Origin: Bacteroidota bacterium
Lineage (GTDB): Bacteria > Bacteroidota > Ignavibacteria > SZUA-365
NCBI GenBank assembly: GCA_014860565.1
Contig: JACZJN010000071.1
Coordinates: 1,184-65,183, forward strand
Length of the DNA: 64,000 nucleotides
Direction of reading: 5' to 3'
Position 1 is the stretch's first letter. Every line of letters starts with the position of its first letter. The notes beneath the pieces were generated by a model. That model had not been told where the DNA came from and did no database searches. It saw only the letters and a program-made list of their open reading frames with translations. Positions 1-64,000 of this stretch are shown here, in pieces. The translations under genes and the position numbers were made by a program.

Positions 1-1
1 A

Positions 2-382
2 GCGATGTACGAGAATCCCGATCAGGATCTGAACGCCCTCTGGTGGCAGCTGGTGGAGAAGTACCAGATGATCCGGAAACCGGAAGGACGAGACAATCCT
101 GACTGGGCGTCAAAAATTCACGTCGCCCTGTACCCCGCCTATTATCACAATTACCTGATGGGCGAACTCCTTGCCTCGCAGCTGCACGCGCATATCTGCA
201 CAAAGATTCTTCATAGCGAGAATCCCAGGCGCGAGGCGTATGTGGGACGCACAGAGGTGGGCACCTTCCTCATCGACAATATCTTCAAACCGGGACGCAC
301 CCTTCTGTGGAACGACATGATCGAAAACGCAACCGGCGAGAAACTCACGGCGAAATATTACGCCGCGCAATTCGTGAATTGA
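2..382 (+). CDS. C-terminal part of an M2/M3 (gluzincin) metallopeptidase; starts before the window
   Basis: DWASKIH...PAYYHNYLMGEL and MIENATGEKL resemble M2/M3 C-termini; frame is open to the window edge. Confidence 0.75.
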   Translation, partial: AMYENPDQDLNALWWQLVEKYQMIRKPEGRDNPDWASKIHVALYPAYYHNYLMGELLASQLHAHICTKILHSENPRREAYVGRTEVGTFLIDNIFKPGRTLLWNDMIENATGEKLTAKYYAAQFVN

Positions 383-438
383 CGGGAATGTCGTCGGGCG
401 AATGCAATCCCGAACGATGTTGATCTGAAATATCCATT

Positions 439-510
439 GTAAGGCGGATTCATGAATCCGTCGGAAATATGGCACCCAATCGTAGGGCGGATTCATGAAT
501 CCGCCCTACG
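439..510. repeat. REP family A doublet: degenerate copy 439-460 plus perfect palindrome GTAGGGCGGATTCATGAATCCGCCCTAC at 482-509
   Basis: Read directly; 28-bp perfect palindrome with GTAG/CTAC ends between convergent genes. Confidence 0.9.
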
Positions 511-514
511 TCCG

Positions 515-2332
515 TTAACGTATGATTACCATTTTCCTGTGTAAGACCCCACGAGGGGTGGTGAGGCGGTAGACATATATCCCCTCCGGCAATCGCGAAT
601 TGAGGGTGGCTACATGCCGCCCTTTTTCCATATAACCCTCCGCGATCACCGCGATCTCGCGGCCCATCATGTCATGTACGGTCAGACGCGCGGGCATGGA
701 GTGATCCAGTTCGAAGGAAATCCAAACATTCTCACGCGCGGGATTCGGCCAGGCGGATGCGAGACGCATGCGCATGTCGACGGGCAGCGGTTGTGCTGTT
801 GACGTCGCATCGGCTTCGACATAAAGCGAAACATGCGAGGGATCGTCACCGCCAATGACGAACGTATTGAATGATGGATCGATCGGTCCGAGCACGATGT
901 TTCCAAAGTTATTGGCCTGATCGGGAATCAGGGCCGTGCCGCCGTTGACAAGCACTTCGATGACATGGCCGGCTTGTACTGTGTGCAGCAGACTCGTCAG
1001 CTCGAAGTCCATCGTCCGTTCGATGTTCGGATCGTCTGCCTGCCTGTGGCCTCGGCAAAGCGGTGTGCGTTTCCCCGCGGCGGGATCCACGTCATAAAGC
1101 AGCACATTCATCTGGTAATGCGCACCCGTCGCGCGCACGCGCATATGACCGCTTCCCGGCGGCGGGAGAATGGTTATGTCCTTCGTCAGAGGTGGAGTGC
1201 GAAAGGAAATCGGCGTCGAACCCAGAACGTTGATATATGTGATCAGGCGCTCGCTGCGGTCCAGGGGAGGAGTGACGGCGAGGCCGCTCGCATCGAAATA
1301 CAGGTCGAGACGATCCATGTTCTGCGGCAGCGGATCTCCCGGCCGCAGCCACTGCGGCGTTTCTGTTTCCGCATAGATCCGTGGCTTCTTCGTCCCACCG
1401 TCGAAAAACACCACTGCGCTGTCAGGGGAGGCGACGTCGGCGAGTGACGCATCGTCTTTCAGCCAGAAGGCAAGCCACCGGTCAATGACGTCGAGCACAT
1501 ACGCGTTTTGCGATGGGTCCGCCGGCATGTCATGTCCGGCAGGGTACAACACGATGCGCTTCGCGGCCGGTATGGTATGGAACTGCCGCAGCGCCGCATT
1601 CTGGTTGAAAAACCCATCGTGATAGCTGACGAAAATGGCGGTCGGGGTGGTGACCGACGATTCAAGCGTGTTAGTGGAGTGATCCTGCAAATACGGCTGT
1701 ATGGAGGAGTAATTCCCACTCTCTCGCGCCTGCTTCAACAACGCTGCCACGCCGGGTTCGAAGCGCACATCCGGCGTCATTGTCGCCGCGGCGAAGGTCC
1801 AGTTCAGCGCATCATTCTCAAGCCAGTTTTCTTCCGCGCGTCCGTTGGCGATTATGGATACCACGCAGCGCGCACCCATGCCATAGGCCGCGGCGTTCCA
1901 GGCATGAAGTCCGCCTTGCGATCCCCCCAGGACAGCCACGCGTTCGGCGTTGACGCGACGCAGCTGTTTTGCGAACGCGATGTTTTCCCGAAGGTCATCG
2001 AGAATGCGGGGGGCGGTGAAGAACTCGAAGAGGCCCTCCGAGTTTCCCTGTCCCCGCACGCTGTACGCCGTCGCTGCGTAGCCCTCCCGCGCAAACCCGA
2101 TAGCCGTCGACCGATTGTTGTTTTTCGAACCGGCGAAGCCGTGTACGAGCACGATGGCGGGATAGCCCCCCGGCGGAGCCGGTGTCACGGGGAGAACATA
2201 CAAGGCATCGACTTTCGCGCCGTCGCTCATGACCAGCGTTGTATCGACGACCGTCTGGGCGAGGATTGGCGCGGACATCGTCAGATGGAAGGCGAGGACG
2301 GCGAACGCGATGCGGGAGTAGAATCGATACAT
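515..2332 (-). CDS. CocE/NonD (S15-like) alpha/beta hydrolase with signal peptide and T9SS C-terminal domain
   Basis: HGFAGS, nucleophile elbow GGSQGG, C-terminal WPNP...GIYVYRL...KMVIIR. Confidence 0.85.
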   Translation of the reverse strand: MYRFYSRIAFAVLAFHLTMSAPILAQTVVDTTLVMSDGAKVDALYVLPVTPAPPGGYPAIVLVHGFAGSKNNNRSTAIGFAREGYAATAYSVRGQGNSEGLFEFFTAPRILDDLRENIAFAKQLRRVNAERVAVLGGSQGGLHAWNAAAYGMGARCVVSIIANGRAEENWLENDALNWTFAAATMTPDVRFEPGVAALLKQARESGNYSSIQPYLQDHSTNTLESSVTTPTAIFVSYHDGFFNQNAALRQFHTIPAAKRIVLYPAGHDMPADPSQNAYVLDVIDRWLAFWLKDDASLADVASPDSAVVFFDGGTKKPRIYAETETPQWLRPGDPLPQNMDRLDLYFDASGLAVTPPLDRSERLITYINVLGSTPISFRTPPLTKDITILPPPGSGHMRVRATGAHYQMNVLLYDVDPAAGKRTPLCRGHRQADDPNIERTMDFELTSLLHTVQAGHVIEVLVNGGTALIPDQANNFGNIVLGPIDPSFNTFVIGGDDPSHVSLYVEADATSTAQPLPVDMRMRLASAWPNPARENVWISFELDHSMPARLTVHDMMGREIAVIAEGYMEKGRHVATLNSRLPEGIYVYRLTTPRGVLHRKMVIIR

Positions 2333-2426
2333 GACGGAACCTCAATAAATGCCGCAGGTGTGGTACAAAAGAAAATAACCGAATTGGGTGGATTGATGAA
2401 ACGGGTCTGAACGGTCCCCGGTTGTC

Positions 2427-2606
2427 GTAAGGCGGATTCATGAATCGAAATGGATTGATTTCACCCGTTCGTAGGGCGGATTCATGAATCCGCCCTACGA
2501 TGGAAATGATCGGTTCGGCGGCGGGATGCACGGATTCATGAATCCGCCCTACGATGGAAATGATCGGTTCGGAGGCGATACGTACGGATTCATGAATCCG
2601 CCCTAC
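2427..2606. repeat. REP family A cluster: degenerate copy 2427-2446, perfect copy 2471-2498, 5'-truncated copies 2531-2552 and 2585-2606 in a 54-bp tandem
   Basis: CGGATTCATGAATCCGCCCTACG begins at 2477, 2531 and 2585; the linkers are nearly identical. Confidence 0.9.
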
Positions 2607-2670
2607 GGTAGTATACCCGTTTTTCGTATTTTATGTGTTCATATATGCGCATTTACGGAGGCCAGATTTC

Positions 2671-4800
2671 ATGTTACGTATTTCCCGCCTGACCACCCTG
2701 TTCGTGTTTACCCTGTTTTTTGTCGTCGGACTCACTGCCGATGAAGGCATGTATCCCCTGAGCGAGATATCCCGTCTCGATCTCAAGGCGAAGGGGTTGA
2801 AGATCGATGTATCCGAAATATACAATCCAGACGGTGTCAGCCTGGTCGACGCGATCTGCCAGGTGGGGGGCGGAACAGGGGAGTTTGTTTCGGCCGACGG
2901 TTTGATTCTCACCAACCATCACATCGCCTTCAGCGGCGTGACCAACGCGAGTACGCCCGAGCATGACTATCTGCGCGACGGTTTCACGGCCTCCACGCGC
3001 GAGGCGGAATATCCCGCCCAGGGCTACATGTGCCGGATCACCGAGGCATATCGCGATGTGTCGAAGGAAGTACTCGGCGTCGTGACCGATGGCATGTCGC
3101 CGGCAGAACGCAGCGACGCCATTCAGGAACAGATGAAGAAGCTGGCGAAGGATGCCGAAGCCGACCGCGAAAATATTTCCTGCGAGGTCTCGGAAATGTT
3201 TCCCGGCAAGAGCTACGTGCTGTTTACCTACCGCATCATCCGTGACGTGCGACTTGTGTACGTCCCGCCTCTCGCGGTCGGTAATTACGGCGGCGAAATC
3301 GATAACTGGGTTTGGCCGCGCCACACTGGCGACTTCTCCTTCCTCCGCGCCTACGTCGGGCCCGACGGCAAGACCGCGCCGTATGCGAAAGAGAATGTTC
3401 CCTACAAGCCGAAGCGTTTCATCAAGGTTGCGCCCAAGGGTGTAAGTGACGGCGATTTCGTTTTCATCCTCGGCTACCCCGGCCGTACTTATCGGCATAA
3501 GAGCGCCGATTACATCGCGCTGTATCAGAATACCATTCTCCCCTATCTCTCGGCGCGCTATGACTACATGATCGAGACGATGGAAAATGCCTCGGAAGGC
3601 GATCGGGCACTGCAGCTCGAATTCGCTGACCTGATGAAGGGACTCGCCAATGCGACCAAGAACTACAAGGGCAAGCTCCAGGGACTGCGCCGTCTCGGCC
3701 TGGTCGAAAAGCGCCGCGCCGAAGAGGCCGAACTGCAGAAGTACATCGAAAGCAATCCGGAGCTGAACGCGAAATTCAGCAAGACGCAGAAGGAGCTGAG
3801 TGCAGTGTACAAAGGGTATGAAGAAACCGCGCTGCAGGAAATCATCGCATCGATGCTTGGACGCAATCAGTACATCGCAATGCTCAGCTCGGTCATGAAG
3901 GCCGTCGAAAAAGGCGATGTCACCGGAGAGAAAGCCACTCGTCTGCAGGAGTTCATCGAAAAGCAATACGGCCTGATCCACCAGGAGACGGAACTCGAAT
4001 TCCTCGCCACGCTGCTGCATGATTTCCAGAAGCTTCCGGCCGATCAGCGTCCCGCCGCCGTGACGGCATTCGCCGGGAGTGAAACCGACCGCGCCAAGGT
4101 GCTCGCCCGCGTGCGCGAGGCCTTCAAGAAAAGCGCCATTGCGACGCATGCCGGCATGGCCGTCGTGCTTGGTTGGGATGAGGAAAAACTGGCTGCGAGC
4201 AAGGATCCGTTCGTCGAGCTCGTACGCGGACTCAACGCGCTCAACGAGGAAATCATTCTCCGCCGCCGCACGCGTGACGGCGAACTCAAGCGTCTGGAGG
4301 CGGAATTCCTCGATGCGAAAATGGCCTGGCAGAAAAAGGATTTTATCCCCGACGCCAACAGCACGCTGCGTCTGACCTACGGCTACATTCGCGGGTACGC
4401 GCCGGCGGACGCGACAATCTACAAGCCGCAGACAACACTTCGCGGACTGGTTGAGAAGAACACCGGCGAGGAGCCCTTCAACGCGCCGGCGCGGCTGGTG
4501 GAGCTCTACAACACGCGGAGCTACGATAAAAGCTACGAAGACGCCCTGCTCGAGGATGTGCCCATTGCGATGCTCTACAACATGGATACGACCGGAGGCA
4601 ATTCCGGCAGTCCTGTGCTCAACGCCCGCGGCGAACTCGTCGGAGTGAATTTCGACCGTGCCTTTGAAGCCACGGTCAACGATTATCAATGGAGCGAGGA
4701 TTACAGCCGCAGCATCGGTGCCGACATCCGCTACGTGCTTTTCGTCGCCAAGTATCTCGGACAAGCAGACTTTTTACTCCGCGAACTCGGCGTTCACTGA
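2671..4800 (+). CDS. S46 family dipeptidyl peptidase (DPP7/DPP11-like)
   Basis: ADEGMY after signal peptide, TNHH, WPRHTGDFS, TTGGNSGSP; GGAGG upstream of ATG 2671. Confidence 0.93.
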   Translation: MLRISRLTTLFVFTLFFVVGLTADEGMYPLSEISRLDLKAKGLKIDVSEIYNPDGVSLVDAICQVGGGTGEFVSADGLILTNHHIAFSGVTNASTPEHDYLRDGFTASTREAEYPAQGYMCRITEAYRDVSKEVLGVVTDGMSPAERSDAIQEQMKKLAKDAEADRENISCEVSEMFPGKSYVLFTYRIIRDVRLVYVPPLAVGNYGGEIDNWVWPRHTGDFSFLRAYVGPDGKTAPYAKENVPYKPKRFIKVAPKGVSDGDFVFILGYPGRTYRHKSADYIALYQNTILPYLSARYDYMIETMENASEGDRALQLEFADLMKGLANATKNYKGKLQGLRRLGLVEKRRAEEAELQKYIESNPELNAKFSKTQKELSAVYKGYEETALQEIIASMLGRNQYIAMLSSVMKAVEKGDVTGEKATRLQEFIEKQYGLIHQETELEFLATLLHDFQKLPADQRPAAVTAFAGSETDRAKVLARVREAFKKSAIATHAGMAVVLGWDEEKLAASKDPFVELVRGLNALNEEIILRRRTRDGELKRLEAEFLDAKMAWQKKDFIPDANSTLRLTYGYIRGYAPADATIYKPQTTLRGLVEKNTGEEPFNAPARLVELYNTRSYDKSYEDALLEDVPIAMLYNMDTTGGNSGSPVLNARGELVGVNFDRAFEATVNDYQWSEDYSRSIGADIRYVLFVAKYLGQADFLLRELGVH

Positions 4801-4871
4801 GACGGACTCCTTTTCGATTATCATTGGCGCAGGACGGTACAGTCGTCCTGCGCTTTGTATAGGAGCAGTAT

Positions 4872-5651
4872 TTGAACATCATCGTTCTCAACTCCGGAAG
4901 CAACGGCAATGCCGTGTATGTGGAATCGCCGCGGAGCGGCGCGGCGGTTCTTCTCGACTGCGGTATCTCCCGCAGGCAGATCGAAGTGCGCCTGAAAGTG
5001 CACGGACGCTATCTGCAGAATGTACGCGGGCTGTTCATCACGCATGAACATGCGGATCATGTGCGCGGGGTGCCGGTAACGGCCAAGATGTACCGCATGC
5101 CGACCTTCCTGACCGAGGCCACGTGGCGCGGACTACGGATGAACCGTCCGCATAAGGGACACCGCTTCATCCGCAGCGGCGAAACCGTAAAAGTGGAAGA
5201 CATCAGCGTGCAGGCCTTTCCGAAATCGCATGACGCGCAGGATCCCGTGTTCTTTCTCGTCACCATCGGCGAGCTGCGTTTTCTCTACGTGACCGATTTG
5301 GGTGTCCATAATGACGAGGTCGCTCGCCTCTTGGGAGAAGTGGATGCTGCACTGCTCGAAAGCAACTACGACGAGCACATGCTCAACACTGGTCCCTACC
5401 CCGAACATCTCAAGGAGCGTATCCGCGCGCCCCACGGACATCTTTCCAACCTGCAGGCCATGGAGCTCATCGAGCGGCATTGCAACGGCCGTCTGCATAC
5501 ACTGATCTTCGGCCATCTGAGTGAGAATAATAACACCCCCGAGATCGTTCAGCGCGAGATCGACGCCGTGCTCGCTCGCAGGCCGGACTTTCGTCCGCGC
5601 ATCGTCATTGCTTCCCGCTATGAAGTGGGCGAGGTATTGAGCGTAGGGTAA
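4872..5651 (+). CDS. MBL-fold metallohydrolase (YycJ/WalJ-like)
   Basis: SGSNGN, THEHADH, ESNYD, GHLSN, HLSENNN; TTG start after AGGAG. Confidence 0.9.
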   Translation: MNIIVLNSGSNGNAVYVESPRSGAAVLLDCGISRRQIEVRLKVHGRYLQNVRGLFITHEHADHVRGVPVTAKMYRMPTFLTEATWRGLRMNRPHKGHRFIRSGETVKVEDISVQAFPKSHDAQDPVFFLVTIGELRFLYVTDLGVHNDEVARLLGEVDAALLESNYDEHMLNTGPYPEHLKERIRAPHGHLSNLQAMELIERHCNGRLHTLIFGHLSENNNTPEIVQREIDAVLARRPDFRPRIVIASRYEVGEVLSVG

Positions 5652-5742
5652 TAACTGCTGCACCAGTCGTTGCGCGATGATATCGCGGACTGCCGATTGC
5701 TCACCTCATCACGTACCGTGAATGCAGAATGGAGGCGTGTAT

Positions 5743-5775
5743 AAAAAACATCCGTCCTGGGGAGAACGGATGTTT
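5743..5775 (-). terminator. Intrinsic terminator of the TonB-domain gene
   Basis: AAACATCCGT...ACGGATGTTT stem with adjoining A-tract (U-tract on -). Confidence 0.65.
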
Positions 5776-5847
5776 CATAGCATTCGGTCGGGAGTGTTAT
5801 GGGGGTGTGGCTGCAGCTGGTTCAAGGCTGCGGCGACGCCTGGTGTA

Positions 5848-6666
5848 TCAGAGATACGATTTCTTCATTTCGAGTTCCTGCGTAAGGCGGTCCATGCCCT
5901 CGGTGCCGATGGTGCGAGAATTCACCACGCCGGATCCGGGAAGCGCGACCTGCACGTTTGCGCGCGCACGGTCCTGCAGTTCACGTCGCCAGGTGGCATC
6001 GGCGGCATCCGTGATGGGGGCCTGCCCGCGATGCTCGTCGATCTGCTCGCGGAGACGCAGGATGGCGGTTTCCTTTTTCTCCGCAAGGATGCGGTGGATG
6101 TTCTTGGCAACGGAGACTTTTTCTTCCATCTGCCGCTGAATCTCCTTAACCCGCTGCGGCGGAGTCTTGCTGCGCTCCATGACGAAGTCCTGGAATTTCT
6201 TCATCACGACTTCATACTCCTGCTGCACGCGCGCAAGTTCAAGGCGCGACTGCCAGTACTGCTCGGGATCCGGAGACAGCAGGAAGTAGAACGGCATGGC
6301 GATGCGAAAATCGCGCGGAAGGCCTTTCACCGTCGCGTATCCAATCGGGAACCGTGCACGCATCGCGCTGGCGAGTGCCGCTTGGTCAAACTCTTCCATC
6401 CCTGACCCGACCGTGATCTCGCTGTACACCACTTCTCCCTCGGAGGTCACGTACATCTGCACCTCTACCACACCTTCCACTCCCATGTTCAACTGCGACG
6501 CGGGATAATCCGGAAGTTGGAAAAGCGGCTTCTCGGATGAGGTGAAGCGAACTTCGTCCCCGTCAGCAGGCAGGGTGAAAAGTGGGGGAATAAAACCGCG
6601 CGACTGTGAGGTCGCCACAGTGGTGAGTACCAGGAAGAGCACCAGAAAGGAGAACAAACGCTGCAT
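5848..6666 (-). CDS. Exported protein with TonB C-terminal domain and coiled-coil tail
   Basis: PDYP...GVEGVVEVQMYVTSEGEV...FDQAAL; hydrophobic N-terminus from MQRLFSF. Confidence 0.75.
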   Translation of the reverse strand: MQRLFSFLVLFLVLTTVATSQSRGFIPPLFTLPADGDEVRFTSSEKPLFQLPDYPASQLNMGVEGVVEVQMYVTSEGEVVYSEITVGSGMEEFDQAALASAMRARFPIGYATVKGLPRDFRIAMPFYFLLSPDPEQYWQSRLELARVQQEYEVVMKKFQDFVMERSKTPPQRVKEIQRQMEEKVSVAKNIHRILAEKKETAILRLREQIDEHRGQAPITDAADATWRRELQDRARANVQVALPGSGVVNSRTIGTEGMDRLTQELEMKKSYL

Positions 6667-6921
6667 CGATTTCTCCGGGATGGAACAAATTTGTCTGTAC
6701 ACAGGTGGGCTCTGCTTTAGCAGGTCTTAAACATTACGGGGAAATCACGATAAATGCAATATGCTGTTAGAAAAATGTGAGAAATTCTGTAACCTTCAAG
6801 CGGTGTTCATTGTCAACCCCTAACCCCTCGAATAGATGAATATCGACGAAACCACCAATCGGGCCTCGTTCTTTCTTCTGTATTATCAAGTACTTGTGTC
6901 CCTGCGCGGCAAAGGCGATTC

Positions 6922-8166
6922 ATGAAGTCCGTTTTTATGCATATCGCTGATGGCGGTGCGTCATGGTATCGCCGGGCGTGTATCTTTGTCGTACCTGTTC
7001 TATTCTTCGCTGCTCACGGTGTCATGTTGCTCACGATTATCGCGGAGATGAACGCACAAACGCGGATCCCCGCGGAGCAGGCCGCGATGTCGCGACCACC
7101 TTCCATGGAACGCAACTGCGACCGAGACACGCTGCGGTATCGAGGACAGGGACCGGAGAGAGAAACGCAAGCGCTATTCTATCACGGACAGGATTGGGGA
7201 AGCGAGACGCAGTATGCACCATGGACACTGCTGCTGAACGGGGGCTTCGACATTCTGCAGCTTGACCGCTATCGGCGCGATGTTTTCAACTATCCTTTCG
7301 CACAGGCGGGTCGAACGGTATTCAGCAATCTTGCCAAACCACTGCCGTTGATTCATCGTTACGGCTGGGGAAATTTTCTCCGCAATGAAATTTTTCCCCT
7401 GGAATTCAGCGAAGGGGCGTCATGGTGGCCGAACTATCAGCTGCATCTGATCGGCGGCGGTATGACCTACGTGAAAATGGGGGAATGGTACGCACAGCAC
7501 GGCTTCGCCGCGCCGCGGGCGTGGTCGGCTGCCACGGTGATGACGTATCACCTTCTCAATGAAGTAATGGAGAACAACGCGCAGGAAGGAGAACTGATCG
7601 ATCCGCTGGCGGATATCTATCTCTTCGATATCGGAGGAATGCTTCTCTTCAGCATAGACGATGTAGCGCTCTTTTTTTCGCGCACGCTGCATATGAACGA
7701 ATGGTCGCTGCAGCCGACGCTTGGGGTCAGCGACATGACGCTTCGGAATACGGGGCAGTATTTCGTGGTGAAATATGATCTGCCGTTCTGGGACAAGTAT
7801 TCTCTGATCTATGTTTTCGGCGTCAACGGTCTGGCAGGACTCACCCGCCGTTTCAACAATGGCACGTCCCTGTCTGTGGCGGCGGGTTTGCGCAATGCGG
7901 ACATCCTGCCGGAGACGGATAATCCCCTGCACCTGACGGGAAGTCTTGTCTGGAGCGCGGGTGTGTTCTACGACCGGGAGAATTCCCTCCTGGCTTCACT
8001 CATCCTCAGCGGCATTTCATCGAATCTTGCGACGTTGAATGTGTACCCGGGATTCGTCGACATCGCAGGACTGCGTCCGGGCTGCTGGTGCACGGTCACC
8101 ACGGAGGGCGAGCTGCTCTTCGGCCTAACGACGCAGTGGGGCGTTGGATTGGGGAAGGGTGAATAG
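6922..8166 (+). CDS. Hypothetical envelope protein (DUF3943-like helical region followed by beta-strand-rich C-terminus); start uncertain
   Basis: 414-aa ORF; WWPNYQLHLIGGG motif; amphipathic strands at the C-terminus. Confidence 0.6.
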   Translation: MKSVFMHIADGGASWYRRACIFVVPVLFFAAHGVMLLTIIAEMNAQTRIPAEQAAMSRPPSMERNCDRDTLRYRGQGPERETQALFYHGQDWGSETQYAPWTLLLNGGFDILQLDRYRRDVFNYPFAQAGRTVFSNLAKPLPLIHRYGWGNFLRNEIFPLEFSEGASWWPNYQLHLIGGGMTYVKMGEWYAQHGFAAPRAWSAATVMTYHLLNEVMENNAQEGELIDPLADIYLFDIGGMLLFSIDDVALFFSRTLHMNEWSLQPTLGVSDMTLRNTGQYFVVKYDLPFWDKYSLIYVFGVNGLAGLTRRFNNGTSLSVAAGLRNADILPETDNPLHLTGSLVWSAGVFYDRENSLLASLILSGISSNLATLNVYPGFVDIAGLRPGCWCTVTTEGELLFGLTTQWGVGLGKGE

Positions 8167-8183
8167 CGGTTACCGCTGTGCGG

Positions 8184-8963
8184 TTAGCTCTGTGCGGGTT
8201 CCGCTGGCTTGCGCAGCAGCAGCCAGAGGCCGAAAACCACCAGAGGAATGCTCAGAAGCTGTCCCATCGTGATGGGCATGGAGGGATCGAGAGTGGACTG
8301 CCCGGTCTTGAAGAATTCCAGGACGAAGCGCGTGGAGAAAAGCATGGCAACCATGCTGCCGGCAAGGCGTCCCGTGCGCGCGGCAATGCCGCGGCGATAG
8401 AGCAGGATCATGACGAAGAAAATGATGAGATAGGCGCTCGCTTCGTAAAGCTGCACGGGGTGGCGTGGGATATCGTCGATGCGCGCGAAAACCACGGCCC
8501 AGGGCACGCTTGTCGGGAGGCCGAGGATTTCCGAATTGACAAAATTCCCGAGACGAACGAAAATCGCGGCCAGGGGAATCACCACCGCCACACGGTCTGC
8601 GACCCAGAGAAAGGTCATGCCGGGAGTACGGTGAGCGAAGATCGCCAGGGCCGTGATGATACCTATGGCGGCACCGTGGCTGGCGAGCCCGCCCTCCCAG
8701 ATTTTCAGAATTTCAATGGGATGCGTGAGATAGAATTCCGGACTGTAGAAAAGGCAATGTCCGAGACGGGCGCCGGCAACGACGCCGATGAACACATAGA
8801 GAAACAGCTTGTTGAGAAGATCGTCGCCTTTATGTTCCTTGCGGAAAATCCAGACCATGACCGAGAAACTGCTCAGAAAGGCAAGCGAAAAAAGAAGGCC
8901 ATACCAGCGTATGTGGAGGGCGCCGATGGAAAACAGTTCGGGGTCAGGACTCCAGGTGAACAT
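8184..8963 (-). CDS. lgt: Prolipoprotein diacylglyceryl transferase
   Basis: IRWYG, GARLGH, WEGGLASHG, RLGNFVNSE, RHPVQLYEA. Confidence 0.96.
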   Translation of the reverse strand: MFTWSPDPELFSIGALHIRWYGLLFSLAFLSSFSVMVWIFRKEHKGDDLLNKLFLYVFIGVVAGARLGHCLFYSPEFYLTHPIEILKIWEGGLASHGAAIGIITALAIFAHRTPGMTFLWVADRVAVVIPLAAIFVRLGNFVNSEILGLPTSVPWAVVFARIDDIPRHPVQLYEASAYLIIFFVMILLYRRGIAARTGRLAGSMVAMLFSTRFVLEFFKTGQSTLDPSMPITMGQLLSIPLVVFGLWLLLRKPAEPAQS

Positions 8964-8982
8964 GCGCGGTCGTTCCGGTGTG

Positions 8983-9018
8983 AAAAAAAATGAAGGATAC
9001 CGATTTCGGTATCCTTCA
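8983..9018 (-). terminator. Intrinsic terminator after the S8 protease gene
   Basis: TGAAGGATACCGA/TCGGTATCCTTCA arms plus an 8-A tract. Confidence 0.7.
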
Positions 9019-9117
9019 AGTATAAGAAAAAAATCAGCGAACGGGGAGGAAATTAGTCGGTTCTCACAACAAGGCGGGCACCGCCATGCCACACCGACCG
9101 AACGACTCCTCCTGCGA

Positions 9118-12100
9118 TCAATGAATCACGAGCAGACTCGACGTGGCCGTGCGCTCTCCGGATTGCACGCGCACGTGGTAGCTGCCCACCGGCAGCGATG
9201 AGGTGTCGAGACGCAGGCTGTGCGATCCGGCGCCGAGACGTGCGTCGGCTCCCTGCAGTACCATGCGGCCGAGGTTGTCGTATATGGCGACGCGTGTGTT
9301 CGCGGATTCCTCAAGCGTGAAGCCGACGGTGACACCGCTCGACGAGACGGTGGAAACGGGATTGGGATAGACATCGTCGAGACGGAAACCGATTGCCGGC
9401 ATGGCGCTGACCGCGGAAGTGTTGTAGGGATCGAAGGTCGACGAGAACCTGAAGATGTCGAGCCCTGCTGCGTACACATCCGACTTCGTGGAACTGCTGA
9501 ACGATGAAGAGCAGGTGATCAGGCTGAAGCCACCGGGTGTCGCCTGCACAGTCCAGGTCGCGCCGAGGTCGGTGGTGACCCATGCATTCGTGCCCTGGAC
9601 AAACCAGAAGCGCTTGCCGTCGGGTTCCACTTCGATCGTCCCGCCGCTGGTCACGGCGATCGAGGAAAGCAGTGTCCAGTTCTCACCACCGTCATTGGTC
9701 ACGGCGAGTGCGTTGGTGCCGCCCTGGTTGGTCTGCGTGGTGAAGCGGATCATGCCGCGATCCGCATCGGCGAACACCATGTCGACCGAGTGCTTGCTCG
9801 GTGTGACAAAGCTCTCCCACGTGACGCCGCGATCCGTCGATCGATAGATCTTGCTGTTGTTGGTGCCGAACCAGAGCCTGTCGCCGACGGCGGCATAGCT
9901 GTTGTTCCAGCCGGCTTCACCGCTCGGAGCGCTGGGTGCACCCGAGACCTTTTTCCATGTCGCCCCACCGTCGGTGGTGGTCGCGACGCCCCAGCTTCCG
10001 CCAAGAGGATCGCCTTCGAGAATGCCGTTCTGATCGTCGAACATGTGAATCCAGTTGACGAAGCCCGTGATGTTGCTTACCGATGAACCGGTCCATGACG
10101 TACCACCGTTTGACGTGCGGTATACTTCGGCCGCGCCGGTGCTGGGTCCGGTGCCCACGAGAGCAGCATTATTGCTGATACCAAAAACGCAGTACACACC
10201 CTTGCCGCTGGGGAAGCCGCTGCCAGAGGCGTTGGACCAGCCGGAACCGCCGTTGACGGTGCGCACGCCGATATCCTGGCTCTGTACGTTGGCGGAAGCC
10301 CATACGGTCATACCGCTCACTGCGTCGATGCTCGTGAAATACGGCGCGCCAAACTCAAGCGAGGTATGCCACGCATCGTCGAGGAAAATAGGAATGCGGC
10401 CCATGAGGAAGTCGACGTATTCACCGTCCTCAATCCGCACACGGACAGGCAGATAGCCTTCGGATGTCTGGGGATTGTCGGCGAGGGTCACGTCGAATTC
10501 GATCGTTTTACGATCGAAGGTTCCCAGCACGCCGATCGCGAAATTGGTGGTCGATGCCGTTATCGAGGGGTCATCGAGGTCAACATACGCCATAGCCGCG
10601 GCGGAGGTTGGTGCCAGTACGTTCTCGAGTTCCATCGTGACCCGGGCGACTTGCTTCGGTTCCGTGAAGCTCGAGCCGCCGCCCTGGAACACGTAGCTGA
10701 AACGGCTGACGCGCAGGCCGGGAATTTCGTCAAGGTTTTTATTGAGCGAGACGGCCTTGAACGCGTTGAGGCGGCCGAAGCGTTTGCTCTTTGCCGGAGC
10801 GTCGAAGCGGTCAGAGGTCACGCGAATCTGTGCGGCAACCTGATCCGGGGTCCAGTCAGGATGCACGGCGAATACGAGCGCGGCCACGCCTGCCGCGAGC
10901 GGCGAGGAAAAGGATGTTCCCGTCGGACTCGTATAGCCGCCGCCGTTCTTCGTCGTGAGAATGCCGCTGCCCGGGGAATACGTATGCACGGACGTGCCGT
11001 ACGTGCACCATGTGGAAGCGGCACCGCTCGATTCGACCGAACCGACGTTGAGCACGTGGCTGAACGATGACGGCCAGTGCGCAATGTAGTCGTTGTCTAT
11101 CGGGTCGTTGCCGGAAGAACCCACGACCAGTGCGCCCATGTCGGTCACGTCGTCAATCAGATCCTGCAGGGCCTGGGAACGGTCGCCCGTTCCGCCCCAG
11201 CTGCAGTTGATGACGCGGCAGCCCATCTGACCGGCATACAGAATGCCGTCGTAGCCGCCGACGCCGGTCGTAGCGTCCGTGGAGGCTTTGATGGCCATGA
11301 TCTTCGCGCGATAGCTGCTGCCGGCGATGCCGACGCCGTTATTGGCCAGGGCGGCCGCACAGCCCGAAGTATTTGTTCCGTGGCCGAGCGTGCCGTCCAT
11401 CGGATTATTGTCAGGGTTGGGCGACTGGAAGCTGCCATTGCCGAAATAATCCCAGCCGTGCCAGTCGTCGATCTTGCCGTTGCCGTCGTCGTCGATGCCA
11501 TTGTCTTTCAACTCGCCATTGGCGCCGTACTCTCCTGGGTTGATCCAGATGCTGAGCGCAAGATCCTCATGCGTCCAGTCCACACCGGTGTCGACGTCAC
11601 CGATCACGATCGTGGAATCGCCGGTGGTGACGTCCCACGCTTCCTTCAGTTTCATGACCGTGACGGCCCACTGTGTACTGAGGCGCGGATCGTTCGGCGT
11701 GTGGTTGACGGGATAGATATAATACGGTTCCGCGTACTCCACGTTCGGATCGTTCGCTATCTCCTTCGCGAGCAATGCGGGATGGTCGCCCGATGTGTAG
11801 CGCACCTTCACCATGCGGTCGTAATTGTACGGACGCCGCGAAGCCTTCTTCATGGAACTTTCCTTCACGGTGCTGAACGATTCCACCGCGGTGGCGCCGA
11901 TGCGCTGCAGCAGGGCATCGAGACTGCGCACACCAAGGCGGTCGCCGCCGCTGGTGAACGTCGTCTGCGGACGCAGCTTTATTATGACGAGATTCGGGAC
12001 GATCTCAATGGTCTTTTTTCCTTGACGGATCGGGGTTGCCGGTCGATCAGGGGAATCCGCAACCGCAGGTGCAAATGCGATGAGAAGAAGCAGCGCTGCG

Positions 12101-12126
12101 AGGCACATGCTGGAAAAAGCTTTCAT
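9118..12126 (-). CDS. S8 subtilisin-like protease with BNR/Asp-box propeller and T9SS CTD (paralog 1)
   Basis: Triad DVDTG / GHGT / GTSFSSP; T/S-x-D/N-GG-x-T/S-W repeats; YPNP...GSYHVR. Confidence 0.92.
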   Translation of the reverse strand: MKAFSSMCLAALLLLIAFAPAVADSPDRPATPIRQGKKTIEIVPNLVIIKLRPQTTFTSGGDRLGVRSLDALLQRIGATAVESFSTVKESSMKKASRRPYNYDRMVKVRYTSGDHPALLAKEIANDPNVEYAEPYYIYPVNHTPNDPRLSTQWAVTVMKLKEAWDVTTGDSTIVIGDVDTGVDWTHEDLALSIWINPGEYGANGELKDNGIDDDGNGKIDDWHGWDYFGNGSFQSPNPDNNPMDGTLGHGTNTSGCAAALANNGVGIAGSSYRAKIMAIKASTDATTGVGGYDGILYAGQMGCRVINCSWGGTGDRSQALQDLIDDVTDMGALVVGSSGNDPIDNDYIAHWPSSFSHVLNVGSVESSGAASTWCTYGTSVHTYSPGSGILTTKNGGGYTSPTGTSFSSPLAAGVAALVFAVHPDWTPDQVAAQIRVTSDRFDAPAKSKRFGRLNAFKAVSLNKNLDEIPGLRVSRFSYVFQGGGSSFTEPKQVARVTMELENVLAPTSAAAMAYVDLDDPSITASTTNFAIGVLGTFDRKTIEFDVTLADNPQTSEGYLPVRVRIEDGEYVDFLMGRIPIFLDDAWHTSLEFGAPYFTSIDAVSGMTVWASANVQSQDIGVRTVNGGSGWSNASGSGFPSGKGVYCVFGISNNAALVGTGPSTGAAEVYRTSNGGTSWTGSSVSNITGFVNWIHMFDDQNGILEGDPLGGSWGVATTTDGGATWKKVSGAPSAPSGEAGWNNSYAAVGDRLWFGTNNSKIYRSTDRGVTWESFVTPSKHSVDMVFADADRGMIRFTTQTNQGGTNALAVTNDGGENWTLLSSIAVTSGGTIEVEPDGKRFWFVQGTNAWVTTDLGATWTVQATPGGFSLITCSSSFSSSTKSDVYAAGLDIFRFSSTFDPYNTSAVSAMPAIGFRLDDVYPNPVSTVSSSGVTVGFTLEESANTRVAIYDNLGRMVLQGADARLGAGSHSLRLDTSSLPVGSYHVRVQSGERTATSSLLVIH

Positions 12127-12245
12127 GGTTCACCGATATTGGTTCGAGGCGAGAGGGCTAAAAGATCAATGAAGATAGTGAAGGGAGCGATAAGAAGAAA
12201 TGCACTCCGGGAGAGAAGGTGAGCAGAGGAAGGGAGGGAGGGATG

Positions 12246-12282
12246 AAAAACCCCGCGCGCAGGGTTCCTTGCGCGCGGGGTT
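12246..12282 (-). terminator. Intrinsic terminator between the S8 paralogs
   Basis: CCCCGCGCGCA...TGCGCGCGGGG stem plus A5. Confidence 0.8.
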
Positions 12283-12296
12283 CGTGAAGTTAGAAG

Positions 12297-15293
12297 TTAA
12301 TTGAGGACGACGAGCTTCTGCGCGCTGCTGTGCGTGGAGGTGTTCAAGCGCAGAAGGTAATTACCGGCGGGGAGTCCGGCGGTGGAGACGCGGGCGCTGT
12401 GCGTGCCGGCCTCAAGGGTTGCGTTGAGCACTTCGCGCACTTTTTTTCCGCTCATGTCATAGACGGCAAGTATGACAGCGGCGGATGTCGGCAGCTGCAG
12501 CTGCGCGACGACGCTTCCGTCGCGGCCCGAGGCGACAGGATTCGGATACAGCGGCTGCAGCATCGGAGTCTGTGGGGCGGCGGCTTCCACGTCGTCGACG
12601 CCGAGCACCATGAACTCACCGTTGTAACGGAATATTTCAATACCGGCGGCAAAGACGGAAGTGACGAATCCGTCGTTCCATTCCGCTGCGTCGTTGATGT
12701 AGTTGAAATTCACGGGCGCTGCCTGCACGGACCAGGTGGCGCCGAGATCTTCGCTGACCAGCGCATTCGGACCCTGGAAGAACCAGAGCCGCTTGCCGCT
12801 GCGTTCGAAGACAATCGAGCCAGACGGCGCCGCGACCGTGGAAATCAGCGACCAGGTCAATCCGCCGTCCGTGGTCAAAGCGAGGGTGTCGGTGCCGACT
12901 TCGTTCTGCTTCGAGAAGCGGGCAACGCCCACCATCTCGTCACGGAAGTTCACGTCGACCGAGTTCTTGCTGGGCGTGGCGTAGCCGGTCCATGTCTGCC
13001 CGCGATCGGTGGAACGAAAGATTTTGCTGTTGTTGGTGCCGAACCACATGTAGTCGCCAACGACGTCATAACTGTTGTTCCATCCGGCTTCACTCGCCGC
13101 GGCACTCAGCGCGGTGGGGATCGCGGTCCAGGTCGCGCCGCCATTATTGGTGGTCGCGATGCCCCAGACATTGTTTTTCGGATCGCCCTGCATGATGCCG
13201 TTCTGCGCGTCGAACATGTGAATCCAGTTGACGAATGCGGTGTAATTCGAGACGCTGGTCGAGGTCCAGTTCTGTCCGCCGTCGCCAGTGCGGAAAATCG
13301 CCGCGTTGGCATCTGTGGGACCTGTCCCCACCAAGGCGGTTGTCTGGTCTATACCATCGATACAATAGACACCTCGCCCAGAAGGATAGCCTGTTCCGAA
13401 GGCAAATGACCAGCTATCGCCGCCATCAGTTGACCGAAGGGCGATATCCTGGGTGACGACACCGTTCGGGGCGTAATCACCACTTACCCAGATCGTCCAG
13501 CGATTGGCAATGTCAATTGAATTATAGGGATAGGCCAGGTCGACTACCGTGTGCCAACTATCGTTGAGATACACAGGTACGCGGACGATTTCGAAGTCCA
13601 CATATGTGCCATCGGTAAGTTTCAGGATGACGGGAATGTATCCTTCGGATTGCTTGACGTCGTTATTGAGAAGCACTTGAATATTCACACTTTTCGTATC
13701 GAACGTTTGCAGCGCTCCAAGAGTATAGCTGGTCACGCTGGCGGTAAATGGAGTGCCGTCGAGTACGAGTTCCACCGTCGCATTCGACGTCGGGGCAAGC
13801 ATGTTTTTGAAAGTGACATTGATGTCGGCAGTTTGCCCACCCTCGGTCAGATAATCGCCGCTCGGCGTGCTCACAGTGAAACTCTCAACCGAGAGGCCGG
13901 GAATATCGGTGAGCGTCTGATTCGTCGAGAGCGCTTTGTAGGCGTTGGCCCGGCCGTAGCGCTTGGCGTCGGGAGTGGCGCCGAACGGATCGGCGGTCAC
14001 GCGGATCTGCTCCAGGACCTGGTCGGGAGTCCAATCAGGATGCACTGCGAAAATGAGCGCGGCAAGTCCGGACATATGCGGGGTCGAGAACGAAGTGCCG
14101 CCGACAGCCTGATATCCGAAGCTGCCGCGCGTGGTCATGACGTTGGTTCCCGGTGCATAGACATGTACGGATGCGCCGTACGCGGCCCAGGTGCTCGCGC
14201 TGCCGTTCTCCTCGATGGAACTGACACTCAGCACATGATTCAGAGCGGAGGGGAGGAAGGGATCGATGTCGTTGTCGATGACACTGTTGCCTGCGCCGCC
14301 GATCACCAACGCGCCCTTCGACCAGGCGTAGTCGACAACGTCCTGCAGTGTTTGATTGATGCCCATATTTCCGCCCCAGCTGCAATTGATGACGCGGCAA
14401 CCCATATCGGCAGCGTAGATCATACCGTCGTAGCCGCTCATACCGGTGGTGCCTGCATCGTCCTGTACCTTGATCGCGAGCACTTTGGTGTTGTACCCGA
14501 TACCGGCAATGCCGAGGCCGTTGTTTGTTCGTGCCGCCGCGATACCGGCGCCGTTGGTTCCGTGACCGTTGAAGTCCATAGGATCGTTGTCAGGATTCGG
14601 GGTCTGCAAATCTCCATTGCCGATGAAATCCCAGCCGCGCCAATCGTCGATGTATCCGTTGTTGTCGTCGTCGATGCCGTTGTCCTTGAGTTCGCCGTTG
14701 CTGCCCCACTCCCCTGCGTTGATCGCGAGGGAAAGCGAGAGATCCTCGTGGTTGTAGTTGACACCGGAGTCGACGTAGCCGATGACGATGGTGGAATCAC
14801 CGGTGGTGATATCCCACGCCTGCTCCATCTTCAGCATACTGATCGCCCACTGCGTGCCCAGACGCGGATCGTTGGGCGTGTTGAGCGGACGGAACACATA
14901 GAACGGCTCGGCATACTCCACAGTGGGATCAGCGGCCAGTTCTTCAGCAAGTTTGCGGGGGTCGACAGGAGCGCTGTATTTCACTTTCATGATGCGGGCG
15001 ATGCTCGACTCCTGCTGGGAAGCGAAACTTTTGCGCATGGCGAGTGCCTGATGCAGCGGTTCGATCGAGGATGCCAGCACACGTGTCAGGATGCGGTCGA
15101 CGCTGCCGATGCCCACGGACGTCGCTCCCGGAGCGATGCCGTGGATTTCCTTGAGCTTGACAAACACGATCCCCGGCACGATGTCGGAAGAGGAGGCAGC
15201 GGGCGAAGCAGGACGCGGACGTTCCTTGGCCAGCCCGTCGGTGGTCATCGCAAATGCGATGAGCAGAACGAGAAGCGGTACGGCAAGACGCAT
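12297..15293 (-). CDS. S8 subtilisin-like protease with BNR propeller and T9SS CTD (paralog 2)
   Basis: Triad YVDSG / GHGT / GTSFSTP; colinear with paralog 1. Confidence 0.92.
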   Translation of the reverse strand: MRLAVPLLVLLIAFAMTTDGLAKERPRPASPAASSSDIVPGIVFVKLKEIHGIAPGATSVGIGSVDRILTRVLASSIEPLHQALAMRKSFASQQESSIARIMKVKYSAPVDPRKLAEELAADPTVEYAEPFYVFRPLNTPNDPRLGTQWAISMLKMEQAWDITTGDSTIVIGYVDSGVNYNHEDLSLSLAINAGEWGSNGELKDNGIDDDNNGYIDDWRGWDFIGNGDLQTPNPDNDPMDFNGHGTNGAGIAAARTNNGLGIAGIGYNTKVLAIKVQDDAGTTGMSGYDGMIYAADMGCRVINCSWGGNMGINQTLQDVVDYAWSKGALVIGGAGNSVIDNDIDPFLPSALNHVLSVSSIEENGSASTWAAYGASVHVYAPGTNVMTTRGSFGYQAVGGTSFSTPHMSGLAALIFAVHPDWTPDQVLEQIRVTADPFGATPDAKRYGRANAYKALSTNQTLTDIPGLSVESFTVSTPSGDYLTEGGQTADINVTFKNMLAPTSNATVELVLDGTPFTASVTSYTLGALQTFDTKSVNIQVLLNNDVKQSEGYIPVILKLTDGTYVDFEIVRVPVYLNDSWHTVVDLAYPYNSIDIANRWTIWVSGDYAPNGVVTQDIALRSTDGGDSWSFAFGTGYPSGRGVYCIDGIDQTTALVGTGPTDANAAIFRTGDGGQNWTSTSVSNYTAFVNWIHMFDAQNGIMQGDPKNNVWGIATTNNGGATWTAIPTALSAAASEAGWNNSYDVVGDYMWFGTNNSKIFRSTDRGQTWTGYATPSKNSVDVNFRDEMVGVARFSKQNEVGTDTLALTTDGGLTWSLISTVAAPSGSIVFERSGKRLWFFQGPNALVSEDLGATWSVQAAPVNFNYINDAAEWNDGFVTSVFAAGIEIFRYNGEFMVLGVDDVEAAAPQTPMLQPLYPNPVASGRDGSVVAQLQLPTSAAVILAVYDMSGKKVREVLNATLEAGTHSARVSTAGLPAGNYLLRLNTSTHSSAQKLVVLN

Positions 15294-15504
15294 AAAATAT
15301 TCCGGAATTGTTGTGAGGGAAATCAGGCTTATTCAAATAATATACAACAGCGGAGAATCCGAGGTAAGGGAAAAAATGCGCGCGGGAAATGATCGTCCGT
15401 ACCGGATGATTTTAAAGCCTGTTCCTCGTATATTCAGATGAAAATCACATGCGCGGATCAACCGCGCAGTATTGTTTGTGTCACCTGTCCATGGGAGTGA
15501 GGGT

Positions 15505-17412
15505 ATGCGCATCGTTTTTCTTTCCTTCCTGGTTCTTCTCATGTCTGCCACGGCTGTGCAGGCACAGCTGCAGAAATCATTCCGGAAACAGCTTCTCGAA
15601 GAAATCGTCCGCGAACATACGCGTGTGCGTCCGCCTGCACATTCACGTGCGGTCGAGGAAGCACTTGCGTCACGAACCGACGCCGGGCACAATGAAGACG
15701 CCCGCAAAGGACGCGCCGTTGATACACGCGCATCGGACGCTTCGGCGTCGGTACCCCTCGGTAAAGCCGTGGACGAATGGGTGGAGACTCTCGTCAGTGA
15801 CGATCTCTACCCGGAATCGGAGGTACATGCGGTGGTGAATCCGGCGAATCAGAAGAATTTCGTCGCTTCCCCCATTCGGCAGCAGGTGTACCAGGGACAA
15901 ATCGCGGATCTTACCTGTCCGATTTACTACACGCTCGATGATGGCGCAAGCTGGCAGTTGAGTTCGTTTCGAAACGATCCGGAGGATCCTTCCGCGATCA
16001 CGGTGGGGGGCGGCGACCCGGTGCTCGCGGCCGATGCCGACGGCACTCTCTATTTCTCCTGGCTGGCGTTTTATATGCCCACGTCATTCGATCGACTGAT
16101 ATCGGAGCTGTACTGGGTGTATTCCACCGACGGCGGCATCAGCTGGGTTCGACCGGAAAAGGATGTCATCGCAAAGGCCACCATGCCGCTCAATGGAACG
16201 GTGCAGCATTTTGTCGACAAGCAATGGCTTGCGGTCGACCGCAGTACCAACGCAACACGCGGTTCGCTGTACGCAGGGTATCTGCGGGTAATGGATGACC
16301 GCATGCATATCGCGGTGCGCAGAAAGGTGCCGGGGTCCCTGCAGTTCGATATCGACGAAGTCTTCGTTTCGCCGCCCGACACGCACGCCATCGTGCAATT
16401 CACCAACATCGACGTTGATCCCTCTGGCGGGGTGCACGTCACGTGGTTCGGCTCTGCCGACGAACAGCATTTCAGCCTCTGGCACGCCCTGTCCACCGAT
16501 GGAGGTGCAACGTTCCCGACGGTAACAAAGATATCGGACATCGTTTTTCCGAAATACTCTATCGAGGACCGGCTCGGAGAAATCCCAGGCATGTCCTACG
16601 ACCGTATCTATCCGAGTCCGCAATCCTGCGCGGATCGCGGTGCACATCCCGGGTACATGTACATCACCTGGGCGGCGAGCGGCATCGACAAGAAAGAGGG
16701 GAACGGCACGGACATCTATTTCTCCCGCTCCACCGACAACGGGATGACCTGGCAGGCGCCATTCGTCGTCAACGACGACGAGAAAGGAATTGTGCGCGAC
16801 CAGTTCCACCCAAGCATCGCGGTCAACGAGCAGGGGGTGGTGGCGATTACCTGGTATGACCGGCGCGAGGATGAGAAGAACGAAAGCGCACGCTACTACA
16901 TCGCGGTATCGCGAGACGGCGGAACCCGATTTCTTCATAACAGGCCCGTGGCTGCGGTGCCGATGGACATGTACAAGGCAGGTGAAGACAATGGTGCATT
17001 CGGCATCGGTGAGTATACACAGGTCATCCTCACCGAAACCGAGGCGATTCCATTCTGGTCCGACGGACGTACGAATGACGGCAACATCGATATCTACAGC
17101 GCGCGGCTTGGACTCGCCACGCTGGATGTGAAGCAAATGTCGCCCCTCGTCTCGGGGTTCCGCATCGTCGATGCCTGGCCGACGCCTGCCCGCAGGCAAC
17201 TGCAGCTCCGTGTCGCCTTCGATCAGGCCATGGAAGTAACCATCACTGCGAGCGATCTTCTCGGACGCAAGCTGCACGAGCGCAGCACTCGATATGAGAG
17301 GGGAACGCATGACCTCACGTTCGATGTCGCTGCATTTGCAACCGGAAGTTATCAGGTCGTGATACAAGCCGGCTCAGGCATTGCGACACGGCTCGTTCAG
17401 ATCGTTCGCTGA
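15505..17412 (+). CDS. BNR/Asp-box beta-propeller (sialidase-like fold) protein with T9SS CTD
   Basis: Repeats STDGGISW, STDGGATF, STDNGMTW; DKQW; GEY; WPTP...GSYQV. Confidence 0.8.
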   Translation: MRIVFLSFLVLLMSATAVQAQLQKSFRKQLLEEIVREHTRVRPPAHSRAVEEALASRTDAGHNEDARKGRAVDTRASDASASVPLGKAVDEWVETLVSDDLYPESEVHAVVNPANQKNFVASPIRQQVYQGQIADLTCPIYYTLDDGASWQLSSFRNDPEDPSAITVGGGDPVLAADADGTLYFSWLAFYMPTSFDRLISELYWVYSTDGGISWVRPEKDVIAKATMPLNGTVQHFVDKQWLAVDRSTNATRGSLYAGYLRVMDDRMHIAVRRKVPGSLQFDIDEVFVSPPDTHAIVQFTNIDVDPSGGVHVTWFGSADEQHFSLWHALSTDGGATFPTVTKISDIVFPKYSIEDRLGEIPGMSYDRIYPSPQSCADRGAHPGYMYITWAASGIDKKEGNGTDIYFSRSTDNGMTWQAPFVVNDDEKGIVRDQFHPSIAVNEQGVVAITWYDRREDEKNESARYYIAVSRDGGTRFLHNRPVAAVPMDMYKAGEDNGAFGIGEYTQVILTETEAIPFWSDGRTNDGNIDIYSARLGLATLDVKQMSPLVSGFRIVDAWPTPARRQLQLRVAFDQAMEVTITASDLLGRKLHERSTRYERGTHDLTFDVAAFATGSYQVVIQAGSGIATRLVQIVR

Positions 17413-17487
17413 TTCCATTTCCACATTAACGGATTGCATCGTTATTTTATGGGAATGCAGAGTTGTTCTCTCAATACAGGATTTCCC

Positions 17488-19617
17488 ATGACAAGACGAT
17501 CGATATTCATCTTTGGCGTGATGCTTCTCACGCTGTCGCTTCAGATTGCACTTCCGCTCGCGGCGCAGAATGGACAGAAACCCCGGCGGCTGCCTGCCGA
17601 GCTGCAGAAGAAACTCGAAGCCGAGGTGCAGGCAAAGGCGAAACAGGGCACGCATCTCATCACGGCCGAAGAACTGCTGAATCTCAAGCGTGTCTATAGT
17701 CCCGCCGTGTCGCCTGACGGCAAATGGGTGCTCTACGGCGTGACCACGCCCGACATTCCTGCAAACCGCAGCAATTCGGATCTCTACCTCGTATCGATCG
17801 AGGGCGATCGCCACAAGCAGCTGACAAGTTCCCCTTCGGCGGACTACAACGGCATCTGGTCGCGTGACGGGAAGTCTGTAGCGTTCATCTCCACACGTGG
17901 CGGGACTCCGCAGATTTACACCATCGCAATTGACGGCGGCGAGGCGGTCAAGGTCTCGGATGTGGAGAACGGGGTGAGCAATCTTTCCTGGTCGCCAGAC
18001 GGCAAGTACTTTGCGTTTACATCCGACGTGAAACTCGATTCCACCGTGGCGGAAAAATATCCCGCCTACGACAAGGCCAACGTGCGCATCTACGATCAGA
18101 TTCCCGTGCGGCACTGGGACGAATGGAACGACGAGAGCTACATGCATCTGTTCGTGTTGCCGGTCAAAGGCGGCGAGCCGCGCGATCTGATGGCCGGTGA
18201 GCGCTTCGAGACGCCGCTCAAACCCTTCGGTGGCGGTGAGCAAATCGCCTGGTCGCCCGATGGCGCGGAGATCGCGTACACCTCGAAAAAAGGCGATCAC
18301 TTCGCTGAGAGCACCAACTCGGACATTTATATCGTGAATCTGGCGAGCGGGTCCACACGCAATATCACCCAGGGCATGCCCGGCTTCGACCGCGATCCTC
18401 TGTATTCGCCGGATGGCCGGTATATCGCATTTCATTCCATGGCGCGCGCGGGGCACGAGGCCGACCGCAACCGTCTCATGCTCTTCGATCGCGAAAGCAG
18501 CCAGGTGCGCGAGCTGTCGGCGACGCTCGACCAGTGGATCGGGCATACCGTCTGGGCGCCTGACAGCAAGTCACTCTACTTCGCAGCCGAAGACGGCGCT
18601 ACCGTTCAGGTGTATCATATCGATGCGGAAGACGGGAGTTGGAAAATTCTCACCGGCGGCGTGTACAATCACGACGGAGGTCTTGATATTACTCCCGACG
18701 GGAAGACCATGGTGTACGGCCGCCGCAATTTCAATGCGCCGACCGAGCTCTTTGCACAGCCGGTCAAGAAAGATGCGCGGGCATGGCCGTTGACATCGGA
18801 AAACGCGGCAGTGCTTTCGACCATTCGTCAGGCTACGATCGAGGAGCGCTGGGTTACCAGCACCGACGGCAAGAAAGTTCAAACCTGGGTGGTGTATCCT
18901 CCGGACTTCGATCCGGCGAAGAAATATCCGCTGATCACCTATTGCCAGGGCGGACCGCAGGCCACCGTCAGCCAGTTCTTCAGCTTCGCGTGGAATTTCC
19001 TTCTGTATGCCTCGAAGGGGTATGTGATCGTGGCGCCGAATCGCCGAGGACTCCCGGGCTTCGGTCAGGAGTGGAACGACGCTATCAGCCAGGATTGGGG
19101 CGGCATGCCGATGCAGGACATTCTCGCCTGCACCGATGTCATGCTCAAGGAACCGTACATCGACACCAGGCACGTGTCCGCGATCGGCGCCAGCGCCGGC
19201 GGGTATGCCACGTTCTGGCTCGCCGGGAATCATCAGGGCCGTTTCAGCAGCTTCGTCTCGCATTGCGGCGTGTTCAACCTCGAGAGCATGTACGGCGCCA
19301 CCGAGGAACTCTGGTTCACGAACTGGGAAAACGGCGGTCCCTATTGGGATCCGAAAGCGAAAAAGAATTACGATAAGCATTCGCCGCATCGCTACGCGCA
19401 GAACTGGGATACACCGATCCTCATCATTACGGGAGAAAAGGATTTCCGCGTTCCCTACACGCAGAGCCTTGAGGCCTTCACGGTCGCGCAGGTCAAGGGC
19501 ATTCCCTCAAAACTCATTGTTTATCCGAACGAGAATCACTGGGTCCTTCACCCGCAGGAGCAGCTGATATGGTTTGAGGAATTCTTTGATTTCATCGGTT
19601 CCCATGTGAAGCAGTAA
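17488..19617 (+). CDS. S9 family peptidase (DPP5-like) with PD40 repeats
   Basis: WSPDG repeats, GGPQ, GASAGG, DFRVP, NENHW. Confidence 0.93.
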   Translation: MTRRSIFIFGVMLLTLSLQIALPLAAQNGQKPRRLPAELQKKLEAEVQAKAKQGTHLITAEELLNLKRVYSPAVSPDGKWVLYGVTTPDIPANRSNSDLYLVSIEGDRHKQLTSSPSADYNGIWSRDGKSVAFISTRGGTPQIYTIAIDGGEAVKVSDVENGVSNLSWSPDGKYFAFTSDVKLDSTVAEKYPAYDKANVRIYDQIPVRHWDEWNDESYMHLFVLPVKGGEPRDLMAGERFETPLKPFGGGEQIAWSPDGAEIAYTSKKGDHFAESTNSDIYIVNLASGSTRNITQGMPGFDRDPLYSPDGRYIAFHSMARAGHEADRNRLMLFDRESSQVRELSATLDQWIGHTVWAPDSKSLYFAAEDGATVQVYHIDAEDGSWKILTGGVYNHDGGLDITPDGKTMVYGRRNFNAPTELFAQPVKKDARAWPLTSENAAVLSTIRQATIEERWVTSTDGKKVQTWVVYPPDFDPAKKYPLITYCQGGPQATVSQFFSFAWNFLLYASKGYVIVAPNRRGLPGFGQEWNDAISQDWGGMPMQDILACTDVMLKEPYIDTRHVSAIGASAGGYATFWLAGNHQGRFSSFVSHCGVFNLESMYGATEELWFTNWENGGPYWDPKAKKNYDKHSPHRYAQNWDTPILIITGEKDFRVPYTQSLEAFTVAQVKGIPSKLIVYPNENHWVLHPQEQLIWFEEFFDFIGSHVKQ

Positions 19618-19636
19618 AGACGAACTGTTATGAACA

Positions 19637-19673
19637 CAAAACGGGCGTCCTGTTTTTCAGGACGCCCGTTTTG
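19637..19673. terminator. Bidirectional terminator
   Basis: CAAAACGGGCGTCCTG...CAGGACGCCCGTTTTG between convergent genes. Confidence 0.85.
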
Positions 19674-19693
19674 CATCATTCAATTCGTACCCG

Positions 19694-20380
19694 CTACTTC
19701 ACCAGCGCCATGCGTTTGACGGCGCGGAAGCTGCCGGCGCTGAGACGATACAGGTAGGTACCCGACTCCACGAGACGGCCGGCGTCGTCACGGCCATTCC
19801 AGCTGCTGCTGTAGATGCCGGCATCCATGCGCTCATCTGCCAGCACGCGCACACGGGCGCCGATGCTGTTGTAGATTTCGAGCCGTGCATGCGTGGCTTC
19901 CGGAAGCTGGAAGCGGATAGTAGTGGAGGGATTGAAGGGATTGGGATAGTTTCCTTCAAGCAGATATTCGCCGGCAATGCCTGCGAGCGGCTGTACCGAT
20001 GTGGTGTTGGGGAAGTCATTGGCGTCGCCCGGGTTGGTGACCAGAGCGAGGTCGCCCGGTGCAGGCTGACCGATGACCCACGTTCCTTCGGGATCCTGAA
20101 GCTCCTGTCCGTTCGTGAAGCCATCGCCGTCGGAGTCCAATGCCGCGAGCGCCGCGCTCCACTGTACCTGGCCGCTGCCGCCCTGGACAGTCATGTGGTT
20201 GCGTTCGATTTCAGTTCCGAACGCCGTACGCGGACCACCCCCAGCCGGGTTCACATGACAATTGGCACAGGCGTTTTTCGTTCCGTTGGGAATCTGTCCG
20301 ACGCGGAATGCGCGTGCCGCGATATAGGTCGACGAGGCCACCAGGAGAAAGAGGCCAAAAAAGAGAATCTGTTTTTTCAT
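19694..20380 (-). CDS. Secreted temptin-like protein with CxxCH motif and T9SS/FlgD-like CTD
   Basis: Signal peptide, IPNG...CANCH...GGGPR..FG...W...DSDGDGFTNGQEL.DP...NPG, then NYPNPFNP...WNGRDDAG. Confidence 0.75.
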   Translation of the reverse strand: MKKQILFFGLFLLVASSTYIAARAFRVGQIPNGTKNACANCHVNPAGGGPRTAFGTEIERNHMTVQGGSGQVQWSAALAALDSDGDGFTNGQELQDPEGTWVIGQPAPGDLALVTNPGDANDFPNTTSVQPLAGIAGEYLLEGNYPNPFNPSTTIRFQLPEATHARLEIYNSIGARVRVLADERMDAGIYSSSWNGRDDAGRLVESGTYLYRLSAGSFRAVKRMALVK

Positions 20381-20484
20381 GTATTGCTCCACTAGCAGGA
20401 TGAGACGATGGTGAAATGTGCATGCCATGGGTTTGGATCATGACATAACGCAGTCGTGGAGCATTTCGTTCATCCTGGCTGAAA

Positions 20485-20925
20485 TCAGTCGAGCAGGGAA
20501 TTGATCATGCGCTCGAAGCGGCGGAGGAGGAGTTTGAGGTCGCGGGTGTCGACAAGCTCCTGCGACTGCTGAAGGCCGACCCAGCGGCGCTTGCGGACTT
20601 TCTCTTCGTCCCAGTGTTCATGAACGTCGGTAACCTGCATACCGAATACCTGCACACGGCAATTGCCGTTCCATTTCCTGTAGAAGTATTCGCCGATACG
20701 TTCGTCGGAGACGATACCGTCCACCCCGGCTTCTTCCAGTGCCTCCTTACGCGCCGAAGCACGCGCACCCATCCCCGGTTCGATCACGCCTTTCGGGATG
20801 ATCCAACGCTTCTTCCTCGCACTGGTGACAAGGAGGATTTCAATTCCACGGTGATGCCTGCGCCACGGTATCACGGCGGACTGCTCAAAAAACCATGACG
20901 GAGGCGGACTGGAGGTTGAGGTCAC
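20485..20925 (-). CDS. NUDIX hydrolase
   Basis: WIIPKG...ARKEALEEAGV Nudix box. Confidence 0.9.
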   Translation of the reverse strand: MTSTSSPPPSWFFEQSAVIPWRRHHRGIEILLVTSARKKRWIIPKGVIEPGMGARASARKEALEEAGVDGIVSDERIGEYFYRKWNGNCRVQVFGMQVTDVHEHWDEEKVRKRRWVGLQQSQELVDTRDLKLLLRRFERMINSLLD

Positions 20926-20928
20926 GTT

Positions 20929-21216
20929 TCAGATCAGATAAAGCAACAGGAAGATTACGTAGAAGACGCCTGTGACGGCAAGGGCGACAGCGAGATTTTT
21001 CAGGAGCTGTACGAGCGGATGCGTTGCGACCGCGAAGGAATAGCGTGCTGCGATGCCGCCGGTAAACAGTGCAATGCCGCTATAGCCGATGCTGGCTGCC
21101 AGAAGCGGATCAATGTCGCTCAGCAGCGCAAGCATGGGACCAAGAAAAAATACAAGAATGCCGAATCCCGCGCATGCGGTGTAGAGCAGCTGTCCGCGCT
21201 CCGTTTCCGTGTTCAT
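20929..21216 (-). CDS. Small membrane protein (about 3 TM)
   Basis: Hydrophobic 95-aa ORF overlapping the upstream stop by 4 nt. Confidence 0.7.
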   Translation of the reverse strand: MNTETERGQLLYTACAGFGILVFFLGPMLALLSDIDPLLAASIGYSGIALFTGGIAARYSFAVATHPLVQLLKNLAVALAVTGVFYVIFLLLYLI

Positions 21217-22205
21217 TTTTTTGAACCGTTCCTCTGTTTATCCTCTGGAATTGCGTCATCTGACGGATTCACTGACGGAGGCGGCACAACGGCGGGATCC
21301 TCGACCTGAGCGGGCTCCTCCATCACGGCGGGTTCCAGCGTGACGCTGTCCATGACCGCCGGATGCTGTCGCGCACGTTCGGCATCGAGTTTTGAGTAGT
21401 CGAGCTCACTGCCCATCATGCTGTGCGGAATCAGATACACCGCGAGGGTGACGAGTGCGGCGATGGCGACCAGCCAGCGCCGAACGGGGTGACGTTCGAT
21501 TGCATCCGCCTTCCATATCGCCACGAGGGCGATGGCCCAGGCAATGAATGCGATCAGGGTTTTATTATCGGTCAGATCGGTGCCAAACGGGAAACCCGTC
21601 CAATATGCGCCAAAGGCATACTTCTGCACGATCGGACCAAGAATGAGTCCTCCGATAATCAGCAGTCCCGTAGCCCAGATCGCCTGGCGGCGCGGCTTGC
21701 CCTTGCGGCGGAAAGATTCAATGCCGGCGCGCGTGGACAGCAGCATGGCGAGAAACATCGCGATGACATGCGGAATGAGTACGCCAAGTGGTACGGCTCC
21801 CTTGAACCGTGTGACCACCGATTCATGTGCCGGAAGGCGATCCACGCCGCTGCCGTCATCGAGTTCGACGAAATACTCGATCTTGCCTGCGGGAGGCTGA
21901 TGCGGCAGCCAGCCGCGCAAGGTGTCGCCGTTGCGCGTGAGTGCCCGGCGCGACCAGTCATCCGGGGATTTGTAGCGCCTGAAAACGATTTCGCCCGTGA
22001 CAGTCCCGCTGGGATCGAGAAGCGAAACCGGCTGATCGCCATCACCGCCATGCGTTCGTGTAAGAGAATAATGCACATCAGCGCCGTGGACGGAAACGGT
22101 TCCATCGACCGGATAGGTCGGGCCGGTTGTCCTCTGATAATATGCGGAGGCGAGGGTGATCAGCAGGGCAAGAATCCAGAAAAGTATCGAGCGGGTCATG
22201 GGCAT
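21213..22205 (-). CDS. Hypothetical membrane protein
   Basis: YQRTTGPTYP, LPHQPPAGK, WTGFPFGTDLTDNKTL, IPHS; several TM segments. Confidence 0.75.
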   Translation of the reverse strand: MPMTRSILFWILALLITLASAYYQRTTGPTYPVDGTVSVHGADVHYSLTRTHGGDGDQPVSLLDPSGTVTGEIVFRRYKSPDDWSRRALTRNGDTLRGWLPHQPPAGKIEYFVELDDGSGVDRLPAHESVVTRFKGAVPLGVLIPHVIAMFLAMLLSTRAGIESFRRKGKPRRQAIWATGLLIIGGLILGPIVQKYAFGAYWTGFPFGTDLTDNKTLIAFIAWAIALVAIWKADAIERHPVRRWLVAIAALVTLAVYLIPHSMMGSELDYSKLDAERARQHPAVMDSVTLEPAVMEEPAQVEDPAVVPPPSVNPSDDAIPEDKQRNGSKK

Positions 22206-22390
22206 ATCTTCGCGCGTGGAACAAGTATGGTAATATCGAACGAAAAGGTTCGGAATTCCAACACACAGTGGGTGGAAAAAATGGGGCCTTGCTGGATATT
22301 CAGACAAATGGGGGTATTTTTACAGGACATCCCGGGAGCATCTCCCTGTTGCAAGGAAAAGAAAACACTTCATTTCGAATAGGTGACCTG

Positions 22391-24454
22391 ATGACATCGA
22401 ACATCATTCGAGTACTTCCCGTGATCGCGCTGCTGCTGCTGGCAGCCTGCGGCACCCCGGGCGAGAAAGGAAAAACCATGACAGAGAGCACTATCAGCGA
22501 ACAGACGATCACCGTGACGATCGATACGTTGATCGCGCGGCACGGCGAGGCGCAGCGCGCACGCATCGAACGCGGTGTGCGGCAAGTGGCGCGCCTCTGG
22601 CGGGAGGACGACGGGAGCGCGGCCGATTTCCAGGTATTCTGTACCGCGCAGTTCATCGGTGATCCGGATCTTCTCGATGCCAGTTTCGAGCGACTGCAGA
22701 CCAATCTGATGCTCATCGGCGGTTATCTCGACGAAATGGGCCGCGACCTCAACGCGCCGCTGCAGTTGGAGCAAGGTCCGATACTCCCGATCGATTACCA
22801 GTTCGGCGAGTTCTCTCCCGGTGCGCATGTGAACGAAGACCTTTTCAAGACGAAAATCGCGTTTACCGTTCTTCTCAACTTCCCGCTGTCCACGCTGAAG
22901 GAACGGCTGGAAAACGGGGACAAATGGTCCCGCCGGCAATGGGCGGAAACACGTCTGGCAGACGGTTTTGACACCCGCGTTCCTTCCGAGGCCAACCAGG
23001 CGCTCAACGTCGCCTACACCAACGCCGATAACTACATCAGCAGCTACAACATCGTCATGCACAATGTGCTGACGAAAGACGGTCAGCGTCTTTTTCCCGA
23101 GGGACTGTCGCTGATCACGCACTGGGGACTGCGCGACGAACTGAAGGCACAGTATGCCAAGCCCGACGGGGTATCGCGGCAGAAGCTCATTCACCAGATC
23201 ATGGAGCGCATCATCACGCAGGAAATTCCCGCAGAGGTTATCAATAATCCCTCGGTCGACTGGTCCATCGCCGACAATGCCGTTGCACCGTTTGGCAAGA
23301 AGCCCACGGGGCAGGCCGCGCCCCGCGAAAATGATGTCCGCTATCAGCACTGGCTCAACATTTTCAATGCGGAACGCAGCGTCGATCCGTACCATCCCGA
23401 CAATCCGACCCATATCGCGCGGCGCTTCAACGAAGACCGTGAGATTCCGGAAGAAAGAGTGGAAGAGCTTTTTGTCTCAATTCTGAGTTCCCCTGAAATC
23501 AAGCAGACCGCGGCGCTGATCAAGCAGCGGCTGGGACGCGAGCTTGAGGCGTTCGACATCTGGTATCCGGGCTTCAAGAGTAAGCCGGCGATCACGGAAG
23601 ACGAACTCGATCGCATCGTGGCCAGGAAGTATCCCACCGTGGAGGCGTTTGAAAACGGCATCCCCGACATTCTGACCAAGCTGGGCTTCAGCTTCGACCG
23701 GGCGAAATTCCTTGCCAGTCACATCACCGTGGATCCGTCACGCGGCGCGGGCCATGCCATGGGTCCGGGCCGGCTCGTCGACAACGCGCATCTGCGCACG
23801 CGCGTGCCGGAAAGCGGCATGAACTACAAGGGCTACAACATCGCCGTGCACGAGCTCGGGCACAACGTCGAGCAGGTGATGAGCTTTCAGCTCATGGACT
23901 ATACGTTGCTGCGCGGCGTGCCCAACACCGCATTTACCGAAGGTTTCGCCTTTGTCTTCCAGTCGCGTGATCTCGAGCTTCTGGGACTCCGCGTCGACGA
24001 TCCCCGTGCGAAGGCGCTCAACACGCTTGACGTGCTCTGGTCGACCTACGAAATCGCCGGTGTCGCGCTGGTCGACATGCGGGTGTGGCGCTGGATGTAC
24101 GACCATCCCGATGCGACTCCCGCGCAGCTGCGCGAGGCCGTTCTCGGCATCGCAACCGAAGTGTGGAACAGCTATTACGCTCCCGTGCTCGGCGTCAAGG
24201 ACGAGCCGCTGCTCTGTATTTATTCCCACATGATCGATGCCGGCATGTACACGCCCGACTATCCGCTTGGCCATATCATCGCCTTCCAGGTGGAGCAATA
24301 TCTGGAGGGGAAGAATCTTGGCAAGGAAATGGAACGCATGTGTGCGATCGGCAGCGTCGCTCCCGACTTGTGGATGCGTACCGCGGTAGGTGCGTCCATT
24401 TCAACACAGCCCATGCTCGACGCAGCCCACGCTGCGCTGACTGCCGTCCAATAG
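22391..24454 (+). CDS. Lipoprotein, putative gluzincin (M3-like) metallopeptidase
   Basis: Lipobox LAAC; HELGH...NTAFTEGFA; YPLGH. Confidence 0.75.
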   Translation: MTSNIIRVLPVIALLLLAACGTPGEKGKTMTESTISEQTITVTIDTLIARHGEAQRARIERGVRQVARLWREDDGSAADFQVFCTAQFIGDPDLLDASFERLQTNLMLIGGYLDEMGRDLNAPLQLEQGPILPIDYQFGEFSPGAHVNEDLFKTKIAFTVLLNFPLSTLKERLENGDKWSRRQWAETRLADGFDTRVPSEANQALNVAYTNADNYISSYNIVMHNVLTKDGQRLFPEGLSLITHWGLRDELKAQYAKPDGVSRQKLIHQIMERIITQEIPAEVINNPSVDWSIADNAVAPFGKKPTGQAAPRENDVRYQHWLNIFNAERSVDPYHPDNPTHIARRFNEDREIPEERVEELFVSILSSPEIKQTAALIKQRLGRELEAFDIWYPGFKSKPAITEDELDRIVARKYPTVEAFENGIPDILTKLGFSFDRAKFLASHITVDPSRGAGHAMGPGRLVDNAHLRTRVPESGMNYKGYNIAVHELGHNVEQVMSFQLMDYTLLRGVPNTAFTEGFAFVFQSRDLELLGLRVDDPRAKALNTLDVLWSTYEIAGVALVDMRVWRWMYDHPDATPAQLREAVLGIATEVWNSYYAPVLGVKDEPLLCIYSHMIDAGMYTPDYPLGHIIAFQVEQYLEGKNLGKEMERMCAIGSVAPDLWMRTAVGASISTQPMLDAAHAALTAVQ

Positions 24455-24471
24455 TCGAATCTCCGACGCAG

Positions 24472-24511
24472 ACAACAAAGGCCGCGGACACGATCCCGCG
24501 GCCTTTGTTGT
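24472..24511 (+). terminator. Intrinsic terminator
   Basis: ACAACAAAGGCCGCGG...CCGCGGCCTTTGTTGT. Confidence 0.75.
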
Positions 24512-24542
24512 TATAGGGGGAACAGTTTTCGAAAGTGATCAC

Positions 24543-25805
24543 ATGAATACATCGAAGCACATCGACATTGTCATCCTCGGGGCCGGATACGGAGGCATCA
24601 GCTGCGTGACAAGGCTGTCGCGCCGTTTTCGCAAAAAGACGGATGTACGCATCCACCTCGTCGACCGCCACACCTATCATCTGCTTGAAACGCGTCTGCA
24701 CGAACGTGCCGTACGCGAGTCGGAAATCACTGTCCCGCTTTCAAGATTTCTGGCGAAGCGGCCGAATGTGGCTTTCCATCTCGGCGAAGTGACGCATATC
24801 GATCTTAATGACCGTTACGTAGAACTTGATTTCGGGATGACCGATACCACCTCGGCGCAGCCGCGTCGAATCCGCTATGACTACCTCGTCATTGCGTTGG
24901 GAAGCAAGACCAATTTCTACCAGATCCCCGGCCTTGAGCAGCACGCCTTTCAGCTCAAGGAACTGGAGGATTCGGAGCGTATCCGCGCGCATACCGAGCG
25001 CATGTTTGCCATCGCGGCAACGGAAACAAACCAGAACAAGCGAAAGGAATACCTGCGCTTCGTGATCGGCGGAGGTGGACTGACAGGCGTAGAGCTGGCG
25101 ACGGAGATGGCCGAACGCTTCGACGCACTCAGTGAGCAATATCATCTTGACCATTCCGAGCCGGAAATGGTACTGGTCGAGCTTTCGGACCGCATCCTCC
25201 CCTCTCTCGACGGGAAGCAAGTGGCGCGGTCGACCGAGGCCATGCAGGCGATGGGAATCCAGATTTACACGAACACGCGGGTCACCGGCATGCGCGAGGA
25301 GGAAGGGAGGCTTGAGGTGCTGCGCTCCCCTGGCGCACCCATTCCCACACGCACGATGATTTGGACTGGAGGGATTCGGATCTCGGATCTGATACGACGC
25401 AGCGGAGCGGAAACCGGTCCACAGGGGCGTGTTATCGTCAACGAGAGTCTCCAGGTCAGGCAGTACCCGGAGGTGTTTGCCATCGGCGACAACGCGTTGG
25501 CTATCAATCCGAAGGGTGGCAAGACGGTTCCCACCGCGGCACAGTTCGCTCTGCAGCAAGGCTATCTCACCGCGGATAATCTCGACCGATTGATCCGTGG
25601 GCGCACACTCAAGGAATACCATCCGAAAGTACTTGGGGAGGTCGTATCACTGGGGAAGCATCTTGCCGTGGGATGGGCCGCACTGCCTGTAGGTGCACAG
25701 TTCCGTTTCCTTGGCTTTCTTGGAAGCCTGGTCAAGCGGGCGATAAGTGAGCGCCATATTTTCCTTTTATGGAAAGAGCGTCAGAACTGGACCGGGCACT
25801 GGTAG
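24543..25805 (+). CDS. ndh: Type II NADH dehydrogenase family FAD oxidoreductase
   Basis: GAGYGG, GGGLTGVE, WTGG, FAIGD, AQFALQQG. Confidence 0.8.
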   Translation: MNTSKHIDIVILGAGYGGISCVTRLSRRFRKKTDVRIHLVDRHTYHLLETRLHERAVRESEITVPLSRFLAKRPNVAFHLGEVTHIDLNDRYVELDFGMTDTTSAQPRRIRYDYLVIALGSKTNFYQIPGLEQHAFQLKELEDSERIRAHTERMFAIAATETNQNKRKEYLRFVIGGGGLTGVELATEMAERFDALSEQYHLDHSEPEMVLVELSDRILPSLDGKQVARSTEAMQAMGIQIYTNTRVTGMREEEGRLEVLRSPGAPIPTRTMIWTGGIRISDLIRRSGAETGPQGRVIVNESLQVRQYPEVFAIGDNALAINPKGGKTVPTAAQFALQQGYLTADNLDRLIRGRTLKEYHPKVLGEVVSLGKHLAVGWAALPVGAQFRFLGFLGSLVKRAISERHIFLLWKERQNWTGHW

Positions 25806-25820
25806 CCGCGGCTGTCATAT

Positions 25821-25860
25821 AAAAACACAGATGGCCACGTTCGATACGCGGCCGTCTGTG
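25821..25860. terminator. Terminator hairpin with U-tract on the - strand; probably also ends ndh
   Basis: CACAGATGGCC...GGCCGTCTGTG with AAAAA on the left. Confidence 0.75.
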
Positions 25861-25901
25861 CTCTCTCTTCAATCGAATACCATCTCATCTTGTCTCAACT
25901 A
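25821..25901 (-). ncRNA. Candidate sigma54-dependent small RNA (about 80 nt)
   Basis: Lies between a consensus -24/-12 promoter (25927-25912) and a hairpin plus U5 terminator (25860-25821); no meaningful ORF fits inside. Confidence 0.6.
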
Positions 25902-25911
25902 TCCATTTGAG

Positions 25912-25927
25912 TGCAAGCATCGTGCCA
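25912..25927 (-). promoter_or_regulatory. sigma54 (-24/-12) promoter
   Basis: Minus strand TGGCACGATGCTTGCA = TGGCACG-N4-TTGCA with exact GG-N10-GC spacing. Confidence 0.8.
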
Positions 25928-25980
25928 AAGGTGAAACGGGCAATTCTGATTCATTTTGATCCACCGTGGAGCAAAGGGAT

Positions 25981-26017
25981 ACGGATTTCGATCCGTGGCG
26001 TTCGGATTACGAACGCC
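25981..26017. promoter_or_regulatory. Putative tandem enhancer (UAS) sites
   Basis: Dyads ACGGAT-N4-ATCCGT and GGCGTTCG-N5-CGAACGCC; shared core CGGATTwCGAwC at 25982 and 26003 (21 bp apart), 80-116 bp upstream of the predicted +1. Confidence 0.55.
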
Positions 26018-26038
26018 TAAAGCGAATTTCCTGCAAAG

Positions 26039-26084
26039 AAAAAGGCCGGGATCATGCACTTGAGGCAGATCAACCGGCCTTTTT
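26039..26084. terminator. Terminator of the 26136-26975 gene
   Basis: AAAAAGGCCGG...CCGGCCTTTTT. Confidence 0.7.
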
Positions 26085-26135
26085 CCGAAAATGGTGAGGT
26101 TCAGTGGCGGAAAAGACTTCCGCAGGATTACTATT

Positions 26136-26975
26136 CTACAGGATCGCGAGGCGCTGAAGCTGTACGCCAGCTGACGTCTCGAGACGAAGAGTATATACTC
26201 CGCTGGGGAGAGAAGACGTGCTGAAAGGAATAATATGATGTCCCGCTTCAAGATTGGCGTTATTTATAAGCGTGGCAACATTACGGCCATAGCTGTCGAC
26301 CATCGTGACATTCACCGGCATTTCGCTGTGGAGCCCAAAGGAAAGCGTACCAAAGCGCGTGAAGGAGTCCACATTGTGCTGCCAGATCACGAAGGAATTC
26401 GGCACCATGCTTGGCATAACGCAGATTGCCGGCGTCGGCATGCTGCTTCCACTCGCGGCCACCTGGCGGAGGCGATAGTATGTTACCCCGTGCACACCGG
26501 ATTCGTCAAGAAAGCTGTATCCCTGACCCTTTTGACGGGGATTCACGCGCGAATAGGAAATAGTTGCCCATTTTTCATCTGCCTGCGAGCGACGTTCCAC
26601 CACAAATCCCAGTGCCTTGGCGCCAGGGGTCACCGTCCAGTTCAGACGGACGAGATCCTTGACGAAAGAACCTTCAAATGAGATGAAATCAGGCAGCTGT
26701 TCATCGTGCCTGATAATGGAAGCGGGTGCAGGGAGGACGGAAGCAGGCTCCATGCTCGCGAAGGACGTCAGTGCTTCAGCATGCATGAAGCGCGCTGCTG
26801 CGGAGGAAAGCGTCGGGCGTGCATCGCGATACTCGTCGCCGGAGGGCGCTGCAACAGAAGACAATGCAGCTTCGCCAGTCAGACCGGCAAATTGCACATT
26901 CTGCAGCGAAGGTTCGGCTGCGCCCACACTGTAAATCAGCAGAAGCGCAATGGCTGTGAAAAGGAAGCGATACAT
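26136..26975 (-). CDS. Secreted protein with Ig/FN3-like domain and T9SS CTD; no catalytic domain seen
   Basis: VRLNW...GFVVERR...YSFLD...YYRLRQV; LPSGVYTLRL. Confidence 0.75.
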   Translation of the reverse strand: MYRFLFTAIALLLIYSVGAAEPSLQNVQFAGLTGEAALSSVAAPSGDEYRDARPTLSSAAARFMHAEALTSFASMEPASVLPAPASIIRHDEQLPDFISFEGSFVKDLVRLNWTVTPGAKALGFVVERRSQADEKWATISYSRVNPRQKGQGYSFLDESGVHGVTYYRLRQVAASGSSMPTPAICVMPSMVPNSFVIWQHNVDSFTRFGTLSFGLHSEMPVNVTMVDSYGRNVATLINNANLEAGHHIIPFSTSSLPSGVYTLRLETSAGVQLQRLAIL

Positions 26976-27109
26976 ATTTCTCACCAAGTTCTTAATGACT
27001 AACAAAGTTCCAGTCAAAGAACAAGTGAGAGTGGAGAGAGATTCAAGAGAGTGAGGGAAGAAAACTAAAGCATTTCATCTTGAAAAGCAAGAGAAAAATT
27101 GCGATGCAG

Positions 27110-27141
27110 AAAAAAAGCCGGATAGGGAATCCGGCTTTTTT
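27110..27141. terminator. Terminator after gmhA
   Basis: AAAAAAGCCGGAT...ATCCGGCTTTTTT. Confidence 0.8.
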
Positions 27142-27153
27142 CGATCGGTGCAA

Positions 27154-27732
27154 TCAGTACAGATCCGGGAAAAGAGATCGTTCCACAGTTTCGATCACGA
27201 TGTGGATGATCTTGATATGCAGTTCCTGGATGCGGTCGCTGGTGTTTCCCGGCACGACGATGGGGATGTCGCAGAGTGGAAGCACCGCTCCGCCGCCCTT
27301 GCCGAGGAGTCCGACGGTCGTGACGCCTTTTGCGCGTGCTTCTTCAGCGGCCCGTATCAGGTTGGGGGAATTGCCGCTGGTACTGAGCAGAAGGAGCAGA
27401 TCGCCTTCCTTCCCGAGGGCCTGCACCTGCCGGGCAAAGACTTCCGCAAAGCCGTAGTCGTTGGCGACGCAGCTCATGTGTCCCGGATCACTGAAGGCGA
27501 TTGCAGGCAGAGGGGGACGTTCCTGGCGGTAGCGGCCGCTCCATTCTTCGGCGAAATGCATGGCGTCACTCATCGAGCCGCCGTTTCCGCATGACATGGC
27601 CTTACAGCCCGCGCGAAAGGTGGCGGTCAGTTTGTCGGCGAAGAGCTGAACGCGCGGAAACTGGTCCTGATCATTGACGAATTTTGTGAGAACGTGCTGC
27701 GCGTCGTGGAAGCCATGCTCGATGGTGTTCAT
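27154..27732 (-). CDS. gmhA: D-sedoheptulose-7-phosphate isomerase
   Basis: CGNGGS, ANDYG, STSGNS, DRIQELH. Confidence 0.95.
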   Translation of the reverse strand: MNTIEHGFHDAQHVLTKFVNDQDQFPRVQLFADKLTATFRAGCKAMSCGNGGSMSDAMHFAEEWSGRYRQERPPLPAIAFSDPGHMSCVANDYGFAEVFARQVQALGKEGDLLLLLSTSGNSPNLIRAAEEARAKGVTTVGLLGKGGGAVLPLCDIPIVVPGNTSDRIQELHIKIIHIVIETVERSLFPDLY

Positions 27733-27747
27733 GCGGATCCCGTCTGA

Positions 27748-29274
27748 TTATTGCAGGACAGTCAGTTCAAGTTTCTTCAGGCGTGCAGCGGAGTCATCGA
27801 GGACATCGGCATGCAGGGAATTTCCATGGGCATCCATGGTGACAATGGCGGCGAATCCCTCCACCTCAAACTGCCAGAGTGCCTCGGGAATGCCGAATTC
27901 CTCGAGGAAATGAACTCCCGAGACTTTCTTCACCGTCTCTGCATAGTACTGCGCGGCGCCACCGATGGCATTGAGATAGACTGCCCCATGATCCTTGAGG
28001 CCTTGCAGTGTTTTCGGCCCCATGCCGCCCTTGCCGATAACGGCGCGTACGCCGAATTTCCTGATGACGTCGGCCTGATAGGGTTCCTCACGAATACTTG
28101 TCGTCGGTCCTGCCGCCATGACATGCCACTCGCCGCTTTCATCCTGAAGCATGACAGGGCCGCAATGGTAGAGCACGCCGCCATTCATATCCACTGGTGC
28201 GTCATGATCCATCAGGTAGCTGTGCAGGGCATCGCGTCCGGTGAACATGCGTCCGCTGATCAGCACAATGTCGCCTACCTTGAGGTTGCGGATCTGCTCC
28301 TCACTGATGGGCGACTGCAGCACGACTTCCTTGCCGGTAAGGGGAATGCCTTCGCCTTTCGCCATGGCCGCAGGGCTTATGTCGCGGTACAGCCACTGCT
28401 TGATGCTCCCCGAGGCCGGGTCGATGTGCACTCCAAGACGACGGAAGGCCCAGCAGTCATAGGCAACGGAAACAAAGAAGCTGGCGGGCAGGCGGTGGTA
28501 GCTTCCGATTTTGCAGCCGATGAGTGTGCTTGCGCCGCCGAAGCCCATGGGACCGATGTTCAGCGTATTGCTGTACTCCATGATGTAATTTTCAAGTTCC
28601 GCCAGCACCGGATCCGGGTTGGTGTCGTCGAGTTCGCGGAAGAGCTGTTCCTTTGCGTTTCCATAGCCGGAGGCACGGTCGGACCCTACGGCAACGCCGA
28701 TGGCCCCCACGGAGCAGCCCTGCCCCTGTGCCTGCCATACGGCGTGCAGGATGCACTTGCGCACGCCGTCAAGATCGCGTCCGGCTTTGCCGAGATGCTC
28801 AAGCGTGGCAGGAAGAGAATATTGGATGTTTTTATTTTCGCAGCCGCCGCCTTTGAGAATCAGCTTTACCTGAATATCGTCACCCTCCCATTGCTCCCAG
28901 TAAAAAATGGGTGCGCCTGCGCCGATGTTGTTACCGCTGTTCTTGCCCGTCACCGAGTCCACGGTATTGGGGCGCAGCTTGCCCCTGCGCGTGGCCTCTT
29001 CGATCGCCCAGATGATATCCTTCTTCATCTCGAGCTGGTTAACGCCGACCGGCGTCTTGATCTTGAAGGTCGGCATACCGGTATCCTGGCAGATTGCCCC
29101 CTCATTGTCGCAGGCCATGTCGATATTGCGTGCGATCGTGGCCAACGCCATCGCGGCGCGAGAACCCGGCTCCTCCTTGTCCAGGATGGCGTTCATTGCG
29201 CGACGGACGTCGGCGGGAAGATTGGTCGATGTCTGAATGATCAGCTCGAGCATACTCTGACGAAACTGTTCCAT
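27748..29274 (-). CDS. Class I (Fe-S) fumarate hydratase
   Basis: CQDTG, KGGGCEN, GRDA.H, AGPTTS.RE, GKGGMG. Confidence 0.93.
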   Translation of the reverse strand: MEQFRQSMLELIIQTSTNLPADVRRAMNAILDKEEPGSRAAMALATIARNIDMACDNEGAICQDTGMPTFKIKTPVGVNQLEMKKDIIWAIEEATRRGKLRPNTVDSVTGKNSGNNIGAGAPIFYWEQWEGDDIQVKLILKGGGCENKNIQYSLPATLEHLGKAGRDLDGVRKCILHAVWQAQGQGCSVGAIGVAVGSDRASGYGNAKEQLFRELDDTNPDPVLAELENYIMEYSNTLNIGPMGFGGASTLIGCKIGSYHRLPASFFVSVAYDCWAFRRLGVHIDPASGSIKQWLYRDISPAAMAKGEGIPLTGKEVVLQSPISEEQIRNLKVGDIVLISGRMFTGRDALHSYLMDHDAPVDMNGGVLYHCGPVMLQDESGEWHVMAAGPTTSIREEPYQADVIRKFGVRAVIGKGGMGPKTLQGLKDHGAVYLNAIGGAAQYYAETVKKVSGVHFLEEFGIPEALWQFEVEGFAAIVTMDAHGNSLHADVLDDSAARLKKLELTVLQ

Positions 29275-29400
29275 GCGAAGCCTCAAAGATTGAATCTGTG
29301 GAAGCGGAAAAACGGATTAAATGATACGATGAATCACTGTCGGAATCAAACAGGCGATATGCCGCCCCCCATATTCTTATTAAAATATCTTAAAATACTC

Positions 29401-29429
29401 TTGACATTTATTTCATATCCACATAAGTT
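29401..29429 (+). promoter_or_regulatory. sigma70-type promoter for the MarR gene
   Basis: TTGACA-N17-TAAGTT. Confidence 0.6.
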
Positions 29430-29461
29430 GATAGAGGCAAGTTATTTATTGCGTAGCACTT

Positions 29462-29929
29462 ATGGAAGATCCAGAAACCCACCGAAAAGCCGAACGTCTG
29501 GCAGACCTGACCTTGGGATTGGTCGGATGCTGCCAGACCAAACAGGAAGAGATCGCTGAACGCGCCCATCTCTCTCTGTCCGAATTCAAATGTCTGCGGG
29601 CATTCCGCCACGATACTGAAATGTCTGTGAAGGACATTGCACACCGCATGAGCCTGACCAGCAGTCGTCTTACCCGCATTATCGACGGTCTTGTGAAGAA
29701 ACGGTACGTGACCCGGCACATCGATCCCAACGATCGCCGCATCGTCAACGTGCGCCTGACCAAGCAGGGTGAAATTGTTGCCCGCAAAGTGACCAACGAT
29801 TGCACCCACGTCTACGAACAGGTGCTCGGGATTCTTCAACAAAAAGACCACGACCGCATCATCAACGCAATCAATGAACTCGCGGATGTGATGCAGATCA
29901 GAACAGACTTCGTTGAGGACTACAGTTAA
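29462..29929 (+). CDS. MarR family regulator
   Basis: LTRIIDGLVKKRYV...DRR...LTKQG. Confidence 0.92.
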   Translation: MEDPETHRKAERLADLTLGLVGCCQTKQEEIAERAHLSLSEFKCLRAFRHDTEMSVKDIAHRMSLTSSRLTRIIDGLVKKRYVTRHIDPNDRRIVNVRLTKQGEIVARKVTNDCTHVYEQVLGILQQKDHDRIINAINELADVMQIRTDFVEDYS

Positions 29930-30025
29930 CTATTGCACTATGCAATAGTTTCTATCCGCAACTAATTCGCCCAACAATTATTATGATGCGCACAGATCGG
30001 TCTCGACCGAATGTGCGCTTTTTCT

Positions 30026-31429
30026 TTATTGTCGACGACGAAGAATGCCAATGCCGTAGACAAGTACGCTGATGCCAAGCCCGGCGTACATCGGTTCGAT
30101 GCCAAGAGGATAATGCGGGACGGCATCCACGGCGAGGGATTGTCCTGCGATGAACGAAGCTGCGCTCACCAGGAAGCCGCCGAGCATGGCGATGAAAGTG
30201 GCAGAACTGGAAATCAGGATGCGGGGAAAATAGCTTGCGGTAAGGGGAAGCAGCAGGGCTGGAATGAAGAGCGTACCAATCACATACCAGAGATCGATGA
30301 CGGAAGGGAAAAGCAGTACGGCCATGATCGAAACCGCGGTGGTGAACACGACGCCATACTGCGTGTATCGCGTGATCGAGCGGTCGTCGCTGCGCCCACC
30401 CCAACGGGAAAGGATGTCTCGTCCCACGGTCAGCGCGGCGATGAACGTGAGTCCGTCGGTTGTCGACATCACGGTCGCGAGCATGCCGACGTAAAAAACG
30501 CCTTTCGCGGCCGTCGGCAGCACGGCCTCAGCGAGCAGGGGATACGCCATTGACGGCTGCGCGATATCGGGCAGCAGCGCACGTGCGTACAGGCCGGACA
30601 GAGTGGTCGCGGTGTCGAAAACGAACCAGAACAGGATGGACAGGAGGATACCGTTGCGTGCTGTTCGCGGCGATTTGGCGCTGAGTGTGAATTGATGAAA
30701 CTGAGGGGAGACCAGCGTCCACAGCGCGATGAAGAACCACACGAGAATGTACTGCCAGGAATTGCCGCCTGTCAGCGTCAGATGCATCGCCGGGAGATGC
30801 GTTGAAAGGAATGGCTCGAAACCGAAATCGGAGAGGAGAAAAGCGAGAAGGATGAAAAAGCCTCCGAACATGAGCGTGAACTGCAGAAGATCCGTCCGCA
30901 CAACAGCCCGAAAGCCGCCTGCGTAAACGTACAGCATCGAAAACAATGCACCGATAATCAGGCACAGCGGGAAGCTCCATCCGGATACTACCTGGAGCAG
31001 TATTGCCAGCATAAGCAGATACGGTGCAGGTGAACTGTTGAAAAAGACCAGCACCGATCCCAGCAGCCCGGTCTTCCGGTCATAGCGCTGATAGAGCTGA
31101 TCAGGAATGGAATACGTGCCGGTATCGCGTACGCGCCGGGCAAAAAACAGCGCGAAAACAAGAGCGAAAATGTAATAGGGGAAGCCGAAGACAAACCAGT
31201 TTGCGATGCCGTACTGATAGCTGAATTCGCCGACTCCGAGTATGCCGCCGTACCAGGTCGCGACGAGCGCGGCAACGAAACCGGGCAGGCTCAGCATTCG
31301 TCCCCCGAGAATGAACTGTTCGGCGCTGCCACGATTGAGCGCGGAGCCGCGGAATCCCAGATAAAGCAGAAACCCGAGATACGCGGCGACAATGAGCCAG
31401 TCAATCCAGGTGAAGTGAAGAAGCGACAT
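30026..31429 (-). CDS. Sodium:solute symporter family transporter
   Basis: FILGGR, ATWYGG, GGFRAVVRTD, ATVMST; many TM segments. Confidence 0.9.
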   Translation of the reverse strand: MSLLHFTWIDWLIVAAYLGFLLYLGFRGSALNRGSAEQFILGGRMLSLPGFVAALVATWYGGILGVGEFSYQYGIANWFVFGFPYYIFALVFALFFARRVRDTGTYSIPDQLYQRYDRKTGLLGSVLVFFNSSPAPYLLMLAILLQVVSGWSFPLCLIIGALFSMLYVYAGGFRAVVRTDLLQFTLMFGGFFILLAFLLSDFGFEPFLSTHLPAMHLTLTGGNSWQYILVWFFIALWTLVSPQFHQFTLSAKSPRTARNGILLSILFWFVFDTATTLSGLYARALLPDIAQPSMAYPLLAEAVLPTAAKGVFYVGMLATVMSTTDGLTFIAALTVGRDILSRWGGRSDDRSITRYTQYGVVFTTAVSIMAVLLFPSVIDLWYVIGTLFIPALLLPLTASYFPRILISSSATFIAMLGGFLVSAASFIAGQSLAVDAVPHYPLGIEPMYAGLGISVLVYGIGILRRRQ

Positions 31430-31520
31430 GGGACAGTGCTCCCTGTGAACGTTTGGATACTCCGGATAAAAAACAAGGTGCGGGCTTGTAATCCAAGCGC
31501 TCCGCGAGAGGAACAGAGAC

Positions 31521-31548
31521 AAAAAAAAAGGGCGCCATGACGGCGCCC
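31521..31548 (-). terminator. Intrinsic terminator
   Basis: GGGCGCC...GGCGCCC plus A9. Confidence 0.75.
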
Positions 31549-31564
31549 GTAAGCAGCACGCTGG

Positions 31565-31891
31565 TTAGCGTGGCATGGACTTCAGTATTTTCTTCTGAGC
31601 CGGATGACGTTCACGGTACAGGTGTTCCGAAAGATTCTTGCTGTGCCGGTCGCTGTCAATAGTCACGAATACCAGTTTCTCCATGCAATCCCTGCACACA
31701 CGCACTTTTCGCTCACCTTCCATATCCAGCGGCTTCTTGAAATACAGCTGCTCAGATGGAATTGCGTGGCCGAACATACAATCATGTTCCTTCTCGGAAA
31801 TTCCGGTGTGCCACTCGTACTGCTGTGAGGAGAGTGCGTTAAAACGCTTCAACGAACGGAGAAACTCCTTCTCGGACTGATATACCGCCAT
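31565..31891 (-). CDS. Small hypothetical protein, possible Zn finger
   Basis: 108 aa from MAVYQS with GGAG upstream; CMFGH...CRDC; followed by a terminator. Confidence 0.65.
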   Translation of the reverse strand: MAVYQSEKEFLRSLKRFNALSSQQYEWHTGISEKEHDCMFGHAIPSEQLYFKKPLDMEGERKVRVCRDCMEKLVFVTIDSDRHSKNLSEHLYRERHPAQKKILKSMPR

Positions 31892-32086
31892 AGAACTACT
31901 CCGGATGTGAACAGTTATGGAAGCTGCTTGCAGATACTCCGGCTGAAAGGGCGGAGTAACGCAATCGGGACTCGCAATGTAACATTTTATGAAACAAATG
32001 CGATAGGGGGGAAGAATTCTTCCTGAATATCGGGCCGTCCGCTGTACAAATAACAATTTTCTGTTATATTCCCACCATACGATAAA

Positions 32087-34450
32087 ATGATGATCATGCA
32101 GATACGACCCATCACAGCGATATTCTTCGCTGCCTGTATGCTGCACTCCTCTGCCGCAGCACAGGCTTTGTCGGGACGTGCCGAACTCGTCGGTCCGCGC
32201 CTCGTGCGGCTGCGTTGTGTCGACGGTTCAAGCACGCTTGCCAAGGAGGCCTCGCAGTTCGCTCTGATGACCGCCGCCGGAAAGCGGATTGCGGTCGAAG
32301 CGGTGTCTCCTGTCAGTGAAAATGAACTCGATCTCCGTCCCGTCCAGGACCTCGACATCCGCCGCGTCCATTATCTGCTCGAACCGGGTGGCGACACGCT
32401 GCTGTGTTCTTTCGACGGATGGCTGCGCGATGCCTACTCGGATAAAGAACTTGGGGCATGTTTCCTTGCCGACCGCAATCAGACCGCGGTGCGTGTGTTT
32501 TCTCCGCGCGCCGACAGCGTGCTGCTGTATCTGTATTCATCGAGGAATGCCGCGGAAGCAGATCTGCGCATCGTCATGCTGCGCGATGACGACGGTGTTT
32601 GGGAAGCGGTGCTCGAGGGCAATTACGAACGTTGGTGGTACGATTTCACCGTGCACGGTCCTGAAGACCCCGGGAATGATTTCTACGAACAGGTGCCGAT
32701 GCATGTCACGGATCCCTATGCCCGCGTCTCGGACGACAGTTTCGGCCGCGCGCGCATCTGGCCGCGGATGACGCCGGCACCACCCGTCCGTGGCGGTCGG
32801 CCCCGTATGGAAGACGTCATCGCGTACGAAGTACACGTCGAGGATTTCACCCTCGCGCTCGAACAGCTCGATCCTGAATTGCGCGGAACGTTTACCGGCT
32901 TTGTGGCGTCGGGACTCCGGAACGCGCAGGGCGCACCGGTCGGTTTCGACCATCTCGTCGAGCTGGGCGTTAATGTCGTGCACCTGATGCCCGTGCAGGA
33001 ATTCCTGCACTACTCCGATGAAGAATGGCAGCGTGCTTTTGCCGACGATCCCTACATGCGTGAACAGATGGTGGCGGAAAGCAATTATCAGTGGGGCTAT
33101 CGTACGTCGCATGCGTTCGCGATCGAAACACGATTTCGCGAGCACGGGAGCGATGTGGGTGAACAGAACCGGCAGTTCCGCGATCTCGTCGCAGCCTTCC
33201 ACGACAAGGGCATCGCAGTGATCGTCGATCTGGTGTTCAACCACACCGCCGAACGAATGGATGGCCGCGAGATGTATTTCAACCTGCGTGTCTTTGACCG
33301 TCAGGTCTATTATCGCACGGACGACAAACTCGGCTTCATCGGGGGCTACGGCTCGGAAACAAAATCCGAGGATCGGCCGATGACCGCGCGCTGGATTTAT
33401 GATCAATGCACAGCGCTTGTGAATGAGTACGGTGTAGACGGATTCCGCATCGATCTGGCGGGACTGACCGACGAGCAGACGCTGCGGGAACTGAGACGGC
33501 GGCTCGGTCCGGACATCATTATTTACGGCGAGCCCTGGATCGGATCCAGTGACCCGGATTTCGAAAGTAATCCCGACTGGGACTGGTACAAGGCCGATGC
33601 CCCCATCACCTATTTCCAGGATGACTGCCGCAACGCGCTGTGCGGTCCGCCCGACAATCCGCAAGACAAACGGCGCGACCGAGGCTATGCCGGCGGCAAC
33701 GGCAACCGGGAAGCGGCAATGCGCGCGATCGCCAACAGCTTTGAATATGAAGACAATCCCAACGAGGGCATCAACTACCTGGACATTCATGACAACTGGG
33801 CGCTGGCTGACCGTTTCGCCCGGGATGACTGGAACGGACTTCGCGGTGTGGAAGAAGACCGCTACCGCATCGCGGCTGCCATGCTGCTGACGTCGCTGGG
33901 ACCGGTGGTCATACACGGCGGCAGTGAATTCATGCGAAGCAAGGCTTCGTCGCCGCTGGTTGAATACGTCAAATACACCGAAAGCGGTCCGATATACATT
34001 CATGGGAAGCGCGACACGTATAATCTGCGCCGGCCAAATCTCTTTCTCTGGGAAACGCTGGGGAAAAATACGGAGGACGGTGCGGCATGCAATTTCCAGC
34101 GGATGAATGATTATTGGAAAGGACTGATCACCCTCCGCCGCTCGGAATACGGCAGCGTTTTGCGGAGGGGCGAGGCGGTGCCCGCGGATTATATCCGCTG
34201 GATCACACCGGACGACAGTATGCTGCTCGGCTACGTCATCGATGCACGCATCGCGGTGCTGGTGAATACCGGCGATGCACCGGGCACCGTTTCATCGTTC
34301 GAATTGCCTGAAGGCGATTGGGTGCTTGTCGCTGCAGGCGACCGCGCCGGAACAGAGCGGCTTGACGATATTCCACAATCGAAACTGATGGGCGGCGCGC
34401 ATACACTTTCCATCGATGCGCGTGACGTCAGGATCTGGATTCGAAAATGA
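32087..34450 (+). CDS. GH13 pullulanase-like glycosidase with signal peptide
   Basis: DPYAR, WGY, DLVFNH, GFRIDL, YGEPW, IHDN. Confidence 0.88.
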   Translation: MMIMQIRPITAIFFAACMLHSSAAAQALSGRAELVGPRLVRLRCVDGSSTLAKEASQFALMTAAGKRIAVEAVSPVSENELDLRPVQDLDIRRVHYLLEPGGDTLLCSFDGWLRDAYSDKELGACFLADRNQTAVRVFSPRADSVLLYLYSSRNAAEADLRIVMLRDDDGVWEAVLEGNYERWWYDFTVHGPEDPGNDFYEQVPMHVTDPYARVSDDSFGRARIWPRMTPAPPVRGGRPRMEDVIAYEVHVEDFTLALEQLDPELRGTFTGFVASGLRNAQGAPVGFDHLVELGVNVVHLMPVQEFLHYSDEEWQRAFADDPYMREQMVAESNYQWGYRTSHAFAIETRFREHGSDVGEQNRQFRDLVAAFHDKGIAVIVDLVFNHTAERMDGREMYFNLRVFDRQVYYRTDDKLGFIGGYGSETKSEDRPMTARWIYDQCTALVNEYGVDGFRIDLAGLTDEQTLRELRRRLGPDIIIYGEPWIGSSDPDFESNPDWDWYKADAPITYFQDDCRNALCGPPDNPQDKRRDRGYAGGNGNREAAMRAIANSFEYEDNPNEGINYLDIHDNWALADRFARDDWNGLRGVEEDRYRIAAAMLLTSLGPVVIHGGSEFMRSKASSPLVEYVKYTESGPIYIHGKRDTYNLRRPNLFLWETLGKNTEDGAACNFQRMNDYWKGLITLRRSEYGSVLRRGEAVPADYIRWITPDDSMLLGYVIDARIAVLVNTGDAPGTVSSFELPEGDWVLVAAGDRAGTERLDDIPQSKLMGGAHTLSIDARDVRIWIRK

Positions 34451-34481
34451 CTCTTTCCTCATAGTGACGAGGAGGTACATC

Positions 34482-35318
34482 ATGAGCAAACGCATCGTCG
34501 TCGGACTTGACGGATCGCCCTACGCCAAAACCGCTCTGGATATGGCTCTCCGCCGGGCGAAACTGTACAAGGGTACGCTTATCGGTGTTGCGGTGATCGA
34601 CAGGCCGAGCATCGAGCACCTGGCGGCGGGGGCGCAACCCGGCGCATTTCAAATAGCAGAGAGCACTGTTTCCACCATGCTCAACGATGCCAAGGAGCAC
34701 GCGGAAAAGCTGATCGCGCAATTCCGCATGGAATGCGATCTGAACGAGGTGACGCACGAAGACATCATTTACACCGGTACACCTTTCGAGGGACTGGGCC
34801 AGGAAAGCCGTACCGCGGATCTGATCGTCACGGGACTGCGCACGTTTTTTCATTATCCGACGCGGGAAGGTCCGGGCGATACGCTCGAACTGCTGATGAA
34901 GGATCCGGTTTGTCCGGTGCTTGCCGTGCCGAAGGATCTTGAACTGCCACGCAATGTGGTTATCGCTTATGACGGATCGAAGGGCGCTGCCCGCGCGCTT
35001 CAGGCGTACGCGCATATCACGCCCGACATCCCCGACATCTATCCCGTGACGCTGCTCTGCGTCGCCGCGGAGTACGACAGGAACAAATATCATCTCGAGA
35101 AAGCGGCGCGTTTCCTTCGCGCCCATGGCATCGAAGCACGCATGATGCTGCGCACCGGCAAGCCACTCGAAGCGATCCGGCAGGTGATGAAAGAATTGCA
35201 TCCGGCCCTGATTATTCTCGGCCGGCCGGTTTCCCAGGGTTTGACGGAACGCATTTTCGGCAGCACTGTCGGCAGCATCATCAAGGACGGAACAGCCCCG
35301 GTTTTTGTCTTCCATTGA
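34482..35318 (+). CDS. Tandem-domain universal stress protein
   Basis: IVVGLDGS, IAYDGS, IFGSTV; GGAGG RBS. Confidence 0.9.
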   Translation: MSKRIVVGLDGSPYAKTALDMALRRAKLYKGTLIGVAVIDRPSIEHLAAGAQPGAFQIAESTVSTMLNDAKEHAEKLIAQFRMECDLNEVTHEDIIYTGTPFEGLGQESRTADLIVTGLRTFFHYPTREGPGDTLELLMKDPVCPVLAVPKDLELPRNVVIAYDGSKGAARALQAYAHITPDIPDIYPVTLLCVAAEYDRNKYHLEKAARFLRAHGIEARMMLRTGKPLEAIRQVMKELHPALIILGRPVSQGLTERIFGSTVGSIIKDGTAPVFVFH

Positions 35319-35330
35319 AAGGAAAGCGAC

Positions 35331-36137
35331 ATGCATGCCACACGTGAAAAGCATCCGTATCCTGTCGTGATTCTTTGCGGCGGCCTTGGGCTTCGCATGC
35401 GGGAGTTCACCGACGGGAAACCCAAGGCACTTGTGCAGATCGGCGGCCGCCCCGTGCTGTGGCATGTGATGAAGCTCTACTCGCATTTCGGTTTCCGCAA
35501 TTTCATTTTGCCTCTGGGACACGGCGCCGATCAGATCATCACCTGGTTCGAACGCTATCTGAGCATGACGGCGGATTTCACACTCCGCCTTTCCGACGGT
35601 GCTCACACCTTTCACACCCTGCTTCCCGACGATGAACGCGACTGGCGCGTGACCTTTCTGCATGCCGGCGCGAGTACGGAAACCGCGGGACGGCTGCTCC
35701 GCTGCGCACCGTTCATCGAGGAAGACCACTTCCTCACAACGTATACAGACGGCCTGTCTGATGCCGATCTTGGCGCCGAGCTCGAGCAGCATCTCTCTTC
35801 GAAGGCGGATGTCACTCTCCTGTCGGTCAAACTCATGACCAGCTTCGGCATCCTTGAAAGCGACGGTCGCATGCTTCTTGGCTTCGATGAAAAACCCAGG
35901 ACGACCTGCGAAGTCAACGGCGGCTTTTTCGTCATGCGGCGAGAAGTGCTCGATGAAATCCGGGGCGATGACGCAATTCTCGAGAAGGATCTTCTGCCAC
36001 GATTGGCGAAGGAAGGGCGCATGCAAGTATTTGCGCACGACGGCTTCTGGCACTGTATGGACACGCCGAAGCACGTGCAGGAACTCAACCGTATGTGGTA
36101 TGGCGATGCTGCGCCGTGGAAATTATGGGACGGGTGA
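35331..36137 (+). CDS. Glucose-1-phosphate cytidylyltransferase-like (RfbF family) nucleotidyltransferase
   Basis: ILCGGLG.R...PK, TAGRL, NGGFFV, FWHCMDT, APWK. Confidence 0.85.
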   Translation: MHATREKHPYPVVILCGGLGLRMREFTDGKPKALVQIGGRPVLWHVMKLYSHFGFRNFILPLGHGADQIITWFERYLSMTADFTLRLSDGAHTFHTLLPDDERDWRVTFLHAGASTETAGRLLRCAPFIEEDHFLTTYTDGLSDADLGAELEQHLSSKADVTLLSVKLMTSFGILESDGRMLLGFDEKPRTTCEVNGGFFVMRREVLDEIRGDDAILEKDLLPRLAKEGRMQVFAHDGFWHCMDTPKHVQELNRMWYGDAAPWKLWDG

Positions 36138-36190
36138 AATCGCCTGCGCCCCTACACGTTCGGATCGTTGTACCGTCGTGCGAAATGTTT

Positions 36191-36895
36191 TCAATGCCGG
36201 GGAGGGCGTGCGACGGCGAGGATGCGCACGTCGGTGAAGCCCGCCTGGACCAGGACGTCGGCACAGGCCCCGATGGTCGCGCCGGTAGTGATCAGATCGT
36301 CGACGAGGAGAAGCGGTCGACTGCCAAGCGTTGTCGCCCGGGCCGCATCGACGGCGAAGGCGTCGCGTACATTTGCCTGGCGTTCGTCCCGGTCCAGCCG
36401 TGACGCGGACTGTGACGTCGTATAGCGCAGGCGCTGCAGCAGCCCTCCGTCCCATTCCAGTCCGCATTCCGCGGCGAGTCCCCGACAGAGAAATTCCGCC
36501 TGATTATATCCGCGTTCGATACGCTTGATGCGATGCAGAGGAATCGGCAGCAGCAGCGGATCGCCATCGAGCAGTATTGTTCCCACGAGGCGTTCGCCCA
36601 GCAAACGTCCCAGCCACTCGCCCGCGCGATACAGCTGGCGGTATTTCATCGCGTGAATGCAGCGTTCGATCACGCTGCCGCTGTCATACTCCCATCCCAC
36701 GAGCATCATCGACGCATCGCACGCACAGGCAAGCGAAGCGATATGCGCGGATGATTGCGCCGCAGTCAGCGGCAGGGGAACGAGTTCCGCCATGCAGAGC
36801 GGACACAGCAGGTCGCCCGTGTGCGTACGCAACCCGCAGCCAAGGCACAGCGGGGGATAGAGAACGTCGAGTAATGCGGATAATGCGAAGTGCAT
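36191..36895 (-). CDS. comF: ComF family phosphoribosyltransferase-like protein
   Basis: CLGC...CPLC, ERGYNQA, LVDDLITTGAT. Confidence 0.88.
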   Translation of the reverse strand: MHFALSALLDVLYPPLCLGCGLRTHTGDLLCPLCMAELVPLPLTAAQSSAHIASLACACDASMMLVGWEYDSGSVIERCIHAMKYRQLYRAGEWLGRLLGERLVGTILLDGDPLLLPIPLHRIKRIERGYNQAEFLCRGLAAECGLEWDGGLLQRLRYTTSQSASRLDRDERQANVRDAFAVDAARATTLGSRPLLLVDDLITTGATIGACADVLVQAGFTDVRILAVARPPRH

Positions 36896-36923
36896 GTCTG
36901 ATCTCCCTGTGACCTGCATTCGG

Positions 36924-36961
36924 AAAAAAGCGGACCGCCCGTCATGTGCGCGGGCGGTCCG
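36924..36961 (-). terminator. Terminator after ispG
   Basis: GGACCGCCCG...CGGGCGGTCC plus A6. Confidence 0.7.
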
Positions 36962-36973
36962 GTATGATCTATC

Positions 36974-38122
36974 TCAGGCCGTGGCGGGTTCTTCCTTCTG
37001 TTCGTCGGGGACGAACCGCATGGCTTCCTCGTACACGGCGTCGATGATTTCATCCTCCTTCAGCCGGCGGACAACCTCGCCCTTGCGGTAGAGGATGCCG
37101 ACGCCTTTTCCGGCGGCGATGCCGATGTCGGCTTCGCTGGCTTCGCCGGGACCATTCACCACGCAGCCGAGCAATGCGATTTTCACCGGTTTCTTGATGC
37201 CGGCGAGCCGCTTCTCGAGTTCGTTGGTGATTTTGAAGAGGTCCACTTCCAATCGGCCGCACGTCGGGCAGGCGATGATTTCCACGCTGCGCGAAGCGAG
37301 GCCGAGTGAGCGGAGAATCTCCTTGCCCACTTCGACTTCCTTCCACGGTTCGTCTGTGAGCGAGACGCGGATGGTGTCGCCGATTCCCTCGGCGAGCAGG
37401 GTACCGATGCCGACGGCGCTTTTGATCGTCCCCACACGGGTGGTGCCCGCTTCGGTGACGCCGAGATGCAGCGGATAGTCGGTCCGCTCGGCGAGATAGC
37501 GGTATGCTTCGATCATGAGCCGGGTGTCGGTGGACTTCACGGAAATGATGACGTCGCGGAAACCGAAATCCTCGCAGATCGTTGCGTGCCGCATGGCGCT
37601 TTCGAACAGCGCCTCGGCGGTGGGGTAGCCGTGTTTTTCGAGTATGTCTTCCTCGAGCGAGCCGGAGTTCACACCGATGCGGATGGGGATGCCGCGCTCT
37701 TTGGCGGCGGCGAGGACCTGATGAATGCGGTCGATCGAGCCGATGTTGCCCGGGTTGATGCGCACTTTCGCAACGCCGGCCTTGATCGATTCGAGCGCAA
37801 AGATATGGTTGAAATGGATATCGGCGACAATGGGAAGCGGCGACTTGCGAACAATGTCGGCCATGGCCGCTGCCGCCTGCTTGTCGTTGACGGTGATGCG
37901 CACGATGTCGCAGCCCTCGTCGGCGGATTTACGAATCTGCTCGACCGTGGCATCGACGTCGCTGGTCTTGGTTTTCGTCATGGTCTGCACGCTGATCGGC
38001 GCATCGCCGCCGATCGGGATGTCGCCGACCCAGACCTTGCGGGTTCTGCGTCGCACGCTTTTCACTTGCGGCGGCTGCCAGACGGGCGCGTTCGGATCCT
38101 GAATGACGGGAATTTCTATCAT
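36974..38122 (-). CDS. ispG: (E)-4-hydroxy-3-methylbut-2-enyl-diphosphate synthase
   Basis: ADIHF, RINPGN, HLGVTEAG, CPTCGR, GCVVNGPGE. Confidence 0.97.
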   Translation of the reverse strand: MIEIPVIQDPNAPVWQPPQVKSVRRRTRKVWVGDIPIGGDAPISVQTMTKTKTSDVDATVEQIRKSADEGCDIVRITVNDKQAAAAMADIVRKSPLPIVADIHFNHIFALESIKAGVAKVRINPGNIGSIDRIHQVLAAAKERGIPIRIGVNSGSLEEDILEKHGYPTAEALFESAMRHATICEDFGFRDVIISVKSTDTRLMIEAYRYLAERTDYPLHLGVTEAGTTRVGTIKSAVGIGTLLAEGIGDTIRVSLTDEPWKEVEVGKEILRSLGLASRSVEIIACPTCGRLEVDLFKITNELEKRLAGIKKPVKIALLGCVVNGPGEASEADIGIAAGKGVGILYRKGEVVRRLKEDEIIDAVYEEAMRFVPDEQKEEPATA

Positions 38123-38142
38123 GGGGTGTTGTTTGCTCAGGT

Positions 38143-39066
38143 TCAGTTGTTGTTTCTGTCAGGATGGATGCGTTTGCTCGCATCGAGGAGGATGTGTTTT
38201 TCTTCCTCGGTCAAACCGGCGTACCCGGAGACACTGATCTTGTCGAGAATTTCATCGATGCGCTGCTGTGCCGCGTCATAGGTGTGGTCGCCACTTTTCC
38301 TATCAAGTTTGCCGGGAGTGAATTCGTAGAATTTCGCATCCTTCTGACTCTGGTTCCAGCGTGTCGAGACGGTGCTTCCGGATTTGCGGTTTAGCCAGCG
38401 GTCGATATATCCCCGCTGATCGAGCAGTACCCAGATACCTCCCACGACTGCGCCACCAAGATGTGCCACGTGCGCGATGCCCTCATGCGTTCCGAGCACG
38501 CCGTACACCACTTCCAGAATGATGAGCCCGGCGATAAGATACTTGGCGCGAATCGGGAGGAGGAAGTACAGGTATACGTAGCGGTCCGGGAAAACCATCG
38601 CAAAGGCCGCCATGATTCCGTACACGCCTCCTGAGGCGCCGATGGTCGGACCGGTGCCGGTGAACAGCGGAGCGATGAGCAGATTGGCGAGGCCGGCGGC
38701 GATGCCCGCGGCGAAATAGAAAATCGCGAATTTTTTCGAGCCCCAGAGGTTCTCGATTTCCACGCCGAACATCCACAGCATGAGCATATTGAAAAACACA
38801 TGCTGAAAACCGCCGTGCAGAAACATGTAGCTGATCAGCTGCCACGGCATGAAATTTCCACTGCCCAGAGGCCAGAGGTAGAATGTGCGCGCAAACCAGT
38901 TGTATAGCGGTTCGCCGTGAAACGTGAGAAAGCCGCCTTCGAGCGTCATCTGGATGAGAAATATCCCCACGTTGGCCAGCAGCAGATATTTGATCACCGG
39001 CGGGAAAAAACTGAATCCGCCAAACTGGGGACGGAAGGGCTGATTAGATTGATTTCTGTAGGGCAT
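38143..39066 (-). CDS. Rhomboid intramembrane serine protease
   Basis: FLHGG..H..FNM, GASG, AHLGG; C-terminal IDEILDKI..SG. Confidence 0.93.
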   Translation of the reverse strand: MPYRNQSNQPFRPQFGGFSFFPPVIKYLLLANVGIFLIQMTLEGGFLTFHGEPLYNWFARTFYLWPLGSGNFMPWQLISYMFLHGGFQHVFFNMLMLWMFGVEIENLWGSKKFAIFYFAAGIAAGLANLLIAPLFTGTGPTIGASGGVYGIMAAFAMVFPDRYVYLYFLLPIRAKYLIAGLIILEVVYGVLGTHEGIAHVAHLGGAVVGGIWVLLDQRGYIDRWLNRKSGSTVSTRWNQSQKDAKFYEFTPGKLDRKSGDHTYDAAQQRIDEILDKISVSGYAGLTEEEKHILLDASKRIHPDRNNN

Positions 39067-39204
39067 GGTTACCTGTTATTCAACAAATAGAAAAACAGAG
39101 CGCGGGTTGGGATCGTTCCGCTCACAGCTGCTTGTCACCGTTATCATCGTCAGCGAGTGCGGCGATCTCCGTGCCTTGCTGTGTGAAAATCTCCAGCGAC
39201 TGGC

Positions 39205-40404
39205 TTACACCCGGTCGGTGAGTGCGTCGAGGCCCGGCAGCGTTTTGCCTTCGAGCAGTTCGAGCGAAGCGCCGCCGCCTGTGGAAACGTGACTCACCTC
39301 GTGTTCGAGTCCCGCCTGGTTGATCGCCGCGGCCGAATCGCCGCCGCCGATCACGGTGATGGCACCGTTTTTTGTGGCCTGGACGAGAGCGTCCGCCACG
39401 GCGAAGGTGCCGCGGGCGAAGTTCGGCATTTCAAAGACGCCCATCGGACCGTTCCAAACAATCGTTTTCGCATCCGCGATGTGCCTGGCGAACAGAGCGA
39501 TGGATTCCGGGCCTATGTCGAGTCCCATCATGTCCGCCGGGATTTCAGAAACGGGTACCGTGAGTATTTCGGTTTCGTTACTGAATTCCTTTCCCACGAC
39601 CGTGTCTATAGGAAGCAGCAGCTGTTTATTGTCTCTCGAGGCCTGATCGAGAATCTGCCTGGCGAGTTCGAGCTTGTCTTCCTCGAGCAGCGAGCGGCCG
39701 ATTTCGAAGCCCTGTGCTTTGAGGAAGGTAAACATCATGCCGCCGCCGATCAGCAGCGTGTCGACTTTCCGCAGGAGATTTGAAATGACGTCGATTTTCC
39801 CGGAGATTTTCGCTCCCCCCAGAATGGCAAGATAAGGACGTTCGGGATTGCCCACCGCTCGGCCGAGATAATCGATCTCCTTTTCCATCAGGAGCCCAGC
39901 CAGCGCGGGTTTGAGAAAATGCGTCACGCCTTCGGTGGAAGCATGAGCGCGGTGCGCGGTGCCGAATGCGTCGTTGACGTACACGTCGCCGAGTTCGGCG
40001 AGTGCGCGCGCGAAATGCGGGTCGTTTGCTTCTTCCTCCGCATGGAAGCGGAGGTTTTCGAGCAGCAGCACGTCGCCCGGTTGCAGGGCCGCTGCCATGG
40101 CTTCAACCTCTCCGCCGATGCAGTCCGGTGCGAAGCCGACCGGACGGCCAAGCAGTTCAGACAGGCGTGCGGCCACCGGACGCAGGCTGTAAGCGGGATT
40201 GACCTTGCCTTTCGGTCTGCCGAGATGACTCATGAGAATAACGGCGGCACCACGCTCAATCATTGCATTGATGGTAGGCAGACTCGCCTCGATGCGCGTA
40301 TCGTCCGTGATCACCTGATCGGCGTTGAGAGGAACGTTGAAATCGACGCGGGTCAGGGCGCGTTTTCCCTGCAGCGCCGCGTCACGGATGGTCATTTTAT
40401 TCAT
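39205..40404 (-). CDS. pgk: Phosphoglycerate kinase
   Basis: [28 protein letters not shown]. Confidence 0.97.
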
Positions 40405-40518
40405 TGCATGCTCCTGTGGAATCGTGCAGATACGCGAAAAACCTACGAAAACCTGAGGCTCAAACAAAAAGTGACCTGCAGGAATGCTGCAGGCCACCAG
40501 AATTCTTCCACGCGGCGA

Positions 40519-41509
<991 letters not shown>

Positions 41510-41699
41510 AGTGCGTTCCCGTGCTTGTGGAGTGTGTTGTTGTTGCTCAATGCCTTCAACTTAGGTCGGGTGCCGACGAAAGTCAATTGTTAACCTAACG
41601 TGTCCGTTTTCAAAATCGTGCCCGGCGGAAGCATACAGTTCTTGTAGGGCGCAGACAACGATCCGGAATCTGTCGCTGTATTCCTGGTGACCGCCAGGG

Positions 41700-43094
41700 C
41701 TATTTTCTGAGCAGCTGCTGCCTGATCAGCAGATCTTCTGCGTCACGGGCCTTGCGAACGGCGTCCGCCTCAGTGGTGTTGCCGACTTTGCGGAGCGCGA
41801 ATTCCAGCAGACCGGTGAGTGTGTCACGGATGCCGATGCGGGTGTCCTGGTCCTGGATCTGCAGCCAGGCATGCTGCTCGTTGAGTCTGCGAAGGCGATG
41901 CACGATCTGTCCCGGCCTCGCCGAATCCTTCATCGCGCGAAGATTCACCCGGCGCAGGTAGGATGTCACGTTGATGTTGGGATCGTCGCCATCGCCATGC
42001 ATGCGCTGCACGCGATCCAGTGTCGCGTTGACTGTCGCGGAATCGGCGACCATCTGCTTGAGGCGGATATTGCTCCCCGAAAGCATGCGCAGACGCACGG
42101 CGTCGGCGCGGTGATGGGGGAATCCTTTCTTCTCGAGATTGTACACCATGCCGAGACAGAACTCCCGTGTCAGATTCGTCGTGAGGAAATTCAGTCCCGA
42201 CGAAATGATCAGATCACCGGTCCCGCCAGTGAGCAGCGGGAACTTGTCGATCAGGTTCTGCCGCATGAATACGGCCTGGTTATGTGCGCGCTGGATGTCG
42301 CCGCCCGGCAGCGTCCGGCGTGTACGCAGGAATTGCAGGGTCTTGACCGGTTCCTTGTAGCCGAGGATTTCGAGAATGCCCATGGCCTGGCTGAAGCCGA
42401 CTTCTATGTAGTAGTTCACCGGACCACGTTTGGCCAGATCGCTGACTTTGCGCATGAGATTGCCGTTGCCGGGCAACTTGGCGTTCGCGATGATGTTGAA
42501 GCTCGTGGTGTCGGGATATCCGAGATCGACGTACGTGTCGCGTGGAATGGACATGATTTCCACCACGGCGGAATCGGGATTGATCGTCACCAGATGCAGC
42601 GCGTCGGCCCGGGCATCACGCGCGGAAAGACGCGAGTCGATGCCGATGATCAGAATGTTGATCAGACGTCCGCGTATCGGCGGCAGGCTGGATATGTTCG
42701 AGAGCTGCTGCTGGAGAGTGGAGTCCTCGAGCAGGGGACGCACAGGCAGGCGCGCCCGGCGCTCGTCACTGAGACGCTCGAGGTCGGACTGCGTCGTGTC
42801 GTCGGGACCGTGCTCCACGGCGGATTCGCGCACATGCTCGGCTGCTTTCTCGAGAGACTCCTCCTTCGCCCAGAAATACACTTCGTCGGTTGCGTTTTTT
42901 GCAAGACGCAATAGCGAACGCATCGCGGCGCCCGGACCGGCAATGCCGGGCATCATAGAAGCCAGCAGCCCCCATCCCGCTACGATGATGAGCAACCAGA
43001 AGGCCCAGCGTACGATCAACGTGAAGACGCGGCCGGTCTTTCCCTGTTGTTGTTCCTGTTCTTTGTCTGCGTGTATTTCCGGATCGGACTGCAT
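41700..43094 (-). CDS. LCP (LytR-CpsA-Psr) family protein
   Basis: One TM; IGIDSR...RAD, SIPRD, FLRTR...GDIQR..NQ. Confidence 0.85.
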   Translation of the reverse strand: MQSDPEIHADKEQEQQQGKTGRVFTLIVRWAFWLLIIVAGWGLLASMMPGIAGPGAAMRSLLRLAKNATDEVYFWAKEESLEKAAEHVRESAVEHGPDDTTQSDLERLSDERRARLPVRPLLEDSTLQQQLSNISSLPPIRGRLINILIIGIDSRLSARDARADALHLVTINPDSAVVEIMSIPRDTYVDLGYPDTTSFNIIANAKLPGNGNLMRKVSDLAKRGPVNYYIEVGFSQAMGILEILGYKEPVKTLQFLRTRRTLPGGDIQRAHNQAVFMRQNLIDKFPLLTGGTGDLIISSGLNFLTTNLTREFCLGMVYNLEKKGFPHHRADAVRLRMLSGSNIRLKQMVADSATVNATLDRVQRMHGDGDDPNINVTSYLRRVNLRAMKDSARPGQIVHRLRRLNEQHAWLQIQDQDTRIGIRDTLTGLLEFALRKVGNTTEADAVRKARDAEDLLIRQQLLRK

Positions 43095-43097
43095 GCG

Positions 43098-44978
43098 CTA
43101 CTTGACGTTGAAATATTTTGCTTCGGGGTGGTGCACGATAATGGCACTGGTGCTTTGCTCGGGAACCAGCTGATACTCTTCCGTCAGCGTGATGCCGATG
43201 CGCTCGGGGCGGAGGAGAGCGAAGAGCTGTGTCTGGTCTTCAAGATTCGGACATGCCGGGTAGCCGAAGGAGTAACGGGAACCCTGGTATCCCTGTGAAA
43301 ACAGGCGCCTCATCTCGGTCGCATCCCTGTCACCGATGCCCAGCTCCGTGCGTACCGACTTATGCCAGTACTCGGCCAGCGCCTCGGCGCTCTCGACGGT
43401 GAGTCCATGGATATAAAGATAGTCCTGATACTTGTCCTGAGCGAAAAGCGCGGCCGTGTATTCACTGGCATAGCCGCCCATTGTCACGATGTGGAAGGCG
43501 CAGACATCCATGGCGCCCTCTTCCGCCGCGCGGAAAAAGTCCGCTATGCAAAGATAACGGTCGCCGCCCTGCCGTGGAAATGAGAAACGCTGCCATTCGA
43601 CAAGCTCTTCAAGGATGTAGTCGGTGCGCGGCCAGGGAGCGTGCAGGGAGTCTTCATCGAGATCGCGGGGGCGAAACACCACCAGGTCGTTCCCATCTGC
43701 CTGGCACGGGAAATAACCGTAGACCAGGGCGGGCCGCAGCACGTTTTCGCGTTTGAGCCGCAGCTTCAGTTCGTCGAGGCGCGGACGAACGACAGTCTCG
43801 AGTTCGTGCTGATACTCTTCCTCGCTGCGCTTGCCGCGGCGAAACTGCCACTGTCCGCGCACGAGGGCAACCTCGTTGATGTACTCGTAGATTTTATCGA
43901 TCGACACGTCGTCCACAATTTTTGATCCGAAGAACGGAGCCTTCGGAACAGGTGCGTCGCGCGCCACTTCCGAACGGAGCAGGTACGCCGGACGCCCAAG
44001 TCTGTTGGCTGCAATGCTGCGGTGGCCTTCCGCATGCTTTTCCTGCGCGTCACGCAAATGGATTGCTGTTTCCATTGCCGCACCTCCCGGACGTCCTTCC
44101 CGGGCGGCGTCAACAGGGAACTGCGCATCGAATTCCTGCGCCGCGGCTATCTTCGCTTCCATGCCGGAGAGTTCCTCGTTCGTGTCGGCGCTCTCCGTCA
44201 GATGGTCGGTCCCGTCAGGGAAAAGGCGGCCGGCCGCGAGATCCTCCATGAAATGCAGTCCGTCGAACGCATCCTTCGCATAGCGCACGGTGCCGCCATA
44301 CAGGGGCTGCAGGTCATTGGTGACGAATCGCCGGTTCAGCGCCGCGCCGCCGAGAATCACCGGCGTGGTGATTCCACGCTGGTGCATCAGTTCGAGATTC
44401 TCTTTCATGATGAGAGTGGATTTGACGAGAAGCCCGCTCATGCCGATTGCATCCGCGTGCTGTTCGGCCGCGGTAGCGAGCATCTGTTCGACCGGTACTT
44501 TGATGCCGAGATTGATGACGCGGAAGCCGTTGTTGCTCAGGATGATGTCGACGAGGTTTTTCCCGATATCATGCACGTCGCCTTTGACCGTCGCCAGCAC
44601 GATGATTCCCTTCGCCGCGGTATCGATTTTTTCCATATGCGGTTCGAGCAGCGCGACCGCGGTTTTCATGGTTTCGGCCGACTGCAGCACGAAGGGCAAC
44701 TGCATCTGTCCCGAACCGAAAAGCTCACCGACCGTTTTCATTCCGTCGAGCAGAATGTTGTTGATGATGTCAAGCGCTTCATATTTCTGCAGCGCTGCGT
44801 CGAGGTCCCGGTCGAGACCGATGCGATCGCCGTCGATAATGCGGCGCTTGAGCTTTTCTTCTATAGTAGCGGCTGCCTCCTGATCCACGTTGCGGACCGA
44901 CTGCCCGCTGCCGGTGAAATGTTCCATGAACGCGATGAGCGGATCGTAGATGCAGTTTTTCTCCTGCTTTTGCGTCAT
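43098..44978 (-). CDS. metH: Methionine synthase C-terminal half (cap, cobalamin-binding and activation domains)
   Basis: LPFVLQSAE, GDVHDIGKN, SGLL, GGAA, RYSFGYPACP; no Hcy- or pterin-binding domains. Confidence 0.88.
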   Translation of the reverse strand: MTQKQEKNCIYDPLIAFMEHFTGSGQSVRNVDQEAAATIEEKLKRRIIDGDRIGLDRDLDAALQKYEALDIINNILLDGMKTVGELFGSGQMQLPFVLQSAETMKTAVALLEPHMEKIDTAAKGIIVLATVKGDVHDIGKNLVDIILSNNGFRVINLGIKVPVEQMLATAAEQHADAIGMSGLLVKSTLIMKENLELMHQRGITTPVILGGAALNRRFVTNDLQPLYGGTVRYAKDAFDGLHFMEDLAAGRLFPDGTDHLTESADTNEELSGMEAKIAAAQEFDAQFPVDAAREGRPGGAAMETAIHLRDAQEKHAEGHRSIAANRLGRPAYLLRSEVARDAPVPKAPFFGSKIVDDVSIDKIYEYINEVALVRGQWQFRRGKRSEEEYQHELETVVRPRLDELKLRLKRENVLRPALVYGYFPCQADGNDLVVFRPRDLDEDSLHAPWPRTDYILEELVEWQRFSFPRQGGDRYLCIADFFRAAEEGAMDVCAFHIVTMGGYASEYTAALFAQDKYQDYLYIHGLTVESAEALAEYWHKSVRTELGIGDRDATEMRRLFSQGYQGSRYSFGYPACPNLEDQTQLFALLRPERIGITLTEEYQLVPEQSTSAIIVHHPEAKYFNVK

Positions 44979-45107
44979 TAATGACCTTTAGATTTTTTCA
45001 TCTGAAACTTTTCTTCATCCGTCGAATGTTCTATTTTGAGCTACCATCGCGTATCATATTTCAAGACCGCACTCTCTGCTCATCATGAATTTTCGATGAA
45101 CAGGGTA

Positions 45108-45136
45108 TTGACAAAGCCAAAAAAAGACCTTACTTT
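45108..45136 (+). promoter_or_regulatory. sigma70-type promoter for the Rrf2 gene
   Basis: TTGACA-N17-TACTTT. Confidence 0.6.
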
Positions 45137-45197
45137 TCCTACTAAAAGGTAATCAAATCTTTATTTATTTTTACCCACTAGCAAGGAGTCACGCCTC

Positions 45198-45752
45198 GTG
45201 TTGTACTCAAAGACCGCACAGTATTCAATCCAGTCCATGCTCTTCATCGCAGCCAACAACTCGGAGCACAATATCCTGGTGCGCGATGTTGCCAAGGAAC
45301 TGGGTCTGCCTTCATCCTTCCTGAGCAAGATTCTCCAGACGCTCAGCCGGTATGGATTCCTCAACTCGGTGAAAGGACCCAAGGGCGGGTTCTCTCTCTC
45401 CGAGAAGGGTGCCGGGTCCACAATTGCCGAACTCGTCGCCGTCGTCGATGGACCGATGAATTTCGACATGTGCCTCGCAGGCTTCAGCCCGTGCAGCGAA
45501 GAGAACGCCTGTCCGTTCCATCACGATTGGAAGCGCATTCGCGAAGAGATTCGTGAGCTGGTCAACAGCAAAGCGATTTTCGAACTCGCCAAGGAAATGC
45601 CGATCCGCTATCGTACGCTGCTCGCAGGTATCACACCGGTCGTTGAAGAAAAACCGAAGAAAGCTCCTGTGAAAAAGGTTGCCGCGAAAAAACCCGTGGC
45701 CAAGAAAGCCGCTCCGGCCAAGAAAGCCGCGCCCGCGAAAAAGAAGAAATAA
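45198..45752 (+). CDS. Rrf2 family regulator with 3 Cys and a Lys/Ala/Pro-rich tail
   Basis: SVKGPKGGF, C-x6-C-x5-C-PFH, KKAAPAKK repeats. Confidence 0.92.
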   Translation: MLYSKTAQYSIQSMLFIAANNSEHNILVRDVAKELGLPSSFLSKILQTLSRYGFLNSVKGPKGGFSLSEKGAGSTIAELVAVVDGPMNFDMCLAGFSPCSEENACPFHHDWKRIREEIRELVNSKAIFELAKEMPIRYRTLLAGITPVVEEKPKKAPVKKVAAKKPVAKKAAPAKKAAPAKKKK

Positions 45753-45781
45753 TCTCTTCCAGACGAAGATCTTTCCGGAAT

Positions 45782-45815
45782 ACCGGGACTGCCATGCGCG
45801 GTCCCGGTTTTTTTT
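45782..45815 (+). terminator. Intrinsic terminator
   Basis: ACCGGGAC...GTCCCGGT plus T-tract. Confidence 0.85.
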
Positions 45816-45958
45816 AGTCCCGGCAGTCGGCCGTCAGTCAACGCTCCCGGCATGGGGCGCCCGTTCGCACTTGTTTCTGCCAAATTGACTATCTATTTTA
45901 CTAATCTATAAAATTTTCTTGCATATTTCACTGCCAATTTGACAGATATAACGAGAAC

Positions 45959-47284
45959 ATGCGCCGATCGATATATATAGAGACCTATGGCTGCCAGATG
46001 AATTTCGCTGATACGGAAATCGTCAACGGCATTCTCAACGAGCAAGGCTATGAGCTGGCAGCGGACCTTGAGTCCGCCGACGCCATTTTCGTGAACACCT
46101 GTGCGATCCGGGACAATGCCGAGCAGCGGATTTACGGACGGCTCTCCAACTTCGAGCACCTCAAGAAACGGAACCCGCACCTGGTGGTCGGCATTCTTGG
46201 CTGCATGGCCGAGCGGCTGCGAGAGAATCTGCTCGAGCAGAAATCCGTCGTCGACATCGTATGCGGTCCCGATGAATATCGCAAGCTGCCGGCACTGATC
46301 GACGAGGCCTTCCAGGGCGAGAAGGGTATTCGCACGCAGCTCTCGCGCGTGGAAACCTACGACGATATCGTGCCGCTGCGCACCGAAGGTATCAGCGCCT
46401 GGGTCTCGGTGATGCGCGGATGCGACAAGTTCTGCACGTTCTGCGTCGTGCCCTTCACGCGGGGACGCGAGCGCAGCCGGACGCTGGAGGGTGTGGTGAG
46501 CGAGGTCCGTGATCTCGCGGCGCGCGGTTTCCGTGAAGTCACGCTGCTCGGACAGAACGTCAATTCGTATAGCGACGGCGAACATGATTTCGCCTCCCTG
46601 CTGACCGCTGTCGCGGCAATTGACCCGCGGCTGCGGGTGCGATTCACGACCTCGCATCCTCAGGATATGTCCGATCGGTTGATCGAGGCCATCGCCGCGC
46701 ATGAGAACATCTGCAGCTACATCCATCTGCCGTTCCAGTCAGGGTCGGATCGCGTTCTTGAACTGATGAACCGTACCTACACGCGCGAGCACTATCTCGA
46801 TCTCGTGCGGCGTATCAAGGAGCGCATACCCGGTGTGGCACTGTCAACGGACATCATCGCCGGTTTCCCGACCGAGACCGAAGAGGATCACCGCGAGACG
46901 CTCGCATTGCTCGAGGAGGTACGCTTCGACGGAGCCTACATGTTCAAGTACTCGCCGCGAGAGAAGACCCGCGCCTGGAAAATGGGCGACGACGTGCCTG
47001 ATGAAGTGAAGGGCCGTCGGCTCGAGGAAATCATCGACCTTCAGCGCAGGATTTCCTATGAAATCAACCAGGCAATGATCGGCGGCAATGAGCGGATTCT
47101 ACTCGAAGGACCCAGCAAGCGTTCGGATGCCGAATGGCTGGGTCGCACCGATGCCAACAAATCCGTCATCATTCCGAAAGCGGAGTTCGCCGTGGGCGAC
47201 TACGTGGATGTTCGCATTGTCAGCGCCACTTCGGCGACCCTGTTTGGCACGATTGTCAGCCAAGTCGTCACCGAAGCAGCCTGA
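45959..47284 (+). CDS. miaB: tRNA-i6A37 methylthiotransferase
   Basis: ETYGCQMN, CDKFCTFC, TRAM domain. Confidence 0.96.
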   Translation: MRRSIYIETYGCQMNFADTEIVNGILNEQGYELAADLESADAIFVNTCAIRDNAEQRIYGRLSNFEHLKKRNPHLVVGILGCMAERLRENLLEQKSVVDIVCGPDEYRKLPALIDEAFQGEKGIRTQLSRVETYDDIVPLRTEGISAWVSVMRGCDKFCTFCVVPFTRGRERSRTLEGVVSEVRDLAARGFREVTLLGQNVNSYSDGEHDFASLLTAVAAIDPRLRVRFTTSHPQDMSDRLIEAIAAHENICSYIHLPFQSGSDRVLELMNRTYTREHYLDLVRRIKERIPGVALSTDIIAGFPTETEEDHRETLALLEEVRFDGAYMFKYSPREKTRAWKMGDDVPDEVKGRRLEEIIDLQRRISYEINQAMIGGNERILLEGPSKRSDAEWLGRTDANKSVIIPKAEFAVGDYVDVRIVSATSATLFGTIVSQVVTEAA

Positions 47285-47308
47285 GGCAGGCGCAAGGAAG
47301 CAACCGGC

Positions 47309-48094
47309 ATGCTACCCACATTGCACAGATGTTCACGTTTCTATCTTCCCCTGATTCTCCTGGCGGCTCTTGGCCTGGCTCTGCCGGGCGGACTTGCGCA
47401 GGCACAGGCGCGGCGCGACATCGCCGTGCTCGTCACGCAGGTCAAGTCCGGTGCCGCGGCTGAAGTTGAGAAGTTGCTGCCTTCTCTGAAGAAATCGCAT
47501 CCGGATAAAGCCGGTGTCCTGTTTCTCGAAGCCCTGCTTGAAACCAACGCGGAGAAAGCCGTCGAGCTGTACCAGCGCGTCGCCGACGAGTACGCACGCA
47601 GCGAATGGGCCGATGACGCCTTATACCGTCTTTATCAGTACAGCTATGCCGTGGGCGCATATCGAACCGCCCGCTCATACACCGACCGCATGATGAAGGA
47701 GTTTCCGCAGTCGCCGTTCCTGAGCCGTGAACAGCGCGCAGCGGCTAAGACAGACGCCGGAAAAACTGCCGCGTCATCGTCTCCCTCGGGTGGACCCATG
47801 GCGGCGAAAGACCCCACGACTGCGAAGTCCACACCGGCGACCATAAAAGAAAACGACTCGGCCAAGAGCTATGCCGTGCAGGTAGGTGCATATGCGCGCG
47901 AAGCCGATGCCCGAAAGCAGGTGGAAGAGCTCAAGACGAAGGGCTACACCGCATATGTGCGCGAAAAGACCGTCAACAAGAAAACGGTGCAGGCGGTCTG
48001 GCTCGGGATTTTTCCCGGTTTTGATCAGGCGCAGGCATTTGCCCGCAAGTTGAAGGAACAGCAGAAAATCGACGCAATCGTCGTGCGCCGCTGA
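47309..48094 (+). CDS. Exported TPR plus SPOR domain protein
   Basis: Signal peptide, ADDALYRL, YAVQVGAY. Confidence 0.85.
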   Translation: MLPTLHRCSRFYLPLILLAALGLALPGGLAQAQARRDIAVLVTQVKSGAAAEVEKLLPSLKKSHPDKAGVLFLEALLETNAEKAVELYQRVADEYARSEWADDALYRLYQYSYAVGAYRTARSYTDRMMKEFPQSPFLSREQRAAAKTDAGKTAASSSPSGGPMAAKDPTTAKSTPATIKENDSAKSYAVQVGAYAREADARKQVEELKTKGYTAYVREKTVNKKTVQAVWLGIFPGFDQAQAFARKLKEQQKIDAIVVRR

Positions 48095-48102
48095 GGAACT
48101 CC

Positions 48103-48879
48103 ATGCGATTCATTCTTACAGGAACCGCCTCCGGTGTGCCCGTCATTCATAGGCGGCATGCCTCCCTCGTAATCGAGGACGGCAGCCAGCGTGTGCTGGT
48201 CGATGCCGGAGAAGGCTGTGCAGCGGCTCTGCTCGCCGCAGGCATCGAACTCGCGTCGCTGACCCGGGTCGTCATTTCCCACACGCACGCAGACCATGTT
48301 TCAGGGCTGCCCATGCTGCTGCAGGGTATGTATCTTGCCGGGCGCACCGAGCCGCTGCCGATCAGCGTGCCTCCCGGGCGCGTCCAGTGGTTCCGCGATT
48401 GGCTTCGCGGGATGTACGTGTTCAGCGAGAAATGGTCTTTCCCCTTCCAGGTCCAGCAGTACGGCGACATACCGGCGACGGAGGAGGGGCTGCGTATTGC
48501 GCCGTTCCCCAACCGTCATCTCGAAAAGATGCGCGAGCTCGCCGCCCGGCACGACGTCCCTGCCGCCGCCTATTCGCTGCATGTCAGCAGCCGCTGCTGT
48601 TCGGTGGTGATTTCTTCCGATATCGCAGGGCTCGATGATGTTGCCGCCGCCGCCGCGGGCAGCGACGTGCTGATTGTGGACAGCGCCCACGTGGGCCAGG
48701 ATGAAATCTTCGCCTTCGCCGCGGCGCATGAGAAGCTGACAATCATCTGCACACACATTCCTCCCGAGATAGAGCCCGGACTGATGGCACTGCGGGAGCG
48801 GAGCGGCGAGGAAGTGGGAGGCCGTGTGCTCTATGCTTACGATGGAATGCAGTACTTGCTGGAGAAAAAGGAAGAATGA
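48103..48879 (+). CDS. RNase Z-like MBL-fold hydrolase
   Basis: GTASG, DAGEG, SHTHADH, AYDG. Confidence 0.8.
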
Positions 48880-50036
48880 GCGACGTCACCGCAGGAGCGA
48901 CCAATATTTCCCCGGGCGATCGCCAGGCCTTTCAGCGCCGCCACGGTATTATCGGCAGAAGCACGGAAATCCGTGAGGTCGTCGATACGATCATGCAGGT
49001 GGCCCCCACCGACATTACCGTGCTGGTGACAGGTGAAAGCGGCACAGGCAAGGAAGTCATCGCGAAAGCCATTCACGGTGCCAGCCGCCGCGCAGCGCGC
49101 CGGTTCATTCCGGTCAACTGCGGTGCCATCCCCGAAGGTATTCTCGAGAGCGAACTCTTCGGACATGAGAAGGGCTCGTTCACCGGCGCCGTGGAAACCC
49201 GCAAAGGCTACTTCGAACTGGCCGACGGCGGAACGATCTTTCTTGATGAAATCGGCGACACGCCGATCTCGACACAGGTCAAACTGCTGCGCGTTCTGGA
49301 AAGCGGTGAATTCATGCGGGTCGGCAGCTCCGAGCCCAGGAAATCCGATGTGCGCATCATCGCCGCCACCAATAAAAGCCTCGATGAGGAAGTGCGCAGC
49401 AAGCGATTCCGGCAGGATCTCTATTTCCGTCTGCGTTCGGTCAACATCCGTATCCCCCCGCTCCGCAATCGACGCGGCGACGTCCCGCTGCTGGTAGAGT
49501 CTTTTCTGCTCAGCCTTGCCGGCGAAGCTCGCAAAGACATCCTCATAACCGACGACGGCATGGCCGCCCTGATGAGGCACAGTTGGCCCGGAAACGTGCG
49601 CGAGCTGCGGAATGTGATCGAGAGCATCATCATACTCGAACGAGGCAATGTCGTCGACGAGCACGTGGTGGCGAAGTACCTGCATCTCATGGAGGAGCCG
49701 CACGACGAACGCTCCCTGCCCATGCACCTCGGAAAGGCTCCCGAGCAGGCCGAGCGCGAGCTGATTTTCCGCCTTCTCTGGGAAATCAAGACCGACATCC
49801 AGGAACTTCGCGGGATGGTGGGCGAGCTGCAGCACCGACCACCGCTTTCCCTCCCACCTGGAGATAACGACCATGGAGGCACGGTGAACATGGACGAGAT
49901 GACGCTGCGCGGCATGGAAGAAGAGCTGATCGCACATATGCTGCACCGCTTCCACGGCAACCGAAGGCTCGCCGCGGAGGCATTGAACATAAGTGAGCGA
50001 ACTTTGTACAGAAAAATCAAAGATTACGGACTGTGA
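48876..50036 (+). CDS. sigma54-interacting AAA+ regulator (Fis HTH), no sensory domain
   Basis: [43 protein letters not shown]. Confidence 0.93.
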
Positions 50037-50560
50037 TGCGAAGCTTGCGTTCGTTTTGGATTATCTTGTATCTTAGTCCCATATTTCTTGCTGTCGCCAC
50101 GTTCGGCGGGTGCGCCTATTCGTTCACCGGCGCGTCCGTCCCGGCACACTGGAAATCCATTGCCGTCCCGTTGTTCGACGACGAGAGTAATTTCGGCCAG
50201 CCCTCGCTGCGTGAGGACTTGACCAACATGCTGATACAGAAGTTTCAGCAGGACAACACATTGCAGCTGGCGGACAGACAGTCGGCGAACGTCGAATTGA
50301 GAGGTGCCATCATCTCCATCATCGCAGACCAGCCCATCGCTGTGGCTCAGGGCGCGCAAGCGTCCAGGCTGCAAATCAGTCTCAAAACACGAGTCAAACT
50401 GATCGACCACGTTACCAACAAGGAAGTCTGGAGCAAGGACTTCACCGCCACCGGTGATTACACTGCTGCGTCCGGTCAGTCCGGTCGTGAGGAAGGCCTC
50501 ACCCAGGCCATGGAAAACATGACTGACGACCTCTTGCTGGAGACGGTCTCCGCGTGGTAA
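50033..50560 (+). CDS. lptE: LptE family lipoprotein
   Basis: GGC lipobox followed by YSFTGAS; position after the activator gene. Confidence 0.8.
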
Positions 50561-50601
50561 ATTTGCTGTTTCATTCACTCTCCTGAGGTGAAATCTTAAT
50601 C

Positions 50602-52065
50602 ATGGAAGATTTTATACTGGGTGCATATGTATTCTCTCTGAGCATCCTGTTCTTGTTCGGGTCGCACGGTTTCGTGATGATCTACTACTATTTCAAGAAC
50701 AAGGACAAGGCGCCGGAAGGGATGGCGGTCCTGGACGACCTGCCCATGGTGACCGTTCAGCTCCCGGTGTACAACGAACTGTATGTCGTAGAGCGGCTCA
50801 TCGATGCTGTCTGCGCGATTGATTATCCCAAGGAAAAATTGGAAATTCAGGTTCTTGATGACTCCACCGACGAGACTGTCGAGGTTATCGCAGCCGCTGT
50901 TGCCGCCAGGCAGGCCGAAGGCTTCGACATCGTCCAGGTTCGCCGTGAGAACAGAGTCGGCTTCAAGGCCGGAGCACTGCGCTATGGCATGGATATCGCG
51001 AAAGGCGAGTTTATCGCGATATTTGACGCAGATTTTGTTCCCAGGGCGAACTTCCTTACCGAAACACTTCGTCATTTTACGAATGATCGAATCGGTATGG
51101 TGCAGACCCGCTGGGAGCATCTGAACAACGAGTTTTCACTTTTGACACGCGCCCAGGGCATCGCCCTCGACGGTCATTTCGTGATCGAGCAGCAGGTGCG
51201 CAACAAATCCGGATTTTTCATCAATTTCAACGGGACAGCCGGAGTATGGCGCCGTTCGTGCATCGTGGACGCCGGAAACTGGGAAGCCGACACGCTGACC
51301 GAGGATCTCGATCTGAGTTATCGCGCACAGCTCAAGGGCTGGCGCTTCGTATATCTCAATAATGTGACTTCCCCGGCCGAGCTGCCGTCTGAAATCAACG
51401 CGCTGAAATCCCAGCAATTTCGATGGACCAAGGGTGCCATCGAAACCGCGCGGAAAATTCTTCCCCGCGTCTGGAAGGCCAAGCTCCCGCTGCGCGTCAA
51501 GCTGCAGTCGACCGTACACCTGACCAACAACCTCGTGTTCCCCTTCATTCTTCTGACCGGCATTCTCAACGTACCGCTGGTCTTCATCAAGCACTCCGGG
51601 CGCCACGAGACGTTTTTTGCCTTCATGTCGATTTTCGTGCTCGCCTTCATCAGCTCCTTCCTGTTCTATCTCTATTCTCAGAAAGATGTGTATACGGATT
51701 GGAAAAAGAGGATTTTCCTTTTCCCGCTTTTCATGTCGGGCAGCATGGGCTTTTCCGTGAATAACTCCCGTGCCGTCATCGAAGGACTTCTGAACCGGAA
51801 AAGCGCGTTTATCCGCACGCCGAAATTCCGTATTGAGACCGACAAGGACACCTGGAAAAACAAGAAGTACCAGGCCTCGACAAAGAAAATCTCGCTTGGC
51901 GTGATTTTTGAAATCGTGCTGGCACTGTACTGTTTCATTGGTGTCGTCGCATCGGTCTGGTTTCTCGAAATCGCCGCCCTGCCGTTCCAGTTACTGTTTT
52001 TCCTGGGCTTCGGTCTGGTTGGCCTTCTGTCTATCCGTCATGCCCTCGGGCCGCGGAGCGCCTGA
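50602..52065 (+). CDS. GT2 membrane glycosyltransferase (cellulose synthase/CSL-like)
   Basis: DDS, KAGAL, DADF, TED, QQFRW. Confidence 0.9.
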   Translation: MEDFILGAYVFSLSILFLFGSHGFVMIYYYFKNKDKAPEGMAVLDDLPMVTVQLPVYNELYVVERLIDAVCAIDYPKEKLEIQVLDDSTDETVEVIAAAVAARQAEGFDIVQVRRENRVGFKAGALRYGMDIAKGEFIAIFDADFVPRANFLTETLRHFTNDRIGMVQTRWEHLNNEFSLLTRAQGIALDGHFVIEQQVRNKSGFFINFNGTAGVWRRSCIVDAGNWEADTLTEDLDLSYRAQLKGWRFVYLNNVTSPAELPSEINALKSQQFRWTKGAIETARKILPRVWKAKLPLRVKLQSTVHLTNNLVFPFILLTGILNVPLVFIKHSGRHETFFAFMSIFVLAFISSFLFYLYSQKDVYTDWKKRIFLFPLFMSGSMGFSVNNSRAVIEGLLNRKSAFIRTPKFRIETDKDTWKNKKYQASTKKISLGVIFEIVLALYCFIGVVASVWFLEIAALPFQLLFFLGFGLVGLLSIRHALGPRSA

Positions 52066-52181
52066 TTTTCTATCAACGGAGAGCGTAGCGGAATCTTGCT
52101 GCAATTTTGAATCTGTATGAATGGAATTTCGCCACAGCGGCCGCGGCTGATGTGGCGAAATATTTTCTTTACGACGGCACC

Positions 52182-53000
52182 ATGGAGCAATCGGCACCGG
52201 GAAATATGTTCTACGACATCGCCGCGCTTGAGCGGCATCTTGTCGCCTACCCTGCTTCGCCGCTTTTCGCGCGTCTCGCCTCCCTGTACATCGACAACAA
52301 TCGTCCCGCCCAGGCACTGAAACTTTGTCTTCAGGGCATCAAGCTGCATCCCGATTATCCGACTGGACTTCTGATGATCGCCCGTGCACAGATAATGCTG
52401 CGGCAATACAGCGACGCGAGGCAGACCCTGCACGAGCTGATCCGTATCCTGCCGTCGTGTACCGCCGCCGTGCGGCTGATCGACCGGATGACAGAGCTGG
52501 AACTCGAATATCCTCCGTATGCCGCTTCGGGCGGCTTGCTGGTCTCGCAACACAGTGTGACGCGCGATGCGGAACGCGATCGCCGGCAGCAGTGGAGTCA
52601 TCAGGACGACATTCTTCCCGGCATCGAGAGTTTTTCTCCCCCGTCTCCGAGTCCTGCGACCGTCAAGGAAGCGAAATCCGAACCCGCTCCATCTGCGCCG
52701 CTTTTCGACCTCGGTGCGCTGGCCGAGCGTTTGGAAGGCGCGCGCATTCCCTCCCTTCCCGAAGAGGATGAGCGCGGAGAAAGCACAGGCGACGACGAGA
52801 CGCTCGAAGAAGTCAATCTCAACCTTCGTCCGGTCACGGAAACCCTGATCGCGATATACGAACAACAGGGGCGCTGGCGCGAAGCCATCGACGGCTATCA
52901 GCGTCTTGCGCTCAAGCAGGCTGGGCGGCGCGAGTATTTCGAGGGGAAAATCAGGGAGACGGAGGCCAAGCGGGACAGCGAGAATTCACCGAAACAATAA
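52182..53000 (+). CDS. TPR protein
   Basis: SPLFARLA; VTETL..IYEQQG...AI..Y. Confidence 0.75.
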   Translation: MEQSAPGNMFYDIAALERHLVAYPASPLFARLASLYIDNNRPAQALKLCLQGIKLHPDYPTGLLMIARAQIMLRQYSDARQTLHELIRILPSCTAAVRLIDRMTELELEYPPYAASGGLLVSQHSVTRDAERDRRQQWSHQDDILPGIESFSPPSPSPATVKEAKSEPAPSAPLFDLGALAERLEGARIPSLPEEDERGESTGDDETLEEVNLNLRPVTETLIAIYEQQGRWREAIDGYQRLALKQAGRREYFEGKIRETEAKRDSENSPKQ

Positions 53001-53015
53001 CACGAGGGAACGATC

Positions 53016-53555
53016 ATGCTCACCACCGCTCATGCAATGCTGCTTGTCATCGATGTTCAGGGCAAACTGGCCGATCTGGCCTGGCGCTCCGAACAGCTGC
53101 AGAAGAATATCCGTATCCTGATCGAAGGCATGAAGGTGCTCGGAGTGCCTGTCGTCGCTACCGAACAGTATCCGAAAGGACTCGGCGGCACCGTGCCTGC
53201 CATCGCCGAACTGCTGGGCGACACCCCGATAATAGAGAAAAACAGCTTTTCCTGTTGTGGTGAATTTGAATTCGAAAGCAAACTCACCGAAATGCATAAA
53301 ACCGATATCATCGTCTGTGGTATCGAGACGCATGTCTGCGTCTACCAGACCACACGCGATCTTCTCACGCTGGGCTACAACGTACATCTGGTAACCGATG
53401 CAGTGTCGAGCCGCACCGAGGAAAACTGGATGCTGGGAATCGACGTCAGCCGCTCCCTCGGCGCCAAGCTGACCGGTACCGAGATGGTGCTGTTTGAGCT
53501 GTTGAAGGAATCAGGCACCGACTCGTTCAAAGCGATTTCGAAGATGGTCAAGTAG
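53016..53555 (+). CDS. Isochorismatase family hydrolase
   Basis: IDVQ, TEQYPKGLG, GIETHVCV. Confidence 0.92.
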   Translation: MLTTAHAMLLVIDVQGKLADLAWRSEQLQKNIRILIEGMKVLGVPVVATEQYPKGLGGTVPAIAELLGDTPIIEKNSFSCCGEFEFESKLTEMHKTDIIVCGIETHVCVYQTTRDLLTLGYNVHLVTDAVSSRTEENWMLGIDVSRSLGAKLTGTEMVLFELLKESGTDSFKAISKMVK

Positions 53556-53613
53556 GGGAAGAATCTCGTCCCGGACGAGAGGAAAGTAAAACTCCCGATA
53601 CAATCCAAACAAT

Positions 53614-53641
53614 GTAGGGGCGCAGCATGCTGCGCCCCTAC
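53614..53641. repeat. REP family B palindrome GTAGGGGCGCAGCATGCTGCGCCCCTAC
   Basis: Perfect 28-bp palindrome identical to the copies at 61849 and 62220; between convergent genes. Confidence 0.92.
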
Positions 53642-53707
53642 ACGTGTGCGGGTAATTTTTATTTGCGGGGGATTCTCGTATTCGGCGAATCCACGGTCGC
53701 GACGAGA

Positions 53708-55834
53708 TCACTTCTTGGGTTCGAACTGCGCGTCGTCGATTTCAGTGTTGTGCTTGTAGGATGTGATGGTTGCCTTCTGCGTCATCCCGGTCGACTCGAC
53801 CGTGAGGGAGAAAGGAAGCATGACGCCATCAACTTGCTGGTAATCTCCGAAGGTCTTCATCACGGAGATAAGACCGTTCGGCGTGTCTTTGCTCGCTGAC
53901 TCGGCGGCGAGGAGGAAGTTTTCAGCGTCGATGAACAGTTCATCAGTGCCATGCTTCTTCTTCAGGTTGAGCACATACACCACGCGACCGTTCATTTCCT
54001 TCTTTTCCGTCACCGTCGGTTCGTACCCGAGTTCCTTCCAGCGAACGACGCTGTTGAACTGCTCGTCCTCGAGCGTCTGCGCGAGGTCGTCGCCCTCCAC
54101 TTCCACAAGCGGCTGCATGGGCTGCCGACTCCAGGCCTTCTGGCCGTTGACCCATTCCTCGATTTCAAGAATCTGTGAGCCGCCGCCCATGTCGACCGAG
54201 AGCGTCACGAGCTGGTATTTTTTGTTCGGCGCCATCGCGATTTCCTTGAACATCCCCTCGGCGGTGGCCGGTCCGAAGGAAATCGTCACATCGCCTTCGG
54301 TAATGCGTGATTTCTGTTTTGCGAATGCCGCATGGCCACCCATGGCTTCGATGTGTTTTTCGAGCAGTGTCGGACCGTCAATGTCGACCTCGTACGTCTT
54401 CGTCGCGGAGACGGGGTTCATATCGGTGTCATACATGTGAACTTCACCGAGCACGGAGAGGGGCTCCTTGATCACGCTGGCGTCTCCGACGGCAAGGAAG
54501 GCGACGTTGTCGGGCGTGAGGTATTTTTTCGCCAGTTTCTGCACGTCGTCAGCCGAGACGTTCATCATCTTGGCGACGTAGGTCTTGTAGTAATCCTTCG
54601 GCAGTCCGTAGAGGTCGATGTTCTGTACCATCGAGGCGATGTTTGACGGGCTTTCCAGCCCCAGGAGAAAACGTCCCGCCGCATACTGCTTGTGCATGTC
54701 GATAGTTTCTTCATCGACTTTTTCATCGCGCAGGCGGTTCATTTCCAGAAGAATCTGTGTGAATGCGGAATCGGTGGCAATACGGCGCACGTCGGCGGTG
54801 GCCTGCCAGAGACCGGCGGACTTGCGTGATTCCATGCTGCTATAGGCGCCGTAGGTGAAGCCATGCTTCTCGCGGAGGTTCGCGAACAGACGTCCCGAGA
54901 ATCCGCCGCCGATGATGGAGTTCATCAATCCCGCTGCGATGTAATCAGGATTGCTGCGCTCCATGCCGGTTGCCTGCACCGTGATGGATGTCTGCGTCTG
55001 CGTCTTGCCGAGGTCGACAAGATGCACGCTGTGTCCTGTGATGCGCTCGGGTTTGGGGAAATTGTCAACCGGCGGCGTGCCTTTCTTCCAGCTTCCGAAA
55101 TATTTCTTCACGATGGGAAGAATTTCCTTCGGCGTCACATCGCCGACGATCGCGAGCGAGGCGTTATTCGGGATGAAGTAGCTCTTGTGAAATGCGACCA
55201 GTGCGTCGCGGCTGATTTTCTCCACGTCCTCTTCCGTACCGAAGTGGGAATAGGGATGCGGAGCGTATCCGACGGTGATCTGCATGCGACTCATGACTTC
55301 GTCAGGACTGCGCTTGACGGTCCTGAGGCCGGAGAGGGACTGCTTTTTCTGCTTATCCAACTCGTCCTGCGGGAAGGTCGGGTTGTACATGGCGTCTGTC
55401 ATCAGGGTGAGCAGCTTGTCCATGTTCTTTTTCAGACCGGAGCCGCTGATCGACATCTGATCGTCGGCCGCGCCGGCGCCGATGCTGAGACCGAGCGCGT
55501 CCGCTTCCTGCGCGAATTGCAGGGAAGTGCGCGAAGACGTGCCGGATGTGAGCAGATCGGTGACGCTGCTCGCGATGCCGGATACGTCGCCGTCGTATTC
55601 CGATCCCGATTTGATCAGGACACGGAAGGTGACGACCGGCTGCGCGGCGTTGGTGATCACAAAGACCTTGAGCCCGTTGTCGAGCGTGGTTTCATAGAAA
55701 TCCGGGAAGGACGCCTTGGGGGCGGGACCCGGTGCCGGTTTTTTCGACCGGTCGATCTGGGCTTCCAGCTGTCCGCCAACGAGCAGAAGGAGCGCAAAGA
55801 TCATGAAAATGCGAAAGTATTTCATTGTCATCAT
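53708..55834 (-). CDS. M16B peptidase non-catalytic subunit with extra C-terminal beta-rich domain
   Basis: No HxxEH; GGGFSGRLFANLREKHGFTYG; C-terminal DYQQVDGVMLPF. Confidence 0.85.
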   Translation of the reverse strand: MMTMKYFRIFMIFALLLLVGGQLEAQIDRSKKPAPGPAPKASFPDFYETTLDNGLKVFVITNAAQPVVTFRVLIKSGSEYDGDVSGIASSVTDLLTSGTSSRTSLQFAQEADALGLSIGAGAADDQMSISGSGLKKNMDKLLTLMTDAMYNPTFPQDELDKQKKQSLSGLRTVKRSPDEVMSRMQITVGYAPHPYSHFGTEEDVEKISRDALVAFHKSYFIPNNASLAIVGDVTPKEILPIVKKYFGSWKKGTPPVDNFPKPERITGHSVHLVDLGKTQTQTSITVQATGMERSNPDYIAAGLMNSIIGGGFSGRLFANLREKHGFTYGAYSSMESRKSAGLWQATADVRRIATDSAFTQILLEMNRLRDEKVDEETIDMHKQYAAGRFLLGLESPSNIASMVQNIDLYGLPKDYYKTYVAKMMNVSADDVQKLAKKYLTPDNVAFLAVGDASVIKEPLSVLGEVHMYDTDMNPVSATKTYEVDIDGPTLLEKHIEAMGGHAAFAKQKSRITEGDVTISFGPATAEGMFKEIAMAPNKKYQLVTLSVDMGGGSQILEIEEWVNGQKAWSRQPMQPLVEVEGDDLAQTLEDEQFNSVVRWKELGYEPTVTEKKEMNGRVVYVLNLKKKHGTDELFIDAENFLLAAESASKDTPNGLISVMKTFGDYQQVDGVMLPFSLTVESTGMTQKATITSYKHNTEIDDAQFEPKK

Positions 55835-55853
55835 TCCTGTGTCTCGTTGAGAA

Positions 55854-57179
55854 TCAGCTGTTTTTATCCATGACCACATACTTGACCACGTTCTTGCGCT
55901 CGGGGCGCAGATACGTGTTCGCCACGCGCTTGATGTCGTCGCGGGTCACGGCCATGTATTTCTCGAGTTCCTTGTTGACCAGATCGGTCTGGTTGCGGAA
56001 CAGGGAGAACTGCGCGAGATTGCGAAGCTTCCCGTCGAGCGAAAGGAAGCTGCGTGTGAATTCGGTTTCCTTTGCCATACGGACTTTGTCAAACTCTTCC
56101 TGCGTGATGCCGTCGCGCTGCACTTTTTCGAGTTCTTCGCGAATGGCTTTCTCGATCGGTTCGAAGTCCACCCCCTGGTTGGCGATGGCGAAGAATGCGA
56201 ACATGCCGGCTTTGTCGAGCGGCATGCCGAAGCTCGATGCCTGAAGGGCAAGCTGTTCGGTGTCGACCAGGCGCTGGTAGATGCGCGAGCTCTTGCCGTC
56301 GGAAAGCACGTTCCCCAGCAATTCGAGCGCGTAGGCGTCGGGATTGCGCGAATCGACCGTGACATACGACTCGATGTACGCAGGCAGAGGAGTGACTTCC
56401 TCTTCCACGATCATCGTACGCGGTTCGGTCTGCTTGGGGATGACGACCTCGTTGCGCTCGGGCGCAGGACCGGCGGGAATGTCGCCGAAATAATCCTGGA
56501 TCATCTTCTTGGTCTGTTTGACGTCGAGATCGCCGCCGACCACGAGACAGGCATTGTTCGGGAGGTAGTATTTGTCGTGGAACTGCCGGAATTCCGCGAT
56601 GGACGCATTGTTGATGTCCTGCGCCACACCGATCGGCATCCATTCGTACGAGGATCCCTTGAAGGTGTTTTTGAAAAGATTATCACCGAGCGTGCCGAAA
56701 GGGCGGCCTTCGTACCGCTGCTTGAGTTCTTCCTTGACGACCTTGCGCTGCGTTTCCACGCCGAGGGAATCAATGACGAGATGCATCATTCGCTCGGACT
56801 CGATCCACAGTGCGAGCTGAAGCTGGTTGATGGGAACCTTGAAGAAGTAGTCTGTCTGATCGAAGGACGTGGATGCGTTCAGCACGCCGCCCGCCGCGGT
56901 GATCAGCTTGTCGACCTGTCCGCGCGGGATGTTTTTGGTGCCTTCGAACATGAGATGTTCGAAGAAGTGTGCGAAGCCGGTGCGGCCGGGGACCTCGTCT
57001 TTCGAGCCCACCCGGTAGAGCAGGTAGGTCATCGCTGTCGGTGCCGTGCGGTCCACATGCAGGATCACCGTCAGGCCATTATCCAGCTTGTATTCTTCGT
57101 ACTGGATCGGCTTGAAGCTCTGCGCGTGCAGTCCCACGGCCAGCAGCAGCAGGAGCGGAATGAAAATCCGTAGTTTCAT
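55854..57179 (-). CDS. M16B zinc peptidase catalytic subunit
   Basis: HFFEH, NASTSFD, ESERM; signal peptide. Confidence 0.92.
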   Translation of the reverse strand: MKLRIFIPLLLLLAVGLHAQSFKPIQYEEYKLDNGLTVILHVDRTAPTAMTYLLYRVGSKDEVPGRTGFAHFFEHLMFEGTKNIPRGQVDKLITAAGGVLNASTSFDQTDYFFKVPINQLQLALWIESERMMHLVIDSLGVETQRKVVKEELKQRYEGRPFGTLGDNLFKNTFKGSSYEWMPIGVAQDINNASIAEFRQFHDKYYLPNNACLVVGGDLDVKQTKKMIQDYFGDIPAGPAPERNEVVIPKQTEPRTMIVEEEVTPLPAYIESYVTVDSRNPDAYALELLGNVLSDGKSSRIYQRLVDTEQLALQASSFGMPLDKAGMFAFFAIANQGVDFEPIEKAIREELEKVQRDGITQEEFDKVRMAKETEFTRSFLSLDGKLRNLAQFSLFRNQTDLVNKELEKYMAVTRDDIKRVANTYLRPERKNVVKYVVMDKNS

Positions 57180-57233
57180 GGAAAGAACCTCAATGGAGAT
57201 TGAAGTGATTGATTGAATGTCGTATGTATCGTA

Positions 57234-57884
57234 TCAACCGGCGGATTGCAGGAAGGGGAGTTCGAGCAGGCCGCGAATTTCGTGAATGACGTAATCTGCG
57301 AGTCCGAGATAGTCCCGGCCAAGCGTGGTTTCCACCGCCACGCAGGTCATGCCGGCGTTTTTTGCGGATTCGATGCCCAGCGGGGCGTTCTCCACTACGA
57401 GGCATTCAGTCGGAGACAGATTCATATGATGCATGGGAGCGAGGTATGGATCCGGGCTGGGCTTGGCGCGGCGCACTTCGTCGCCGGTGATCAGGAAGTC
57501 GAACAGAGTCCGATGGTCTCCGCTCAGCGCAGTTTCCATATTTTTCTTCGAGGAAGCCGTGACCAGTGCGGTCAGAAAACCCCGACGCCGCAGTTCGGCG
57601 ATCACTTCGAAGACATGGGGATAGTAGGTCACCTCGACGATCGAGCGGTAGTACTCGCGTTTGCGGTCGATGAAGGCTTCATGCTCTTCGACGGGCAGCG
57701 TTACACCCGCCTCCGCAAGGAATGTCGGCAGGATTTCGCGCGAAGCGCGTCCCTCATGCAGCAGCACCGAATGTTCGGATACGCTGCCGCCGAGTTCCTG
57801 GAACATCTTTTCCCAGGCCAGATAATGAAAATGGAGAGTGTCGGCGATGACGCCGTCGAGGTCGAAAAAAACCGCCTTGATCAT
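57234..57884 (-). CDS. HAD phosphatase (beta-PGM-like)
   Basis: FDLDGV, VTAS, KPSPDPY, ENAPLG. Confidence 0.9.
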   Translation of the reverse strand: MIKAVFFDLDGVIADTLHFHYLAWEKMFQELGGSVSEHSVLLHEGRASREILPTFLAEAGVTLPVEEHEAFIDRKREYYRSIVEVTYYPHVFEVIAELRRRGFLTALVTASSKKNMETALSGDHRTLFDFLITGDEVRRAKPSPDPYLAPMHHMNLSPTECLVVENAPLGIESAKNAGMTCVAVETTLGRDYLGLADYVIHEIRGLLELPFLQSAG

Positions 57885-57964
57885 AGGTCGCGTGCAGGTG
57901 TGACATCGGTCGCTACAGACTTATAATCTACGAAGAAAGTCCGGAAAAGTTCTAGGTAAAAGGG

Positions 57965-58310
57965 GAGGCACAGGAGGAGTAAGGGAGGGAGGGTTCGGAG
58001 GACACAGAGAAGAGCTTTACCACTGAGGCGCGCCGAGGGACGCAGAGGATTTTGAGGAAACGCTTCCGATTTCATCCCGGGTACTGTTGACAATCGTTGT
58101 GGGTGTTCACTCATCGTCATGCCGAGTGGGACGCGACAGCGACCGAATCGAGGCAGGGTCCCTCGATACGCGTCACCCGCCTCCGGCGTGCGCCGCTACT
58201 CGGGATGACGCTCCGTCCGTCAAAACCCCTCGGCGCGCCTCAGCGTGCCTCCGTGGTAAAATCTTCTCCGTGCTCTCTGCTTCCTCCCTCCCTTACTCCT
58301 CCTGCGCCTC
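57965..58310. repeat. 346-bp non-coding element with ~91-bp imperfect terminal inverted repeats (57965-58055 / 58220-58310)
   Basis: Outer 28 nt match 27/28 as reverse complements; similarity continues through TTTACCAC..GAGG to TTTTGA. Confidence 0.85.
58115..58210. repeat. Nested REP-like element CGTCATGCCGAGT...ACTCGGGATGACG
   Basis: 13-bp IR with 1 mismatch and an inner ATCGAGG...CCTCGAT hairpin. Confidence 0.75.
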
Positions 58311-58938
58311 ACTTCATCAACGGCAGGATGACGGCGATGATCACCCACGCCTGCAGGAGCGTTAGCGCGATGCCGGCGAGTGCGCCTGCGATCACCTGCG
58401 CGATCGTGTGCGCCCGGAGGGTGACGCGGGCCCAGCCGAGCAGCGCGATGAGGGGCAGCGTCCACAGCAGCTCCCACCCGAAGAGGGGAAAGAGGAAGAC
58501 CAACGGTCCGGTGAAGCCCATCATATGCGCACTGATTTTCCATCGTAGATTAATGGCGTTGAGGATGAGCGTGTTGACGAGGAAGCACCACATCAGTCCC
58601 CAGACGAACACCGAAGCGTTCAGGAAGAGAAGGAACATGAGTCCCCCGAGCGAAATCCCGGCGCTGATCATGTACGGTTTTGTGCGCTGCAGACGTTCGG
58701 GCACGTCGTAGGCGCTGACCTGCTTCATTTTTCGCAGATACATGACGTACGCCATTTGCAGTCCTCCCGCACAGGCAGTCGCCACGACCCAGACCACCAC
58801 CTGGTGGAAAATGCTGCCGTGCTCGTAGGCCAGGACGAGCAAGGCGAACACCGCGGCGGCGATCGTCGGGGGGATGAGCGCGATCGAAAGCCGATGCGCG
58901 AATTGTTCGGCGGGGGTGCGGGGCGTCGGATAATCCAT
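58309..58938 (-). CDS. PAP2-like membrane protein
   Basis: KISAH...WARV...H...QVIAG; several TM segments. Confidence 0.8.
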   Translation of the reverse strand: MDYPTPRTPAEQFAHRLSIALIPPTIAAAVFALLVLAYEHGSIFHQVVVWVVATACAGGLQMAYVMYLRKMKQVSAYDVPERLQRTKPYMISAGISLGGLMFLLFLNASVFVWGLMWCFLVNTLILNAINLRWKISAHMMGFTGPLVFLFPLFGWELLWTLPLIALLGWARVTLRAHTIAQVIAGALAGIALTLLQAWVIIAVILPLMK

Positions 58939-58953
58939 CCCGCAAGATATGAA

Positions 58954-59106
58954 GAGTAACCACGGATTGCACGGATTACACAGATTGGCTTTGTGTGCGC
59001 AATGTCTCGAAGATCGGGTGCGATATTTTTTCCAGAAGATTCGGGCGGGCGTTCGAGAAGCGCTCGAAGAACCAATCTGCGCTATCCGTGTAATCTGTGG
59101 TTACTC
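58954..59106. repeat. 153-bp element with 35-bp inverted repeats made of 9-nt CACRGATTR units
   Basis: GAGTAACCACGGATTGCACGGATTACACAGATTGG / CCAATCTGCGCTATCCGTGTAATCTGTGGTTACTC. Confidence 0.85.
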
Positions 59107-59185
59107 CTCTCTGCCTTGTAAATCCTCACTGATTTCGGTAGTATTGGTCCGATACTCTCGACACCTGTTTTTCAGAGGATTCCTG

Positions 59186-61786
59186 ATGATGCAACGGCGC
59201 CTTCTTCATTTATTGTTGTTATTCCCGTTACTGCTTCCGGTTCATCTCTCGGCGCAGGAAGGCCATTTCAATCCCCTTCCCACATTCGAGGACCGGGGAA
59301 TGCGCATCACCTTGTCGATGAAAGGGCAACTGGGGTATACGGCGACGAACGAACCCTTCGGGATGTTGTGGCCCGCGCCGTCGGTATCCGATTCCCGCGC
59401 GCGCGGACTCTGTTTCTCCGCGACACCGGTGCTCGCTGGCCGAGTGAACGGCGCACTCCGCGTATCGGCGAGTTATTACCGCGACAATTTCATCCCCGGA
59501 CCCATTTTCAGCGGAAAGCCGGTCACCAACCCCACCGATCCGTATTACCGCGCCTACACGGTAACGTGGATGCAGGAAAACGGCAGCGATTATCGCGACT
59601 GGCCGGTGGACCTCGGTGCGCCCGGCGTGGCGGAAGGAGAGCCGGAGTTCTACGGAAACTCGCAGATGTTCTGGGTGACGAATGATCTCGATACGACCGC
59701 CATGCGGCAGAACAATGGCTGTGATCCGATGGGAGTCGAAATGCGTTCCCTGCTCTACTCGCCCTGGGAGGGAGACGCGAGAGACAACACCCTGCTGCTT
59801 CAGGTCACCTACATCAACAAGGGAAAGGAAAACATTCGCGATGCGTATGCCGGATTTTTCATGGATACGGATTTGCGGGATGCGCTCAATGACCTGGCGG
59901 GATCTGATTCCGTTCGCGGGATGGTGTTTGCATACGACGGGCGCGTCGATGCGGTGCCGGACGGCATGCCCACGGCCTTCGGTATCGCAATGCTTCAGAC
60001 GCCCGCCGTCGCATCACCGGGAGACAGCGCGCGATGGTTCTCCGGATGGAAATCCGATGCACGGAACATACCCGTCACGGCAGCGGTCGTGCCGTTCAAG
60101 TGGCAAAGCACTCCCGTCAGCGAACCGGTGCTCGGCAAGGACGACACGGAGCAGTGGTATGCACTGATGCAGGGACGTGGAACGGATGTGGATGTTGTCA
60201 GTCCGCTCAGCGGAACACCGACACGCTTCTGGTACTCCGGCGACGTCGTGGCGGGCAGCGGCTGGCTGCCGCGTGACGGGATGAAGCTTGCCGACGGACA
60301 GATGTTTCCGCAGAGCGTGGGAGATCAGCGTGTGCTTATTTCAGCCGGGCCGTTCGATCTCGCTCCCGGCGACACGCAGCAGGTGACGTTTGCTTTCATC
60401 GCAGCCCGCGGCGCAACACCCCGCGCCGCAGTCCAGGAACTTCGCGACCGCGCCGATTTCTGGCGTGCCGATTTCCTGCGCCGCCCGATCGCGGCCGCCT
60501 ATCGCAGTATTGCCGTCCGTCCTCCCAGCTCGACGTCTCTCCCCGGCGTGATCGAGGTGAATGCGCGCATGAGTGGGATTCCGGTGGATATGCGCGTCGA
60601 AGTGACCGCTGCGGATGGAGCAGTGCTCACCGACGCGGCGATGGACCGCTTCGCTTCGCAGGGCGAGTGGGTGTACCGGAAAACCTTGACACTCGCCGAT
60701 GTCCTCCGTGACGGCGTGAATGTATCGTTCATCGCCGAGTGGAACGGGGAAACGATGCGCATTCCTGGCAGGGTTTCCCTGCCGGTGAGCGGCAGCATCG
60801 ACATGGATGGAATCGAAGTCCTCGAAGAAGGTGACGGAAACGGACGCATGGCGCTGGACGAGGACGCGAAGTGGTTTCCCCGTATCGTCAATCGTACCGC
60901 CTATGACTACGACATTCTCGCGCAATCCTACCAGATGCCGAATGCCCAGTGGCTCAACGCGCCCGGTCTTCCGGCAGGCGGGACGCTTCCCTCCGCGCAG
61001 CGGCCCTGGCAGCCGACGATGGGGTATGCCAGTTTCTGGGATGACTCACTCAGAATCACAGGCGACAGCATCGCGTACCGCTACGACCTTTTCGATCCTT
61101 TGCATAATGTCTGGTGGGAGCGGCAGAACTGGATTCCCGCTGACAGCACTGCCGACGAATGGTATGACGTGCTGATGACGCAGGTGCGCGGTTCGTCGGA
61201 CGAACGCCCGGGTGTGCGCCTGATCGATCTCGGGGTCCTGCAGGACAAATGGTACGTCGCATCGATTTCCGGCGTGGCCGGGATCTTCGACCGGCAGCTG
61301 GCGCTGCACGACTCCGCCACGGGCGTTCCGTATTTTTCCGACTACGGTCTCGACGTTTTCACCGGCGCCGTACCGGTGACGGACGGGTTCCGCGTAGTGC
61401 GCGGCACGATCGGGAAAGCCGGGCAGGGTGCCCATCCGGCGACAGCGGCGGATCTCTACATCTTCAATCCGCGGCACGTGCTGCTCGCACGCAGCCAGAA
61501 AGCCGCGGCGGATGCCGTCGTATCGCGTCCTTCCCCCATGCCGTTGACGGACTGGACTTCTATCACGATCGATCTTCCAGAACCATCCACCCTGCGTGCC
61601 GAGGTCTACAATCTCATCGGTCAGCGCGTCAAGGTGCTGCGCGACGAGGCGGTGCCCGCCGGCCGGCATCTTCTCGTGTGGGACGGCTACTGGTCCGACG
61701 GCCGCGCCGCCGAAACCGGAACCTACCTCCTCCGCATCCTCGCCCGGGGCTCCGAGGTCACGCGCAAAATTATGGTGATCCGGTAG
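59186..61786 (+). CDS. Large secreted protein of unknown function with T9SS/FlgD-like CTD
   Basis: Signal peptide; GPFDLAPGDTQ; VYNLIGQRV...WDG...GTYLLR...KIMVIR. Confidence 0.82.
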   Translation: MMQRRLLHLLLLFPLLLPVHLSAQEGHFNPLPTFEDRGMRITLSMKGQLGYTATNEPFGMLWPAPSVSDSRARGLCFSATPVLAGRVNGALRVSASYYRDNFIPGPIFSGKPVTNPTDPYYRAYTVTWMQENGSDYRDWPVDLGAPGVAEGEPEFYGNSQMFWVTNDLDTTAMRQNNGCDPMGVEMRSLLYSPWEGDARDNTLLLQVTYINKGKENIRDAYAGFFMDTDLRDALNDLAGSDSVRGMVFAYDGRVDAVPDGMPTAFGIAMLQTPAVASPGDSARWFSGWKSDARNIPVTAAVVPFKWQSTPVSEPVLGKDDTEQWYALMQGRGTDVDVVSPLSGTPTRFWYSGDVVAGSGWLPRDGMKLADGQMFPQSVGDQRVLISAGPFDLAPGDTQQVTFAFIAARGATPRAAVQELRDRADFWRADFLRRPIAAAYRSIAVRPPSSTSLPGVIEVNARMSGIPVDMRVEVTAADGAVLTDAAMDRFASQGEWVYRKTLTLADVLRDGVNVSFIAEWNGETMRIPGRVSLPVSGSIDMDGIEVLEEGDGNGRMALDEDAKWFPRIVNRTAYDYDILAQSYQMPNAQWLNAPGLPAGGTLPSAQRPWQPTMGYASFWDDSLRITGDSIAYRYDLFDPLHNVWWERQNWIPADSTADEWYDVLMTQVRGSSDERPGVRLIDLGVLQDKWYVASISGVAGIFDRQLALHDSATGVPYFSDYGLDVFTGAVPVTDGFRVVRGTIGKAGQGAHPATAADLYIFNPRHVLLARSQKAAADAVVSRPSPMPLTDWTSITIDLPEPSTLRAEVYNLIGQRVKVLRDEAVPAGRHLLVWDGYWSDGRAAETGTYLLRILARGSEVTRKIMVIR

Positions 61787-61818
61787 GATTCGATTCACGG
61801 GGAATCTCCGACTCGCAC

Positions 61819-61849
61819 GATATTGGGATATTGGGATATTGGGATATTG
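61819..61849. repeat. 8-nt tandem repeat (GATATTGG) x ~3.9 abutting a REP
   Basis: Read directly. Confidence 0.9.
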
Positions 61850-61876
61850 TAGGGGCGCAGCATGCTGCGCCCCTAC
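61849..61876. repeat. REP family B palindrome upstream of RAYT
   Basis: Exact 28-bp copy. Confidence 0.92.
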
Positions 61877-61952
61877 ACAACGGTTGAGGGTAATACAACA
61901 CGTCGGGAGTTTCATCGATTAGGGACCGTCATACAACAATAGGGAGAACACA

Positions 61953-62501
61953 ATGCCTCGACATCGTCGTCAATCAATGCGTTTGCGTGGATTCGATCAA
62001 TCCCTTCCGTTCATGTGCTTCATCACCATTCACACCCATGACAATCAACATCTCTTCGGTGCAGTTACAGATGCTGCGGTGATACATAGTGAGCTCGGTG
62101 TCATTGCGGTAAAATGCTGGCAGGAAATTCCGAGACACTTTCCCAACGTCAAACTCGATGAAATGGTCGTTATGCCGAACCATGTCCATGGGATATTGCA
62201 CATCGCTCCATCGAAGATTGTAGGGGCGCAGCATGCTGCGCCCCTACAAAGGCGTGGGGCGAACCTGACTCCCGGTACGATGGGTGTCATCGTGCGGTCC
62301 TATAAATCCGAAGTGACACGACAGGCACGCCAATGTCTGAACTCTCTGTCGGCGGTAATCTGGCAGCACAATTATCATGATCGCATCATCCGAGATGATC
62401 GCGCGTTATTCCACATGCGAAATTACATCCGATCGAATCCGGAACGGTGGGGTGCGTGCGGGACGGATGCTTCAGGATACACCACCCCCGACAGCCAGTA
62501 A
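61953..62501 (+). mobile_element. REP-associated tyrosine transposase (RAYT, Y1 HUH)
   Basis: RRQSMRL, VVMPNHVHGI (HUH), WQHNYHDRIIR, NYIRSNP (catalytic Tyr); adjacent REP; GGGAG RBS. Confidence 0.9.
62220..62247. repeat. REP family B palindrome in frame inside the RAYT gene (VGAQHAAPL)
   Basis: Exact 28-bp copy. Confidence 0.92.
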
Positions 62502-63394
62502 ATGACTCCTGCAGCCGCGATACCGAGAATGACGTCGATGGCGTAATGCGCCTGGATGTACACCGTCGCGGCGATGATGCCGAGGCCGGGAAGGAGGAAG
62601 AGCCAGAAGTACCGCCGTTGAAAGCGGAACGCGAAGACGAGGGTGAGCAGCGTCACGCCGGTGTGCATGGAGGGAACGCAGTCGCGTACGGCGGGATTGA
62701 GATTGGCGGCAAGAAAGGCCTGCACCCACGCGGTGATAGGCAGCAAGCCGTGCAGCACCGGAAGCTGATCGGCCATCCAGCGGCTGGGTCCGAGCGCCGG
62801 GAAGAGGGCGTAAGTAATCAGTGCACCGTACCATCCCATGATCATCGCGGCGAGCGCACGGCGGAAGTCGTCGCGCCGGTTGCCGCGGAACATCAGTATC
62901 ATCAGCACCGGCATGCCGAAGTAGTACGAGAAGTACGTCAGGTGCAGAAGATCCGTCAGCAGCGGATGCCCGTGATTTCCCAGCCATGCGACGGGATCCG
63001 TTCCGAACAGCGTGAGGTCGATGTGATGCAGGACGCTGTCGATGAGATATGTGGAAGAGGGACGCCCCGCCGTGACCATCGCGTGCAGCATCCCGTAGAT
63101 CGCCGGATAGAGAACAAGCGGGAGGAGATAGCGGACGAAGCTCGCGGTTCGAGGGAAGCGGACACGCTGTGCGAAGGCCAGCAGCCAGATCACGACGAAG
63201 AGGCCGGTGACTCGGGCGACCTCGGCGACATGCGCCGTGCTGCCGTGCACGAGAGCGTCGACGATCAGCAGGACGATCACACCGAGAGAGAAGGCGGCAT
63301 GGAAGGTGATCCACTGCCGGAGTGTGCGGTACGGCGCGGGTGATTCGTGCAGCGCCGTTTCCGCGGAAGGAGCCGGAGAGAATGCCCCGCTCAT
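62423..63394 (-). CDS. PAP2 family membrane protein (AUR1/IPC-synthase-like subgroup)
   Basis: PALGP, DCVPSMH, HYAIDV; ATGA overlap with the upstream stop. Confidence 0.85.
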   Translation of the reverse strand: MSGAFSPAPSAETALHESPAPYRTLRQWITFHAAFSLGVIVLLIVDALVHGSTAHVAEVARVTGLFVVIWLLAFAQRVRFPRTASFVRYLLPLVLYPAIYGMLHAMVTAGRPSSTYLIDSVLHHIDLTLFGTDPVAWLGNHGHPLLTDLLHLTYFSYYFGMPVLMILMFRGNRRDDFRRALAAMIMGWYGALITYALFPALGPSRWMADQLPVLHGLLPITAWVQAFLAANLNPAVRDCVPSMHTGVTLLTLVFAFRFQRRYFWLFLLPGLGIIAATVYIQAHYAIDVILGIAAAGVIYWLSGVVYPEASVPHAPHRSGFDRM

Positions 63395-63825
63395 TTCTCG
63401 CTGCTGTCCTGCGCCCAGCGCGTGATCGCGCCCCGATCCTCGGCACTGAGCTTGGCGTCGGAGTGGAGGAGCAGATACGACTGCAGTGGCATTTCTCCCT
63501 CCTCGACCTGTTCGATGATTTCCTGTTTCATGTGGTATTTCTTCTGCGCGTCCAGGGTTTCCCATTCGGAGAAATTCAGGCGTCGACGCCCGTCCGCGAC
63601 GTGTCCGCCGACCAGCCAGCCCATGGGATTGACGTAGCTGTACCAACGCCAGACGGTTTCGTTGGAGTGGCAGTCGTAGCAGGCGCGGCGGAACACGGCT
63701 TTGACCGCGGGAGGAGCGCTGATCTCTGCACGCACGGGGGGATTCGCATGGTCCGTCTGGAAGAACTGGATGATCACGAAAACCGCGAACAGGGCGGACA
63801 GAACCAGGCGGAGCGCGCGTTTCAT
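63391..63825 (-). CDS. Haem-binding domain (monoheme cytochrome c) protein
   Basis: N-terminal TM, ACYDCHSN, LNFSEW, GEMP..SY. Confidence 0.88.
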   Translation of the reverse strand: MKRALRLVLSALFAVFVIIQFFQTDHANPPVRAEISAPPAVKAVFRRACYDCHSNETVWRWYSYVNPMGWLVGGHVADGRRRLNFSEWETLDAQKKYHMKQEIIEQVEEGEMPLQSYLLLHSDAKLSAEDRGAITRWAQDSSEK

Positions 63826-64000
63826 TTTTCCTCCAGGATGCTGTTGTCGTCGATGCGCAGAACGGAGTCCTCCTCCGCCCGCAGGTGCACGTGTCCACGG
63901 CATACCACGCCGTCGCCGAAGCGCACGTCGCCGTCGATCCGCAGCGCGGCGCAATCGTTCAGCGACGGTGCGCCGTGCGGGAAATGCTTCACGAGCTGCG
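63822..64000 (-). CDS. C-terminus of a eukaryote-type UTP-glucose-1-phosphate uridylyltransferase (not in the ORF track)
   Basis: Manual translation QLVKHFPHGAPSLNDCAALRIDGDVRFGDGVVCRGHV...ILEEK*; ATGA overlap with the next gene. Confidence 0.7.
   Translation of the reverse strand, partial: QLVKHFPHGAPSLNDCAALRIDGDVRFGDGVVCRGHVHLRAEEDSVLRIDDNSILEEK

Follow-up and report, generated by a model that had tools for sequence, protein, structure and literature searches.

The window analysed here, a stretch of 64,000 nucleotides on contig C139 of a draft genome assigned to the Bacteroidota (G000), contains a 330-bp gap that extends from the stop codon of an ndh-type NADH dehydrogenase gene (25803-25805) to the stop codon of a minus-strand gene (26136-26138). 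The ndh gene occupies 24543..25805 on the plus strand and encodes 420 aa with a Pfam Pyr_redox_2 match (E 3.3e-44). The gene facing it, referred to below as the distal gene, occupies 26136..27017 on the minus strand from a putative start and encodes a secreted protein with a T9SS-type C-terminal tail, to which the Por_Secre_tail models give weak matches (PF18962, 19.6 bits; TIGR04183, 18.8 bits; both below the curated cut-offs). Read along the minus strand, the gap opens with the terminator of the distal gene (26039..26084; -27.8 kcal/mol, z -4.47), a hairpin with a U-run. Beyond it lie a putative upstream activator site, consisting of a 7+7 inverted repeat around GTTCG-N5-CGAAC (25997..26017), and a second dyad (25981..25996) that overlaps a conserved CGTAT box (25983-25979). 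A sigma-54 promoter of the form TGGCACG-N4-TTGCA, with the sequence TGGCACGATGCTTGCA, is found at 25912..25927 (25927-25912 in the direction of transcription), its -24 GG being located 81 nt downstream of the centre of the activator-site dyad. It is followed by a 41-nt tract (25871..25911), by a purine-rich GAAGAGAGAG box (25861..25870) and, with the box immediately on its 5' side, by an intrinsic terminator composed of a hairpin and five U residues (25821..25860; -29.8 kcal/mol, z -7.0), all on the minus strand; a terminator scan agrees with this last assignment. The original prediction had read this arrangement as a complete regulatory RNA gene, and all of the elements that it listed, namely both dyads, the promoter, the tract and both hairpins, are present at these positions, including the strong terminator about 80 nt downstream of the promoter. 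Its observation that no credible reading frame fits between promoter and terminator is also upheld, in that the interval holds only an ORF of 3 codons and one of 35 aa (25888-25781), the latter reading across the terminator and on into ndh in antisense.

Taken by itself, the count of promoter motifs carries no significance. The TGGCACGATGCTTGCA site is the sole match in the window to the sigma-54 pattern at one mismatch or fewer, 0.85 being expected, and at least one such match arose in 60 of 100 shuffled sequences. Across the genome there are 16 relaxed promoter matches, 5 of them strict including that of the window, with about 8 expected from base-composition arithmetic, and 11 dyads as compared with 5.5 expected. 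The elements stand above chance because they are conserved in relatives, not because of these counts. The site has GG at -24 and GC at -12 in the fixed spacing of sigma-54 promoters (TGGCAC-N5-TTGC) and the upstream site described above, and the genome encodes both the sigma factor and activators. The rpoN gene, whose presence the original prediction had marked for confirmation, is a 506-aa open frame on contig C16 (PF04552, 195.8 bits), and the sigma-54 activator domain PF00158 is present in 21 frames, in 17 cases with an E value no higher than 3.6e-24. One of these activator genes is located in the window itself (at about 48948-49448 on the plus strand, equivalent to G000:C139:50131-50631; PF00158 E 2.5e-71 in a 434-aa frame), approximately 23 kb from the promoter in the gap.

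Only two of the 11 genomic dyads are found near a sigma-54-like site, that of the window and one at C117:17736. The dyad on C117 is positioned 102 nt from a strict TGGCACG-N4-TTGCA promoter, behind which lies an intact gene; its 418-aa product carries a signal peptide and a Por_Secre_tail domain (41.6 bits). This second locus (L024, G000:C117:16308-17756, minus strand) thus combines dyad, strict promoter and intact gene. Orthologous sites are present in G001:C101 and G002:C35, and contig C117 carries no PF00158 activator gene. A composite pattern, defined as the dyad followed after 65-95 nt by TGGCAYG-N4-TTG, was searched for in 23 genomes of the family with the reversed pattern as control. 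Seven sites were recovered in five of the seven genomes of the genus (G000 included), none in the 16 genomes from other genera of the family, and the reversed pattern gave no match in any of the 23. At all seven sites the dyad centre is separated from the -24 GG by either 80-81 or 102-103 nt, two classes that differ by two helical turns, and a signal-peptide gene follows at six; the window's site is the only one followed by a terminator. The promoter is therefore genuine, as originally proposed, given the seven composite sites against no reversed controls and -24/-12 columns that do not vary in aligned relatives, and the enhancer-like sites upstream of it are likewise real and in helical phase. 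From their sequences, these sites define a putative small, genus-specific sigma-54 regulon in which a GTTCG-N5-CGAAC enhancer precedes genes for secreted proteins with T9SS-type tails. The sigma-54 regulon of Flavobacterium psychrophilum is reported to include exported proteins (PMC9723704), and the genes downstream of the sites in this genus similarly encode exported proteins.

Several further observations concern the promoters and secreted proteins of this genome. The other strict sites in G000 are at C19:20418, C117:17642, C132:28381 and C166:5240, and at least three of these four have a start codon within about 100 nt (ATG, or GTG at C117). Two of them also have an AGGAG-type ribosome site, and the products encoded downstream are apparently exported proteins. 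Searches with tblastn returned several dozen loci in G000 that correspond to paralogous secreted proteins, which combine an N-terminal 'LNWNT...GFEIERK' module with a T9SS-type tail; several copies are located on C132, near the strict promoter at C132:28381.

The history of the gap becomes visible only when relatives are aligned through ndh, used here as a synteny anchor for 14 genome loci (74-91% ndh identity) and five metagenome loci (79-91%). A BLAST search with the 361-nt gap against 40 relatives recovered the hairpin and the end of ndh in G004 and only the end of ndh in G018 and G019, a result that resembled plain non-conservation, since the homology can be seen only via ndh synteny. Four relatives (L018, L006, L007 and L008) have not one but two genes convergent to ndh, both for tail-bearing secreted proteins. 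The distal gene of each is the ortholog of window 26136-27017, at 52-66% identity (66% in L018). The ndh-proximal gene encodes a product of 216-218 aa, counted from the start of the signal peptide, and the proximal proteins of the other relatives are 44-61% identical to that of L018. The L006 protein scores 23.9 bits against the T9SS type A sorting-domain model, above the cut-off of 23, and the L018 protein has no match to the sorting-domain models. A sigma-54-like promoter precedes the proximal gene in all four loci, that of L007 being a TTGAT variant, and a perfect dyad is present in three of the four, with a half-site in L007.

It is clear from the alignment of the window with these relatives (alignment A1) that the elements upstream of the proximal gene and those in the gap are homologous, as the distal terminator, the dyad, the CGTAT box, the -24/-12 elements and the leader blocks AGTTG and TCGATT occur in the same order. 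The -24/-12 columns are invariant across the five aligned loci and the activator site is nearly so; the second dyad is partly kept in L018, L006 and L008. The stem of the distal terminator is retained in L018 and L006, with outer pairs that are A-U in L006 and the window and G-C in L018. Both leader blocks of the 41-nt tract are shared with the 44-nt leader of the proximal gene in L006, and the tract is best described as a remnant of the 5'UTR of a lost gene. On the other side, the GAAGAGAGAG box aligns with L018 and L006 (alignment A2) and also with L030 and L031, and the hairpin with the one behind the proximal gene in L018, L006 and L007 (A2) and again in L030 and L031, two short metagenome contigs (91% and 84% ndh identity) that hold the same gene 3' end and terminator. 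Box and hairpin are located 9-15 nt past the proximal stop codon in the relatives, and the purine-rich box is thus a conserved 3'UTR and terminator flank and not the seed of an sRNA. Alignment of the orthologous gap thus had two outcomes: promoter, dyad and hairpin are conserved, and the non-coding unit that they delimit in the window is not. Nor is the interpretation as a complete regulatory RNA gene supported, because the homologous promoter drives a secreted-protein gene in L018, L006, L007 and L008.

Other loci recovered through ndh differ from this arrangement. Both promoter and proximal gene are missing from L009 and L010 (82-84% ndh identity), which indicates that the locus has changed more than once and is labile, and which weighs against the history proposed below. 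In the more distant L015 and L017, GC-rich repeats of approximately 40-70 nt that contain palindromes and resemble REP elements follow ndh in place of a tail-bearing gene. The database titles of L008, L015 and L016 name Chromatiales or Ectothiorhodospiraceae, and their ndh genes cluster with loci labelled Bacteroidota; these entries are probably mislabelled.

We conclude, with a probability of roughly 85%, that the unit in the window is the deletion scar of a secreted-protein gene that its closest relatives retain. Approximately 0.67 kb is absent from the window (about 666 bp relative to L006), essentially the whole of the coding sequence, and what remains is the old 5'UTR of 41 nt joined at about 25871/25870 to some 10 nt of the old 3'UTR. 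No ortholog of the proximal gene was found elsewhere in the genome, where tblastn with the four proximal proteins detected paralogs alone, none above 36.5% identity; the best match (32-35%) is the distal gene, itself a paralog of the lost gene at about 35% identity. The genome is a 223-contig draft with a completeness of 97.8%, which leaves some room for a copy in the remainder. In the ndh tree the window falls together with L018 and L030, two carriers of the gene, with moderate support (85/87, not starred, in a tree most of whose deeper forks are not resolved), and L006/L031, L007 and L008 fall outside this group. With the window nested among gene carriers, loss in its own lineage is the simplest reading. 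The junction is not an assembly error, as it is bridged by contigs from elsewhere: X2, from another sample of the same study (25640-26055), and X4, from another study (25698-25903), both span it with no differences, although the contig of X4 reaches no more than 31-33 nt into the promoter side. Runs X2-X4, which like X1 consist of DNA contigs, cover the window only in parts; X1 contains the whole of it, is possibly where the assembly came from, and was left out of the support for the junction. None of the six loci recovered by the metagenome scan with ndh carries a second scar.

The history that we propose starts from an ancestor in which a gene of about 650 bp, with a secreted product bearing a T9SS sorting tail, would have been convergent with ndh, driven by the sigma-54 promoter, activated through the GTTCG-N5-CGAAC dyad, and ended at the hairpin beside the ndh stop codon. 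The terminal lineage would then have lost approximately 0.67 kb, with one end no more than a few bases from the start codon and the other about 9 nt beyond the stop codon. This loss possibly took place between short (A)TGAA direct repeats flanking the coding sequence, in a microhomology-mediated event: L006 and L018 have the motif at the start codon and again just ahead of the GAGAGAG box, L030 and L031 have it ahead of the box, and the window has a single TGAA at the junction, a match of 4-5 nt only and observed in relatives, not in the ancestor itself. The remainder would comprise activator sites and promoter, followed by 41 nt of 5'UTR, by 10 nt of 3'UTR and by the terminator. As an event this is of an ordinary kind, a gene-loss remnant, in an unusually clean form. 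As with other gene-loss remnants and orphan promoters, the flanks are conserved, sister lineages have the coding sequence, and no copy is found elsewhere; unlike them, the reading frame has been excised unusually cleanly and both control elements remain consensus-perfect. The promoter matches the consensus at 16 of 16 positions and the dyad is intact at 7+7, a lack of decay that calls for either a recent deletion or selection on these elements, and which in the latter case counts against a plain scar.

How the remnant behaves at present can be projected from these elements. Because an intact paralog on C117 is still preceded by the same dyad and promoter, the genome presumably retains the cognate activator, and with a consensus-perfect promoter the orphan site should fire together with that of C117. 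Its product would be an RNA of about 81 nt, from approximately 25901, a start placed by the -24/-12 spacing rule, to 25821, comprising the leader, the GAAGAGAGAG box and the terminator hairpin. No significant structure is predicted for the 5' tract (z -0.72), and the low energy of the whole predicted RNA (z -5.15) stems from the terminator. If the scar reading is correct, we consider the odds somewhat better than even that such a short by-product transcript is made; we infer continued transcription from the intact control elements, and likewise that the RNA would as yet have no selected function. The short RNA is probably a by-product and not an established regulatory RNA gene. To this extent the idea of an sRNA-like transcription unit probably survives, because the unit would probably still yield a short transcript, as a by-product of gene loss. 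The suggestion that the RNA is antisense to the 3' end of ndh does not apply to the coding sequence, since the 3' end predicted for the RNA is located 16 nt past the ndh stop codon; what stands of it is a possible sharing of the 3' hairpin, which may also serve ndh as a terminator on the other strand. On the plus strand (25847-25870) the shared hairpin is followed by CTCTCTCTTC and there is no U-run on the ndh side. The complementary GAAGAGAGAG box, conserved in L018, L006, L030 and L031, might also matter for the ends of ndh transcripts.

The rival that deserves the most attention is a dedicated, selected sigma-54-dependent sRNA of about 81 nt, acting either through base pairing or as a protein sponge, and possibly newborn, having been exapted from the scar. 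The consensus-perfect promoter, the perfect dyad and the strong terminator form an intact transcription unit with no sign of decay, the activator is probably present given that C117 has the same dyad, contigs from two studies show the same junction, and rearrangements of genomes can, according to Raghavan et al. (2015; PMC4350180), create intergenic regions that give rise to new sRNAs. The unit thus has a promoter and a terminator of its own around a non-coding stretch, and it is conservation and family membership that are lacking. The part from promoter to tract is present by BLAST in none of the 40 relatives, a relaxed pattern of promoter, gap and GAAGAGAGAGCAC retrieved no stretches from the collection of genome contigs, a gene follows every homologous site examined, and the unstructured tract is simply an old mRNA leader. 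Over the whole 64-kb window the Rfam scan produced no match at gathering score to any family, and a permissive scan of 25700-26200 returned four matches at chance level (E 1.2-3.7), none of them on the tract. We regard a selected sRNA as quite unlikely. An extension of the same thinking would take the locus as a snapshot of the birth of an sRNA, in which one clean deletion created a regulated 81-nt RNA that is co-induced with the C117 gene, and in which promoter and dyad are kept by selection either on the RNA or on the dyad as an activator decoy; this bolder reading, too, is tentative and we think it unlikely to be correct.

The remaining alternatives can be set aside with greater assurance. 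That the promoter now drives a small protein is suggested by the ATG of the 35-aa ORF (25888-25781), 13 nt past the predicted transcription start; the ORF nevertheless crosses the terminator hairpin and runs antisense into the 3' end of ndh, it is preceded only by a weak GAGA where other sigma-54-driven genes in this genome have AGGAG-type sites, and it exists only through the fusion and so has no homolog in relatives. This candidate was rejected on the ground that the frame overruns the terminator, and we hold it to be highly improbable. Equally improbable is a regulatory role for antisense RNA reading through from the orphan promoter into ndh. The promoter does face the 3' end of ndh, whose stop codon is only 96 nt away, and yet the -29.8 kcal/mol hairpin and U5 intervene, and relatives have the same convergent layout and hairpin with the promoter driving a protein gene; this reading was rejected as well, the RNA being expected to stop 16 nt past the ndh stop. 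An assembly artefact, by which the coding sequence was dropped or collapsed in the metagenome bin, might be suspected in a draft of 223 contigs for which X1 may be its own source. Two contigs that cross the junction with no differences, and for which no alternative joints or loose ends are listed, make this explanation barely credible, and the point that survives from it is that contigs omit rare variants, so that a minority intact allele may remain in the population.

Parallels with characterized systems are instructive in placing the remnant. Like other sigma-54 promoters with enhancers, the site has the canonical GG/GC spacing and an upstream palindrome that keeps to one face of the helix, 80-103 nt from the -24 element; it differs in that at the window's site alone the gene under control has been lost, and a cognate activator is presumed. 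Sigma-54-dependent sRNAs include Qrr, GlmY/GlmZ, CrcZ, NrsZ and Pxr. The resemblance of the window unit to these is one of layout only, with a promoter and activator sites, a short non-coding stretch and an intrinsic terminator; unlike them it has no Rfam match and no conservation as a non-coding unit, and it consists of an mRNA leader fused to a trailer. With the origin of sRNAs by rearrangement, as described by Raghavan et al. (PMC4350180), the locus has in common a lineage-specific intergenic change that yields a potential new short transcription unit, and differs from it in that a ready-made promoter and terminator were here joined by one deletion and the transcript is a predicted one.

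These results provide a caution for the annotation of sRNAs, as the anatomy of promoter and terminator in a single genome is insufficient for calling sRNA genes. A unit that looks perfect can be the empty frame of a protein gene that has been lost, and only relatives reveal it. If the orphan unit in this lineage is transcribed, it would be a natural case in which a regulated short RNA was born in one mutational step, and one-step creation of an RNA in this manner, if true, bears on the origin of bacterial sRNAs.
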